From: Escherichia coli
GTDB lineage: Bacteria > Pseudomonadota > Gammaproteobacteria > Enterobacterales > Enterobacteriaceae
Assembly (NCBI RefSeq): GCF_003334355.1
Contig: NZ_QOWP01000064.1
DNA: 7,192 nt
Strand: one strand, 5' to 3'
Part shown: positions 1 to 7,192 of the stretch, piece by piece
Layout: each line of letters opens with the position of its first letter
How positions within the stretch are numbered: position 1 is the first letter of the stretch
Position numbers and translations under genes: made by a program
The notes under the pieces: generated by a model
Told to the model about the DNA's origin: nothing
Databases searched by the model: none
The model's input: the letters and a program-made list of their open reading frames with translations, nothing else

Positions 1-972
1 ATCTTCTGCGACGAACATGGTCGCGTGCGGGTGAAGTTCAACTGGGACCGTTATAACCCGGCAGACCAAGACAGTTCATGCTGGATCCGTGTGGCACAGG
101 CGTGGGCAGGCACCGGCTTTGGCAACCTGGCGATACCGCGAGTGGGTCAGGAGGTGATTGTGGACTTCCTCAACGGCGACCCGGACCAGCCGATTATTAT
201 GGGGCGTACCTACCACCATGAAAACCGCACACCCGGCAGCCTGCCGGGGACGAAGACGCAGATGACGATCCGCTCGAAAACCTATAAGGGCAGCGGGTTT
301 AATGAACTGAAGTTTGACGATGCGACAGGGAAAGAACAGGTCTACATCCACGCGCAGAAGAACATGAACACCGAGGTGCTGAATAACCGCACCACTGATG
401 TGATAAACAACCATGCTGAAACCATTGGCAACAATCAGATGATTGCGGTTACCAACAATCAGATACAGACGGTGGGTGTTAACCAGATAGAGACGGTGGG
501 CAGTAACCAGATAATTAAAGTGGGTTCTGTTCAGGTGGAAACGATTGGACTTGTTCGTGCGCTGACCGTGGGCGTGGCGTACCAGACGACGGTAGGTGGC
601 ATTATGAACACTTCGGTGGCTCTGATGCAGTCCTCGCAGATCGGTTTGCATAAATCGTTGAGGGTCGGGCTGGGTTATGACGTCAAAGTCGGAAATAACG
701 TTACCTTCACCGTTGGTAAAACGAAAAAGGATGATACCGGGCAGACCGCGATTTACTCCGCCGGTGAGCATCTGGAGCTCTGCTGTGGTAAGGCAAGGCT
801 GGTGCTGACGAAGGACGGACAAATTTTTCTCAACGGCACAAAAATTCATTTGCAGGGTAAGGAGCAGGTTAATGGTGACTCACTGTTGATTAACTGGAAC
901 TGTGCAGCCTCGAAATCCCCACCGAAGACCCCTGATGAAAAGCAGGATACGCCGGATATGAGAGAGTACTGA
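1..972 (+). CDS. vgrG: VgrG (T6SS spike) C-terminal portion; 5' end lies outside the window
   Basis: Frame 1 is open from nt 1 (IFCDEHGRVRVKFNWDRYNPADQDSSCWIRVAQAWAGTGFG...) to TGA at 970-972. The FCDEHGRV.KF.WDR block followed by NQIxTVGx octapeptide repeats is the VgrG gp27/gp5-like region as I recall it. The ORF track start at 25 (GTG) is internal. Confidence 0.9.
   Translation: MFCDEHGRVRVKFNWDRYNPADQDSSCWIRVAQAWAGTGFGNLAIPRVGQEVIVDFLNGDPDQPIIMGRTYHHENRTPGSLPGTKTQMTIRSKTYKGSGFNELKFDDATGKEQVYIHAQKNMNTEVLNNRTTDVINNHAETIGNNQMIAVTNNQIQTVGVNQIETVGSNQIIKVGSVQVETIGLVRALTVGVAYQTTVGGIMNTSVALMQSSQIGLHKSLRVGLGYDVKVGNNVTFTVGKTKKDDTGQTAIYSAGEHLELCCGKARLVLTKDGQIFLNGTKIHLQGKEQVNGDSLLINWNCAASKSPPKTPDEKQDTPDMREY
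433..528 (+). repeat. Four tandem 24-nt units inside vgrG encoding octapeptide beta-helix repeats (NQMIAVTN / NQIQTVGV / NQIETVGS / NQIIKVGS)
   Basis: Direct repeats visible in the sequence: aatcagatgattgcggttaccaac, aatcagatacagacggtgggtgtt, aaccagatagagacggtgggcagt, aaccagataattaaagtgggttct. All are in the vgrG frame. Confidence 0.85.
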
Positions 973-1031
973 TCCCGTACCTGTTCGGTATTCAGTAACA
1001 AACAAGCATTAAAAATAAACAGAAGAAGGAA

Positions 1032-4000
1032 TTGAATCATGAGCGGAAAACCAGCGGCGCGTCAGGGAATATGACTCAGTATGGCGGTCCCATTGTCCAG
1101 GGTTCGGCAGGTGTAAGAATTGGCGCGCCCACCGGCGTGGCGTGCTCGGTGTGTCCGGGCGGGATGACTTCGGGCAACCCGGTAAATCCGCTGCTGGGGG
1201 CGAAGGTGCTGCCCGGCGAGACGGACCTTGCGCTGCCCGGCCCGCTGCCGTTCATTCTCTCCCGCACCTACAGCAGCTACCGGACCAGGACACCCGCGCC
1301 GGTGGGAGTGTTTGGCCCCGGCTGGAAAGCGCCTTCTGATATCCGCTTACAGCTACGCGATGATGCACTGGTACTCAACGACAACGGCGGGCGGAGCATT
1401 CACTTTGAGCCGCTGCTGCCGGGGGAGGCGGTGTACAGCCGCAGCGAGTCAATGTGGCTGGTGCGCGGTGGTAAGGCAGCGCAGCCGGACGGCCACACGC
1501 TGGCGCGGCTGTGGGGGGCGCTGCCGCCGGATATCCGGTTAAGCCCGCATCTTTACCTGGCGACCAACAGCGCACAGGGGCCGTGGTGGATACTGGGGTG
1601 GTCAGAGCGGGTGCCGGGTGCTGAGGACGTACTGCCAGCGCCGCTGCCGCCGTACCGGGTGCTTACCGGGCTGGCAGACCGTTTCGGGCGGACGCTGACG
1701 TACCGGCGTGAGGCCGCAGGCGACCTGGCCGGGGAAATCACCGGCGTGACGGACGGTGCCGGGCGGGAGTTCCGTCTGGTGCTGACCACGCAGGCGCAGC
1801 GTGCGGAAGAGGCCCGCACCTCTTCGCTATCTTCTTCTGACAGTTCCCGCCCTCTCTCAGCCTCAGCGTTCCCCGACACACTGCCCGGTACCGAATACGG
1901 CCCCGACAGGGGTATCCGCCTTTCGGCGGTGTGGCTGATGCACGACCCGGCATACCCGGAGAGCCTGCCCGCTGCGCCACTGGTGCGGTACACGTATACG
2001 GAAGCCGGTGAACTGCTGGCGGTATATGACCGCAGCAATACGCAGGTGCGCGCTTTCACGTATGACGCGCAGCACCCGGGCCGGATGGTGGCGCACCGTT
2101 ACGCGGGAAAGCCGGAGATGCGCTACCGCTACGACGATACGGGGCGGGTGGTGGAGCAACTGAACCCGGCAGGGTTAAGCTACCGCTATCTTTATGAGCA
2201 GGACCGCATCACCGTCACCGACAGCCTGAACCGGCGTGAGGTGCTGCATACAGAAGGCGGGGCCGGGCTGAAACGGGTGGTGAAAAAAGAACTGGCGGAC
2301 GGCAGCGTCACGCACAGCGGGTATGACGCGGCAGGAAGGCTCACGGCGCAGACGGACGCGGCGGGACGGAGGACAGAGTACGGTCTGAATGTGGTGTCCG
2401 GCGATATCACGGACATCACCACACCGGACGGGCGGGAGACGAAATTTTACTATAACGACGGGAACCAGCTGACGGCGGTGGTGTACCCGGACGGGCTGGA
2501 GAGCCGCCGGGAATATGATGAACCGGGCAGGCTGGTATCGGAGACATCGCGCAGCGGGGAGACAGTACGCTACCGCTACGATGACGCGCACAGTGAGTTA
2601 CCGGCGACGACAACGGATGCGACGGGCAGCACCCGGCAGATGACGTGGAGCCGCTACGGGCAGTTGCTGGCGTTCACTGACTGCTCGGGCTACCAGACCC
2701 GCTATGAATACGACCGCTTCGGCCAGATGACGGCGGTTCACCGCGAGGAAGGTATCAGCCTTTACCGCCACTATGACAACCGTGGCCGGTTAACCTCGGT
2801 GAAAGACGCACAGGGCCGTGAAACGCGGTATGAATACAACGCCGCAGGCGACCTGACTGCCGTCATTACCCCGGACGGCAACCGGAGCGAGACACAGTAC
2901 GATGCGTGGGGAAAGGCGGTCAGCACCACGCAGGGCGGGCTGACGCGCAGTATGGAGTACGATGCTGCCGGACGTGTCATCAGTCTGACTAACGAGAACG
3001 GCAGCCACAGCGACTTCAGCTACGATGCGCTGGACCGGCTGGTACAGCAGGGCGGCTTTGACGGGCGGACGCAACGTTATCATTATGACCTGACCGGAAA
3101 ACTCACGCAGAGTGAAGATGAGGGGCTTATCACCCTCTGGCACTACGATGCGTCGGACCGCATCACGCACCGGACGGTGAACGGCGACCCGGCAGAGCAG
3201 TGGCAGTATGATGAGCACGGGTGGTTAACCACCCTCAGCCATACCAGTGAAGGCCACCGCGTGTCGGTCCACTACGGCTATGACGATAAAGGCCGCCTGA
3301 CCGGCGAACGCCAGACGGTGGAGAACCCGGAGACGGGGGAACTGCTGTGGCACCATGAGACCGGACATGCGTACAACGAACAGGGGCTGGCAAACCGCGT
3401 CACGCCGGACAGTCTGCCGCCGGTGGAGTGGCTGACCTACGGCAGCGGCTATCTTGCGGGCATGAAGCTGGGCGGGACGCCGCTGCTGGAGTTCACGCGC
3501 GACCGCCTGCACCGTGAGACGGTGCGCAGCTTCGGCAGCATGGCAGGCAGTAATGCCGCATATAAACTGACCAGCACATACACCCCCGCAGGCCAGTTAC
3601 AGAGCCAGCACCTGAACAGCCTGGTGTATGACCGTGACTACGGGTGGAATGACAACGGCGACCTGGTGCGCATCAGCGGCCCGCGACAGACGCGGGAATA
3701 CGGCTACAGCGCCACGGGCAGGCTGGAGAGTGTGCGCACCCTCGCACCAGACCTGGACATCCGCATCCCGTATGCCACGGACCCGGCGGGCAACCGGCTG
3801 CCGGACCCGGAGCTGCACCCGGACAGTACACTCACAGTGTGGCCGGATAACCGCATCGCGGAGGATGCGCACTATGTCTACCGCCACGATGAATACGGCA
3901 GGCTGACGGAGAAGACGGACCGCATCCCGGCGGGTGTGATACGGACGGACGACGAGCGGACCCACCACTACCACTACGACAGCCAGCACCGCCTGGTGTT

Positions 4001-5261
4001 CTACACGCGGATACAGCATGGCGAGCCACTGGTCGAGAGCCGCTACCTCTACGACCCGCTGGGACGGCGAATGGCAAAACGGGTCTGGCGGCGGGAGCGT
4101 GACCTGACGGGGTGGATGTCGCTGTCGCGTAAACCGGAGGTGACGTGGTATGGCTGGGACGGCGACCGGCTGACGACGGTGCAGACTGACACCACACGTA
4201 TCCAGACGGTATACGAGCCGGGAAGCTTCACGCCGCTCATCCGGGTCGAGACAGAGAACGGCGAGCGGGAAAAAGCGCAGCGGCGCAGCCTGGCAGAGAC
4301 GCTCCAGCAGGAAGGGAGTGAGAACGGCCACGGCGTGGTGTTCCCGGCTGAACTGGTGCGGCTGCTGGACAGGCTGGAGGAAGAAATCCGGGCAGACCGC
4401 GTGAGCAGTGAAAGCCGGGCGTGGCTTGCGCAGTGCGGGCTGACGGTGGAGCAACTGGCCAGACAGGTGGAGCCGGAATACACACCGGCGCGAAAAGTTC
4501 ATTTTTACCACTGCGACCACCGGGGCCTGCCGCTGGCGCTCATCAGCGAAGACGGCAATACGGCGTGGCGCGGGGAGTATGATGAATGGGGCAACCAGCT
4601 TAATGAGGAGAACCCGCATCACCTGCACCAGCCGTACCGTCTGCCAGGGCAGCAGCATGATGAGGAGTCGGGGCTGTACTATAACCGTCACCGGCACTAC
4701 GATCCGTTGCAGGGGCGGTATATCACCCCGGACCCGATTGGGTTGAGAGGTGGATGGAATATGTATCAGTATCCGTTGAATCCCATACAAGTGATAGACC
4801 CAATGGGGTTAGATGCGATTGAGAATATGACATCAGGTGGACTAATTTATGCCGTATCTGGTGTACCTGGATTGATTGCTGCAAACAGCATTACTAACAG
4901 TGCTTACCAGTTCGGTTATGATATGGATGCTATTGTTGGCGGAGCTCATAATGGGGCCGCCGATGCAATGAGACATTGTTACTTGATGTGTCGAATGACT
5001 AAGACATTTGGATCAACAATAGCTGACGTGATAGGTAAAAATCATGAGGCGGCAGGGGATAGACAAGGTCAGCCAGCTAAAGAAAGAATCATGGATCTTA
5101 AAAATAACACTGTCGGTATTGCTTGTGGCGATTTTTCTGCCAAATGTAGCGATGCATGTATTGAAAAATATAACACTGGGCAACTCTTCGGGTTAGATGG
5201 TATAAAAGCAGATAATCCAATAAAAGCAAAGCAAGGGAGTTCAGATGCTTCAAATTATTAG
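1032..5261 (+). CDS. Rhs-family polymorphic toxin: PAAR-like N-terminal domain, YD-repeat shell, RHS core ending in DPxGL, variable C-terminal toxin
   Basis: 1409-codon ORF ending at TAG 5259-5261. Many YD-type repeats ([86 protein letters not shown]). Core terminus is [32 protein letters not shown]. The start is ambiguous: in-frame candidates are TTG 1032 and ATG 1071, while the ATG with the best Shine-Dalgarno (1039) is in another frame. Confidence 0.9.
1039..1074 (+). other. Short [14 protein letters not shown]-stop carrying the PAAR motif, out of frame with the rhs body
   Basis: ATG 1039 preceded by GAAGGA (1025-1030) with an 8-nt spacer. It translates atg agc gga aaa cca gcg gcg cgt cag gga ata tga. 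Confidence 0.6.
4731..4811 (+). other. RHS core C-terminal boundary with two DPxGL motifs (DPIGL 4731-4745, DPMGL 4797-4811)
   Basis: Both motifs read directly in the rhs frame. The sequence turns from GC-rich to AT-rich across this segment. Confidence 0.8.
4812..5258 (+). other. Rhs variable C-terminal toxin domain, about 149 aa, family not recognised
   Basis: Sequence downstream of DPMGL: [151 protein letters not shown]-rich, with five Cys and several His. Confidence 0.7.
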
Positions 5262-5727
5262 AGGCAAACTTGTCATTTTTTTAATTACCCTTTGTTTATT
5301 TGTTGTTTACCTTGGGTTTGATAACAATTCAAATTCTGACATCGTATTTTATGGACATAAAACACCAAAGAGCGTTGAGATATATCTTTCTGAAAAAAAT
5401 ATTATTTATAAAATAATTAATGACCAAAAAATTAGTAGAGGGAATGGTCATTTTATAAGTGTAATGGTTAATAATTACAGGACGCACTGTGGAGTGGTTG
5501 ATATAAATCTTAATTTTTTCAATGATATTCTTTATAGCGTGCGATTAAAAAACATTAGTAAACTGGAGAATATGGAGTTCTGCGCTACAAAACAACGGGT
5601 GTATTTTAGTGATAAAAACAAGAAGGCTAGTTATAAAATAATTAATTATGGAGACTATTATGATGTTGATTATTATGATAACAATTTGAAAAATGAAGTT
5701 TTTGACTGGATTGGTAAATGGTCATAA
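5245..5727 (+). CDS. Putative cognate Rhs immunity protein (160 aa) with N-terminal hydrophobic signal/anchor segment
   Basis: ATG 5245 preceded by AGGGAG (5234-5239) with a 5-nt spacer. It overlaps the rhs stop by 17 nt and ends at TAA 5725-5727. Positively charged start (RGK) then hydrophobic [17 protein letters not shown]. Same AT-rich composition as the toxin domain and the usual position for an Rhs immunity gene. Confidence 0.7.
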
Positions 5728-5804
5728 TGAACAACACCAGAAAGAGAAAAATATAAAATACATACAGAAAGACATGAGAGCAAGGGACGGGGCAGGGCAA
5801 GATC

Positions 5805-5836
5805 ATGAAAATTGTGATGTAAATCACGATTTTCAT
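5805..5836. repeat. Imperfect inverted repeat: 14-nt arms (13 of 14 complementary; the odd position is a G-U wobble in RNA) around a 4-nt loop; possible weak terminator or protein-binding site
   Basis: atgaaaattgtgat-gtaa-atcacgattttcat, followed by ctttgcttt. It lies 78 nt downstream of the immunity stop. Confidence 0.5.
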
Positions 5837-5908
5837 CTTTGCTTTAACGCCTACAGGTGATCAAAATTTAACCTTTGGAATAACTAAAAAGATAAAAAAG
5901 GACGCCAG

Positions 5909-7031
5909 GTGAGTATTCAAAGTTTGCTTGATTATATTTCAGTGACCCCTGATATACGACAACAAGGAAAGGTTAAACATAAATTATCTGCTATTTTGTT
6001 TCTCACCGTATGTGCAGTAATTGCAGGTGCCGATGAGTGGCAGGAAATTGAAGATTTTGGACATGAAAGACTTGAATGGCTAAAGAAATATGGTGATTTT
6101 GATAATGGCATTCCGGTCGATGACACCATTGCACGCGTTGTGAGTAACATTGACAGTTTGGCCTTTGAAAAGATGTTTATTGAATGGATGCAGGAGTGCC
6201 ATGAAATCACTGATGGTGAAATTATAGCAATAGATGGAAAGACCATAAGAGGCTCCTTTGATAAGGGAAAAAGAAAAGGAGCAATCCATATGGTGAGTGC
6301 ATTCTCGAACGAAAATGGTGTTGTACTGGGGCAGGTGAAAACGGAAGCCAAAAGTAATGAGATTACAGCCATTCCAGAGTTGCTTAACCTACTGTATTTA
6401 AAGAAAAATTTGATAACCATTGATGCTATGGGCTGTCAGAAAGATATCGCTTCGAAGATCAAAGATAAAAAAGCAGATTATCTTCTGGCAGTAAAAGGCA
6501 ATCAGGGGAAATTACATCATGCATTCGAGGAAAAATTTCCTGTAAATGTGTTTTCTAATTATAAAGGCGATTCGTTTAGTACGCAGGAGATAAGTCATGG
6601 AAGAAAAGAAACACGTTTGCATATTGTCAGTAACGTAACGCCTGAACTTTTGTGATTTTGAATTCGAATGGAAGGGATTAAAAAAGCTTTGTGTAGCATT
6701 GTCATTCAGGCAGAAGAAAGAAGATAAATCAGCAGAAGGTGTAAGCATCCGATATTATATTTCATCAAAGGATATGGATGCTAAAGAATTTGCACATGCT
6801 ATCAGAGCGCACTGGCTGATCGAGCACAGTCTTCATTGGGTGTTAGATGTAAAAATGAATGAAGATGCCAGCCGGATAAGAAGAGGAAACGCAGCCTAAA
6901 TAATATCTGGAATAAAGAAGATGGCACTGAATTTATTAAGAGATTGCAAAGACATTAAGGGTGAAGAGGAAAAGAAAGAAGGCTGCGTTAAACACAGGGA
7001 AAGATCATCAGAAGTTCACTTTTTGTACTAA
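5909..7031 (+). pseudogene. ISAs1-family (H-repeat associated) transposase, disrupted by a frameshift near 6650-6653 and an in-frame TAA at 6897-6899
   Basis: Segment 5909..6655 carries the family hallmarks as I recall them (EITAIPELL, DAMGCQKDIA, AVKGNQG). The protein continues in another frame from about 6654 ([18 protein letters not shown]...[29 protein letters not shown]) to TAA 6897-6899. The same frame then stays open for 43 more codons (IISGIKKMALNLL...) to TAA 7029-7031. The three segments sum to about 371 codons, close to the family length as I recall it. Confidence 0.8.
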
Positions 7032-7126
7032 ATAATTCGCATTTTATGTTTAAAAATTGAGATATTCCTCATTACCTGAAGCTGTTTTTTATTGCTTATA
7101 CATGATCAAATACTCCTTACATAATT

Positions 7127-7132
7127 AAGGAG
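7127..7132 (+). promoter_or_regulatory. Shine-Dalgarno AAGGAG for the second H-repeat transposase
   Basis: aaggag at 7127-7132, 6-nt spacer, ATG at 7139. Confidence 0.6.
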
Positions 7133-7138
7133 AACAAA

Positions 7139-7192
7139 ATGGAACTTAAAAAATTGATGGAACATATTTCTATTATCCCCGATTACAGACAA
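7139..7192 (+). CDS. 5' end of a second ISAs1-family (H-repeat) transposase; continues beyond the window
   Basis: MELKKLMEHISIIPDYRQ matches the N-terminus of E. coli H-repeat proteins (YhhI-like) as I recall it, and a strong SD lies upstream. It shares only 8 of 18 residues with the N-terminus of the upstream pseudogene (MSIQSLLDYISVTPDIRQ). Confidence 0.75.
   Translation, partial: MELKKLMEHISIIPDYRQ

What the first reader, a model, noticed from the sequence alone, without database searches (positions are those of the whole stretch)
433..528. Nucleotide-level 24-nt tandem repeats encoding the VgrG beta-helix
Four consecutive 24-nt units are similar enough at DNA level to allow slipped-strand or recombinational expansion and contraction of the spike, which could alter spike length between strains.
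Basis: partly seen in the sequence, partly recalled or inferred. Interest (0 to 1): 0.2.

Follow-up and report, generated by a model that had tools for sequence, protein, structure and literature searches.

The report
VgrG spike octad repeats, rarely slipping
The 24-base periodicity is the DNA image of the well-known eight-residue repeat that builds the needle of the E. coli VgrG (VgrE) secretion spike, and a few natural strains have gained or lost exactly one repeat by slippage at short matching sequences, so the finding is real but ordinary.

Summary
The window is the E. coli yncH-vgrE-rhsE-ydcD orphan type VI secretion locus. Bases 1-972 encode the C-terminal part of VgrG.

**Observation.** Positions 433-528 are four in-frame octads (NQMIAVTN, NQIQTVGV, NQIETVGS, NQIIKVGS) in the gp5-like beta-helix. 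The 24-nt periodicity is real: 47/72 matches at offset 24, reached by 0 of 5000 codon shuffles. Only units 2-4 are alike (16-19/24); unit 1 matches the others at 12-13/24. Given the protein sequence, the DNA similarity is barely above expectation (P about 0.06).

**Interpretation.** It holds up.
- The helix region has only four exact in-register direct repeats of 8 nt or more, and each matches a natural indel allele.
- These alleles are a 24-nt deletion (four genomes, one event), two independent 24-nt duplications (one genome each), and a 240-nt deletion (draft contigs).
- A second common allele type carries one extra octad, and Enterobacteriaceae relatives show two helix lengths differing by 8 residues.

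**Limits.** Variation is rare: 6 of about 2750 complete genomes. It is always in frame, so this is occasional microhomology slippage and not a contingency locus. Any functional effect of about 0.5 nm per octad is untested.

The parts
1..972 (+). 3' part of vgrG (vgrE), encoding the C-terminal 323 residues of a 702-aa spike protein; stop codon at 970-972
   Evidence: Translation. 99.9-100% identity to RefSeq genes annotated VgrG at the yncH-vgrG-rhs locus. TIGR03361 at 246.8 bits.
13..213 (+). gp5-like OB-fold domain (residues 5-71)
   Evidence: Pfam Phage_base_V, E 2.1e-15. Aligns to residues of about 380-470 in solved VgrG1.
262..591 (+). Gp5_trimer_C match (residues 88-197), the start of the needle
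   Evidence: Pfam PF22178, E 1.1e-26.
361..720 (+). Array of 15 consecutive octads, from NMNTEVLN to NVTFTVGK, mostly with V/I-G at positions 6-7; the protein-level repeat
   Evidence: Listing in 24-nt register. Same array in relatives. Octapeptide VXGXXXXX repeats of gp5 and VgrG are described in PMC3004832 and PMC3069435.
433..528 (+). The four 'NQ' octads of the finding; units 2-4 (457-528) are the DNA-similar core
429..464 (+). 12-nt exact direct repeat CAACAATCAGAT (429-440 and 453-464); junction of the natural 24-nt deletion that removes unit 1
   Evidence: Deletion allele in SC516, M159-1, M171-1 and PEC148.
467..500 (+). 10-nt direct repeat AGACGGTGGG (467-476 and 491-500; 11 nt in the O111-type allele); junction of the 24-nt duplication in O111:H8 strain 8E
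480..513 (+). 10-nt direct repeat TAACCAGATA (480-489 and 504-513; 9 nt in the O111-type allele); junction of the 24-nt duplication in isolate SC422
364..611 (+). 8-nt direct repeat ATGAACAC (364-371 and 604-611, 240 nt apart); junction of a 240-nt (10-octad) deletion allele seen in draft assemblies
1039..5261 (+). Downstream RHS element core gene, the PAAR-type cargo of this spike; in this window it carries a 1-nt deletion near its start

Best explanation
The 24-nt periodicity is the nucleotide image of the eight-residue repeat that forms the gp5-like triple-stranded beta-helix (the needle) of the E. coli T6SS spike protein VgrG, here the VgrE copy of the yncH-vgrE-rhsE orphan locus. Each octad supplies one beta-strand per chain.

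Units 2-4 probably still carry some shared ancestry from past unit duplication. Most of their DNA similarity, however, follows from the conserved N-Q-I-x-x-V-G-x sequence.

Because the units are in register, they leave a few short exact direct repeats (8-12 nt) spaced 24 nt apart, or a multiple of 24. Rare RecA-independent replication slippage, or another microhomology-mediated misalignment, between these repeats deletes or duplicates whole octads in frame. This yields spikes shorter or longer by about 4.8 Angstrom per octad.

Such alleles arise sporadically and are tolerated. One ancient one-octad difference separates the two common allele types, and those types can also replace each other at a locus by ordinary recombination. 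It is not a programmed or fast-switching system.

Shown: the domain identity, the periodicity, the variant alleles and their junctions.
Inferred: the slippage mechanism, the length change per octad, and tolerance of the change.
For: Identity
- Pfam Gp5_trimer_C and Phage_base_V match, as do the NCBIfam VgrG models.
- Solved VgrG structures match at E 1e-49 to 1e-51.
- RefSeq annotation and locus context agree, and the vgrE orphan locus is described in PMC12981562.

Octads as helix units
- gp5 octapeptide units form the strands of a 3-start intertwined helix. The prism is 110 Angstrom long with 5+18 strands (PMC3004832).
- VgrG C termini are octapeptide repeats, with 20, 33 and 26 strands in three paralogues (PMC3069435).

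Slippage signature
- In 313-745 there are only four exact direct repeats of at least 8 nt at offsets that are multiples of 24. Each is the junction of a natural indel allele:
  - del24 at 429/453;
  - dup24 at 467/491 in strain 8E and dup24 at 480/504 in SC422;
  - del240 at 364/604.
- Parental alleles identical outside the indel exist. Identity is exactly 240/264 = 90.9% and 264/288 = 91.7%.
- The two duplications sit in different backgrounds, 167 mismatches over 5.3 kb.

Rarity
- 2743 records have the 264-nt form at 95% identity or more, against 4+1+1 variants.

Older and wider variation in steps of 8 residues
- The L002/L003-type allele has one extra in-register unit and is present at 95% or more in 2091 records.
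- The distance between conserved anchors is 141 or 149 aa in Escherichia, Shigella, Salmonella, Citrobacter, Enterobacter and Buttiauxella relatives.
- The query carries exactly 72 aa (9 octads) more than P. aeruginosa VgrG1 between the two aligned stretches.
Against: - The DNA similarity is not clearly above what the protein repeat dictates (P about 0.06). Shared DNA ancestry of the units is therefore weakly supported.
- Both duplications are singletons in assemblies, and SC422's vgrG is annotated as frameshifted. Read-level confirmation is lacking.
- The 240-nt deletion is seen only on short draft contigs of 1.4-2.2 kb, and my search for it in complete genomes was uninformative.
- The four deletion genomes are identical over 5.2 kb, so they count as one event.
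- Slippage itself is inferred from junction anatomy and was not observed.
- No structure could be modelled here (AlphaFold monomer pLDDT 38.9). The mapping of 433-528 onto the intertwined helix rests on sequence alignment to solved homologues.
- 18 records in the 80-90% band and 8 in the 90-95% band of the other allele type were not inspected individually.
Confidence: 0.85

Rival explanations
1. Contingency or tuning locus. The repeat is maintained at DNA level because frequent gain and loss of octads adaptively adjusts spike length, for example to match different Rhs/PAAR cargo or targets.
For: - Unit number does differ between alleles, and the two common allele types differ in both octad number and C-terminal tail.
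- ATA is used for Ile at the same position in three successive units.
Against: - Variants are about 0.2% of genomes and come from three events.
- Units are only 50-79% identical.
- There is no significant excess of synonymous identity, and ATA is the commonest Ile codon in this vgrG+rhs anyway, 28 of 63.
- The changes are in frame, so they do not switch expression.
- The other allele type has even shorter microhomologies, at most 9 nt at any in-register spacing and at most 8 nt between adjacent units.
Confidence: 0.04
2. Artefact. Within an allele type the repeat number is really invariant, and the +/-24 and -240 forms are assembly or sequencing errors at a repetitive site.
For: - Each duplication is a singleton.
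- SC422's gene carries a frameshift, which suggests a noisier assembly.
- The -240 form is only on short draft contigs.
- Tandem repeats are a known source of assembly error (PMC6868369, title and abstract).
Against: - The 24-nt deletion is in four complete genomes from chicken, pangolin and pig isolates from China and Korea, under several accessions.
- The -240 junction is in two separate NCBI assemblies, and its 8-nt overlap is far shorter than assembler k-mers.
- All variants are exact multiples of 24 and in frame.
- The one-unit difference between the two common allele types is present in thousands of genomes.
Confidence: 0.06
3. Pure protein constraint with no mutational consequence. The DNA periodicity is only a by-product of convergent octad sequence, and the allelic differences arise by exchange between paralogous vgrG copies rather than by slippage within the array.
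For: - The synonymous-codon null is not rejected (P about 0.06).
- The L002-type helix and tail occur both at the yncH locus and in the main T6SS cluster, which shows inter-locus or horizontal exchange.
- Homology between vgrG paralogues breaks at 335-449.
Against: - The three +/-24 variants are identical to parental alleles outside the indel.
- The inserted units are exact hybrids or copies of neighbouring units of the same allele, not of the other allele type.
- Their junctions coincide with the longest in-register microhomologies.
Confidence: 0.05

Closest known systems
Bacteriophage T4 gp5 C-terminal beta-helix (VXGXXXXX octapeptide repeats)
   Same: - Eight-residue period with Val-Gly.
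- Pfam Gp5_trimer_C match.
- Octads form successive strands of a trimeric needle (PMC3004832).
   Different: - Here the domain is part of a bacterial T6SS VgrG with no lysozyme domain.
- The repeat consensus in the flagged part is N-Q-I-x-x-V-G-x.
- The trimeric structure was not modelled here.
T6SS spike proteins VgrG/TssI with solved structures (P. aeruginosa VgrG1 4MTK/6H3L, 7Q5P, Salmonella VgrS 9MLP, 8QJA)
   Same: - Sequence homology of the OB-fold and needle at E 1e-40 to 1e-51.
- A flat tip that binds PAAR/Rhs cargo, as described for VgrS in bioRxiv 10.1101/2024.12.20.629533.
- An Rhs gene lies immediately downstream.
   Different: - The E. coli VgrE needle carries 72 residues (9 octads) more than VgrG1 between the aligned stretches.
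- Differences in strand number between paralogues were already reported as 20, 33 and 26 strands (PMC3069435).
Deletions and duplications between short direct repeats by replication slippage in E. coli (classical lacI deletion hotspots; RecA-independent tandem-repeat rearrangements). Cited from my own knowledge, not read here.
   Same: - Indel length equals the spacing of the direct repeats.
- One repeat copy is kept at the deletion junction, and a duplication adds one more.
- The longest repeats are the ones used.
   Different: These are natural alleles inferred from genome comparison, not measured mutation events, and the dependence on RecA or replication was not tested.
VNTR or contingency loci with in-frame coding repeats, such as bacterial surface-protein repeat arrays
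   Same: In-frame gain and loss of whole coding units changes the length of a repetitive structural protein.
   Different: - Units are imperfect (50-79% identical).
- Only 3-4 units are alike.
- Polymorphism is about 0.2% of genomes rather than strain to strain.

Membership tests
VgrG/TssI T6SS spike protein | gp5-like OB-fold domain (Phage_base_V) | tested here: met
   Pfam PF04717 over residues 5-71, E 2.1e-15. TIGR03361 at 246.8 bits against a cut-off of 186.35, and TIGR01646 at 173.2 against 121.8.
VgrG/TssI T6SS spike protein | C-terminal gp5-like trimerisation beta-helix built of octapeptide Val-Gly repeats | tested here: met
   Pfam PF22178, E 1.1e-26. 15 consecutive octads in register over 361-720. 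Homology to solved spikes.
VgrG/TssI T6SS spike protein | N-terminal gp27-like (Phage_GPD) hub domain | tested here: inconclusive
   This part lies outside the window. The 100% identical gene in strain 510016 is 702 aa, and longer homologues carry a precomputed PF05954 hit. I did not scan the full-length protein myself.
VgrG/TssI T6SS spike protein | Genomic association with T6SS cargo (PAAR/Rhs effector plus immunity gene) | tested here: met
   An RHS core gene starts 67 nt downstream and is followed by ydcD. The locus is described as the vgrE orphan locus in PMC12981562.
VgrG/TssI T6SS spike protein | Forms a trimeric needle in which residues 145-176 are beta-helix strands | not testable with these tools
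   The AlphaFold2 monomer model was unusable (mean pLDDT 38.9), and no trimer modelling is available.
Contingency locus / hypervariable VNTR | Near-perfect tandem units | tested here: not met
   Pairwise unit identity is 12-19 of 24. TRF finds only 2.2 copies at 86% matches.
Contingency locus / hypervariable VNTR | Copy number differs frequently among closely related strains | tested here: not met
   2743 records keep the 264-nt form at 95% identity or more. Six complete genomes, from three events, differ by one unit.
Contingency locus / hypervariable VNTR | Copy-number change switches expression or reading frame | tested here: not met
   All variants are multiples of 24 nt and stay in frame.
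Microhomology-mediated (slippage) indels | Indel length equals the repeat spacing, and the junction lies inside the direct repeat | tested here: met
   del24 at CAACAATCAGAT, dup24 at AGACGGTGGGC, dup24 at TAACCAGAT and del240 at ATGAACAC.
Microhomology-mediated (slippage) indels | Variant is otherwise identical to an existing parental allele | tested here: met
   Many records give exactly 240/264 and 264/288 identity to the variant queries.
Microhomology-mediated (slippage) indels | Arises during replication independently of RecA | not testable with these tools
   Needs mutation-rate experiments.

The most novel reading that the evidence does not exclude
Octad number is under selection. The one-octad difference between the two common E. 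coli allele types, which also differ in their C-terminal tails, may set the register or length of the needle tip to fit particular Rhs/PAAR cargo. The sporadic +/-1 octad alleles would then be raw material for re-matching spike and effector after cargo exchange.
Probability: 0.05. Interest if true: 0.4.

Novelty: already known. Interest (0 to 1): 0.2.

Why it matters
It matters little beyond tidy bookkeeping. The valine-glycine octad repeat is the feature that gave Vgr proteins their name, and differences in needle length between VgrG paralogues are already in the literature.

The small addition here is population evidence. In E. coli vgrE, whole octads are occasionally gained or lost in frame at the few in-register microhomologies, and a spike one octad shorter or longer persists in isolates. 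The four-genome deletion allele comes from chickens, pangolins and pigs. If the variants are confirmed, the needle tolerates length changes of about 0.5 nm, and possibly about 5 nm for the 10-octad deletion.

This is useful for engineering VgrG carriers. It is also a caution that 8-residue length differences among VgrG annotations can be real alleles rather than errors.

Tried and rejected
- **Structure prediction.** AlphaFold2 on the 323-residue fragment with a 19-sequence alignment gave mean pLDDT 38.9 and pTM 0.19. This is unusable, as expected for an obligate intertwined trimer, so I ran no fold search.
- **Search for the 240-nt deletion in complete genomes.** A synthetic junction query was uninformative. 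Normal alleles match in two pieces at 100% and tie with any true deletion allele.
- **Unresolved records.** I could not list the 18 records in the 80-90% band (two of them are the duplication alleles) or the 8 records in the 90-95% band of the other allele type. The tool shows at most 60 rows. From the rankings, no further 240-nt or 288-nt window-type allele exists within a few percent divergence. Changes of +/-48 nt were not tested.
- **Literature.** Searches for slippage or tandem-repeat polymorphism in vgrG found nothing relevant. That is not proof that none exists.
- **Antisense ORF.** I considered a functional antisense ORF at 76-849 and rejected it because it has no NCBIfam match.
- **Homologous recombination between units.** I rejected this as the mechanism because the longest exact match is 12 nt.

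Full report
**Where we are**

The window matches E. coli chromosomes at 99.9% identity. In strain 510016 the same stretch is annotated as follows:
- yncH;
- VgrG, 702 aa;
- an RHS element core protein;
- ydcD;
- yncO;
- ISAs1 transposase pseudogenes.

A 2026 paper calls this the vgrE orphan locus of E. coli O157:H7 (PMC12981562). Bases 1-972 encode the last 323 residues of VgrG.

**The observation**

Positions 433-528 are four codon-phased 24-nt units encoding NQMIAVTN, NQIQTVGV, NQIETVGS and NQIIKVGS.

The periodicity is genuine.
- There are 47 of 72 matches at offset 24. The best 72-nt stretch of the whole window starts at 429 with 50/72.
- None of 5000 codon shuffles came close, with a maximum of 38.

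The description 'four similar units' is generous.
- Units 2-4 share 16-19 of 24 bases, but unit 1 shares only 12-13 with the others.
- Tandem Repeats Finder sees only 460-513, as 2.2 copies.

When I kept the protein sequence and redrew synonymous codons from the usage of this vgrG+rhs, the observed DNA similarity was only marginally high, P = 0.056-0.073 for five statistics. The DNA repeat is therefore essentially the shadow of a protein repeat. That protein repeat is much longer than the flagged stretch, about 15 octads over 361-720.

**What it is**

Domain evidence:
- Pfam gives Phage_base_V over residues 5-71 and Gp5_trimer_C over residues 88-197, E 1e-26.
- The NCBIfam VgrG models pass their cut-offs.
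- Solved VgrG spikes match at E 1e-49 to 1e-51.

The octapeptide VXGXXXXX repeat is the known building block of the gp5 needle. Each octad forms one strand of a three-start intertwined beta-helix, and the prism is 110 Angstrom long for 5+18 strands (PMC3004832). VgrG C termini are described in the same way, with 20, 33 and 26 strands in three P. aeruginosa paralogues (PMC3069435).

From these numbers I infer about 4.8 Angstrom of needle per octad. My own structure prediction failed (pLDDT 38.9). Placing residues 145-176 in the helix therefore rests on sequence homology.

**Testing the interpretation with alleles**

A 264-nt query (361-624) against 5426 complete E. coli genomes found 2743 records at 95% identity or more, all samples of which had the same length. 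It also found a few records in lower identity bands.

One of these, strain M159-1, has a 240-nt version. The missing 24 nt lie exactly between the two copies of the 12-nt direct repeat CAACAATCAGAT (429-440 and 453-464), and unit 1 is lost.
- The same allele is in SC516 (chicken), M171-1 (pangolin) and PEC148 (pig).
- The three loci I compared (M159-1, SC516 and PEC148) are identical over 5.2 kb, so I count the allele as one event.

Two genomes carry 288-nt versions.
- O111:H8 strain 8E has an extra hybrid unit. It is explained by duplication between the AGACGGTGGGC copies at 467/491.
- Isolate SC422 has a perfect second copy of unit 3. It is explained by duplication between the TAACCAGAT copies at 480/504.
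- The two backgrounds differ at 167 sites in 5.3 kb, so these are independent events.

Many genomes are identical to each variant apart from the indel, at exactly 240/264 and 264/288 identity.

In the protein database I also met a window-type VgrG lacking 80 residues, which is 10 octads. Its DNA junction is the 8-nt repeat ATGAACAC at 364/604. It is known only from short draft contigs of two assemblies.

A scan of 313-745 shows that these four are the only exact direct repeats of 8 nt or more at in-register spacings. Every one of them therefore has a matching natural indel. This is the anatomy expected of slippage between short direct repeats.

**Older and wider variation**

A second common allele type carries one additional in-register unit, NQIQNIGV, in exactly this place.
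- It is about 84% identical to the window.
- It is present at 95% identity or more in 2091 records.
- It occurs in the main T6SS cluster, and in O121:H19 also at the yncH locus.

In relatives from Escherichia, Shigella, Salmonella, Citrobacter, Enterobacter and Buttiauxella, the distance between two conserved anchors is either 141 or 149 residues.

Against P. aeruginosa VgrG1 the alignment splits in two, with exactly 72 extra residues (9 octads) in the E. coli protein. Needle length thus evolves in whole octads.

**What it is not**

It is not a contingency locus.
- Variants are 6 of about 2750 genomes, from three events.
- Units are 50-79% identical.
- All changes are in frame.
- The other allele type has even shorter microhomologies, at most 9 nt.

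Homologous recombination between units is implausible with at most 12 nt of identity. Recombination matters only as replacement of one whole allele type by another.

**Weak points**

- The two duplications are singletons, and SC422's gene is annotated as frameshifted.
- The 240-nt deletion lacks support from complete genomes, and one search was uninformative.
- Small groups of records in intermediate identity bands were not inspected.
- The slippage mechanism and the neutrality of length changes are inferences.

**Verdict**

The feature itself is the well-known Val-Gly octad repeat of VgrG, so novelty and interest are low.

Noticed in passing
window 1039-1075: The rhs gene has a 1-nt deletion: a G is missing between 1068 and 1069 compared with strain 510016. 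As a result [10 protein letters not shown] runs into a stop (ATA TGA). The long ORF can only restart at ATG 1071 and loses the N-terminal PAAR-motif residues. All sampled E. coli matches are 1-2 nt longer over 1-1100. This is either a pseudogene or a sequencing error.
   Followed up: partly
window 6995-6998: There is a 4-nt insertion (CAGG) relative to strain 510016 inside the ISAs1 transposase pseudogene region. The ISAs1 remnant covers 5909-7057 and is already annotated as frameshifted in the reference.
   Followed up: no
window 1-5258: ATA, normally a rare Ile codon in E. coli, is the commonest Ile codon in this vgrG+rhs stretch (28 ATA, 18 ATC, 17 ATT). This hints at a foreign origin or unusual codon usage for the element.
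   Followed up: no
window 335-449: Megablast homology to other vgrG paralogues in E. coli starts or ends at 335, 366, 395 or 443-449. That is the beginning of the octad array, which suggests mosaic boundaries between a shared OB-fold part and exchangeable needle/tail modules.
   Followed up: no
L002:2836-3505 and L003:2501-3171: Nearly the same needle and C-terminal tail sequence sits at two different loci: the yncH orphan locus in O121:H19, and next to hcp/tssB in strain EF7-18-58. This indicates exchange of vgrG 3' modules between loci or strains. In L003 both vgrG and rhs are annotated as frameshifted, and in L002 only rhs is.
   Followed up: partly
P0001 (Shigella sonnei, 528 aa): This VgrG fragment has an internal tandem duplication of 144 residues running from the OB-fold through the third octad (NHA|PAGEEIFCDEHG...). 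It could be a real rearrangement or an assembly join.
   Followed up: no
L010:342-1941, L011:342-1422: In the 240-nt deletion allele, the part upstream of the junction is only 96.8% identical to the window, while the downstream part is 99.2-99.7% identical. That allele is therefore also a mosaic of two vgrG backgrounds.
   Followed up: no
window 5245-5261: The start of ydcD (YdcD family, 215 bits; by position the candidate immunity gene) overlaps the last 17 nt of the rhs ORF. A small gene, yncO, is annotated on the opposite strand at about 5642-5827.
   Followed up: no
window 76-849 (- strand): A 257-codon antisense ORF lies inside vgrG. It has no NCBIfam match and is most likely spurious.
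   Followed up: partly

Follow-up and report, generated by a model that had tools for sequence, protein, structure and literature searches.

The locus examined here raises the question of how an Rhs protein is expressed, and how it reaches the VgrG with which it is used, when the genes for the two proteins directly adjoin each other. The window, by which we mean the whole stretch of 7,192 nucleotides of Escherichia coli DNA that was analysed, is the E. coli rhsE locus, where the genes vgrG-rhs-ydcD-ISAs1 are flanked by yncH and pptA. The initial annotation had observed that vgrG and rhs directly follow each other; this is correct but not new, as such a vgrG-rhs arrangement is already known, and by itself it is of low interest. 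The adjacency of vgrG2 and rhsE in EHEC has been described earlier (PMC7216683), and in EHEC EDL933 'vgrG2' (z2262) and rhsE are found at the same chromosomal locus, in the gene order vgrG-rhs-ydcD-ISAs1 and with a spacer of 66–67 nt. What the present work provides is the placement of the window at the rhsE locus and, as described below, evidence that an antisense ORF across the junction is spurious. It is probable that positions 973–1038 constitute the intra-operon spacer of vgrG-rhs-ydcD, an orphan module for type VI secretion at this locus, and that its Rhs protein is of the Tse5 type, dispenses with a chaperone and is used with the adjoining VgrG. The features upon which this reading is based are summarized in Table 1.

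Table 1. Features of the vgrG-rhs junction and of the surrounding module (positions refer to the window).
Feature	Coordinates	Strand	Remarks
vgrG, 3' part	1..972	+	last 323 codons and stop; frame 1 open from base 1; from translation
Antisense ORF, 64 aa	846..1040	-	crosses the junction; judged spurious
Second antisense ORF, 41 aa	880..1005	-	also spans the spacer
vgrG-rhs spacer	973..1038	+	66 nt, 35% G+C; first ~45 nt variable, last ~20 nt conserved
Shine-Dalgarno sequence GAAGGA	1025..1030	+	8 nt 5' of ATG 1039
rhs start codon ATG 1039 (conserved) and its ORF	1039..1074	+	from sequence; RefSeq start in REL606, EP91B and PSS-12
Single PAAR-like repeat	1042..1124	+	residues 2–29 of the intact protein; split by the frameshift
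Site of 1-nt deletion	1066..1070	+	G of codon 11 (GAT) lost; from alignment to REL606
rhs body, shifted frame	1071..5261	+	Met12 of the intact protein to stop; 1,397 codons; from translation
DUF6531, N-terminal plug of the Rhs shell	1173..1406	+	Pfam E 6e-19; residues 46–123 of the intact protein
Codons N47-P48	1176..1181	+	equivalent of the Tse5 K47/P48 self-cleavage site; end of the 47-residue N-terminal fragment
ydcD, presumed immunity gene	5245..5727	+	17-nt overlap with the end of rhs; 27.5% G+C; NCBIfam YdcD_fam 215 bits; RefSeq annotation
Terminator-like hairpin 3' of ydcD	5805..5836	+	14-bp stem; candidate end of the vgrG-rhs-ydcD transcript

The vgrG reading frame ends with a TGA at positions 970–972 (protein end ...MREY*), and the part of the gene within the window encodes the gp5-like OB-fold, the beta-helix and the C-terminal tail ending in PDMREY. 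The full-length orthologous VgrG of strain REL606 matches the Pfam families Phage_GPD, Phage_base_V and Gp5_trimer_C, and also NCBIfam TIGR03361 (615 bits). In the RefSeq genomes of REL606, EP91B and PSS-12 the vgrG end and the rhs start are annotated at the equivalents of positions 972 and 1039, in agreement with the coordinates initially given for the stop, the start and the 66-nt gap with its Shine-Dalgarno sequence. ATG 1039 is thereby fixed as the true rhs start, whereas the TTG at 1032 that ORF finders choose is an artefact of a frameshift in the window and was rejected. The sequence AGAAGGAATTGAWTCATG is unchanged between the orphan module and its paralogue in the T6SS-2 core and the remainder of the spacer differs, so that the two paralogous spacers share the ribosome-binding block only; across genera, AAGGA is repeatedly found equally far from the ATG. 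The 66-nt stretch is an ordinary short spacer which carries the ribosome-binding site of rhs (AGAAGGA, 8 nt, ATG).

The minus-strand ORF at 846..1040, which the initial annotation had regarded as spurious and as the only ORF in this region, does exist and appears spurious indeed. It has no NCBIfam match, it is unannotated in the genomes of REL606, EP91B and PSS-12, and the spacer that it crosses is not conserved between the paralogues. However, it is not the sole ORF there, as the ORF at 880..1005 shows. The length of antisense ORFs across relatives was also considered as a test for conservation of the ORF at 846..1040, but it was dropped because the measure mainly reflects long ORFs that arise by chance in the flanks, where G+C is high.

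Judged from its sequence, the Rhs protein is a member of the short-N-terminus class typified by Tse5 of P. aeruginosa, and its 47-residue N-terminal fragment is of the 'cryptic PAAR-like' kind rather than a canonical PAAR domain. The designation PAAR-Rhs that was initially applied to it therefore could not be retained, as the match to Pfam PAAR_motif (PF05488) is insignificant (i-E 0.14, 12.9 bits, residues 2–20 only) and, in place of the three PAAR repeats of the canonical cone, only one is present. With the 47 residues as query, this repeat matches the PAAR structures 4JIV, 4JIW and SalCis10 (E 0.008), and always in their final repeat. No transmembrane segment was found in the first 140 residues, for which the maximal 19-residue Kyte-Doolittle mean is 0.87. 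Residues 48–137 align with chain B of Tse5 from its first residue, P48, with an E value of 4e-12. The intact orthologue matches NF041261 RHS_core with 2777 bits (cut-off 2000) in addition to TIGR01643 and TIGR03696, and the translation of the window is collinear with it. The RHS core extends to about position 4811 and is followed by a C-terminal tip of low G+C content (64% in the core vs 41% in the tip), which matches DUF6973 at about 4887–5129.

The resemblance to Tse5 extends to gene order and to the architecture of the protein. According to the passages on Tse5 upon which this comparison is based, the P. aeruginosa genes for VgrG1c/VgrG4 (PA2685), Tse5 (PA2684) and Tsi5 (PA2683) are arranged such that the Rhs effector lies beside the VgrG which it uses and the immunity gene lies directly downstream. 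Like the Rhs of the window, Tse5 is there described with an N-terminal fragment of 47 residues, the sequence P48-V-N-P, a DUF6531 plug and no N-terminal transmembrane domain. The same passages state that Tse5 cleaves itself at K47/P48 and that DUF6531 is the plug (PMC10684867), that residues 1–47 (Tse5-NT) are a PAAR-like domain required for secretion via VgrG1c/PA2685 (PMC10684867, PMC9637101), and that this N-terminus is 'cryptic PAAR-like' (PMC10684867, PMC7376260); residues 1–29 of Tse5 are disordered in the cryo-EM map. The two proteins are not alike in all respects. The residue before the cleavage-site proline is N47 in the Rhs of the window and K47 in Tse5, the toxin tip is DUF6973 in the former and a pore former in the latter, and, while the E. 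coli family retains KPAARxGD, the Pro-Ala-Ala-Arg signature is said to be missing from Tse5-NT (PMC9637101). Similarity between the E. coli N-terminus and Tse5-NT was undetected by phmmer, and what they have in common is their length, their position and the PVNP that follows.

A different arrangement is seen for the Eag-dependent class I prePAAR Rhs effectors, which include those of the EHEC vgrG1-eagR-rhsF locus, of Serratia, Salmonella and Enterobacter, RhsA of P. protegens and Tre23 of Photorhabdus. These are likewise linked to vgrG and have a plug of the DUF6531 type and a PAAR-related N-terminus, but in them a DUF1795 gene is present between vgrG and rhs, which is not the case in the window. 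Their N-terminus, of about 300 residues, combines the AARxxDxxxH motif and transmembrane helices with a complete PAAR domain (PMC7773334). In strain TW14359, a DcrB-related gene of the Eag type is situated between vgrG1 and rhsF. PAAR repeats and extended hydrophobic segments are present in the N-terminus of this Rhs in addition to AARLGDEIQH, an arrangement that matches the prePAAR effectors as they have been described (PMC7773334). The intact protein of the family studied here carries AARQGDMTQY, with Tyr in the position of the prePAAR His, although His is found in some of its Azoarcus relatives. The missing Eag chaperone gene fits with the missing transmembrane domain in the Rhs N-terminus. 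These observations suggest a rule, according to which a short N-terminus without a transmembrane segment (Tse5 type) is found where no Eag gene separates vgrG from rhs, and an N-terminus of the prePAAR-transmembrane-PAAR type where such a gene is present; one E. coli genome contains both kinds. RhsB/EagT2 of Acidovorax was considered as a counterexample but rejected, because its N-terminal PAAR domain and upstream DUF1795 chaperone assign it, by description, to a different class.

A paralogue of the junction is found in the E. coli T6SS-2 core, where hcp, vgrG and rhs (termed 'hcp3-vgrG3-paar-paarI' in EHEC) occur in the same order and with the same direct junction. Its VgrG is 90–91% identical to that of the window, the first 140 residues of its Rhs are 82–85% identical and the ribosome-binding block is identical, whereas differences are found in the initial ~50 nt of the spacer, in the C-terminal ~40 residues of VgrG and in Rhs residues 14–18; furthermore, this paralogue is embedded beside tssB-M, in contrast to the orphan island of the window. 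The vgrG3-'paar' junction of EHEC has been reported as a 5' UTR without hairpins, with which expression was observed (PMC13141884). At the motif level only, the rhs ribosome-binding site in the window resembles a CsrA site, and such a site has been suggested for the paralogue (PMC13141884).

In related loci of other genera, vgrG, where it is present upstream, abuts rhs directly in 25 of 25 cases, with gaps of 2–177 nt (median 68). The proposal that vgrG and rhs adjoin each other without an adaptor gene, for which 66 nt is too short, holds as a rule for the vgrG-linked relatives. The spacer of the T6SS-2 paralogue is 75 nt long. However, vgrG is absent from the vicinity of rhs in 31 cross-genus loci, about half of the relatives, and hence the family does not require this adjacency. 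Upstream ORFs of the vgrG-less relatives include five with housekeeping functions (uhpT, aegA, cof, sanA and an aminopeptidase) and one for a pentapeptide-repeat protein, and four further ORFs are without NCBIfam match, one of them (689 aa, 24 nt upstream) in Paracidovorax L059. The one-repeat N-terminus, which is distributed from Enterobacterales as far as Acidovorax, Azoarcus and Chromatiales, is found in 62 of the 63 loci, and the relative from Mixta has three repeats, which match PAAR structures at E 5e-10. The 'neighbourless' rhs genes, a kind to which rhsA-D of K-12 and the 31 cross-genus loci belong, have the RHS core and the 47-residue N-terminus in common with the Rhs of the window, and for rhsD of K-12 the homology starts exactly at ATG 1039, but they have no vgrG upstream and housekeeping genes (uhpT, aegA, cof, sanA) are located there. 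Such genes were reportedly named Rhs-Nb by Ma and coworkers in 2017.

Based upon gene order, the analogy with the systems described above, the absence of promoter and terminator signals between the genes and the short spacers in relatives, vgrG and rhs are presumably transcribed as one unit, and gene order and analogy similarly suggest that the N-terminal fragment docks on the tip of its own VgrG. Short-N-terminus Rhs effectors would then be encoded directly after the VgrG that they use, and an Eag chaperone gene would be unneeded, as there would be no hydrophobic N-terminal domain to shield. It is quite improbable that rhs is instead driven, independently of vgrG, by a promoter of its own in or just before the spacer. 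The spacer is AT-rich in comparison with its flanks (52–64% G+C), the 31 related loci without vgrG must have a promoter for rhs, and hcp3 and vgrG3 of EHEC T6SS-2 are separate units although they are adjacent (PMC13141884). Nevertheless, in scans for -35/-10 hexamers with a spacing of 16–18 nt, nothing in 973–1038 reached the threshold of 9/12, and the best relaxed match (8/12) ends at 1037, two bases before the ATG and thus too late to serve rhs. These consensus scans are crude and a weak or non-sigma-70 type promoter could escape them, but some relatives have vgrG-rhs gaps of only 2–19 nt, which leave no space for a promoter, and the paralogues conserve the ribosome-binding block only. The initial statement that the junction contains no hairpin terminator also stands. 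With a terminator defined as a G+C-rich hairpin followed by a T run, no such site was found in 973–1038, and the best hairpin (950–990, -10.4 kcal/mol) lacks a T run after its stem. The region 940–1080 shows no excess structure over shuffled sequences (z = 0.01), and a scan of the whole window against Rfam gave 0 matches.

The lack of an adaptor gene at the junction would say little if a chaperone, adaptor or stand-alone PAAR protein encoded elsewhere were still needed for loading of the Rhs. One PAAR repeat is insufficient for a whole cone, and there is precedent for small, unannotated PAAR genes that had escaped notice, e.g. PAAR5 of P. aeruginosa (PMC7376260). This alternative is nonetheless unlikely in our assessment. 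Genes of the Eag (DUF1795), DUF4123 and DUF2169 families were recognised neither in the window, where ydcD has no Pfam domain and hence belongs to no adaptor family, nor among the annotations of the RefSeq islands. The same is true of the complete T6SS-2 cluster, for which named genes were judged by their RefSeq product and unnamed ORFs were scanned (one of them by NCBIfam only), and the only reading frames with a PAAR motif in this cluster are the Rhs N-terminus and a remnant of an rhs start. Moreover, the Rhs N-terminus has no transmembrane segment, the target to which Eag chaperones bind (PMC7773334), and a chaperone for Tse5 is unmentioned in the passages of PMC10684867 and PMC9637101 upon which the comparison with this protein is based.

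It is conceivable, though we consider it the less probable state of affairs, that the module in the source genome is a decaying remnant whose junction has no function, which would be compatible with a chaperone-free vgrG-rhs-ydcD module in an intact ancestor. One indication for this is a deletion in codon 11 that sets the rhs of the window apart from all relatives. Owing to it, ATG 1039 opens an ORF of only 11 codons, which reads KPAARQG, the Pro-Ala-Ala-Arg signature (1048–1068), and then terminates at TGA 1072–1074. The importance initially attached to the integrity of the PAAR motif is in this respect borne out. At best, a product restarted at Met12, and without the PAAR motif, could be made from this gene. 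The ISAs1 copies adjoining the module are pseudogenes, REL606 retains the island even though its usual T6SS-2 site (aspV-yafV) is empty of the core, and rhsE of K-12 is a truncated copy only. On the other hand, the remaining 1,397 codons of rhs, ydcD and the vgrG part are all intact, the stop codon overlaps the ATG at 1071–1073 (AUGA) in a manner that could permit restart at Met12, and a 41-mer spanning the deletion has 0 matches in 5,426 complete E. coli genomes, so that the deletion is either recent or a sequencing error.

For the chaperone-free module that we favour, the form of the spike tip deserves comment, as a single PAAR repeat alone cannot form the three-fold PAAR cone. A speculative and rather unlikely possibility is that the N-terminal fragment represents one third of a PAAR domain together with a conserved 10-residue element and that, if it is the spike tip, it caps VgrG in a manner unlike the three-repeat cone. 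If this were true, three Rhs N-termini might be present per VgrG trimer, for example, or one strand-pair might be docked asymmetrically, and the vgrG-rhs junction would reflect, at the level of gene order, a minimal mode of loading that needs no chaperone.

At the other end of the module, the hairpin following ydcD is weak, since its stem contains only 3 G-C pairs. Of the 5,426 complete E. coli genomes, approximately 2,890 have the same vgrG-rhs junction, and the DNA of the window is 99–99.9% identical to that of many complete genomes. Substitutions relative to REL606 are clustered in one part of the rhs core (2984–3650), and the codon-11 deletion is private to the window.

At 99.7–99.9% identity, the window matches the rhsE locus found in many E. 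coli genomes, where the genes run yncH / vgrG - rhs - ydcD - (yncO) - ISAs1 pseudogene - ydcC / pptA. The gene upstream of the spacer is a bona fide VgrG (Pfam Phage_GPD, Phage_base_V and Gp5_trimer_C; TIGR03361, 615 bits) and the product of that downstream of it scores 2777 bits as an "RHS element core protein" (NF041261), with a low-G+C tip that matches DUF6973. The initial annotation had placed these two genes 66 nt apart, with no hairpin terminator and no room for an adaptor ORF between them, and all three points are borne out by our analysis. In the RefSeq annotation, vgrG ends and rhs begins on exactly equivalent bases in the three near-identical loci used for the boundary check (REL606, EP91B and PSS-12), and the spacer is too short to hold an adaptor gene. 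A consensus scan of the spacer revealed no promoter-like or terminator-like sites, the best promoter match in a relaxed scan having 8 of 12 hexamer bases with the pair ending at 1037. Among local hairpins, the most stable (−10.4 kcal/mol) spans the vgrG stop and has no T run after it, folding of the region 940–1080 was no better than that of shuffled sequence (z 0.01), and no Rfam family was found in the window. The minus-strand ORF that had been regarded as the only other ORF at this site (846..1040) is indeed present, but it is accompanied by a second one; RefSeq annotates neither of them, and the 64 aa product of the former matched no NCBIfam model. An AGGA located 8 nt ahead of the ATG of the paralogous gene has been noted as a possible CsrA site (PMC13141884).

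Features of the vgrG-rhs junction and the surrounding rhsE locus (window coordinates)
Feature	Position	Strand	Remark
vgrG	stop TGA 970-972	+	frame 1, open from base 1; translation ends ...DTPDMREY*
VgrG extreme tail	949-969	+	P-D-M-R-(E/Q)-(Y/F), kept in both paralogues
Local hairpin	950-990		spans vgrG stop
ORF	846..1040	-	64 aa
Second ORF	880..1005	-	
Spacer	973-1038		66 nt
RBS block, 8 nt, ATG	1019-1047		ACAGAAGGA; kept across genera; second GGA at 1045-1047
GAAGGA	1025-1030		ahead of rhs ATG
TTG	1032		start of long ORF called by ORF finders
rhs ATG	1039		next conserved start after vgrG
ATG (Met12 of intact Rhs)	1071-1073		
TGA	1072-1074		stop of 11-codon ORF
Rhs N-terminus	1042-1181		one PAAR repeat plus conserved CxxC element, the form common to 62/63 related loci
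N47/P48 codons	1176-1181		
Cluster of differences	2984-3650		rhs core
Composition break	4800-5727		G+C 64% in rhs core, 41% in tip, 27.5% in ydcD
Promoter-like matches	4894-4922, 5060-5089		within rhs tip, upstream of ydcD
rhs end / ydcD overlap	5245-5261		17 nt
yncO (RefSeq)	5642-5836	-	small gene
AT-rich 14-bp hairpin	5805-5836	+	downstream of ydcD; overlaps yncO; possible end of operon
ISAs1-family (H-repeat) transposase gene	5909-7035		frameshift and internal stop
Second ISAs1 copy (ydcC)	7140-7192		begins at ATG 7140

The direct adjacency of vgrG and rhs is more than a chance feature of this locus, as it is conserved across paralogues and genera. Within E. coli, a 401-nt junction probe was covered over at least 80% of its length in 2,890 of the 5,426 complete genomes, and the matches sampled among near-identical sequences (at least 96.5% identity) were 401–403 nt long; the length of the spacer is therefore nearly constant. 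In K-12 rhsD, which lacks a vgrG, the homology begins exactly at the rhs ATG. To cover other genera, relatives of the first 137 Rhs residues were collected using one genome per species, which yielded 64 loci from Citrobacter, Trabulsiella, Buttiauxella, Rahnella, Serratia, Mixta, Paracidovorax, Azoarcus, a Chromatiales MAG and others. A same-strand vgrG was present upstream in 25 loci and abutted rhs in all 25 (gaps of 2–177 nt, median 68), the 177-nt gap in Mixta being really about 20 nt because rhs there starts earlier. No gene was found between vgrG and rhs in any surveyed locus, and an AAGGA block about 8 nt ahead of the ATG recurs across genera. As a promoter would not fit into gaps of 2, 16, and 19 nt, these gaps provide the best argument here, indirect as it is, for co-transcription of the two genes. 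Another 31 loci, each with 3 kb or more of sequence upstream, had no vgrG at all; ten upstream ORFs scanned from vgrG-less loci comprised five housekeeping genes, one encoding a pentapeptide-repeat protein and four without a match. In Paracidovorax citrulli, a 689-aa ORF (3907–5976 of that locus) stops 24 nt upstream of an rhs of the short-N-terminus kind; it matched no NCBIfam model, and tblastn with the E. coli VgrG found nothing there.

The same junction is seen in the T6SS-2 core cluster of E. coli (tssM...tssB / hcp - vgrG - rhs - immunity - ISAs1 / yafV), where vgrG and rhs are direct neighbours, 75 nt apart. The spacers of the two loci have almost nothing left in common apart from their final ~20 nt, AGAAGGAATTGAWTCATG, as would be expected of a spacer that serves only to carry the ribosome-binding site. 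VgrG is 90–91% identical between the orphan and T6SS-2 loci, with the greatest differences in roughly the last 35 residues (about 45% identity), and residues 14–18 of Rhs also differ between these paralogues (QYGGP versus RKGLD); these differences may reflect cognate pairing. REL606 retains an intact orphan vgrG-rhs-ydcD island, and its aspV-yafV site (within 215–265 kb of that genome), which holds the T6SS-2 core in other strains, is occupied only by IS1 and ISAs1 elements together with small ORFs.

The initial annotation had further called the protein a PAAR-Rhs, a label that does not hold as worded. Pfam gave no support for a PAAR domain (best PAAR_motif match E 0.14, residues 2–20 of the intact protein), and only DUF6531 was clear, at residues 46–123. 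With a 47-residue query, residues 2–29 aligned to PAAR structures (E 0.008), in every case to the final repeat of the three in 4JIV, 4JIW, and SalCis10. This N-terminal sequence is conserved in all genera sampled, and 62 of 63 loci carry a single repeat. In the homologue from Mixta tenebrionis, three tandem repeats occupy the same position (2214–2500 of its locus) and match PAAR structures along their full extent (E 5e-10 to 2e-6); the short form therefore amounts to one third of a PAAR. Residues 48–137 also align to chain B of P. aeruginosa Tse5 (E 4e-12), from the first residue of that chain, P48. According to two reports (PMC10684867, PMC9637101), Tse5 is cut between K47 and P48, its residues 1–47 (Tse5-NT, 5 kDa) form a PAAR-like element needed for VgrG1c-mediated secretion, residues 48–124 constitute an N-terminal plug corresponding to DUF6531, and VgrG1c (PA2685) adjoins tse5 (PA2684) and tsi5 (PA2683). 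Wood et al. named this element a "cryptic PAAR-like domain" (PMC7376260). The E. coli Rhs has the same layout and length, although it retains the Pro-Ala-Ala-Arg signature, which Tse5 does not, and it should be read as an Rhs with a single-repeat, Tse5-type PAAR-like N-terminus.

Eag (DUF1795) chaperones bind the N-terminal transmembrane domains of prePAAR effectors (PMC7773334), and no transmembrane segment was detected in the first 140 Rhs residues (maximum 19-residue hydropathy 0.87). The contrast between arrangements with and without a chaperone is visible inside one genome, that of E. coli O157:H7 TW14359, which has the direct vgrG-rhsE junction and, in addition, the order vgrG1 - DcrB-related protein (Eag type) - rhsF; the N-terminus of the rhsF product has AARLGDEIQH, long hydrophobic stretches and PAAR repeats. 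The same contrast has been described for EDL933 (PMC7216683) and, according to the summary in PMC6730261, by Ma et al. (2017). A helper for Rhs may be encoded elsewhere in the source genome; no DUF1795, DUF4123 or DUF2169 gene was recognisable in the island or in a complete T6SS-2 cluster. In that cluster, 42 kb long and from E. coli RM13745, a PAAR-type motif occurs only in the Rhs N-terminus and in a short rhs-start remnant (at 40893, just ahead of an ISAs1 copy), and no stand-alone PAAR is annotated. The direct arrangement is that already known for vgrG-linked Rhs effectors with a short N-terminus, and the rhsE locus itself has been described before. Thus, of the overall interpretation offered initially, the adjacency stands, as does the absence of any adaptor gene, terminator signal or promoter signal; the PAAR-Rhs wording does not, and it is reasonable to suppose that vgrG and rhs are co-transcribed and that Rhs loads directly onto VgrG.

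The G of rhs codon 11 (GAT) is present in REL606 and in all other relatives but missing from the window, and therefore the rhs ATG gives an ORF of only 11 codons. The longer ORF called from the upstream TTG is an artefact of the shifted frame. The stop codon overlaps the ATG for Met12 in an AUGA stop/start arrangement, so that termination-reinitiation at Met12 is conceivable; the product would lack residues 1–11, including the KPAARQGD (PAAR-type) motif. No match to a 41-mer across this site was found in the 5,426 complete E. coli genomes, and the deletion is thus either a private mutation or an assembly error. Its only bearing on the junction is that the rhs ATG is the ancestral start and is not productive in the window.

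Farther downstream, the break in base composition toward ydcD is sharp, and for the paralogous "paar" gene an internal start has been reported in its 3′ end (PMC13141884). Lastly, the window shows 67 differences from REL606, most of them clustered in one part of the rhs core, a pattern resembling a gene-conversion tract derived from a different rhs copy.

Follow-up and report, generated by a model that had tools for sequence, protein, structure and literature searches.

The DNA analyzed here is a single stretch of 7192 nt (hereafter the window). Matches to E. coli chromosomes extend from one end of it to the other and reach 99.9% identity. The annotation of the best matching genome, H1, places in this region an N-terminally truncated vgrG fragment, an RHS element core protein, ydcD, yncO and remnants of an ISAs1-family transposase. 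In the window itself, NCBIfam identifies RHS_core and YdcD, as well as fragments of VgrG (its C-terminal part, 25-969) and of an ISAs1 transposase. The window is an E. coli rhsE-type locus, comprising a vgrG fragment, rhs, ydcD and an ISAs1 remnant, and the gene family to which its central gene belongs, that of E. coli RhsD/RhsE, is one that has long been known. The features of this gene and its downstream neighbor are as follows:

1032-5261, + strand: Rhs core open reading frame of 1409 aa, counted from a mechanical TTG start, with a Met at 1071
1173-1406, + strand: DUF6531 N-terminal plug of the Rhs shell (Pfam, aa 48-125; role taken from PMC10684867), which marks the real boundary between tip and shell
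1818-1868, + strand: Ser- and pyrimidine-rich tract, aa 263-279 of the reading frame that opens at 1032, or 250-266 when numbered from Met 1071
5245-5727, + strand: ydcD (YdcD family), downstream of rhs and overlapping it

At the upstream end, vgrG (25-972, + strand) retains only its C-terminal ~315 aa (TIGR03361 positions 383-512), and in the near-identical H1 genome PGAP likewise calls the vgrG N-terminus missing, with a Tn3-like transposase fragment located just upstream. The rhsE-type locus thus looks degraded. At the other end of rhs, the C-terminal toxin domain that follows the DPMGL cleavage motif (4887-5129, + strand) has no match in NCBIfam and corresponds in Pfam to DUF6973 (E 3e-12). 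The overlapping ydcD gene is presumably the cognate immunity gene of the Rhs toxin.

The rhs copy itself has a damaged start. Specifically, one G is missing between positions 1068 and 1069, which converts GGA GAT ATG to GGA ATA TGA, and owing to this 1-nt deletion the canonical rhs ATG at 1039 runs into a stop at 1072-1074. The long Rhs reading frame that can be read from Met 1071 therefore does not contain an intact PAAR-like N-terminus. The deletion was seen in none of 3608 matched E. coli records, and the H1 copy, at 99.9% identity, has an intact Rhs N-terminus, so that the deletion is either a private pseudogenizing mutation or an assembly error. Together with the truncated upstream vgrG, it indicates that this rhs copy may be non-functional, and possibly a pseudogene, unless the deletion is an assembly error. 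Despite the damaged start, membership in the Rhs gene family is not in doubt. Pfam PF20148 (DUF6531) is matched at aa 48-125 with an E value of 2.8e-18, there are at least eight RHS_repeat matches with E < 0.001, and the DPxGx18DPxG motif of the C-terminal aspartyl-protease plug (as defined in PMC10684867) is present in the translation before the variable toxin. Pfam RHS repeats are significant from aa 367 onward, with weaker matches from aa 211, and NF041261 ("RHS element core protein") aligned over aa 1-310.

The closest solved structure by sequence is that of P. aeruginosa Tse5 (8cp6, E 1e-123). In Tse5, residues 1-47 form a PAAR-like fragment that is cleaved at K47/P48, and the DUF6531 domain (48-124) forms the N-terminal plug, with the YD-repeat barrel directly after it (PMC10684867). 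The conserved PVNPLLGAK sequence of the E. coli protein aligned with the start of the Tse5 shell chain, that is, with the Tse5 N-terminal cleavage site. This alignment places the boundary between the PAAR-like tip and the plug near aa 49 (the tip ending at ~aa 47-49) and the end of the plug at aa 125, with the shell starting right behind it. A further point of likeness involves a short helical segment at ~1503-1538 of the window (model helices 145-156, Met 1071 numbering), which aligned with Tse5 ~145-171. This segment overlaps a Tse5 surface protrusion (141-167) that is absent from RhsA and Rhs1 and that is implicated in membrane binding (PMC10684867), and E. coli Rhs proteins appear to share the protrusion.

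We analyzed the composition of the tract at 1818-1868 (ACCTCTTCGCTATCTTCTTCTGACAGTTCCCGCCCTCTCTCAGCCTCAGCG), which in the Rhs frame encodes 17 aa, nine of them Ser. Its pyrimidine fraction is 74.5% relative to an ORF mean of 44% (z = 4.1), only 17 of the 7142 51-nt segments of the whole 7192 nt reach this value, and 14 of the 15 top-ranked segments begin at 1812-1827. The GC content is 57% in the tract versus 62% in the ORF. At the protein level, 9 of 17 residues being Ser compares with 6.3% Ser overall (binomial P ~2e-7 per window, with 1393 windows), and the three lowest-entropy 17-mers in the whole protein are those at aa 262-264. This confirms that the Ser-rich, low-complexity and pyrimidine-rich tract described in the first-pass annotation is real and goes well beyond chance.

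To place the tract within the shell we built an AlphaFold2 model of residues 1-1200, numbered from Met 1071, using an alignment of 33 diverse full-length relatives. The model (mean pLDDT 87.7, pTM 0.80) is an all-beta spiral with TMt values of 0.75-0.86 to Tse5, RhsA and other Rhs cores; the comparison with the Tse5 shell, 8cp6_B, gave a TMt of 0.86, an E value of 2.6e-89 and 30% identity. Around the tract the following elements are found, with residue numbers being those of the model:

1767-1790, + strand: preceding shell beta-strand REFRLVLT (233-240), part of the conserved DGxGRxYRL hairpin motif
1791-1829, + strand: short predicted helix (241-253), at the C-terminal end of which the tract begins
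1830-1913, + strand: predicted coil (254-281), with pLDDT < 50 at 258-270 (~1842-1880 of the window)
1914-1943, + strand: following shell beta-strand (282-291), with the conserved DxGxRLxxV motif; homology to Tse5 picks up again here
1791-1904, + strand: the whole variable connector of 38 aa, between the two conserved shell strands
1871-1878 and 1901-1908 (1871-1908 overall), + strand: pair of 8-nt direct repeats CCCCGACA, 30 nt apart, bracketing a unit that is duplicated in strain PF9285 (see below)

The tract thus lies ~140 aa beyond the end of the plug at aa 125 and has shell beta-strands on both sides (233-240 and 282-291). Residues 258-270, with their pLDDT < 50, are the longest low-confidence internal segment of the model, and TOP-IDP, a disorder proxy that considers only composition, adds modest support with a value of +1.5 SD at the tract (rank 105 of 1376). 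Flexibility, which had been proposed from the sequence and left to disorder prediction, is therefore supported at the level of prediction. No hydrophobic or amphipathic character was found in the loop, and no loop-specific Pfam or NCBIfam domain was found. Its biased composition, its low predicted order and a connector length that ranges from 2 to 43 aa among relatives are those of an intrinsically disordered low-complexity loop, which it probably is.

The range of connector lengths comes from the wider Rhs family. A first homologue search returned nearly only E. coli and Shigella sequences, and diversity was obtained from an exhaustive HMMER search of cluster representatives, from which 34 sequences were aligned, the relatives being at most ~65% identical. 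Among these 34 sequences the flanking motifs DGxGRxYRL and DxGxRLxxV are conserved, and the connector that they enclose is 2-43 aa long (median 14.5); the 38 aa of the query is the second longest. Pairwise alignments to relatives often break at query positions 236-250 and restart near 265-279. In the case of Tse5, the alignment extends to "...SYALVYQQA" (chain residue 182) and resumes from "DDGLRL" (189), which leaves ~6 residues between. The same two strands are thus joined by ~37 residues here (38-41 when differing anchors are used) versus ~6 in Tse5. Where distant relatives have long connectors these are also low-complexity and rich in S, T, P and A, and they are unrelated in sequence, as exemplified by P0200 (DKPNPTSNPTLGATPSNTPSTSAVS) and P0185 (PSSADEAARVQSGGTAAPGGASATAP). 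The low-complexity inserts that distant relatives carry at this site are independent ones. Variable loops on Rhs shells are an already described property of solved Rhs structures, and published Rhs core structures differ chiefly in their loop lengths (bioRxiv 10.1101/2024.02.26.582050).

Among E. coli rhs alleles, a DNA alignment of nine copies revealed three length classes at the tract. The first is the form present in the window, which also occurs, with an identical tract, in K-12 rhsD. The second is a +9 nt form (RKQRTASLSSPDTPRPLSASA), and the third is the RhsA/B/C form with a net change of -12 nt (RQQAISGGTEPSA). When 118 fetched proteins that contain both anchors were compared using wider anchors, connector classes of 33, 34, 36, 37, 41 and 44 aa were observed. 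Length is also changed by duplication. Specifically, the rhsD gene of strain PF9285, which is annotated as intact, contains an in-frame 30-bp tandem duplication directly 3' of the tract (L010, 101-281), so that a 10-aa unit occurs twice.

Sequence varies along with length. Between the 41-aa and 44-aa forms, the flanks differ at 2-3% of positions and the tract at 15-19%, a substitution rate 6-7 times as high in the tract (Fisher P = 4e-4 and 6e-5). Relative to RhsA/B/C, the tract differs at 47-53% of positions and the flanks at 21%, which is a 2.3 times difference. Note that in the comparison of the 44-aa and 41-aa forms there are four non-synonymous differences at 1821-1847, and at every one of them the 41-aa form has Ser, against A, P, T and P in the 44-aa form. 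Three synonymous changes lie within those 10 codons, and the direction of change is unpolarized as the outgroups are unalignable there.

We also addressed whether the TCT repeat within the tract changes in copy number. To this end, 5426 complete E. coli genomes were searched with a 151-nt query in which the repeat had been altered to (TCT)4 or (TCT)2, the best place in each record being scored. Neither version was the best match at ≥ 99% identity in any of the 5426 genomes, versus 2331 records in which the best place was at least 99% identical to the native (TCT)3 sequence; a further 508 records had their best place in the 80-90% identity band, which is where the +9 form is found. The expectation that the tract is prone to indels between alleles thus holds in one respect, in that length does vary between rhs lineages (+9, net -12 and +30 nt), and fails in another, as there is no change of (TCT)n copy number among the best matches in the 5426 genomes. 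A mixed picture also emerges for the combination of conservation and structure that would have spoken against a flexible, variable tract, since the tract is conserved within the short class of RhsD/E, variable between classes and predicted to be unstructured. The near-invariance within the RhsD/E short class could reflect constraint, and is explained equally well by recent spread together with gene conversion between rhsD and rhsE.

Several rearranged rhs sequences were encountered in this survey. The OkiPb01680 allele (L006) is a mosaic that is RhsD/E-like 5' of the tract and RhsA/B/C-like from ~100 nt 3' of it (~1975 onward in window coordinates), which suggests that the two rhs subfamilies have recombined within the core. 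In VTB96933v (L003 ~323-336, corresponding to ~1673 of the window) a 14-nt tandem duplication (GGCGGACCGCTTCG) frameshifts the rhs copy, which PGAP annotates as a frameshifted pseudogene. Two E. coli proteins, P0114 and P0023, are chimeras in which the first ~375 aa of an Rhs N-terminus, including the 44-aa form of the loop, are fused to VgrG sequence. Both are annotated as TssI/VgrG yet carry DUF6531, and they look like the product of an rhs-vgrG rearrangement.

Comparison with known systems helps to define what is particular to this connector. Over the 401 nt surrounding the tract, the copy in the window and K-12 rhsD are 98.8% identical, with no difference in the tract, and the two share a PAAR-like tip, a DUF6531 plug, a YD shell, the DPxGx18DPxG C-terminal plug and a variable C-terminal toxin. 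Unlike K-12 RhsD, the window copy lies at an rhsE-type locus, downstream of a truncated vgrG and upstream of ydcD, and it carries the private 1-nt deletion that removes the canonical start. E. coli RhsA, RhsB and RhsC have their connector at the same site with the same FPDTLPG...TEYG and GIRLS flanking motifs; however, their connector is 4 aa shorter and is not Ser-rich (RQQAISGGTEPSA). Tse5 has the same overall fold, its PAAR-like tip, DUF6531 plug and barrel follow one another as in the E. coli protein, and the strands that flank the loop align in the two, but the ~37 residues, Ser-rich tract included, that join these strands in E. coli RhsD/E are replaced by ~6 in Tse5. Rhs cores that have been compared structurally include those of S. 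bongori, A. mimigardefordensis, P. protegens RhsA, P. laumondii Rhs1 and V. parahaemolyticus RhsP (bioRxiv 10.1101/2024.02.26.582050), and in Tse5 the protrusions at 141-167, 873-914 and 1031-1062, one of which is flexible, have been proposed to bind membranes (PMC10684867). The RhsD/E loop resembles the loops and protrusions of these comparisons in having a lineage-specific length on a conserved shell, where some are likewise flexible or not visible. It is not one of those that are named there, from which it differs in its position, behind shell strand four or five, and in having no helical or amphipathic character. The RhsD/RhsE literature that we covered, which probably does not extend to the classic Rhs papers of the 1990s, contains nothing on this segment.

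We favor, with a probability of roughly 85%, a reading in which the tract is the low-complexity core of a tolerated, weakly constrained and lineage-specific loop insertion in the RhsD/RhsE shell that has no dedicated function. The site is early in the YD-repeat shell of this E. coli subfamily, where one beta-strand passes into the next. All that the shell would require at this point is that the two strands be joined, which ~6 residues do in the closest solved homologue, and because the short Tse5 joint suffices, the longer RhsD/E connector would be under weak constraint. This connector is predicted to have no fixed structure, takes up substitutions several times faster than its flanks and tolerates in-frame insertions, deletions and duplications. 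Its Ser/Pro/Ala-rich composition and the pyrimidine-rich DNA that encodes it (TCN, CCN and GCN codons) would then result from drift and would not be a signal in themselves. The loop, which we infer to be solvent-exposed, probably has no dedicated role in VgrG binding, autocleavage or toxin release. Two observations count against drift, namely the near-invariance of the tract within the RhsD/E short class and the all-to-Ser direction of its substitutions, which drift does not predict.

Other readings of the tract fit the data less well. The first-pass annotation took it to be a flexible linker that connects the PAAR/VgrG-binding N-terminal domain with the YD shell, and it is true that the tract is predicted to be flexible and that it falls within the first fifth of the protein. 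However, the domain map contradicts this assignment, which we regard as extremely improbable. The PAAR-like tip ends at ~aa 47-49, as indicated by alignment of PVNPLLGAK with the Tse5 cleavage site, the DUF6531 plug occupies aa 48-125, and the tract at aa 263-279 is situated amid shell strands, with several confident ones (model 162-240) between it and the plug and more after it. In practice, it is the DUF6531 plug that should be used to draw domain boundaries in Rhs proteins, and low-complexity tracts should not. A different proposal gives the loop a function on the RhsD/E surface, as a module that contacts the target membrane, VgrG or an adaptor, or that provides a Ser-rich site for phosphorylation or proteolysis. 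There is precedent in the lineage-specific protrusions of Tse5, one of which is flexible and not visible in the structure and which are proposed membrane binders (PMC10684867). In addition, the tract is conserved within its own allele class, the substitutions towards Ser are directional and the helix that precedes the tract is conserved among enterobacterial forms. Set against this, RhsA/B/C and most relatives lack the Ser-rich sequence, many having just 2-16 residues at this site, and the loop shows no amphipathic or hydrophobic character and matches no loop-specific Pfam or NCBIfam domain. Moreover, a 10-aa duplication adjoining the tract and a 3-aa indel are both tolerated, so that we consider a functional module of this type unlikely. 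A more specific version, in which the Ser-rich loop is a selected, solvent-exposed element, either a flexible protrusion or a modification site, that lies near the N-terminal aperture and has an influence on how VgrG or an adaptor docks, on contact with a membrane or on how the shell opens, is in our view very unlikely. If it were true, selection and not drift would account for the Ser residues at all four amino acid differences of the 41-aa form from the 44-aa form.

The tract could also act at the level of DNA or RNA, as a (TCT)n slippage repeat, as an intragenic terminator or attenuator or as a preferred junction for rhs recombination. Each of these has some feature to recommend it, as (TCT)3 is present in the tract, a consensus scan flagged a terminator-like hairpin with a T-rich tail at 1806-1835 (+ strand; GAAGAGG / CCTCTTC), and the mosaic OkiPb01680 allele switches subfamily nearby. 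None of them withstood closer analysis. A slipped-strand contingency locus is not indicated by a repeat for which altered copy numbers are the best match in 0 of 5426 genomes, against 2331 records with (TCT)3 (≥ 99% identity, best place per record). The hairpin folds no better than shuffled sequence (z = -0.77, with 35 of 200 shuffles folding as well), its U-run is interrupted, and it is not conserved in the other allele classes, which fold differently; it is a by-product of Glu-Glu codons that adjoin Ser-Ser codons. As for recombination, the sole mosaic allele seen switches ~100 nt downstream of the tract and not inside it. There are also no Rfam matches in the window at gathering thresholds that would suggest a structured RNA, and no promoter-like sites on either strand at 1600-2100. 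A role at the DNA or RNA level is thus largely refuted, and we give it scarcely any credence.

If the tract is, as we favor, the core of a tolerated loop insertion in the RhsD/RhsE shell, then it matters little beyond correct annotation. Since the connector tolerates insertions, it would be a reasonable site for placing a tag, or for shortening constructs, in structural work on E. coli Rhs proteins.

What the first reader, a model, noticed from the sequence alone, without database searches (positions are those of the whole stretch)
5245..5727. Membrane-anchored putative immunity protein translationally coupled to the toxin
The ORF starts 17 nt before the rhs stop and has its own AGGGAG Shine-Dalgarno inside the toxin coding sequence, the usual arrangement for Rhs toxin/immunity pairs. 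Its N-terminus ([25 protein letters not shown]) looks like a signal anchor or uncleaved signal peptide rather than a lipobox: ITLC does not fit [LVI][ASTVI][GAS]C. A membrane-tethered immunity protein implies that the toxin is neutralised at the membrane or in the periplasm, which would narrow the likely toxin target to the envelope. The protein is Tyr/Asn/Asp-rich and I recognise no homolog.
Basis: partly seen in the sequence, partly recalled or inferred. Interest (0 to 1): 0.6.

Follow-up and report, generated by a model that had tools for sequence, protein, structure and literature searches.

The report
E. coli YdcD, RhsE toxin immunity protein
The ORF is the known but functionally untested E. 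coli gene ydcD, most likely a membrane-anchored, periplasm-facing immunity protein for the RhsE toxin tip, whose closest studied relative is a Bacteroides effector that acts in the periplasm on OmpA.

Summary
A 160-codon ORF lies at 5245..5727 and overlaps the rhs stop by 17 nt. AGGGAG sits 5 nt upstream of its ATG. A 17-residue hydrophobic N-terminal segment follows, with no lipobox.

This is E. coli ydcD, 159/160 identical to K-12. It has its own NCBIfam family and a solved structure (PDB 8wj5, residues 26-160, "double-wing domain"). It is present in 2472 of 5426 complete E. coli genomes.

- YdcD-like genes at 24-59% identity lie directly downstream of the same toxin domain (Pfam DUF6973) in 5 of 8 contexts examined.
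- They keep the N-terminal hydrophobic segment and two invariant Cys.
- K-12 keeps ydcD beside a truncated rhsE.

The RhsE tip and the B. fragilis effector BteO are both DUF6973 members. BteO is toxic only in the periplasm and binds OmpA C-domains. Its six essential residues align with invariant residues of the RhsE tip. YdcD does not resemble BteO's OmpA-mimicking immunity protein BtiO.

Verdict: an ordinary Rhs toxin/immunity pair in a known gene. What is new is a testable lead on the toxin's target.

The parts
5245..5727 (+). ydcD coding sequence (160 aa plus stop)
   Evidence: ORF list. NCBIfam YdcD_fam scores 215 bits against a cut-off of 65. It differs from K-12 YdcD only at V73I. PDB 8wj5 covers residues 26-160.
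5234..5239 (+). Shine-Dalgarno AGGGAG inside the rhs coding sequence, 5 nt before the ydcD ATG
   Evidence: duplex with the anti-SD is -7.9 kcal/mol.
5245..5261 (+). 17-nt overlap of the ydcD start with the rhs 3' end (TAG at 5259-5261)
   Evidence: The same 17-nt overlap occurs in the diverged pair of L002.
5269..5319 (+). Hydrophobic segment, residues 9-25 ([17 protein letters not shown]): predicted signal anchor, N-terminus in the cytoplasm
   Evidence: KD17 = 2.89. AF2 models a helix over residues 2-26. R6 and K8 lie before the segment and D26 and D32 after it. A hydrophobic segment is kept in most full-length homologs.
5320..5724 (+). Soluble 'double-wing' domain, residues 26-160 (alpha, four beta, alpha, two beta, alpha), predicted periplasmic
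5488..5490 (+). Cys82, invariant in 12 of 12 family members
   Evidence: Alignment A3. Pairing with Cys113 in a disulfide is inferred, not shown.
5581..5583 (+). Cys113, invariant in 12 of 12 family members
   Evidence: Alignment A3.
4812..5261 (+). RhsE C-terminal toxin tip (149 aa plus stop), released after the DPxGL motif
   Evidence: Pfam DUF6973, E = 5.3e-12. Identical to the K-12 rhsE tip. G+C is 0.41 against 0.64 in the core.
4884..5138 (+). DUF6973 core of the toxin (tip residues 25-109), homologous to the alpha3-alpha6 groove of BteO
   Evidence: The tip profile hits PDB 9uu0 (MBP-BteO) at E = 8.7e-6. R54/H55 (4971-4976), H78/E79 (5043-5048), E91 (5082-5084) and D95 (5094-5096) align with BteO residues R143/H144, H167/E168, D187 and D191, all essential for its toxicity.
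4797..4811 (+). DPMGL, the Rhs core/tip boundary motif
   Evidence: Sequence reading. The role of DPxGL as the autoproteolysis site of Rhs proteins is taken from established knowledge.
4836..4883 (+). Gly-rich hydrophobic stretch at the start of the toxin tip ([16 protein letters not shown])
   Evidence: KD15 = 1.7. AF2 confidence is low here. BteO also carries an N-terminal transmembrane helix before its DUF6973 domain. The function of this stretch is not tested.
1032..5261 (+). Rhs core protein ORF (RhsE type)
   Evidence: Annotated 'RHS element core protein' in near-identical genomes.
25..972 (+). 3' part of a T6SS vgrG gene upstream of rhs
   Evidence: Annotated 'type VI secretion system Vgr family protein / tip protein VgrG' in matching genomes.

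Best explanation
The ORF is E. coli ydcD, and it most likely encodes the cognate immunity protein of the RhsE toxin tip.

Proposed mechanism, with each step marked:
- ydcD is translated from its own Shine-Dalgarno, which lies inside the last codons of rhs. (Anatomy shown; coupling inferred.)
- Its N-terminal 17-residue hydrophobic segment inserts in the inner membrane as an uncleaved signal anchor, N-terminus in the cytoplasm. (Inferred.)
- The double-wing domain (residues 26-160) faces the periplasm, probably with a Cys82-Cys113 disulfide. (Inferred.)
- There it binds incoming RhsE tips delivered by the VgrG-linked T6SS of sister cells. (Inferred.)
- The tip is a DUF6973 domain. (Shown.)
- By homology with B. 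fragilis BteO, it acts in the periplasm, perhaps by binding peptidoglycan-anchoring OmpA-C-like domains through the conserved RH/HE/E/D groove. (Inferred; the OmpA step is the weakest, about 0.3-0.35.)
- YdcD neutralises it with a fold unrelated to BteO's OmpA-mimicking immunity protein BtiO. (Fold difference shown; neutralisation inferred.)
For: Identity:
- NCBIfam YdcD_fam, E = 5e-64.
- One substitution relative to K-12.
- PDB 8wj5.

Pairing with the toxin:
- A DUF6973 tip lies directly upstream of YdcD-like genes in the window and in L002, L007, L008, L009 and L010/L011.
- Toxin and immunity diverge together. Toxin identities are 82, 54, 43 and 50%. The partner YdcD identities are 59, 28, 26 and 27%.
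- ydcD is kept where the toxin gene is broken or absent. In K-12, rhsE lacks its N-terminus. ydcD is in 2472 genomes, but only 1324 carry at least 80% of the whole window. Orphan copies occur in L004, L005 and L006.

Topology:
- The hydrophobic segment is strong (KD 2.36-2.89) and is kept in most full-length homologs.
- No homolog has a lipobox.
- Positive charges lie on the N-terminal side of the segment.
- Cys82 and Cys113 are invariant.

Toxin compartment:
- The RhsE tip and a BteO fragment match the same span (positions 17-100) of Pfam DUF6973, at E = 5e-12 and 3e-14.
- The tip profile hits BteO in the PDB at E = 8.7e-6.
- All six BteO residues needed for toxicity and OmpA binding align with invariant tip residues.
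- BteO is toxic only when sent to the periplasm. Its periplasm-directed domain changes the muropeptide profile in E. coli, and overexpressing the domain there inhibits growth.
- The tip has five invariant Cys, including a twin CX3C pattern. This fits folding in an oxidising compartment.
Against: - No experiment on YdcD or the RhsE tip was found in the searchable literature.
- Three of eight distant homologs have no adjacent toxin.
- The similarity to BteO covers only about 85 residues, and a single sequence reaches only E = 0.16.
- The AF2 model of the tip is poor (pLDDT 63) and gave no fold match, not even to BteO.
- No topology predictor or signal-peptide predictor could be run. A Ser29-Asn-Ser31 cleavage site cannot be excluded.
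- YdcD has no OmpA-C-like fold, so the BtiO mimicry model does not transfer.
Confidence: 0.75

Rival explanations
1. YdcD is exported and its N-terminal segment is cleaved by signal peptidase I, for example after Ser29-Asn-Ser31. This would give a soluble periplasmic immunity protein rather than a membrane-tethered one.
For: The hydrophobic core is 17 residues, between typical signal-peptide and anchor lengths. It is followed by a polar 6-residue stretch with small residues at -3 and -1, SNS|D. BtiO, the immunity protein of the related toxin BteO, has a cleavable signal peptide. The crystallised construct starts at residue 26.
Against: The candidate site is not conserved even in the 59%-identical homolog (KSKPS). 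It is absent in P0078 and P0085. AF2 models one continuous helix over residues 2-26. No predictor was run.
Confidence: 0.15
2. The toxin acts on or in the inner membrane, for instance by inserting its Gly-rich hydrophobic N-terminal stretch. YdcD would then neutralise it within the bilayer through its own transmembrane helix, as immunity proteins of pore-forming effectors do.
For: The tip starts with a hydrophobic Gly-rich stretch, KD15 = 1.7. The immunity protein has a conserved transmembrane segment.
Against: The conserved and invariant residues of the tip lie in the soluble DUF6973 groove, which is the functional surface in BteO. The transmembrane sequence of YdcD is the least conserved part of the family, whereas the soluble domain carries the invariant residues.
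Confidence: 0.07
3. YdcD is not the immunity protein. It could be a double-wing nucleic-acid-binding or accessory protein. Immunity would then be provided by another small ORF such as the antisense 61-aa YncO. An in-silico survey of EHEC proposed a 61-aa 'lipoprotein' ORF as the RhsE immunity protein.
Against: A transmembrane anchor and an invariant Cys pair fit poorly with a cytoplasmic DNA binder. YdcD-like genes track DUF6973 tips at 24-30% identity. In L002 a different gene (DUF4329) directly follows the ydcD homolog where yncO would lie. I did not verify that the EHEC ORF is YncO.
Confidence: 0.03

Closest known systems
E. coli K-12 YdcD (NCBIfam NF050020; PDB 8wj5 'Double-wing domain of E. 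coli YdcD')
   Same: The same gene: 159/160 residues identical, at the same locus downstream of rhsE and upstream of yncO and the ISAs1 H-repeat.
   Different: In K-12 the rhsE gene is an N-terminally truncated pseudogene. In the window, rhs is essentially full length and follows vgrG. No functional study of YdcD was found.
BteO-BtiO effector-immunity pair of the Bacteroides fragilis GA3 T6SS (PMC12541434; PDB 9uu0)
   Same: The toxin domains are homologous, both Pfam DUF6973 with all six essential BteO residues conserved. Both have a hydrophobic segment before the domain. Both immunity proteins carry an N-terminal export or anchor signal.
   Different: BteO is a stand-alone effector, whereas this domain is the tip of an Rhs protein. 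The RhsE tip is shorter and has five invariant Cys that BteO lacks in the aligned region. BtiO has an OmpA-C-like fold and a cleavable signal peptide. YdcD has a double-wing fold and shows no sequence or fold similarity to OmpA-C-like proteins in the searches run. OmpA binding by RhsE is untested.
Rhs toxin/immunity pairs in general (for example the S. marcescens Rhs1-CT/RhsI1 complex, PDB 6xtd)
T4 MotA C-terminal 'double wing' domain
   Different: MotA is a cytoplasmic DNA-binding transcription factor. YdcD has a membrane anchor and an invariant Cys pair. Identity is 14%.

Membership tests
YdcD family (NCBIfam NF050020) | Whole-protein HMM score above the curated cut-off | tested here: met
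   215.1 bits against a cut-off of 65, covering residues 3-160.
YdcD family (NCBIfam NF050020) | Fold of the solved YdcD domain | tested here: met
Polymorphic-toxin (Rhs) immunity protein | Encoded immediately downstream of the toxin tip on the same strand | tested here: met
   17-nt overlap with its own SD.
Polymorphic-toxin (Rhs) immunity protein | Linkage to the same toxin domain is kept across diverged loci | tested here: met
   A DUF6973 tip lies directly upstream in 5 of 8 homolog contexts, at 24-59% immunity identity.
Polymorphic-toxin (Rhs) immunity protein | Protects against and binds the cognate toxin | not testable with these tools
   Needs co-expression, competition and binding assays. 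No publication was found.
DUF6973 / BteO-like effector domain (the partner toxin) | Match to Pfam PF22322 | tested here: met
   E = 5.3e-12 over model positions 17-100. A BteO fragment matches the same span at E = 3.3e-14.
DUF6973 / BteO-like effector domain (the partner toxin) | Conservation of the BteO residues required for toxicity (R143, H144, H167, E168, D187, D191) | tested here: met
   They align with R54, H55, H78, E79, E91 and D95, all invariant in five diverged tips.
DUF6973 / BteO-like effector domain (the partner toxin) | Toxic in the periplasm only; binds OmpA-C-like domains | not testable with these tools
   Shown for BteO only.
BtiO-like (OmpA-C-mimicking) immunity protein | OmpA-C-like fold or sequence similarity to BtiO | tested here: not met
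Bacterial lipoprotein | Lipobox [LVI][ASTVI][GAS]C after a signal sequence | tested here: not met
   ITLC has Leu at -1. Cys17 is replaced in homologs. No lipobox occurs in any of the 12 family members.
Bitopic inner-membrane protein with signal anchor (N-in, C-out) | One hydrophobic helix of transmembrane length, positive charges on the N-terminal side, no conserved cleavage site | tested here: inconclusive
   KD19 = 2.36. There are 17 uncharged residues, with R6 and K8 before them and D26 and D32 after. AF2 models a helix over 2-26, and no conserved small-x-small site exists. No dedicated predictor or experiment was available.

The most novel reading that the evidence does not exclude
RhsE-CT/YdcD is the enterobacterial counterpart of Bacteroides BteO/BtiO. 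On this reading, DUF6973 would be a cross-phylum class of T6SS toxins that disable peptidoglycan-anchoring OmpA-C-like proteins (OmpA, Pal and relatives) in the periplasm. E. coli would neutralise it with an unrelated, membrane-tethered double-wing domain that plugs the conserved RH/HE/E/D groove instead of mimicking OmpA. A variant of this reading is that the invariant His/His/Glu/Asp/Cys constellation is a catalytic site. In that case the 'non-enzymatic' model of the family would be incomplete.
Probability: 0.3. Interest if true: 0.55.

Novelty: new member of a known kind. Interest (0 to 1): 0.33.

Why it matters
ydcD is a K-12 gene still labelled 'uncharacterized', although its structure is solved. 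The RhsE tip has no assigned activity.

Linking the pair to the only studied DUF6973 toxin (BteO) gives concrete, cheap experiments on compartment, target and key residues.

It would also explain why nearly half of complete E. coli genomes keep ydcD, many of them, such as K-12, beside a truncated rhsE: the gene would be retained immunity against kin that still fire RhsE.

It does not change how Rhs systems are understood.

Tried and rejected
- Pfam on YdcD gave no significant domain. PADLOC gave nothing for YdcD or the tip.
- Lipoprotein reading: rejected, no lipobox and the Cys is not conserved.
- OmpA-mimic (BtiO-like) reading of YdcD: rejected on sequence and fold.
- The AF2 model of the toxin tip was too poor (pLDDT 63) for a meaningful fold search. 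No match appeared, not even to BteO.
- Influenza HA2 hits of the tip in the PDB search come from a shared Cys pattern and are treated as spurious.
- Word-indexed homolog searches returned almost only E. coli fragments and frameshifted calls. The exhaustive profile search was needed to find 24-32% relatives.
- The genome-contig scan first failed for lack of a conserved stretch. With a subset it returned only Budvicia diplopodorum and four 99%-identical short contigs in unrelated MAGs, which are probably contamination.
- The promoter scan of 4600-6000 found no more sigma-70-like sites than shuffles did (7 against 6.0 +/- 2.7), so there is no evidence for an internal ydcD promoter.
- Literature searches for DUF6973, 8WJ5, YdcD with Rhs or immunity, and double-wing gave no functional study. 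One search failed on a queue time-out.
- I did not verify whether the 61-aa ORF proposed as RhsE immunity in EHEC (PMC7216683) is YncO.

Full report
**1. Observation**

The window holds a 160-codon ORF at 5245..5727 on the + strand. The long rhs ORF (1032..5261) ends with TAG at 5259-5261, so the two overlap by 17 nt. AGGGAG lies at 5234-5239, 5 nt before the ATG, and pairs with the 16S 3' end at -7.9 kcal/mol.

The product starts [32 protein letters not shown]. The best 19-residue Kyte-Doolittle window scores 2.36, and the 17-residue core scores 2.89. ITLC is not a lipobox because Leu sits at -1.

The ORF is not accidental. The region has 27.5% G+C, which gives P(160 open codons) = 1.4e-7. 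The longest open run in 2000 shuffles was 108 codons.

The composition is Asn/Ile/Lys/Tyr-rich, which is what AT-rich codons give. Asp (6.9%) is unremarkable.

**2. Identity**

- A 701-bp query across the ORF matches 2472 of 5426 complete E. coli genomes at 99% identity or more. There it is annotated ydcD / 'YdcD family protein'.
- It scores 215 bits on NCBIfam NF050020, whose cut-off is 65.
- It differs from K-12 YdcD by V73I only. The rhs tip is identical to that of K-12.
- The PDB holds 8wj5, 'Double-wing domain of E. coli YdcD', covering residues 26-160. No paper describing it was found.

In K-12 the upstream rhsE is an N-terminally truncated pseudogene, yet ydcD is intact. The whole window is a vgrG 3' end, rhs, ydcD, yncO and ISAs1 copies. 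At least 80% of it is present in 1324 genomes. Many strains, K-12 among them, therefore keep ydcD without a complete toxin gene.

**3. The family and its N-terminus**

Word-indexed searches gave almost only E. coli copies and broken calls, plus one genuine 59%-identical homolog, P0029. An exhaustive profile search of 1.84 billion representatives found about ten relatives at 24-32% identity. The family is rare.

Invariant positions in the 12-sequence alignment include F70, C82, G83, F91, F92, C113, W155 and S160. The family shares a W-x-x-(K/R/E)-(W/F)-S C-terminus, W-I-G-K-W-S in the window.

Most full-length members start with a strongly hydrophobic segment. None has a lipobox, Cys17 is not conserved, and no small-x-small cleavage site is conserved.

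In the window protein, R6 and K8 precede the segment and D26 and D32 follow it. This favours N-in/C-out by the positive-inside rule (inference).

Two invariant Cys in an otherwise 25-30%-identical soluble domain suggest a disulfide, and so an oxidising compartment (inference).

**4. Structure**

AlphaFold2 with the 12-sequence alignment gives mean pLDDT 87. It shows helix 2-26, a low-confidence linker, and then an alpha, four-beta, alpha, two-beta, alpha domain.

**5. Linkage to the toxin**

The rhs tip after DPMGL (4812..5258) matches Pfam DUF6973 at E = 5.3e-12. Eight homolog contexts were examined.

| YdcD homolog (locus) | Upstream gene | Junction |
|---|---|---|
| P0029 (L002) | DUF6973 tip | 17-nt overlap |
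| P0085 (L008) | DUF6973 tip | 8-nt overlap, inside an orphan Rhs array |
| P0082 (L009) | DUF6973 tip | 28-nt gap |
| P0083 (L007) | DUF6973 tip | 1-nt overlap |
| P0091 (L010/L011) | tail '...CIDAYNNGKL...' of a DUF6973 tip | not resolved |
| Three others (L004, L005, L006) | none | orphans |

One of the orphans lies in the core genome of Budvicia diplopodorum.

Toxin and immunity diverge together, with the immunity protein diverging faster. Toxin identities are 82, 54, 43 and 50%. The matching YdcD identities are 59, 28, 26 and 27%. This is the expected signature of a cognate toxin/immunity pair.

**6. What the toxin is like**

Searching the tip against PDB sequences gave a weak hit (E = 0.16) to 9uu0, an MBP fusion of the B. 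fragilis T6SS effector BteO. A profile of five diverged tips raised this to E = 8.7e-6. The aligned BteO fragment itself matches DUF6973 at E = 3.3e-14, over the same model span as the tip. Both proteins are therefore DUF6973 members.

The BteO paper (PMC12541434) reports the following:
- BteO has an N-terminal transmembrane helix and is toxic only when directed to the periplasm.
- In E. coli, overexpressing its domain inhibits growth, and the periplasm-directed domain alters the muropeptide profile.
- It shows no peptidoglycan hydrolase or amidase activity.
- It binds OmpA C-terminal domains.
- It is neutralised by BtiO, a signal-peptide-bearing OmpA-C mimic.
- R143, H144, H167, E168, D187 and D191 in its alpha3-alpha6 groove are required for toxicity.

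By the HMMER alignment, those residues correspond to R54, H55, H78, E79, E91 and D95 of the RhsE tip. All six are invariant in the five tips.

The tip also has five invariant Cys (56, 60, 105, 112, 116; a twin CX3C pattern) and a Gly-rich hydrophobic stretch at its start. The BteO paper mentions neither Rhs nor DUF6973.

My AF2 model of the tip was poor (pLDDT 63) and gave no fold match. The link to BteO therefore rests on sequence profiles only.

**7. Mechanism**

The best-supported reading is that YdcD is the RhsE immunity protein. It would be anchored in the inner membrane by an uncleaved signal anchor, with its double-wing domain in the periplasm. There it would bind the DUF6973 tip injected by sister cells.

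- Shown: gene identity, anatomy, family conservation, toxin-domain membership, and conserved linkage.
- Inferred: topology, disulfide, binding, and periplasmic action.

The idea that the tip targets OmpA/Pal-type peptidoglycan-binding domains is borrowed from BteO and is the weakest step. I put it at about 0.3-0.35.

YdcD is not a BtiO-type OmpA mimic. If the target is the same, the means of neutralisation arose independently.

Rivals considered:
- a cleaved signal peptide giving a soluble periplasmic protein (0.15);
- neutralisation within the membrane of a membrane-inserting toxin (0.07);
- YdcD not being the immunity protein at all (0.03).

**8. Comparison and novelty**

This is a standard Rhs toxin/immunity arrangement in a well-annotated K-12 gene with a solved structure. 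The finding is not new as an object.

What I did not find in the searchable literature is:
- any functional assignment of YdcD;
- the homology between the RhsE tip and BteO.

An in-silico EHEC survey proposed a different 61-aa ORF as the RhsE immunity protein and an S-layer-adhesin role for the tip. The data here do not support that.

I rate it a new member of a known kind, with modest interest.

Noticed in passing
window 1023..1075: The canonical rhs start (ATG 1039, SD AGAAGGAA 1023-1030, [17 protein letters not shown]...) is frameshifted by a 1-nt deletion near 1069, relative to strain PSS-12. The window reads [11 protein letters not shown]-stop. The long ORF is open only from TTG 1032 or ATG 1071. 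This is either a real 5' defect of this rhsE allele or a sequencing error.
   Followed up: partly
window 5642..5827 (-): The annotated 61-aa hydrophobic small protein YncO is encoded antisense and overlaps the last 86 nt of ydcD. ydcD-yncO is listed among convergent overlapping transcript pairs ('excludons') in PMC12288877. It has the same length as the ORF proposed as RhsE immunity in EHEC (PMC7216683); their identity was not checked.
   Followed up: partly
window 5805..5836 (+): A 14-bp AT-rich hairpin followed by a T-rich tail lies about 80 nt after the ydcD stop. It was the only terminator-like site in 4600-6000. It overlaps the 5' end of yncO on the other strand.
   Followed up: no
window 5909..7035 and 7139..7192 (+): Two consecutive ISAs1-family (H-repeat) transposase genes. 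The first is a pseudogene with an internal stop and a frameshift. The second (ydcC) starts at 7139 and runs off the window.
   Followed up: partly
window 1032..5727: G+C drops stepwise: 0.64 in the Rhs core, 0.41 in the toxin tip and 0.275 in ydcD. This is typical of the core/tip/immunity mosaic of Rhs elements.
   Followed up: yes
window 4836..4883 (+): The toxin tip begins with a Gly-rich hydrophobic stretch ([16 protein letters not shown]), conserved in L002 and L009. This parallels the N-terminal transmembrane helix of BteO. Its role is unknown.
   Followed up: partly
window 4977..4991 and 5124..5159 (+): Five Cys are invariant in diverged DUF6973 Rhs tips (C56, C60, C105, C112, C116; twin CX3C). 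BteO lacks them in the aligned region. They also cause spurious PDB hits to influenza HA2.
   Followed up: partly
L013-L016: Short contigs (2.6-3.5 kb) carrying 99%-identical E. coli ydcD are filed in MAGs named Sporosarcina, Flavobacterium, Planococcaceae and Bacillota. These are most likely E. coli contamination of the bins.
   Followed up: no
L006 6001..6498 (= L017): Budvicia diplopodorum carries an orphan YdcD-like gene (25% identity in the family alignment, 30% over the tblastn segment). It sits in a core-genome slot between truD and an eptA-like gene, with no toxin nearby.
   Followed up: partly
L005 136..2462: A YdcD-like gene sits in a run of small ORFs with no Pfam hits. The upstream neighbour (136..639) is Cys-rich with an N-terminal hydrophobic segment. 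This may be an island of orphan periplasmic immunity genes.
   Followed up: no

Follow-up and report, generated by a model that had tools for sequence, protein, structure and literature searches.

In IS200, IS10, and IS50, a stem-loop lies within the first ~50 nt of the insertion sequence (IS), where transcripts from outside enter the element. The left-end hairpin of IS200 has been shown experimentally to be a terminator that blocks impinging transcription, and in the fold-back inhibition of IS10 and IS50, the stems sequester the ribosome-binding site. The canonical E. coli cAMP-CRP consensus is the palindrome AAATGTGATCTAGATCACATTT. Operators of this type, for example, those of yneE, ydeA, and dtpA (Footprint-seq; Wang, Stringer and Wade 2026, Table 1), combine a TGTGA-N6-TCACG core and A/T-rich flanks with a sub-nanomolar Kd in vitro and an intergenic location between divergent start codons. 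In IS2, a member of the IS3 family, CRP binds directly at the transposase promoter and represses it ~200-fold, coupling transposase expression to carbon status; this repression was both measured and footprinted (Hu et al. 1998, as described in PMC4265352). For IS50, the same paper gives a ~4-fold increase of transposase expression in a crp mutant, which is genetic evidence, from expression changes only, that crp lowers transposase transcription. The Rhs-attached H-rpt elements of the ISAs1 family, ISEc26, ISEc5, and ISEc1, have CAGGGnAAGATCA terminal repeats and a single DDE transposase of ~390 aa and are located downstream of rhs and a small partner gene.

Here we analyze a palindrome at positions 5805–5836 of a 7,192-nt stretch of E. 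coli DNA (hereafter, the window), at the left end of an element that shares all these features of the Rhs-attached H-rpts. Like the canonical CRP operators, it contains the TGTGA-N6-TCACG core with A/T-rich flanks, is bound with a sub-nanomolar Kd in vitro, and lies between divergent start codons; unlike them, the site is found within the terminal 44 bp of an IS and over the start codon of a small protein. It occupies the same part of the IS as the stem-loops of IS200, IS10, and IS50, but the hairpin is located 65 nt upstream of the Shine-Dalgarno sequence, unlike the IS10 and IS50 stems, and, unlike the IS200 hairpin, for which termination has been shown, it has no mapped RNA 3′ end (Adams 2021, K-12). 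The dyad can be likened to the CRP site of IS2 as presented in PMC4265352, with the differences that it belongs to an element of the ISAs1 family and that its CRP site is known from in vitro binding.

The dyad and the insertion sequence that carries it

The window encompasses the E. coli vgrG–rhs (RhsE type)–ydcD locus and is 99.9% identical to several complete genomes; over 5600–6100, it is 100% identical to K-12 MG1655. The annotated gene ydcD (5245–5727, plus strand, 160 aa), which overlaps the end of rhs, is the presumed immunity gene and is followed in RefSeq by yncO on the minus strand, the frameshifted yncI from 5909, and the ISAs1 transposase gene ydcC from 7139.

The dyad consists of two 14-bp arms, ATGAAAATTGTGAT (5805–5818) and ATCACGATTTTCAT (5823–5836), around the 4-nt center GTAA, and is followed by the tail CTTTGCTTT. 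The initial annotation had described a 14-bp stem with a GTAA loop, one G-U wobble, and this tail, all of which are present in the sequence as claimed. The sole asymmetry is at 5813, where the window and K-12 have T and O157:H7 has C, which makes the O157:H7 palindrome perfect; the T gives a G-U pair in the plus-strand RNA and a C-A mismatch in the minus-strand RNA. The folding energy is clearly beyond that of shuffled sequence, as the annotation had proposed to check: the plus-strand RNA of 5795–5850 folds at -21.4 kcal/mol vs -7.6 ± 2.3 for 200 dinucleotide shuffles (z = -6.0; 0/200 as good), and the minus-strand RNA at -14.3 kcal/mol (z = -3.6), the latter fold being weaker because of the C-A mismatch; by itself, the 32-nt hairpin reaches -15.3 (plus) and -10.0 (minus) kcal/mol. 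A palindrome whose arms are 14 bp long, with no more than one mismatch, occurs once in the window vs 0.02 times per shuffled window, and 0.003 times per shuffle of the AT-rich segment. The dyad is real and non-random, far beyond chance. An outer helix predicted to lengthen the plus-strand hairpin (5796–5843; 5796–5801 pairing with 5838–5843) is not conserved: one of its pairs is reinforced and another disrupted by naturally occurring variants at 5838 and 5840. An Rfam covariance-model search of 5600–6000 produced no family match at E ≤ 1. The left arm and loop (5805–5822, plus strand) also read as a five-codon mini-ORF, ATG AAA ATT GTG ATG TAA (MKIVM*); the minus-strand frame likewise begins with MKIV, as follows trivially from the palindrome.

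The dyad begins 78 nt past the ydcD stop codon, that is, downstream of the immunity gene, as originally described; this is not neutral spacer, however, but the left end of an IS. The left terminal inverted repeat GCAGGGCAAGATCATGAA (5792–5809, plus strand) of this ISEc26-type H-rpt pairs with a right repeat in the intact O157:H7 copy, where the two 18-nt repeats, GCAGGGCAAGATCATGAA and TTCATGCTCTTGCCCTGC, are 94% complementary, ~1.3 kb apart, and flank a gene for an intact 390-aa “ISEc26 family” transposase. The terminus CAGGG(C/A)AAGAT is common to ISAs1 relatives from other genera and is also present at 6995, the start of a second H-rpt; with CAGGG-type terminal repeats flanking one DDE transposase gene, the element is a member of the ISAs1 family. 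The dyad corresponds to positions 13–44 of the IS and the CRP site within it to positions 18–39; the inner 5 nt of the left terminal repeat (ATGAA) are the first 5 nt of the left arm of the hairpin.

In the window, the transposase gene of this element, yncI (5909–6994, plus strand), is degenerate, with a frameshift and an internal stop. The element ends ~115 bp short of its right end and directly joins the CAGGG terminus of the second H-rpt at 6995, so that it is without a right inverted repeat in this strain. With the right end lost to the second H-rpt and the transposase gene broken, the window element is a remnant. The left end of the second H-rpt, of the ydcC/ISEc5 type (6995–7192, plus strand), has the CAGGGAAAGATCA repeat and the ATG at 7139. 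Between the dyad and yncI, a TGATCA block, which includes a Dam site (5858–5863, plus strand), is conserved in 10/10 aligned ISAs1 left ends, ~45–50 nt ahead of the start codon, and is a candidate -10 element of the transposase promoter.

Two GATC (Dam) sites are present in this region, one in the left terminal repeat (5801–5804) and one in the TGATCA block (5859–5862); the O157 right repeat has GAGC in place of GATC. By analogy with IS10 and IS50, these sites suggest that end use and promoter activity may be Dam-sensitive. In O157:H7 strain 2149, which has the intact ISEc26 transposase and the perfect 14-bp palindrome (locus L002, 2553–3859), the rhs-ydcD-yncO-IS block adjoins yafV/ivy rather than pptA, and ydcD is frameshifted.

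The minus-strand ORF that overlaps the dyad (5642–5836), dismissed as spurious in the initial annotation, is yncO (5642–5827, minus strand), which is annotated in RefSeq and encodes a 61-aa small protein. YncO (GTG start, 1530319–1530504) was detected by chromosomal SPA tagging and immunoblotting (VanOrsdel 2018, Table 1), so the dismissed ORF is a validated gene. Its GTG codon (5827–5825) lies within the TCAC half-site and an upstream in-frame ATG is at 5836–5834, both in the right arm of the dyad. Given the position of the terminal repeat, yncO starts within the IS, crosses the repeat in the outward direction, and runs on into the 3′ end of ydcD, which it overlaps by 86 nt; the pair is listed as a convergent ydcD–yncO overlap. 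The gene is chimeric: the first ~12 codons are located in the IS left end, and the remainder is antisense to the spacer and to the terminal 86 nt of ydcD. Expression of yncO is probably owed to outward transcription from the IS remnant.

The left end containing the dyad is present in 2,461 of the 5,426 complete E. coli genomes, always as a single copy beside ydcD; 2,123 of the matches are exact and 336 have one mismatch, the latter group taking in the O157:H7 and O55:H7 strains among the matches listed. Natural variation is limited to two alleles, T or C at 5813, and is uninformative on compensatory change. An independent copy of the element was found neither in the 5,426 E. coli genomes nor in PLSDB; plasmid matches in PLSDB, considered as potential mobile copies, were rejected as mis-assigned pieces of chromosomes. 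Short contigs (L005–L008) in MAGs named Sporosarcina, Bacillota, Planococcaceae, and Flavobacterium carry a 94–95% identical copy of the transposase, most likely, due to E. coli contamination of these bins.

For a comparison across the family, 80 ISAs1 loci were fetched, their terminal repeats were defined, and 29 left ends (28 relatives and the ydcC copy) were searched. In these 29 other left ends, the best palindromes scored 3–9, were unrelated in sequence, and were not clearly above chance, and no CRP-like site was detected (best, 8.3 bits); nor does the dyad correspond to an aligned conserved block among ten ISAs1 left ends. The possibility that the dyad is a feature of the ISAs1 family was accordingly rejected, the other left ends showing short unrelated palindromes and no CRP site. 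Among the Rhs-attached H-rpt lineages, only ISEc26 has the dyad; in the adjoining ydcC-type copy, the homologous spot (7056–7075, ATTGAGATATTCCTCATTAC) is a degenerate CRP-like sequence that scores 4.9 bits. Some distant ISAs1 elements have 6–7-bp palindromes just inside the left repeat, at IS positions ~19–46, each with a different sequence (L009, 1076–1092; L016 and L017, 1054–1070; L029, 723–739; L065, 1088–1104), an unconvincing enrichment over chance.

A CRP site within the dyad

The 22-bp sequence AATTGTGATGTAAATCACGATT in the middle of the dyad (5810–5831, no strand assigned) is identical to the CRP consensus in 17 of the 22 positions. Its half-sites, TGTGA (5813–5817) and TCACG (5824–5828), one perfect and the other matching in 4 of 5 positions, show the N6 spacing, are centered between 5820 and 5821, and have A/T-rich flanks. 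We scored this sequence with a PWM derived from the 39 other high-affinity Footprint-seq sites (Wang, Stringer and Wade 2026, Table 1), the dyad site being left out. The score, 21.3 bits, exceeds those of all 39 training sites (maximum, 20.9); the next best position in the window scores 6.7 bits, and the highest of 200 shuffles 17.2. The O157 allele, with CGTGA on both sides in its perfect 14-bp palindrome, scores 19.7 bits.

Another line of evidence comes from published binding data. Footprint-seq (PMC12871828, Table 1) identified a CRP-bound region centered at NC_000913.3 1530492 and assigned to yncI, with the site atTGTGAtgtaaaTCACGatt, which is window 5811–5831 (the offset was fixed via the yncO coordinates); the estimated Kd of ~0.6 nM is the second tightest among the “novel” sites of that study. 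The gSELEX-chip analysis of Shimada 2011 (PMC3105977) reported ydcC as a new CRP target, and its supplement places a CRP box, CGTGATTTACATCACA, in the ydcD-ydcC interval at 1.52852e6; the box corresponds to 5813–5828 read as the reverse complement. Thus, two independent genome-wide data sets, both obtained in vitro on naked DNA, place CRP on exactly this sequence, and the existence of a CRP site here is already known from published in vitro binding. We estimate the probability at roughly 0.7 that the dyad represents a cAMP-CRP operator of high affinity, carried by an ISEc26-type IS in its left end, directly inside the terminal inverted repeat, and that the hairpin is a by-product.

Such a by-product is expected: near-consensus CRP sites are palindromic, with arms of 11 bp, so that a transcript across one is predicted to fold as an A-U-rich hairpin with runs of A and U on its flanks; the A-U richness of the stem, which the initial annotation found unusual, follows from the palindromic CRP consensus with its A/T-rich ends. 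When treated as RNA, the CRP consensus and other strong CRP sites form 5–9-bp stems with 4-nt loops. The CRP half-site accounts for 11 of the 14 arm positions of the dyad. Unlike in canonical CRP operators, and as a point against the CRP reading, the palindrome extends 3–5 bp on each side beyond what the CRP footprint consensus requires, the extra bases on the left being those of the IS terminal repeat. Most likely, the RNA hairpin is incidental rather than a selected feature. Of the two functions originally suggested for the dyad, a terminator or a protein-binding site, the latter is supported, the protein being CRP, whereas the former has pattern-level support only.

Alternative readings of the palindrome

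The dyad could instead be an intrinsic, possibly bidirectional terminator or insulator, in which the hairpin and the following CUUUGCUUU would stop rhs-ydcD transcripts before the IS, sparing the element transposase activation. This is compatible with CRP binding, and both functions could coexist. A scan of 5200–6200 with a simple permissive consensus produced the dyad as the only terminator-like match, with 14 pairs, 3 of them G-C, and the tail CTTTGCTTTA with 6 U in 9; the plus-strand fold is strong relative to shuffles, the location just past ydcD, at the entrance to the IS, would favor a terminator that insulates the element, as in IS200, and the inner stem UGUGAU/AUCACG, with an A run on one side and a U run on the other, has the architecture of a terminator. 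Conversely, only A-U pairs make up the tail-proximal base of the stem, the inner stem that contains the G-C pairs contributes only -5.9 kcal/mol, and C and GC break up the U tract. In addition, natural alleles do not conserve the outer helix, other ISAs1 left ends have no conserved counterpart of the hairpin, and the CRP consensus already accounts fully for the palindrome. Mapped RNA 3′ ends, the check named in the initial annotation, also speak against termination: the complete curated Term-seq table for K-12 in three growth conditions (Adams 2021) lists no 3′ end at 15305xx and has no entry for ydcD, yncO, or yncI. This negative result is weak because K-12, with only a 5′-truncated rhsE, is without the vgrG-rhs promoter region, and little transcription may reach the site; hence the terminator is kept as a minor rival. 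The TERMITe supplement contained nothing relevant to RNA 3′ ends at the dyad. A dedicated terminator at the dyad is unsupported, and we regard this function as unlikely.

Still less probable is translational control of yncO, whereby the minus-strand hairpin would bury both candidate start codons (ATG at 5836 and GTG at 5827) and limit the synthesis of YncO. Both codons are indeed in the 5′ arm of this hairpin, the minus-strand fold stands out from shuffles (see above), and the hairpin is more stable with the perfect O157 allele than with the K-12 allele (-16.0 vs -10.0 kcal/mol). Nevertheless, YncO is detectably made in K-12, and a dedicated control element is unlikely for a chimeric frame that starts in an IS and continues into the flanking DNA; furthermore, with only the T and C alleles at 5813, there is no variation that would be informative on compensatory change.

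A role in IS-end architecture, with the dyad serving as a second inverted transposase-binding site or as a host-factor bending site for the left-end transposition complex, appears highly improbable. The left arm opens with ATGAA, the innermost 5 nt of the terminal repeat, and the right arm closes with the complement of these bases, and several ISAs1 relatives have 6–8-bp palindromes at IS positions ~19–46, but those palindromes are unrelated in sequence and not clearly commoner than expected by chance. The right arm and its flank match the right terminal repeat in only 7 of 18 positions, with no likeness past TTCAT, and the right arm was rejected as a second inverted IS end on this ground; neither the 5,426 E. 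coli genomes nor PLSDB contain an independent transposed copy to show movement of the element.

Finally, the FlhD4C2 box (definition: 42–44 bp, AAYGSSNNAAATAGCG-N10-12-CGCTATTTNNSSCRTT) that Takada et al. 2023 (PMC9962212, Table 1, row 13) assign as AAGATCATGAAAATTGTGATG TAAATCACGATTTTCATCTTT (window 5800–5841) under a gSELEX-chip peak of intensity 11 in the ydcD-ydcC interval is probably a motif-finder artifact on a palindrome under a near-threshold peak, and FlhDC is a most improbable ligand of the dyad, considering that the peak barely exceeds the cutoff of 10, that the ydcD-ydcC probe is absent from the FlhDC gel-shift set, that the box was chosen by MEME, which favors any strong palindrome, and that, of the 8 positions which the authors describe as highly conserved, 5 agree (A1, A2, A10, A11, and A13) and 3 do not (G4, A9, and T12).

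Possible control of transposase and YncO by CRP

Under the preferred reading of the dyad as a CRP operator, a CRP dimer would bind the TGTGA-N6-TCACG core and the A/T-rich sequence around it. The site is located between the terminal repeat and the start of the transposase gene, its center being 88.5 bp upstream of the GTG (5909), and covers the yncO start codon. Bound CRP might then control weak IS-borne promoters on either side, namely, the downstream transposase promoter and the one for the outward yncO transcript, such that expression of the transposase and YncO would follow carbon status, as in IS2 and, on genetic evidence only, IS50. Since only a dead remnant of the element is left in the window, its site is probably now a relic with retained CRP binding.

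The direction of such control would depend on the promoter involved. With the TGATCA block as the -10 element, the CRP center would be at about -47, right next to the -35 region. Activation from there would be non-canonical, which suggests repression or no effect; a weaker candidate -10 element, TAACCT (5869–5874), would instead put the CRP center at -61.5, as in class I activation. The CRP site would be downstream of any start point of the outward yncO transcript, which suggests repression. Within 5780–5908, neither strand contains a sigma-70-like promoter with at least 9 of 12 matches, and the supplementary tables of Cappable-seq and SMRT-Cappable-seq, which are possibly incomplete, list no transcription start sites for the region in either coordinate system. 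The section on H-NS complexes in PMC3661553 includes the “promoter island” 1527917_612 (ydcD/yncI, 612 bp, in older K-12 coordinates), which, by our own coordinate conversion, is the AT-rich window segment ~5217–5829; this counts against an in vivo role of CRP, and the listing fits silenced, AT-rich acquired DNA.

A tentative extension of the CRP reading is that the ISEc26-type H-rpt recruited CRP as a left-end host factor, so that carbon starvation would switch the transposase or transpososome together with YncO; we consider this possible, with the odds against it. If true, this would be the first such case in the ISAs1 family, and an IS remnant would have donated a CRP-controlled small-protein gene beside an Rhs toxin locus. 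The dyad matters little for the biology of Rhs or type VI loci, being part of the adjoining IS and not of the toxin-immunity operon. More generally, near-consensus palindromic operators, CRP sites above all, resemble A-U-rich terminators in raw sequence and call for caution. Activity of the site in vivo, if it occurs, would couple carbon status to an IS family without described regulation.

What the first reader, a model, noticed from the sequence alone, without database searches (positions are those of the whole stretch)
5909..7031. Decayed H-repeat (ISAs1-family) transposase with a frameshift and a premature stop
The reading frame carrying ISAs1 hallmark motifs breaks after VTPELL (TGA 6653-6655), and the homologous protein continues one frame over from about 6654. 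Four nucleotides (ttgt, 6650-6653) lie where the family alignment as I recall it expects one codon, which suggests a +1 insertion. A second lesion is TAA at 6897-6899, an in-frame stop where I recall homologs having Glu (RRGNAAE...); the frame stays open to 7031 with recognisable C-terminal similarity. This element is therefore an inactive relic, so the locus gained the IS early or was rearranged by it some time ago.
Basis: partly seen in the sequence, partly recalled or inferred. Interest (0 to 1): 0.4.

Follow-up and report, generated by a model that had tools for sequence, protein, structure and literature searches.

The report
Dead ISEc26 transposase gene (yncI)

Summary
Window 5793-6994 is a defective ISAs1-family ("H-repeat") insertion sequence. 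It is the K-12 pseudogene yncI (b1459), which NCBI's PGAP annotation pipeline labels "ISAs1 family transposase; frameshifted; internal stop".

It is 98.6% identical in DNA to the intact 1307-bp ISEc26 of E. coli O157:H7 (390-aa transposase). Compared with that copy:

- **Frameshift:** one extra C at 6647 (GAA|C|TTT TGT) creates the TGA at 6653-6655.
- **Nonsense:** Glu330 GAA has become TAA at 6897-6899.
a 5-bp deletion (one copy of a tandem GGGTG) at about 6959.
the element ends at 6994, where a second ISAs1-family element (ISEc5, gene ydcC) begins at 6995. The last 26 codons and the right inverted repeat are absent. Bases 6997-7031 are therefore not C-terminal coding sequence; they are the left end of ISEc5.

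One strain (UTAK-10) keeps the missing 111 bp beyond ISEc5, flanked by a 10-bp target duplication, which shows a simple nested insertion. All seven relic copies compared base by base carry identical lesions. They come from two chromosomal Rhs loci, RhsE and the one next to yafV. About 2,200 of 5,426 complete genomes carry the relic form. Interest is low.

The parts
5793..5811 (+). Left terminal inverted repeat of the ISEc26-type relic (CAGGGCAAGATCATGAAAA)
   Evidence: In intact ISEc26 (L003) the matching arms 2281-2298 and 3570-3587 are 18 nt long and 94% complementary, 1271 nt apart. Window homology to element position 1 starts at 5792. It is 84% identical to the ISEc5 left end at 6995-7013 (repeat D3). 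No inverted partner exists in the window.
5805..5836 (+). Hairpin just inside the left end (14-nt arms, 4-nt loop)
   Evidence: pair I4 (93% complementary). The arms are perfect in intact ISEc26 (pair I4). Function not tested.
5909..6646 (+). Transposase segment A, codons 1-246 (GTG start; DDE_Tnp_1_assoc domain plus the first two-thirds of the DDE domain)
   Evidence: NF033564 scores 293.5 bits. Differs from P0001 by the substitutions I13T, D28A, I89M and D163Y.
6647..6647 (+). Lesion 1: inserted C (+1 frameshift)
   Evidence: DNA alignment with intact ISEc26. Present in all 7 relic copies compared.
6653..6655 (+). TGA created by the frameshift; ends the 248-codon ORF
   Evidence: PMC11148124 notes a stop at amino-acid position 249 in MG1655.
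6648..6896 (+). Transposase segment B, codons 247-329, in the +1 frame; contains HWLIEH, the inferred catalytic Glu region
   Evidence: NF033564 scores 93.8 bits, profile positions 225-300 of 314.
6897..6899 (+). Lesion 2: nonsense mutation, GAA (Glu330) to TAA
   Evidence: Shared by all 7 relic copies.
6900..6960 (+). Segment B continued, codons 331-351 (IISGIKKMALNLLRDCKDIKG)
6959..6963 (+). Lesion 3: site of a 5-bp deletion (tandem GGGTG-GGGTG reduced to one GGGTG), a second frameshift
Evidence: The exact position is ambiguous within the repeat. Shared by all 7 relic copies.
6961..6994 (+). Segment C, codons 353-363 (VKRKRKKAALN) in the third frame; the last homologous part of the relic
   Evidence: P0001 reads GVKRKRKKVALNT at this point.
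6985..6994 (+). GCGTTAAACA, the target site of the ISEc5 insertion and the 3' end of the relic
   Evidence: In L009 the same 10 bp flank ISEc5 on both sides and ISEc26 resumes after it. In the window only the left copy can be seen.
6995..7192 (+). Left end of the next ISAs1-family element (ISEc5 / H-repeat; inverted repeat CAGGGAAAGATCAT..; ydcC ATG at 7140). It runs off the end of the window.
   Evidence: Homology with the yhhI element of RhsB starts exactly at CAGGG. Many genomes match the query only from window 6994-6996 onward. In K-12 the element is 1291 bp, from CAGGG to CCCTG. Annotated as ydcC, ISEc5 family.

Best explanation
Window 5793-6994 is a dead copy of the ISAs1-family insertion sequence ISEc26. 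It is the "H-repeat" pseudogene known in E. coli K-12 as yncI, lying downstream of the RhsE toxin gene and its YdcD-family partner gene.

An intact ISEc26 is 1307 bp long. It has 18-nt terminal inverted repeats starting CAGGG and one gene for a 390-aa transposase (DDE_Tnp_1_assoc domain plus DDE domain).

This copy cannot make that protein:
- An inserted C at 6647 shifts the frame after codon 246. By motif position, that lies downstream of the two Asp residues of the catalytic triad and upstream of the Glu (inferred).
- Glu330 is a TAA stop.
- A 5-bp slippage deletion at about 6959 shifts the frame again.
- A second ISAs1-family element (ISEc5, gene ydcC) sits at 6995, cutting off the last 26 codons.

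At this locus the distal 99-111 bp of ISEc26, including its right inverted repeat, are gone. The relic could therefore not be mobilised even by a transposase supplied in trans (inferred).

Shown: the lesions, the junction, the nested-insertion origin (a strain retains the distal piece with a 10-bp target duplication), and identical lesions in copies at two chromosomal loci.

Inferred: the module (Rhs tip, ydcD, relic, ISEc5) reached its second locus by homologous recombination between Rhs loci. The order of the four inactivating events is unknown.
For: Identity and annotation:
- The K-12 yncI pseudogene maps to window 5909-6962 and E. coli C carries "ISAs1 family transposase, frameshifted; internal stop" at window 5909-7035.
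- K-12 and E. coli C match the window at every column that varies among the compared copies.

Family:
- NF033564 scores 293.5 and 93.8 bits against a cut-off of 70.
- The conceptually repaired protein matches Pfam PF13808 (E 6.4e-31) and PF01609 (E 9.8e-30).

Intact counterpart:
- P0001, named ISEc26 family transposase, is 390 aa and 99% identical.
- DNA identity is 98.6% over element positions 1-1208.

Lesions:
-.

ISEc5 boundary:
-.

Nested insertion with the 10-bp duplication GCGTTAAACA and retained ISEc26 positions 1197-1307:
-.

Population:
- 2,478 of 5,426 complete genomes hold at least 80% of window 5800-7192.
- 2,187 hold the relic/ISEc5 junction.
- For the 3' half of ISEc26, 320 records match at 99% or more over the full length and 2,225 at 95-99%. 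All 33 full-length relic-class rows sampled span 495 bp for 499 query bases.

Literature:
- yncI in MG1655 is a pseudogene and is intact as ISEc26 in O157:H7 Sakai (PMC11540155).
- A stop at position 249 is noted in PMC11148124.
- yncI is used as a neutral integration site (PMC11731478).
Against: Nothing contradicts the pseudogene reading.

Caveats:
- The window stops at 7192, so the loss of the distal ISEc26 piece at this particular locus is read from genomes that match the window at 100% (K-12 and E. coli C right flanks), not from the window itself.
- The catalytic residues are assigned by motif position only. No solved structure is detectably related by sequence.
- No clean target duplication flanks ISEc26 itself, so its own insertion event is not documented.
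- The 248-codon ORF with its ribosome-binding site is intact in thousands of genomes, so a truncated product cannot be excluded.
Confidence: 0.97

Rival explanations
1. The truncated 248-aa N-terminal product (DNA-binding DDE_Tnp_1_assoc domain plus a partial catalytic domain) is still made. It would have a retained role, for example as a trans-acting inhibitor or regulator of sibling ISAs1-family elements, or some host phenotype.
For: - The ORF 5909-6655 with its upstream AGGA is intact in every copy examined.
- A 248-aa protein cluster at 100% identity has 2,147 member sequences (P0010).
- A pan-genome association study loosely linked the yncI gene cluster to adherence, but the result was not significant after correction (PMC11540155).
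- Truncated transposases acting as inhibitors are known in other families, such as Tn5 Inh and IS1 InsA (general knowledge, not tested here).
Against: - Of the substitutions that separate the relic from the intact copy in this ORF, four are non-synonymous and one synonymous. I13T, D28A and D163Y are derived relative to the Salmonella relatives P0002, P0004 and P0006. This looks like relaxed rather than purifying selection, though the numbers are small.
- The ORF is interrupted by IS1, IS5 or IS10 in some strains without any noted effect (H1-H5; PMC11148124).
- The locus is used routinely as a neutral integration site (PMC11731478).
- No expression data were examined.
Confidence: 0.03
2. The frame break at 6647-6655 is a programmed +1 ribosomal frameshift (CUU slipping onto UUU) that yields full-length transposase at a low level.
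For: The sequence CTT TTG TGA superficially allows peptidyl-tRNA(Leu) to re-pair on UUU in the +1 frame (read directly from the sequence).
Against: - The intact relatives P0001, P0002 and P0006 encode the protein in a single frame (..[10 protein letters not shown]..), with no extra base at this site in intact ISEc26.
- The slippery codon is followed by a sense codon, not a stop or a rare codon.
- Even after such a shift, the TAA at 6897, the 5-bp deletion and the missing 26 C-terminal codons remain.
- To my knowledge the ISAs1 family has one ORF and no programmed frameshift.
Confidence: 0.005
3. The lesions are sequencing or assembly errors in this one record.
For: None, beyond the general fact that single-base indels in homopolymer-rich, AT-rich DNA are a common error type.
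Against: - The same sequence occurs at 100% identity in many independent complete genomes.
- The same three lesions occur in all seven copies compared base by base.
- All 33 full-length relic-class rows sampled across the collection have the span expected with both indels.
- MG1655, a finished reference genome, has them annotated.
Confidence: 0.002

Closest known systems
yncI (b1459) pseudogene of E. coli K-12 MG1655, RhsE-linked H-repeat
   Same: The same element at the same locus. The window matches K-12 at every column that varies among the compared copies across 5792-7000, and the order ydcD-yncO-yncI-ydcC is the same.
   Different: - In the window the upstream rhs gene is full length (1409 aa, preceded by vgrG), whereas K-12 rhsE is a truncated pseudogene.
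- The K-12 annotation ends yncI at the equivalent of window 6962. PGAP ends it at 7035, which runs into the ISEc5 end.
ISEc26 (ISAs1 family), intact copy of E. coli O157:H7 / O55:H7 next to yafV
   Same: 98.6% DNA identity over element positions 1-1208, the same left inverted repeat, and the same upstream neighbours (ydcD-type gene, yncO).
   Different: The intact copy has one 390-codon ORF, both inverted repeats and no nested ISEc5. It lies at a different chromosomal Rhs locus.
ISEc5 / ISEc1 H-repeat elements (ydcC, yhhI, ybfD), 1291 bp
   Same: The same IS family and domain architecture, CAGGG...CCCTG ends, and an association with Rhs loci. The protein is 56% identical.
   Different: A different IS species, about 67-68% DNA identity in the core only. 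The ydcC copy beside the relic is intact in K-12 and E. coli C.
ybfL and ybfQ, defective H-repeat genes at RhsC in K-12
   Same: The same pattern: a defective H-repeat gene lying in tandem upstream of a further H-repeat gene (ybfD) downstream of an rhs gene.
   Different: Independent lesions, and closer to the ISEc1/ISEc5 type (one search shows only about 67% partial matches to ISEc26). Not analysed in detail.

Membership tests
ISAs1 family insertion sequence (H-repeat) | Transposase matches the curated ISAs1 family model (NCBIfam NF033564) above its cut-off | tested here: met
   Segment A scores 293.5 bits and segment B 93.8 bits against a cut-off of 70. Together they cover profile positions 1-218 and 225-300 of 314.
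ISAs1 family insertion sequence (H-repeat) | Domain architecture DDE_Tnp_1_assoc (PF13808) followed by DDE_Tnp_1 (PF01609) | tested here: met
   On the conceptually repaired protein: PF13808 at residues 8-94 (E 6.4e-31) and PF01609 at residues 102-342 (E 9.8e-30).
ISAs1 family insertion sequence (H-repeat) | Short terminal inverted repeats (about 14-22 bp, ends CAGGG; family values recalled from ISfinder and not verified in a paper here) | tested here: inconclusive
   The left repeat is present at 5793-5811. The right repeat is absent from the window. Both are present in intact ISEc26, 18 nt with 17 of 18 complementary.
ISAs1 family insertion sequence (H-repeat) | Target-site duplication of about 8-10 bp (family value from memory) | tested here: inconclusive
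   No clean duplication flanks ISEc26 itself in L003. The nested ISEc5 has a perfect 10-bp duplication, GCGTTAAACA, in L009.
ISAs1 family insertion sequence (H-repeat) | One uninterrupted transposase ORF of about 370-390 codons (functional member) | tested here: not met
   Two frameshifts, one nonsense codon and 26 missing C-terminal codons. It is a relic of a member, not a functional member.
ISAs1 family insertion sequence (H-repeat) | Transposition activity | not testable with these tools
   Needs a mating-out or papillation assay. PMC3032704 states that transposition of H-repeats has not been observed.
ISEc26 (the specific IS) | Near-identity to the reference element (the ISfinder isoform criterion of more than 95% DNA identity is from memory) | tested here: met
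   98.6% over 1208 of 1307 bp. 99% protein identity to P0001, which NCBI names ISEc26 family transposase.
K-12 pseudogene yncI | Same sequence, same lesions and same neighbours as b1459 | tested here: met

The most novel reading that the evidence does not exclude
The conserved 248-codon N-terminal ORF of the relic is still expressed and acts as a truncated-transposase regulator of the neighbouring, intact ISEc5/ISEc1 H-repeat elements. A repressor of that kind could help explain why H-repeat transposition has not been seen in the laboratory. Alternatively, it contributes to a host phenotype such as the weak adherence association reported for the yncI gene cluster.
Probability: 0.03. Interest if true: 0.4.

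Novelty: already known. Interest (0 to 1): 0.07.

Why it matters
It matters little beyond annotation hygiene. The pseudogene is catalogued in K-12, flagged automatically by PGAP and used as a neutral integration site.

The modest additions here are these:
- A complete lesion map, including a second frameshift and a 3' truncation that current annotations blur. PGAP's feature runs 41 bp into the neighbouring ISEc5.
- A clean nested-insertion intermediate (ISEc26::ISEc5 with a 10-bp target duplication) in one strain. This is a footprint of past H-repeat transposition, an activity reported as never observed directly (PMC3032704).
- Evidence that the same damaged module sits at two different Rhs loci, consistent with exchange of 3' modules between Rhs loci by recombination.

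Tried and rejected
- **YdcC as alignment reference.** It confirmed the two-frame structure. At only 56% identity it could not place the indel or reveal the 5-bp deletion, so I replaced it with the 99% identical ISEc26 protein and its DNA.
- **Inverted-repeat search for the ISEc5 ends.** It did not report the short terminal repeats. The boundary was resolved instead by alignment with the yhhI element and by the CAGGG...CCCTG span of 1291 bp.
- **Programmed frameshift and sequencing error.** Both considered and rejected (see rivals).
- **Search for intermediates carrying only some lesions.** None appeared among the 7 copies aligned or the 33 relic rows sampled evenly. This is a sample, not an exhaustive scan.
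- **Literature search for a review table of ISAs1 family features.** It found nothing usable, so the family values for inverted-repeat and duplication length are from memory.
- **PDB sequence search with the intact transposase.** Only chance-level hits, so the catalytic residues are assigned by motif position only.

Full report
**What is in the window**

A GTG-initiated ORF at 5909-6655 ends ...VTPELL-TGA. The next frame then reads [12 protein letters not shown]...RRGNAA-TAA-IISGIKKMALNLL. The surroundings identify the locus:

- 25-972: the 3' end of a vgrG gene.
- 1032-5261: a 1409-aa Rhs protein.
- 5245-5727: a YdcD-family protein (NF050020, 215 bits).
- 5642-5827, minus strand: the small gene yncO.
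- 7140 onward: the start of ydcC (MELKKLMEHISIIPDYRQ).

A megablast against 5,426 complete E. coli genomes finds window 5800-7192 at 100% identity in many strains. In these it is annotated [quoted passage not shown].

In K-12 MG1655 the stretch is the annotated pseudogene yncI (b1459), between ydcD/yncO and ydcC at the RhsE locus. In E. coli C, PGAP annotates it "ISAs1 family transposase; frameshifted; internal stop", equivalent to window 5909-7035. The feature is therefore real and already catalogued.

**Family membership**

- The two reading-frame segments separately match the curated ISAs1 transposase model NF033564. They score 293.5 bits (profile positions 1-218) and 93.8 bits (positions 225-300), against a cut-off of 70.
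- They therefore cover consecutive parts of one family profile, so they are parts of one protein, not unrelated proteins.
- A conceptually repaired protein shows the family's Pfam architecture, DDE_Tnp_1_assoc (PF13808) followed by DDE_Tnp_1 (PF01609).

**The right reference and the exact lesions**

The neighbouring YdcC is only 56% identical and is a poor ruler. Its gene lies in an intact element next to yafV in the O157:H7/O55:H7 lineage. That element is 1307 bp long and has 18-nt terminal inverted repeats, GCAGGGCAAGATCATGAA / TTCATGCTCTTGCCCTGC.

The window aligns to positions 1-1208 of it at 98.6% identity, spanning window 5792-6996. The base-by-base comparison gives the following:

1. 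**Inserted C at 6647.** CCT GAA C TTT TGT GAT replaces CCT GAA TTT TGT GAT. This shifts the frame after codon 246 and creates the TGA at 6653-6655.
2. **Nonsense at 6897.** GAA has become TAA, at Glu330.
3. **A 5-bp deletion at about 6959.** The tandem GGGTG-GGGTG is reduced to one copy, a typical slippage event. It shifts the frame again, so the remaining homologous codons (VKRKRKKAALN, 6961-6993) lie in the third frame.
4. **Loss of homology after 6994-6996.**

Lesion 1 was placed 3-6 nt too far downstream, apparently because the recalled family sequence was the YdcC type.

There are also four amino-acid substitutions in segment A relative to P0001: I13T, D28A, I89M and D163Y. I13T, D28A and D163Y are derived relative to the Salmonella relatives P0002, P0004 and P0006.

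**What lies at 6995-7031**

- Aligning the window with the region upstream of yhhI, the H-repeat of RhsB, shows homology beginning exactly at CAGGGAAAGATCATC, window 6995.
- Many genomes match the junction query only from window 6994-6996 onward.
- In K-12 the ydcC element runs from this CAGGG to CCCTG and is 1291 bp long.
- The window also shows the two left ends as a direct repeat 1202 bp apart: 5793-5811 and 6995-7013, 84% identical.

So the "open frame to 7031 with C-terminal similarity" is the left inverted repeat and leader of ISEc5, not ISEc26 coding sequence. The relic lacks codons 365-390, its stop codon and its right inverted repeat.

**How the truncation arose**

In strain UTAK-10 (L009) the same relic-plus-ISEc5 pair lies at the Rhs locus next to yafV. 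There, ISEc26 positions 1197-1307 reappear immediately after the right end of ISEc5. The junctions read ...GGCT GCGTTAAACA|CAGGGAAAG... and ...CTTGCCCTG|GCGTTAAACA CATGTTATATAG....

This is a simple insertion of ISEc5 into the 3' end of the ISEc26 transposase gene, with a 10-bp target duplication. In two other yafV-locus strains (L007, L008) and at the RhsE locus (K-12), the sequence after ISEc5 is not the ISEc26 remainder. The distal piece has therefore been lost there, or was never carried over.

**Age and spread**

- Seven relic copies were compared. Four are from the RhsE locus (window, K-12, E. coli C, BS-04) and three from the yafV locus (EC21Z-048, NCCP15648, UTAK-10). All share lesions 1-3 and the ISEc5 junction.
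- The copies differ only at a few other sites. BS-04 carries the yafV-type allele at the RhsE locus, which is consistent with exchange between loci.
- A query covering the 3' half of intact ISEc26 matches 2,554 genomes in two classes: 320 records at 99% or more (the rows shown cover the full 598-bp query) and 2,225 at 95-99% (the rows shown cover only query positions 1-499).
- Each of the 33 full-length relic-class rows sampled evenly down the ranking spans 495 bp for 499 query bases. That is the size expected with the +1 insertion and the -5 deletion both present.
- No intermediate was seen, though this is a sample rather than an exhaustive scan.

The divergence from the intact copy, about 1.4%, is within the range of ordinary E. 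coli allelic variation (general knowledge). "Old" therefore means old within the species, not ancient.

**Mechanism, shown and inferred**

Shown:
- The gene cannot encode a full-length transposase.
- The element has only one terminal repeat at this locus.
- It was hit by a second IS.

Inferred from motif positions in DDE_Tnp_1-type transposases (IAIDGK, ITIDAMG, HWLIEH):
- The first frameshift separates the two catalytic Asp residues from the catalytic Glu.
- No structure is available to confirm this.

Inferred:
- The module moved between Rhs loci by homologous recombination, through the conserved Rhs core upstream and an H-repeat downstream.

**Rivals**

- **Programmed +1 frameshifting** is excluded. 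The intact relatives are single-frame, and two further lesions plus the truncation lie downstream.
- **Sequencing error** is excluded by the many independent genomes.
- **A retained function for the 248-aa N-terminal product** cannot be excluded but has little support. The substitutions in it are mostly non-synonymous. The ORF is interrupted by IS1, IS5 or IS10R in some strains (PMC11148124). The locus serves as a neutral integration site in strain engineering (PMC11731478). A pan-genome association of the yncI cluster with adherence did not survive correction for multiple tests (PMC11540155). That paper already notes that yncI is a pseudogene in MG1655 and intact as ISEc26 in O157:H7 Sakai.

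**Verdict**

This is an ordinary, already annotated IS pseudogene. Interest is low.

The only mildly useful by-products are the complete lesion map, the corrected 3' boundary at 6994, and the nested-insertion intermediate that documents a past transposition of an H-repeat element. PMC3032704 says such activity has not been observed.

Noticed in passing
L009 3400-4840 (E. coli UTAK-10, yafV locus): A complete nested structure, ISEc26::ISEc5. The distal 111 bp of ISEc26 are retained after ISEc5, with a perfect 10-bp target duplication, GCGTTAAACA. This is a clean footprint of H-repeat transposition, which PMC3032704 says has not been observed experimentally.
   Followed up: yes
L007, L008, L009 (yafV locus) compared with window, L001, L002, L010 (RhsE locus): The same module (Rhs C-terminal tip, ydcD, yncO, damaged ISEc26, ISEc5) occurs at two distant chromosomal Rhs loci with identical lesions. 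Strain BS-04 has the yafV-type allele at the RhsE locus. This suggests recombinational exchange of 3' modules between Rhs loci.
   Followed up: partly
L011 3099-3378 (K-12, yafF pseudogene beside yafV): K-12 keeps only the last 280 bp or so of an ISEc5-type H-repeat next to yafV (97.9% identity to the ydcC element; 95% over 353 bp to the L007 arrangement). It appears to be a remnant of an Rhs/H-repeat module deleted from the yafV locus.
   Followed up: partly
Proteins P0008 and P0009 (378 aa): Intact chimeric transposases. The N-terminal 160 or so residues are identical to the relic (including T13 and A28) and the rest is YdcC-type, with the crossover in the conserved SNEITAIPELLN stretch. This looks like recombination between the two tandem H-repeats, deleting the lesions and restoring an open frame. 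It was seen on only one contig each.
   Followed up: no
window 5642-5827 (-): The small gene yncO (61 aa in K-12) lies antisense across the ydcD 3' end and overlaps the left inverted repeat of the relic (5793-5811). Its start region therefore lies inside IS-derived DNA.
   Followed up: no
window 5805-5836: A 14-nt-arm hairpin (ATGAAAATTGTGAT / ATCACGATTTTCAT) sits immediately inside the left inverted repeat. It is perfect in intact ISEc26 and has one mismatch here. It may be a structure guarding the transposase gene against read-through transcription. Untested.
   Followed up: no
window 5893-5899: The A-run just upstream of the AGGA ribosome-binding site has one more A in the RhsE-locus copies (window, K-12, E. 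coli C) than in intact ISEc26 and in the four yafV-type copies (L007-L010, the last at the RhsE locus).
   Followed up: no
window 4400-5600: G+C falls from 0.59-0.69 in the Rhs core to 0.43 and then 0.30 across the Rhs C-terminal tip and ydcD. This is the classic composite composition of Rhs elements. The IS region is 0.31-0.41.
   Followed up: no
L007-L009 3579-4715: At the yafV locus the ISEc5-type copy downstream of the relic is itself annotated as a pseudogene (internal stop). The RhsE-locus ydcC of K-12 and E. coli C is intact.
   Followed up: no
Hits H1-H5; XL1-Blue (PMC11148124): In some strains the relic is further interrupted by IS1, by an IS5-like element (ISKpn26) or by IS10R (at codon Cys262 in XL1-Blue). 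The relic is a tolerated landing site for other insertion sequences.
   Followed up: no

Follow-up and report, generated by a model that had tools for sequence, protein, structure and literature searches.

The closest described counterpart of the locus analyzed here is the RhsE locus of Escherichia coli K-12, where ydcC (b1460, annotated as H repeat-associated putative transposase YdcC) lies between the pseudogene yncI', located upstream, and pptA, located downstream. The H-repeat (H-rpt) at this site, H-rptE, is reportedly 1,291 bp long and carries a 1,134-bp open reading frame, ORF-H. ISEc1 (H-rptB, with the gene yhhI) and the H-rpts of the RhsC locus (ybfQ, ybfL and ybfD) belong to the same insertion sequence (IS) group, with 95-99% nucleotide identity, and are likewise found 3' of an rhs toxin/immunity module. 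In K-12 RhsC (L010, 9303-11861) there are three tandem H-rpts: the left end of the second (C2) truncates the first (C1) after 380 bp, and immediately beyond the right end of C2 comes the third (C3), whose sequence begins with element position 25. Tandem copies therefore truncate one another at RhsC as well; however, all of them are of the ISEc1 type and their truncation points differ from that of the RhsE junction, whose partners are two different family members. The other partner at RhsE is related to ISEc26, which in its intact form in O157:H7 spans 1,305 bp, encodes a transposase of 390 aa and has the ends CAGGGCAAGATCATG (left) and ATGCTCTTGCCCTG (right).

The stretch of DNA studied in this work (the window) comprises 7,192 nucleotides of E. 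coli. It is the RhsE locus with a K-12-like gene order, and the ydcC element at its 3' end is one already annotated in K-12. Many complete E. coli genomes have an RhsE locus that matches the last 1.5 kb at 100% identity; for the whole window the closest genome is that of strain PSS-12 (99.9%), and no genome is 100% identical over the full length. When synteny was compared with related genomes, as the original prediction had proposed, the same gene order was found in E. coli C, PSS-12 and K-12 MG1655: vgrG/rhs, ydcD, yncO, an ISAs1 pseudogene (yncI in K-12), ydcC and pptA. The K-12 rhsE gene is a truncated pseudogene, whereas the rhs gene of the window is full length and follows vgrG. The features of the window are the following:

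25-972: 3' end of vgrG, from the list of open reading frames (ORFs)
1032..5261, plus strand: full-length rhs gene (rhsE-type), an ORF of 1,409 aa, from the ORF list and the annotation in relatives
5245..5727, plus strand: ydcD, a 160-aa ORF after the rhs toxin tip, presumed immunity gene (NF050020 YdcD_fam, 215 bits)
5793..6994, plus strand: decayed, 3'-truncated ISEc26-type element of the ISAs1 family (K-12 pseudogene yncI), 98.6% identical to intact ISEc26
5793..5805, plus strand: left terminal inverted repeat of the decayed element, CAGGGCAAGATCA, whose right partner in the intact O157 element is ATGCTCTTGCCCTG
5909..6655, plus strand: N-terminal transposase ORF fragment, 248 aa (NF033564, 293 bits, profile positions 1-218 of 314)
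6699..6899, plus strand: C-terminal transposase ORF fragment in another frame (NF033564, 82 bits, profile positions 240-300)
6995..7192, plus strand: stretch assigned, by comparison of copy ends, to the left 198 bp of a 1,291-bp ISAs1-family IS (H-rptE; ISEc5 in the NCBI naming, ISEc1 group)
6995..7007, plus strand: left terminal inverted repeat CAGGGAAAGATCA, 13 bp, the same left end as in all copies compared
7113..7132, plus strand: predicted 7-bp hairpin CTCCTTA-N6-TAAGGAG, in which the Shine-Dalgarno sequence pairs with an upstream anti-Shine-Dalgarno sequence (MFE -8 kcal/mol, z -2.1)
7127..7132, plus strand: Shine-Dalgarno sequence AAGGAG, 6 nt before the ATG, read from the sequence
7139..7192, plus strand: first 18 codons of ydcC, which encodes a 378-aa ISAs1-family DDE transposase; translation MELKKLMEHISIIPDYRQ

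The TTG at 1032 is merely the first start codon of the open frame of rhs; RefSeq gives a product of 1,407 aa, with its start at ~1038-1039. The start of ydcD and the stop of rhs overlap by 17 nt. At window position ~4800 the G+C content drops: the rhs core has ~0.65, the toxin tip, ydcD and the IS region 0.30-0.43. Homology between strains is likewise lost here, at 4787; such a composite architecture is classic for Rhs elements. On the minus strand, 5642-5827 hold yncO, a gene for a small protein that is annotated in K-12 as well as in many further strains; it runs antisense to the ydcD 3' end. The yncO start codon falls within the left end of the decayed ISEc26 (5793 onward), so that the N-terminus of YncO and any promoter of this gene are IS DNA. 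In PSS-12 (L011, 1-3900), a Tn3-like transposon of the TnAs1 family carrying tet(A) truncates the 5' end of vgrG; the RhsE island has thus acquired a resistance transposon. A scan of 5200-7192 against Rfam found no RNA family.

The first of the two IS-related elements is, by its near-identity and its left inverted repeat, ISEc26. Positions 5793-6994 are 98.6% identical over 1,202 bp to the O157:H7 copies annotated as ISEc26 family, and 100% identical over the same 1,202 bp to the K-12 yncI pseudogene (b1459); the sequence was found in 2,529 of 5,426 complete genomes, usually as one copy per genome. The pseudogene starts with the GTG at 5909, which gives the N-terminus MSIQSLLDYISVTPDIRQ. Four lesions that the intact ISEc26 of O157:H7 does not have distinguish this copy: an additional nucleotide at 6647 that shifts the frame, a nonsense change (GAA to TAA) at 6897, a 5-bp deletion after 6958, and the loss of everything beyond 6994-6996, that is, ~100 bp including the right inverted repeat, which is absent from the decayed copy. 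In RefSeq the pseudogene extends to window position 7035, so the last ~40 nt of the annotated feature already belong to the second element. At the left end of the decayed element a strong hairpin is predicted on the plus strand (5794-5845, MFE -22.6 kcal/mol, z -6.1; none of 200 shuffled sequences folds as well), with a 14-bp inner stem (5805-5836) and an outer stem that pairs bases of the inverted repeat, followed by CTTTGCTTTA. This predicted structure could stop read-through from rhs/ydcD into the transposase gene, or could be a structure for the recognition of the IS end.

The second element begins at 6995. In a search with the E. coli C DNA that runs from the junction through ydcC to pptA, copies at other loci matched only from query position 96/97 to 1387/1388, and for the copies at rhsB, rhsC, the O-antigen locus and min-5 the match is confined to element positions 1-1291. 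In agreement with this limit, genomes lacking the junction matched a 200-bp probe centred on 6995 only from probe position 99/100 (window 6994/6995). The full ydcC element in E. coli C (L001, 9296-10586) is 1,291 bp long; this length and that of its ORF agree with those reported for H-rptE. Terminal inverted repeats are present at both ends: CAGGGAAAGATCA on the left matches the reverse complement of the right end TAATCTTGCCCTG (L001, 10574-10586, read in E. coli C, outside the window) at 11 of 13 positions. A sequence similar to the left repeat inside vgrG (window 326-338) was considered a chance match; it has 2 mismatches and no IS context. The window contains 198 bp of the ydcC element, and everything further 3' is inferred from other genomes. 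On these grounds 6995-7192 is very probably the left end of H-rptE, the element that closes the RhsE island on its right-hand side, next to pptA. The original prediction had set the beginning of the second element at 7092, a position that in fact lies ~97 nt inside it; the distance of 108 nt that it gave between the decayed copy and the second one holds for the ORFs and fails for the elements, which touch at 6994/6995.

The K-12 element is 98.8% identical at the nucleotide level to that of E. coli C, which in turn agrees fully with the last 1.5 kb of the window (100% identity), and both are 1,291 bp long; with the same flanking genes and a near-identical sequence, the element of the window is the ortholog of K-12 H-rptE/ydcC. 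The yncI'/ydcC pair of the RhsE locus is accordingly already known. All the features of the ISAs1 family that could be tested are present in the ydcC element, with the exception of a target-site duplication at the RhsE copy.

The ATG of ydcC is placed 144 nt inside the element, after a leader of that length. In the genomes that are 100% identical over the last 1.5 kb, the ORF starting at 7139 is the 378-aa ydcC, annotated as "ISAs1-like element ISEc5 family transposase". The window has 18 codons of it; the full-length product of E. coli C is an ISAs1-family DDE transposase that scores 416 bits against NF033564 (cutoff 70), contains the Pfam domains DDE_Tnp_1_assoc (PF13808) and DDE_Tnp_1 (PF01609), and shows 98.7% amino acid identity to K-12 YdcC and 97.6% to YhhI. 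The proposal that an ORF with a strong Shine-Dalgarno sequence at 7139 encodes an H-repeat transposase was therefore correct, as was the assignment of MELKKLMEHISIIPDYRQ to the N-terminus of E. coli H-rpt proteins: K-12 YdcC starts with MELKKLMGHISIIPDYRQ, and the sole difference in the first 18 residues is E8 in the window and G8 in K-12.

Upstream of this ORF, the arms of the CTCCTTA-N6-TAAGGAG hairpin are both unchanged in 8 of 11 copies of the element, and each of the other 3 has a single arm substitution. In other insertion sequences, protection at the level of translation against transcripts that come from outside is known; the predicted hairpin at 7113-7132 resembles such arrangements, and an equivalent function may be predicted for it. 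A scan of 5700-7192 for promoters gave 2 sigma-70-like sites, against 5.0 expected by chance. One of them, at 7097-7125, was treated as a chance match because transcription from it would start inside the Shine-Dalgarno site.

Both transposase genes of the window are adjacent, have the same orientation and belong to the same family, as would be expected if one element had been recently duplicated in tandem and one of the copies had then decayed. The divergence of the two copies refutes this explanation, to which we assign practically no probability. Compared directly, they show 56% amino acid identity (tblastn) and ~67% nucleotide identity over the part that can be aligned; when the intact ISEc26 ortholog is used instead, the ydcC element shows only 59% amino acid identity and 62% nucleotide identity over whole elements. 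A hand count of the N-termini MELKKLMEHISIIPDYRQ and MSIQSLLDYISVTPDIRQ gives 8 identical residues out of 18, the same number reported in the original prediction. Moreover, each element has closer relatives elsewhere: 98.6% identity to ISEc26 for the first, and 97-99% to ISEc1/ISEc5 copies for the second. The two are thus different members of the ISAs1 family and not the result of a recent duplication, as had been proposed from the sequence of the window.

The structure of the junction is less easily accounted for. Homology to the decayed copy ends at 6994-6996 and the terminal inverted repeat of the second element begins at 6995, so the elements abut directly, and the second one sits in the place of the last ~100 bp of ISEc26. 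No target-site duplication was found around the ydcC element, whose flanks GCGTTAAACA and GGCATTATTG differ, and no remnant of the ISEc26 right end was found downstream of it. A simple tandem insertion would not leave this arrangement, and the tandem insertion by repeated IS targeting that had been proposed is not sustained. The direct product of two independent simple transpositions, of ISEc26 3' of ydcD and later of an ISEc1-type element beyond or into ISEc26, would nonetheless fit with several facts: the elements represent distinct members of the family, several Rhs loci have H-rpt elements on their 3' side, tandem and mutually truncating copies also exist at K-12 RhsC, and strain A19 has two extra solo left-end fragments at the RhsE site. 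We consider this explanation unlikely, since the second element lacks a target-site duplication, while a bona fide insertion described below has one of 10 bp, the ISEc26 right end (~100 bp) does not reappear further downstream, and the junction is shared by two chromosomal loci whose right flanks differ. Duplications were also sought at rhsB, rhsC, rhsE, min-5 and one O-antigen copy, and none was found; among the copies inspected only that bona fide insertion has one.

The solo fragments of A19 (L003, 5778-5803) are two back-to-back H-rpt left ends, CAGGGAAAGATCA CAGGGAAAGATCATC, located next to an IS1 fragment, ~200 bp upstream of the ydcC element; additional H-rpt events at RhsE seem to have left them behind.

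On the right side of the ydcC element, the DNA is the ordinary pptA upstream region, common to a strain without the Rhs island: in this strain, MEC2025-PR, homology resumes immediately past the H-rpt right end. A true empty site for the ydcC element was sought in this genome, where the genes to the left of pptA encode a GGDEF protein and a sulfatase; given that these genes are unrelated, the comparison fixes only the right boundary and shows no pre-insertion target.

The distribution of the junction is wide. Of the 5,426 complete genomes, 2,185 (~40%) have it, and it occurs at two chromosomal loci, since an identical junction (...GCGTTAAACA|CAGGGAAAGATC...) is found in strain ij001 at the min-5 T6SS/rhs locus, beside yafV. 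Its occurrence in so many genomes and at two loci points to a spread by homologous recombination. From the sequence comparisons we lean towards a single ancient junction that would afterwards have been carried between Rhs loci by homologous recombination, a history that we regard as somewhat probable. According to this model, the ISEc26|H-rpt junction would have originated once, when the 3' end of ISEc26 received an ISEc1-type element, either by insertion or by recombination. The block formed by the 3' part of the rhs core, the toxin tip, ydcD, the truncated ISEc26 and the H-rpt would then have moved between Rhs loci by homologous recombination, with one crossover in the conserved rhs core and the other in the resident H-rpt; a crossover in the resident H-rpt would have removed the flanks expected of a simple insertion. 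The loss of the ISEc26 end and of the duplication would also result from an adjacent deletion mediated by the IS.

Several comparisons bear on this model. RhsE and the min-5 locus of ij001 share a block that starts within the rhs core and extends as far as the H-rpt right end; it is 97.6% identical, whereas vgrG is only 89% identical. A19 lacks ISEc26 at RhsE, and both its toxin tip and its immunity gene there are different; its sequence can be matched to that of E. coli C as far as the rhs core reaches, and again from precisely the H-rpt left end onward. The patterns of SNPs in the H-rpts are mosaic, as judged by inspection of 11 copies only: the K-12 copy differs from that of E. coli C only in the first ~560 bp, and the differences of the ij001 copy are found mostly in the last 400 bp, where it is similar to a RhsC copy. 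A cassette made of toxin tip, immunity gene and dead IS could in this way be swapped between unlinked Rhs/T6SS loci, such as RhsE and min-5. It is also conceivable, and we propose it tentatively, that the H-rpt may act as a portable downstream homology arm for the exchange of Rhs toxins, with the rhs core as the left arm.

The association of H-rpt elements with Rhs loci, invoked in the original prediction, is borne out by their position 3' of toxin/immunity modules at RhsB, RhsC, RhsE and min-5. The further idea that the insertions had separated this rhs gene from orphan toxin/immunity cassettes downstream does not hold for RhsE, where pptA directly follows in every genome inspected. It starts ~90 bp past the H-rpt right end in E. 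coli C, K-12, PSS-12 and A19, and in these four genomes no rhs C-terminal fragment with an immunity gene was found beyond the second IS. The genome paper of E. coli W likewise lists 0 C-terminal tips in the b1455-b1461 (RhsE) region of four strains (Table 6, PMC3032704). An orphan arrangement does occur elsewhere, at the min-5 locus of O157:H7 strain F6667 (L012, 2428-7305). This orphan is the equivalent of window 3507-6996 (the 3' part of rhs, ydcD and ISEc26); its rhs fragment begins 1-2 nt past the right end of another, frameshifted H-rpt, and upstream of this H-rpt a different rhs tip and a Sel1-repeat gene are located. In the orphan module, ydcD is frameshifted and ISEc26 is intact.

We know of no H-rpt transposition reported in the older literature. 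The E. coli W paper likewise states that none has been reported (PMC3032704), which is compatible with ydcC being a domesticated, fixed chromosomal gene kept for a host function, with its IS-like ends as relics. The element is found beside pptA, in the same position, in very many genomes (at least 80% of a ydcC/pptA probe was found in 4,914 of 5,426, although copies at other loci also reach such coverage), and the ydcC ORF is intact in K-12, C and PSS-12. Domestication nevertheless seems quite improbable to us: both inverted repeats are intact, near-identical copies are present at several loci of each genome (a median of 5 places per genome in the 5,426 complete genomes), and at least one copy is flanked by a fresh 10-bp duplication. 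In addition, ydcC is a pseudogene in A19 and further H-rpt copies are frameshifted, which argues against selection for a host function.

The copy with the fresh duplication is found in strain 382634_2f, between ugd and gnd (L006, 2991-4301), where an ISEc1-type H-rpt is located inside an IS200/IS605 tnpA gene. A perfect 10-bp duplication, GACGTAGTAC, flanks it on both sides, and removal of the element together with one GACGTAGTAC restores the reading frame of the IS200 tnpA. This duplication constitutes sequence evidence for the transposition of an ISEc1-type H-rpt, and it indicates that at least some H-rpt elements of this type are real mobile DNA. The ydcC copy at RhsE behaves as a fixed landmark.

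By itself, this finding matters little; its use resides in a corrected anatomy of the locus, with the true IS boundary at 6995, and in the view of yncI'/ydcC as what may be one ancient junction present in ~40% of the complete E. coli genomes, as opposed to two local insertions. As an angle that is only mildly new, the sequence comparisons suggest that H-rpts mark a recombination boundary of the Rhs toxin cassettes. If the proposed role of the H-rpt as a homology arm were true, it would explain why these elements persist at the 3' edges of Rhs islands although their transposition is seldom observed.
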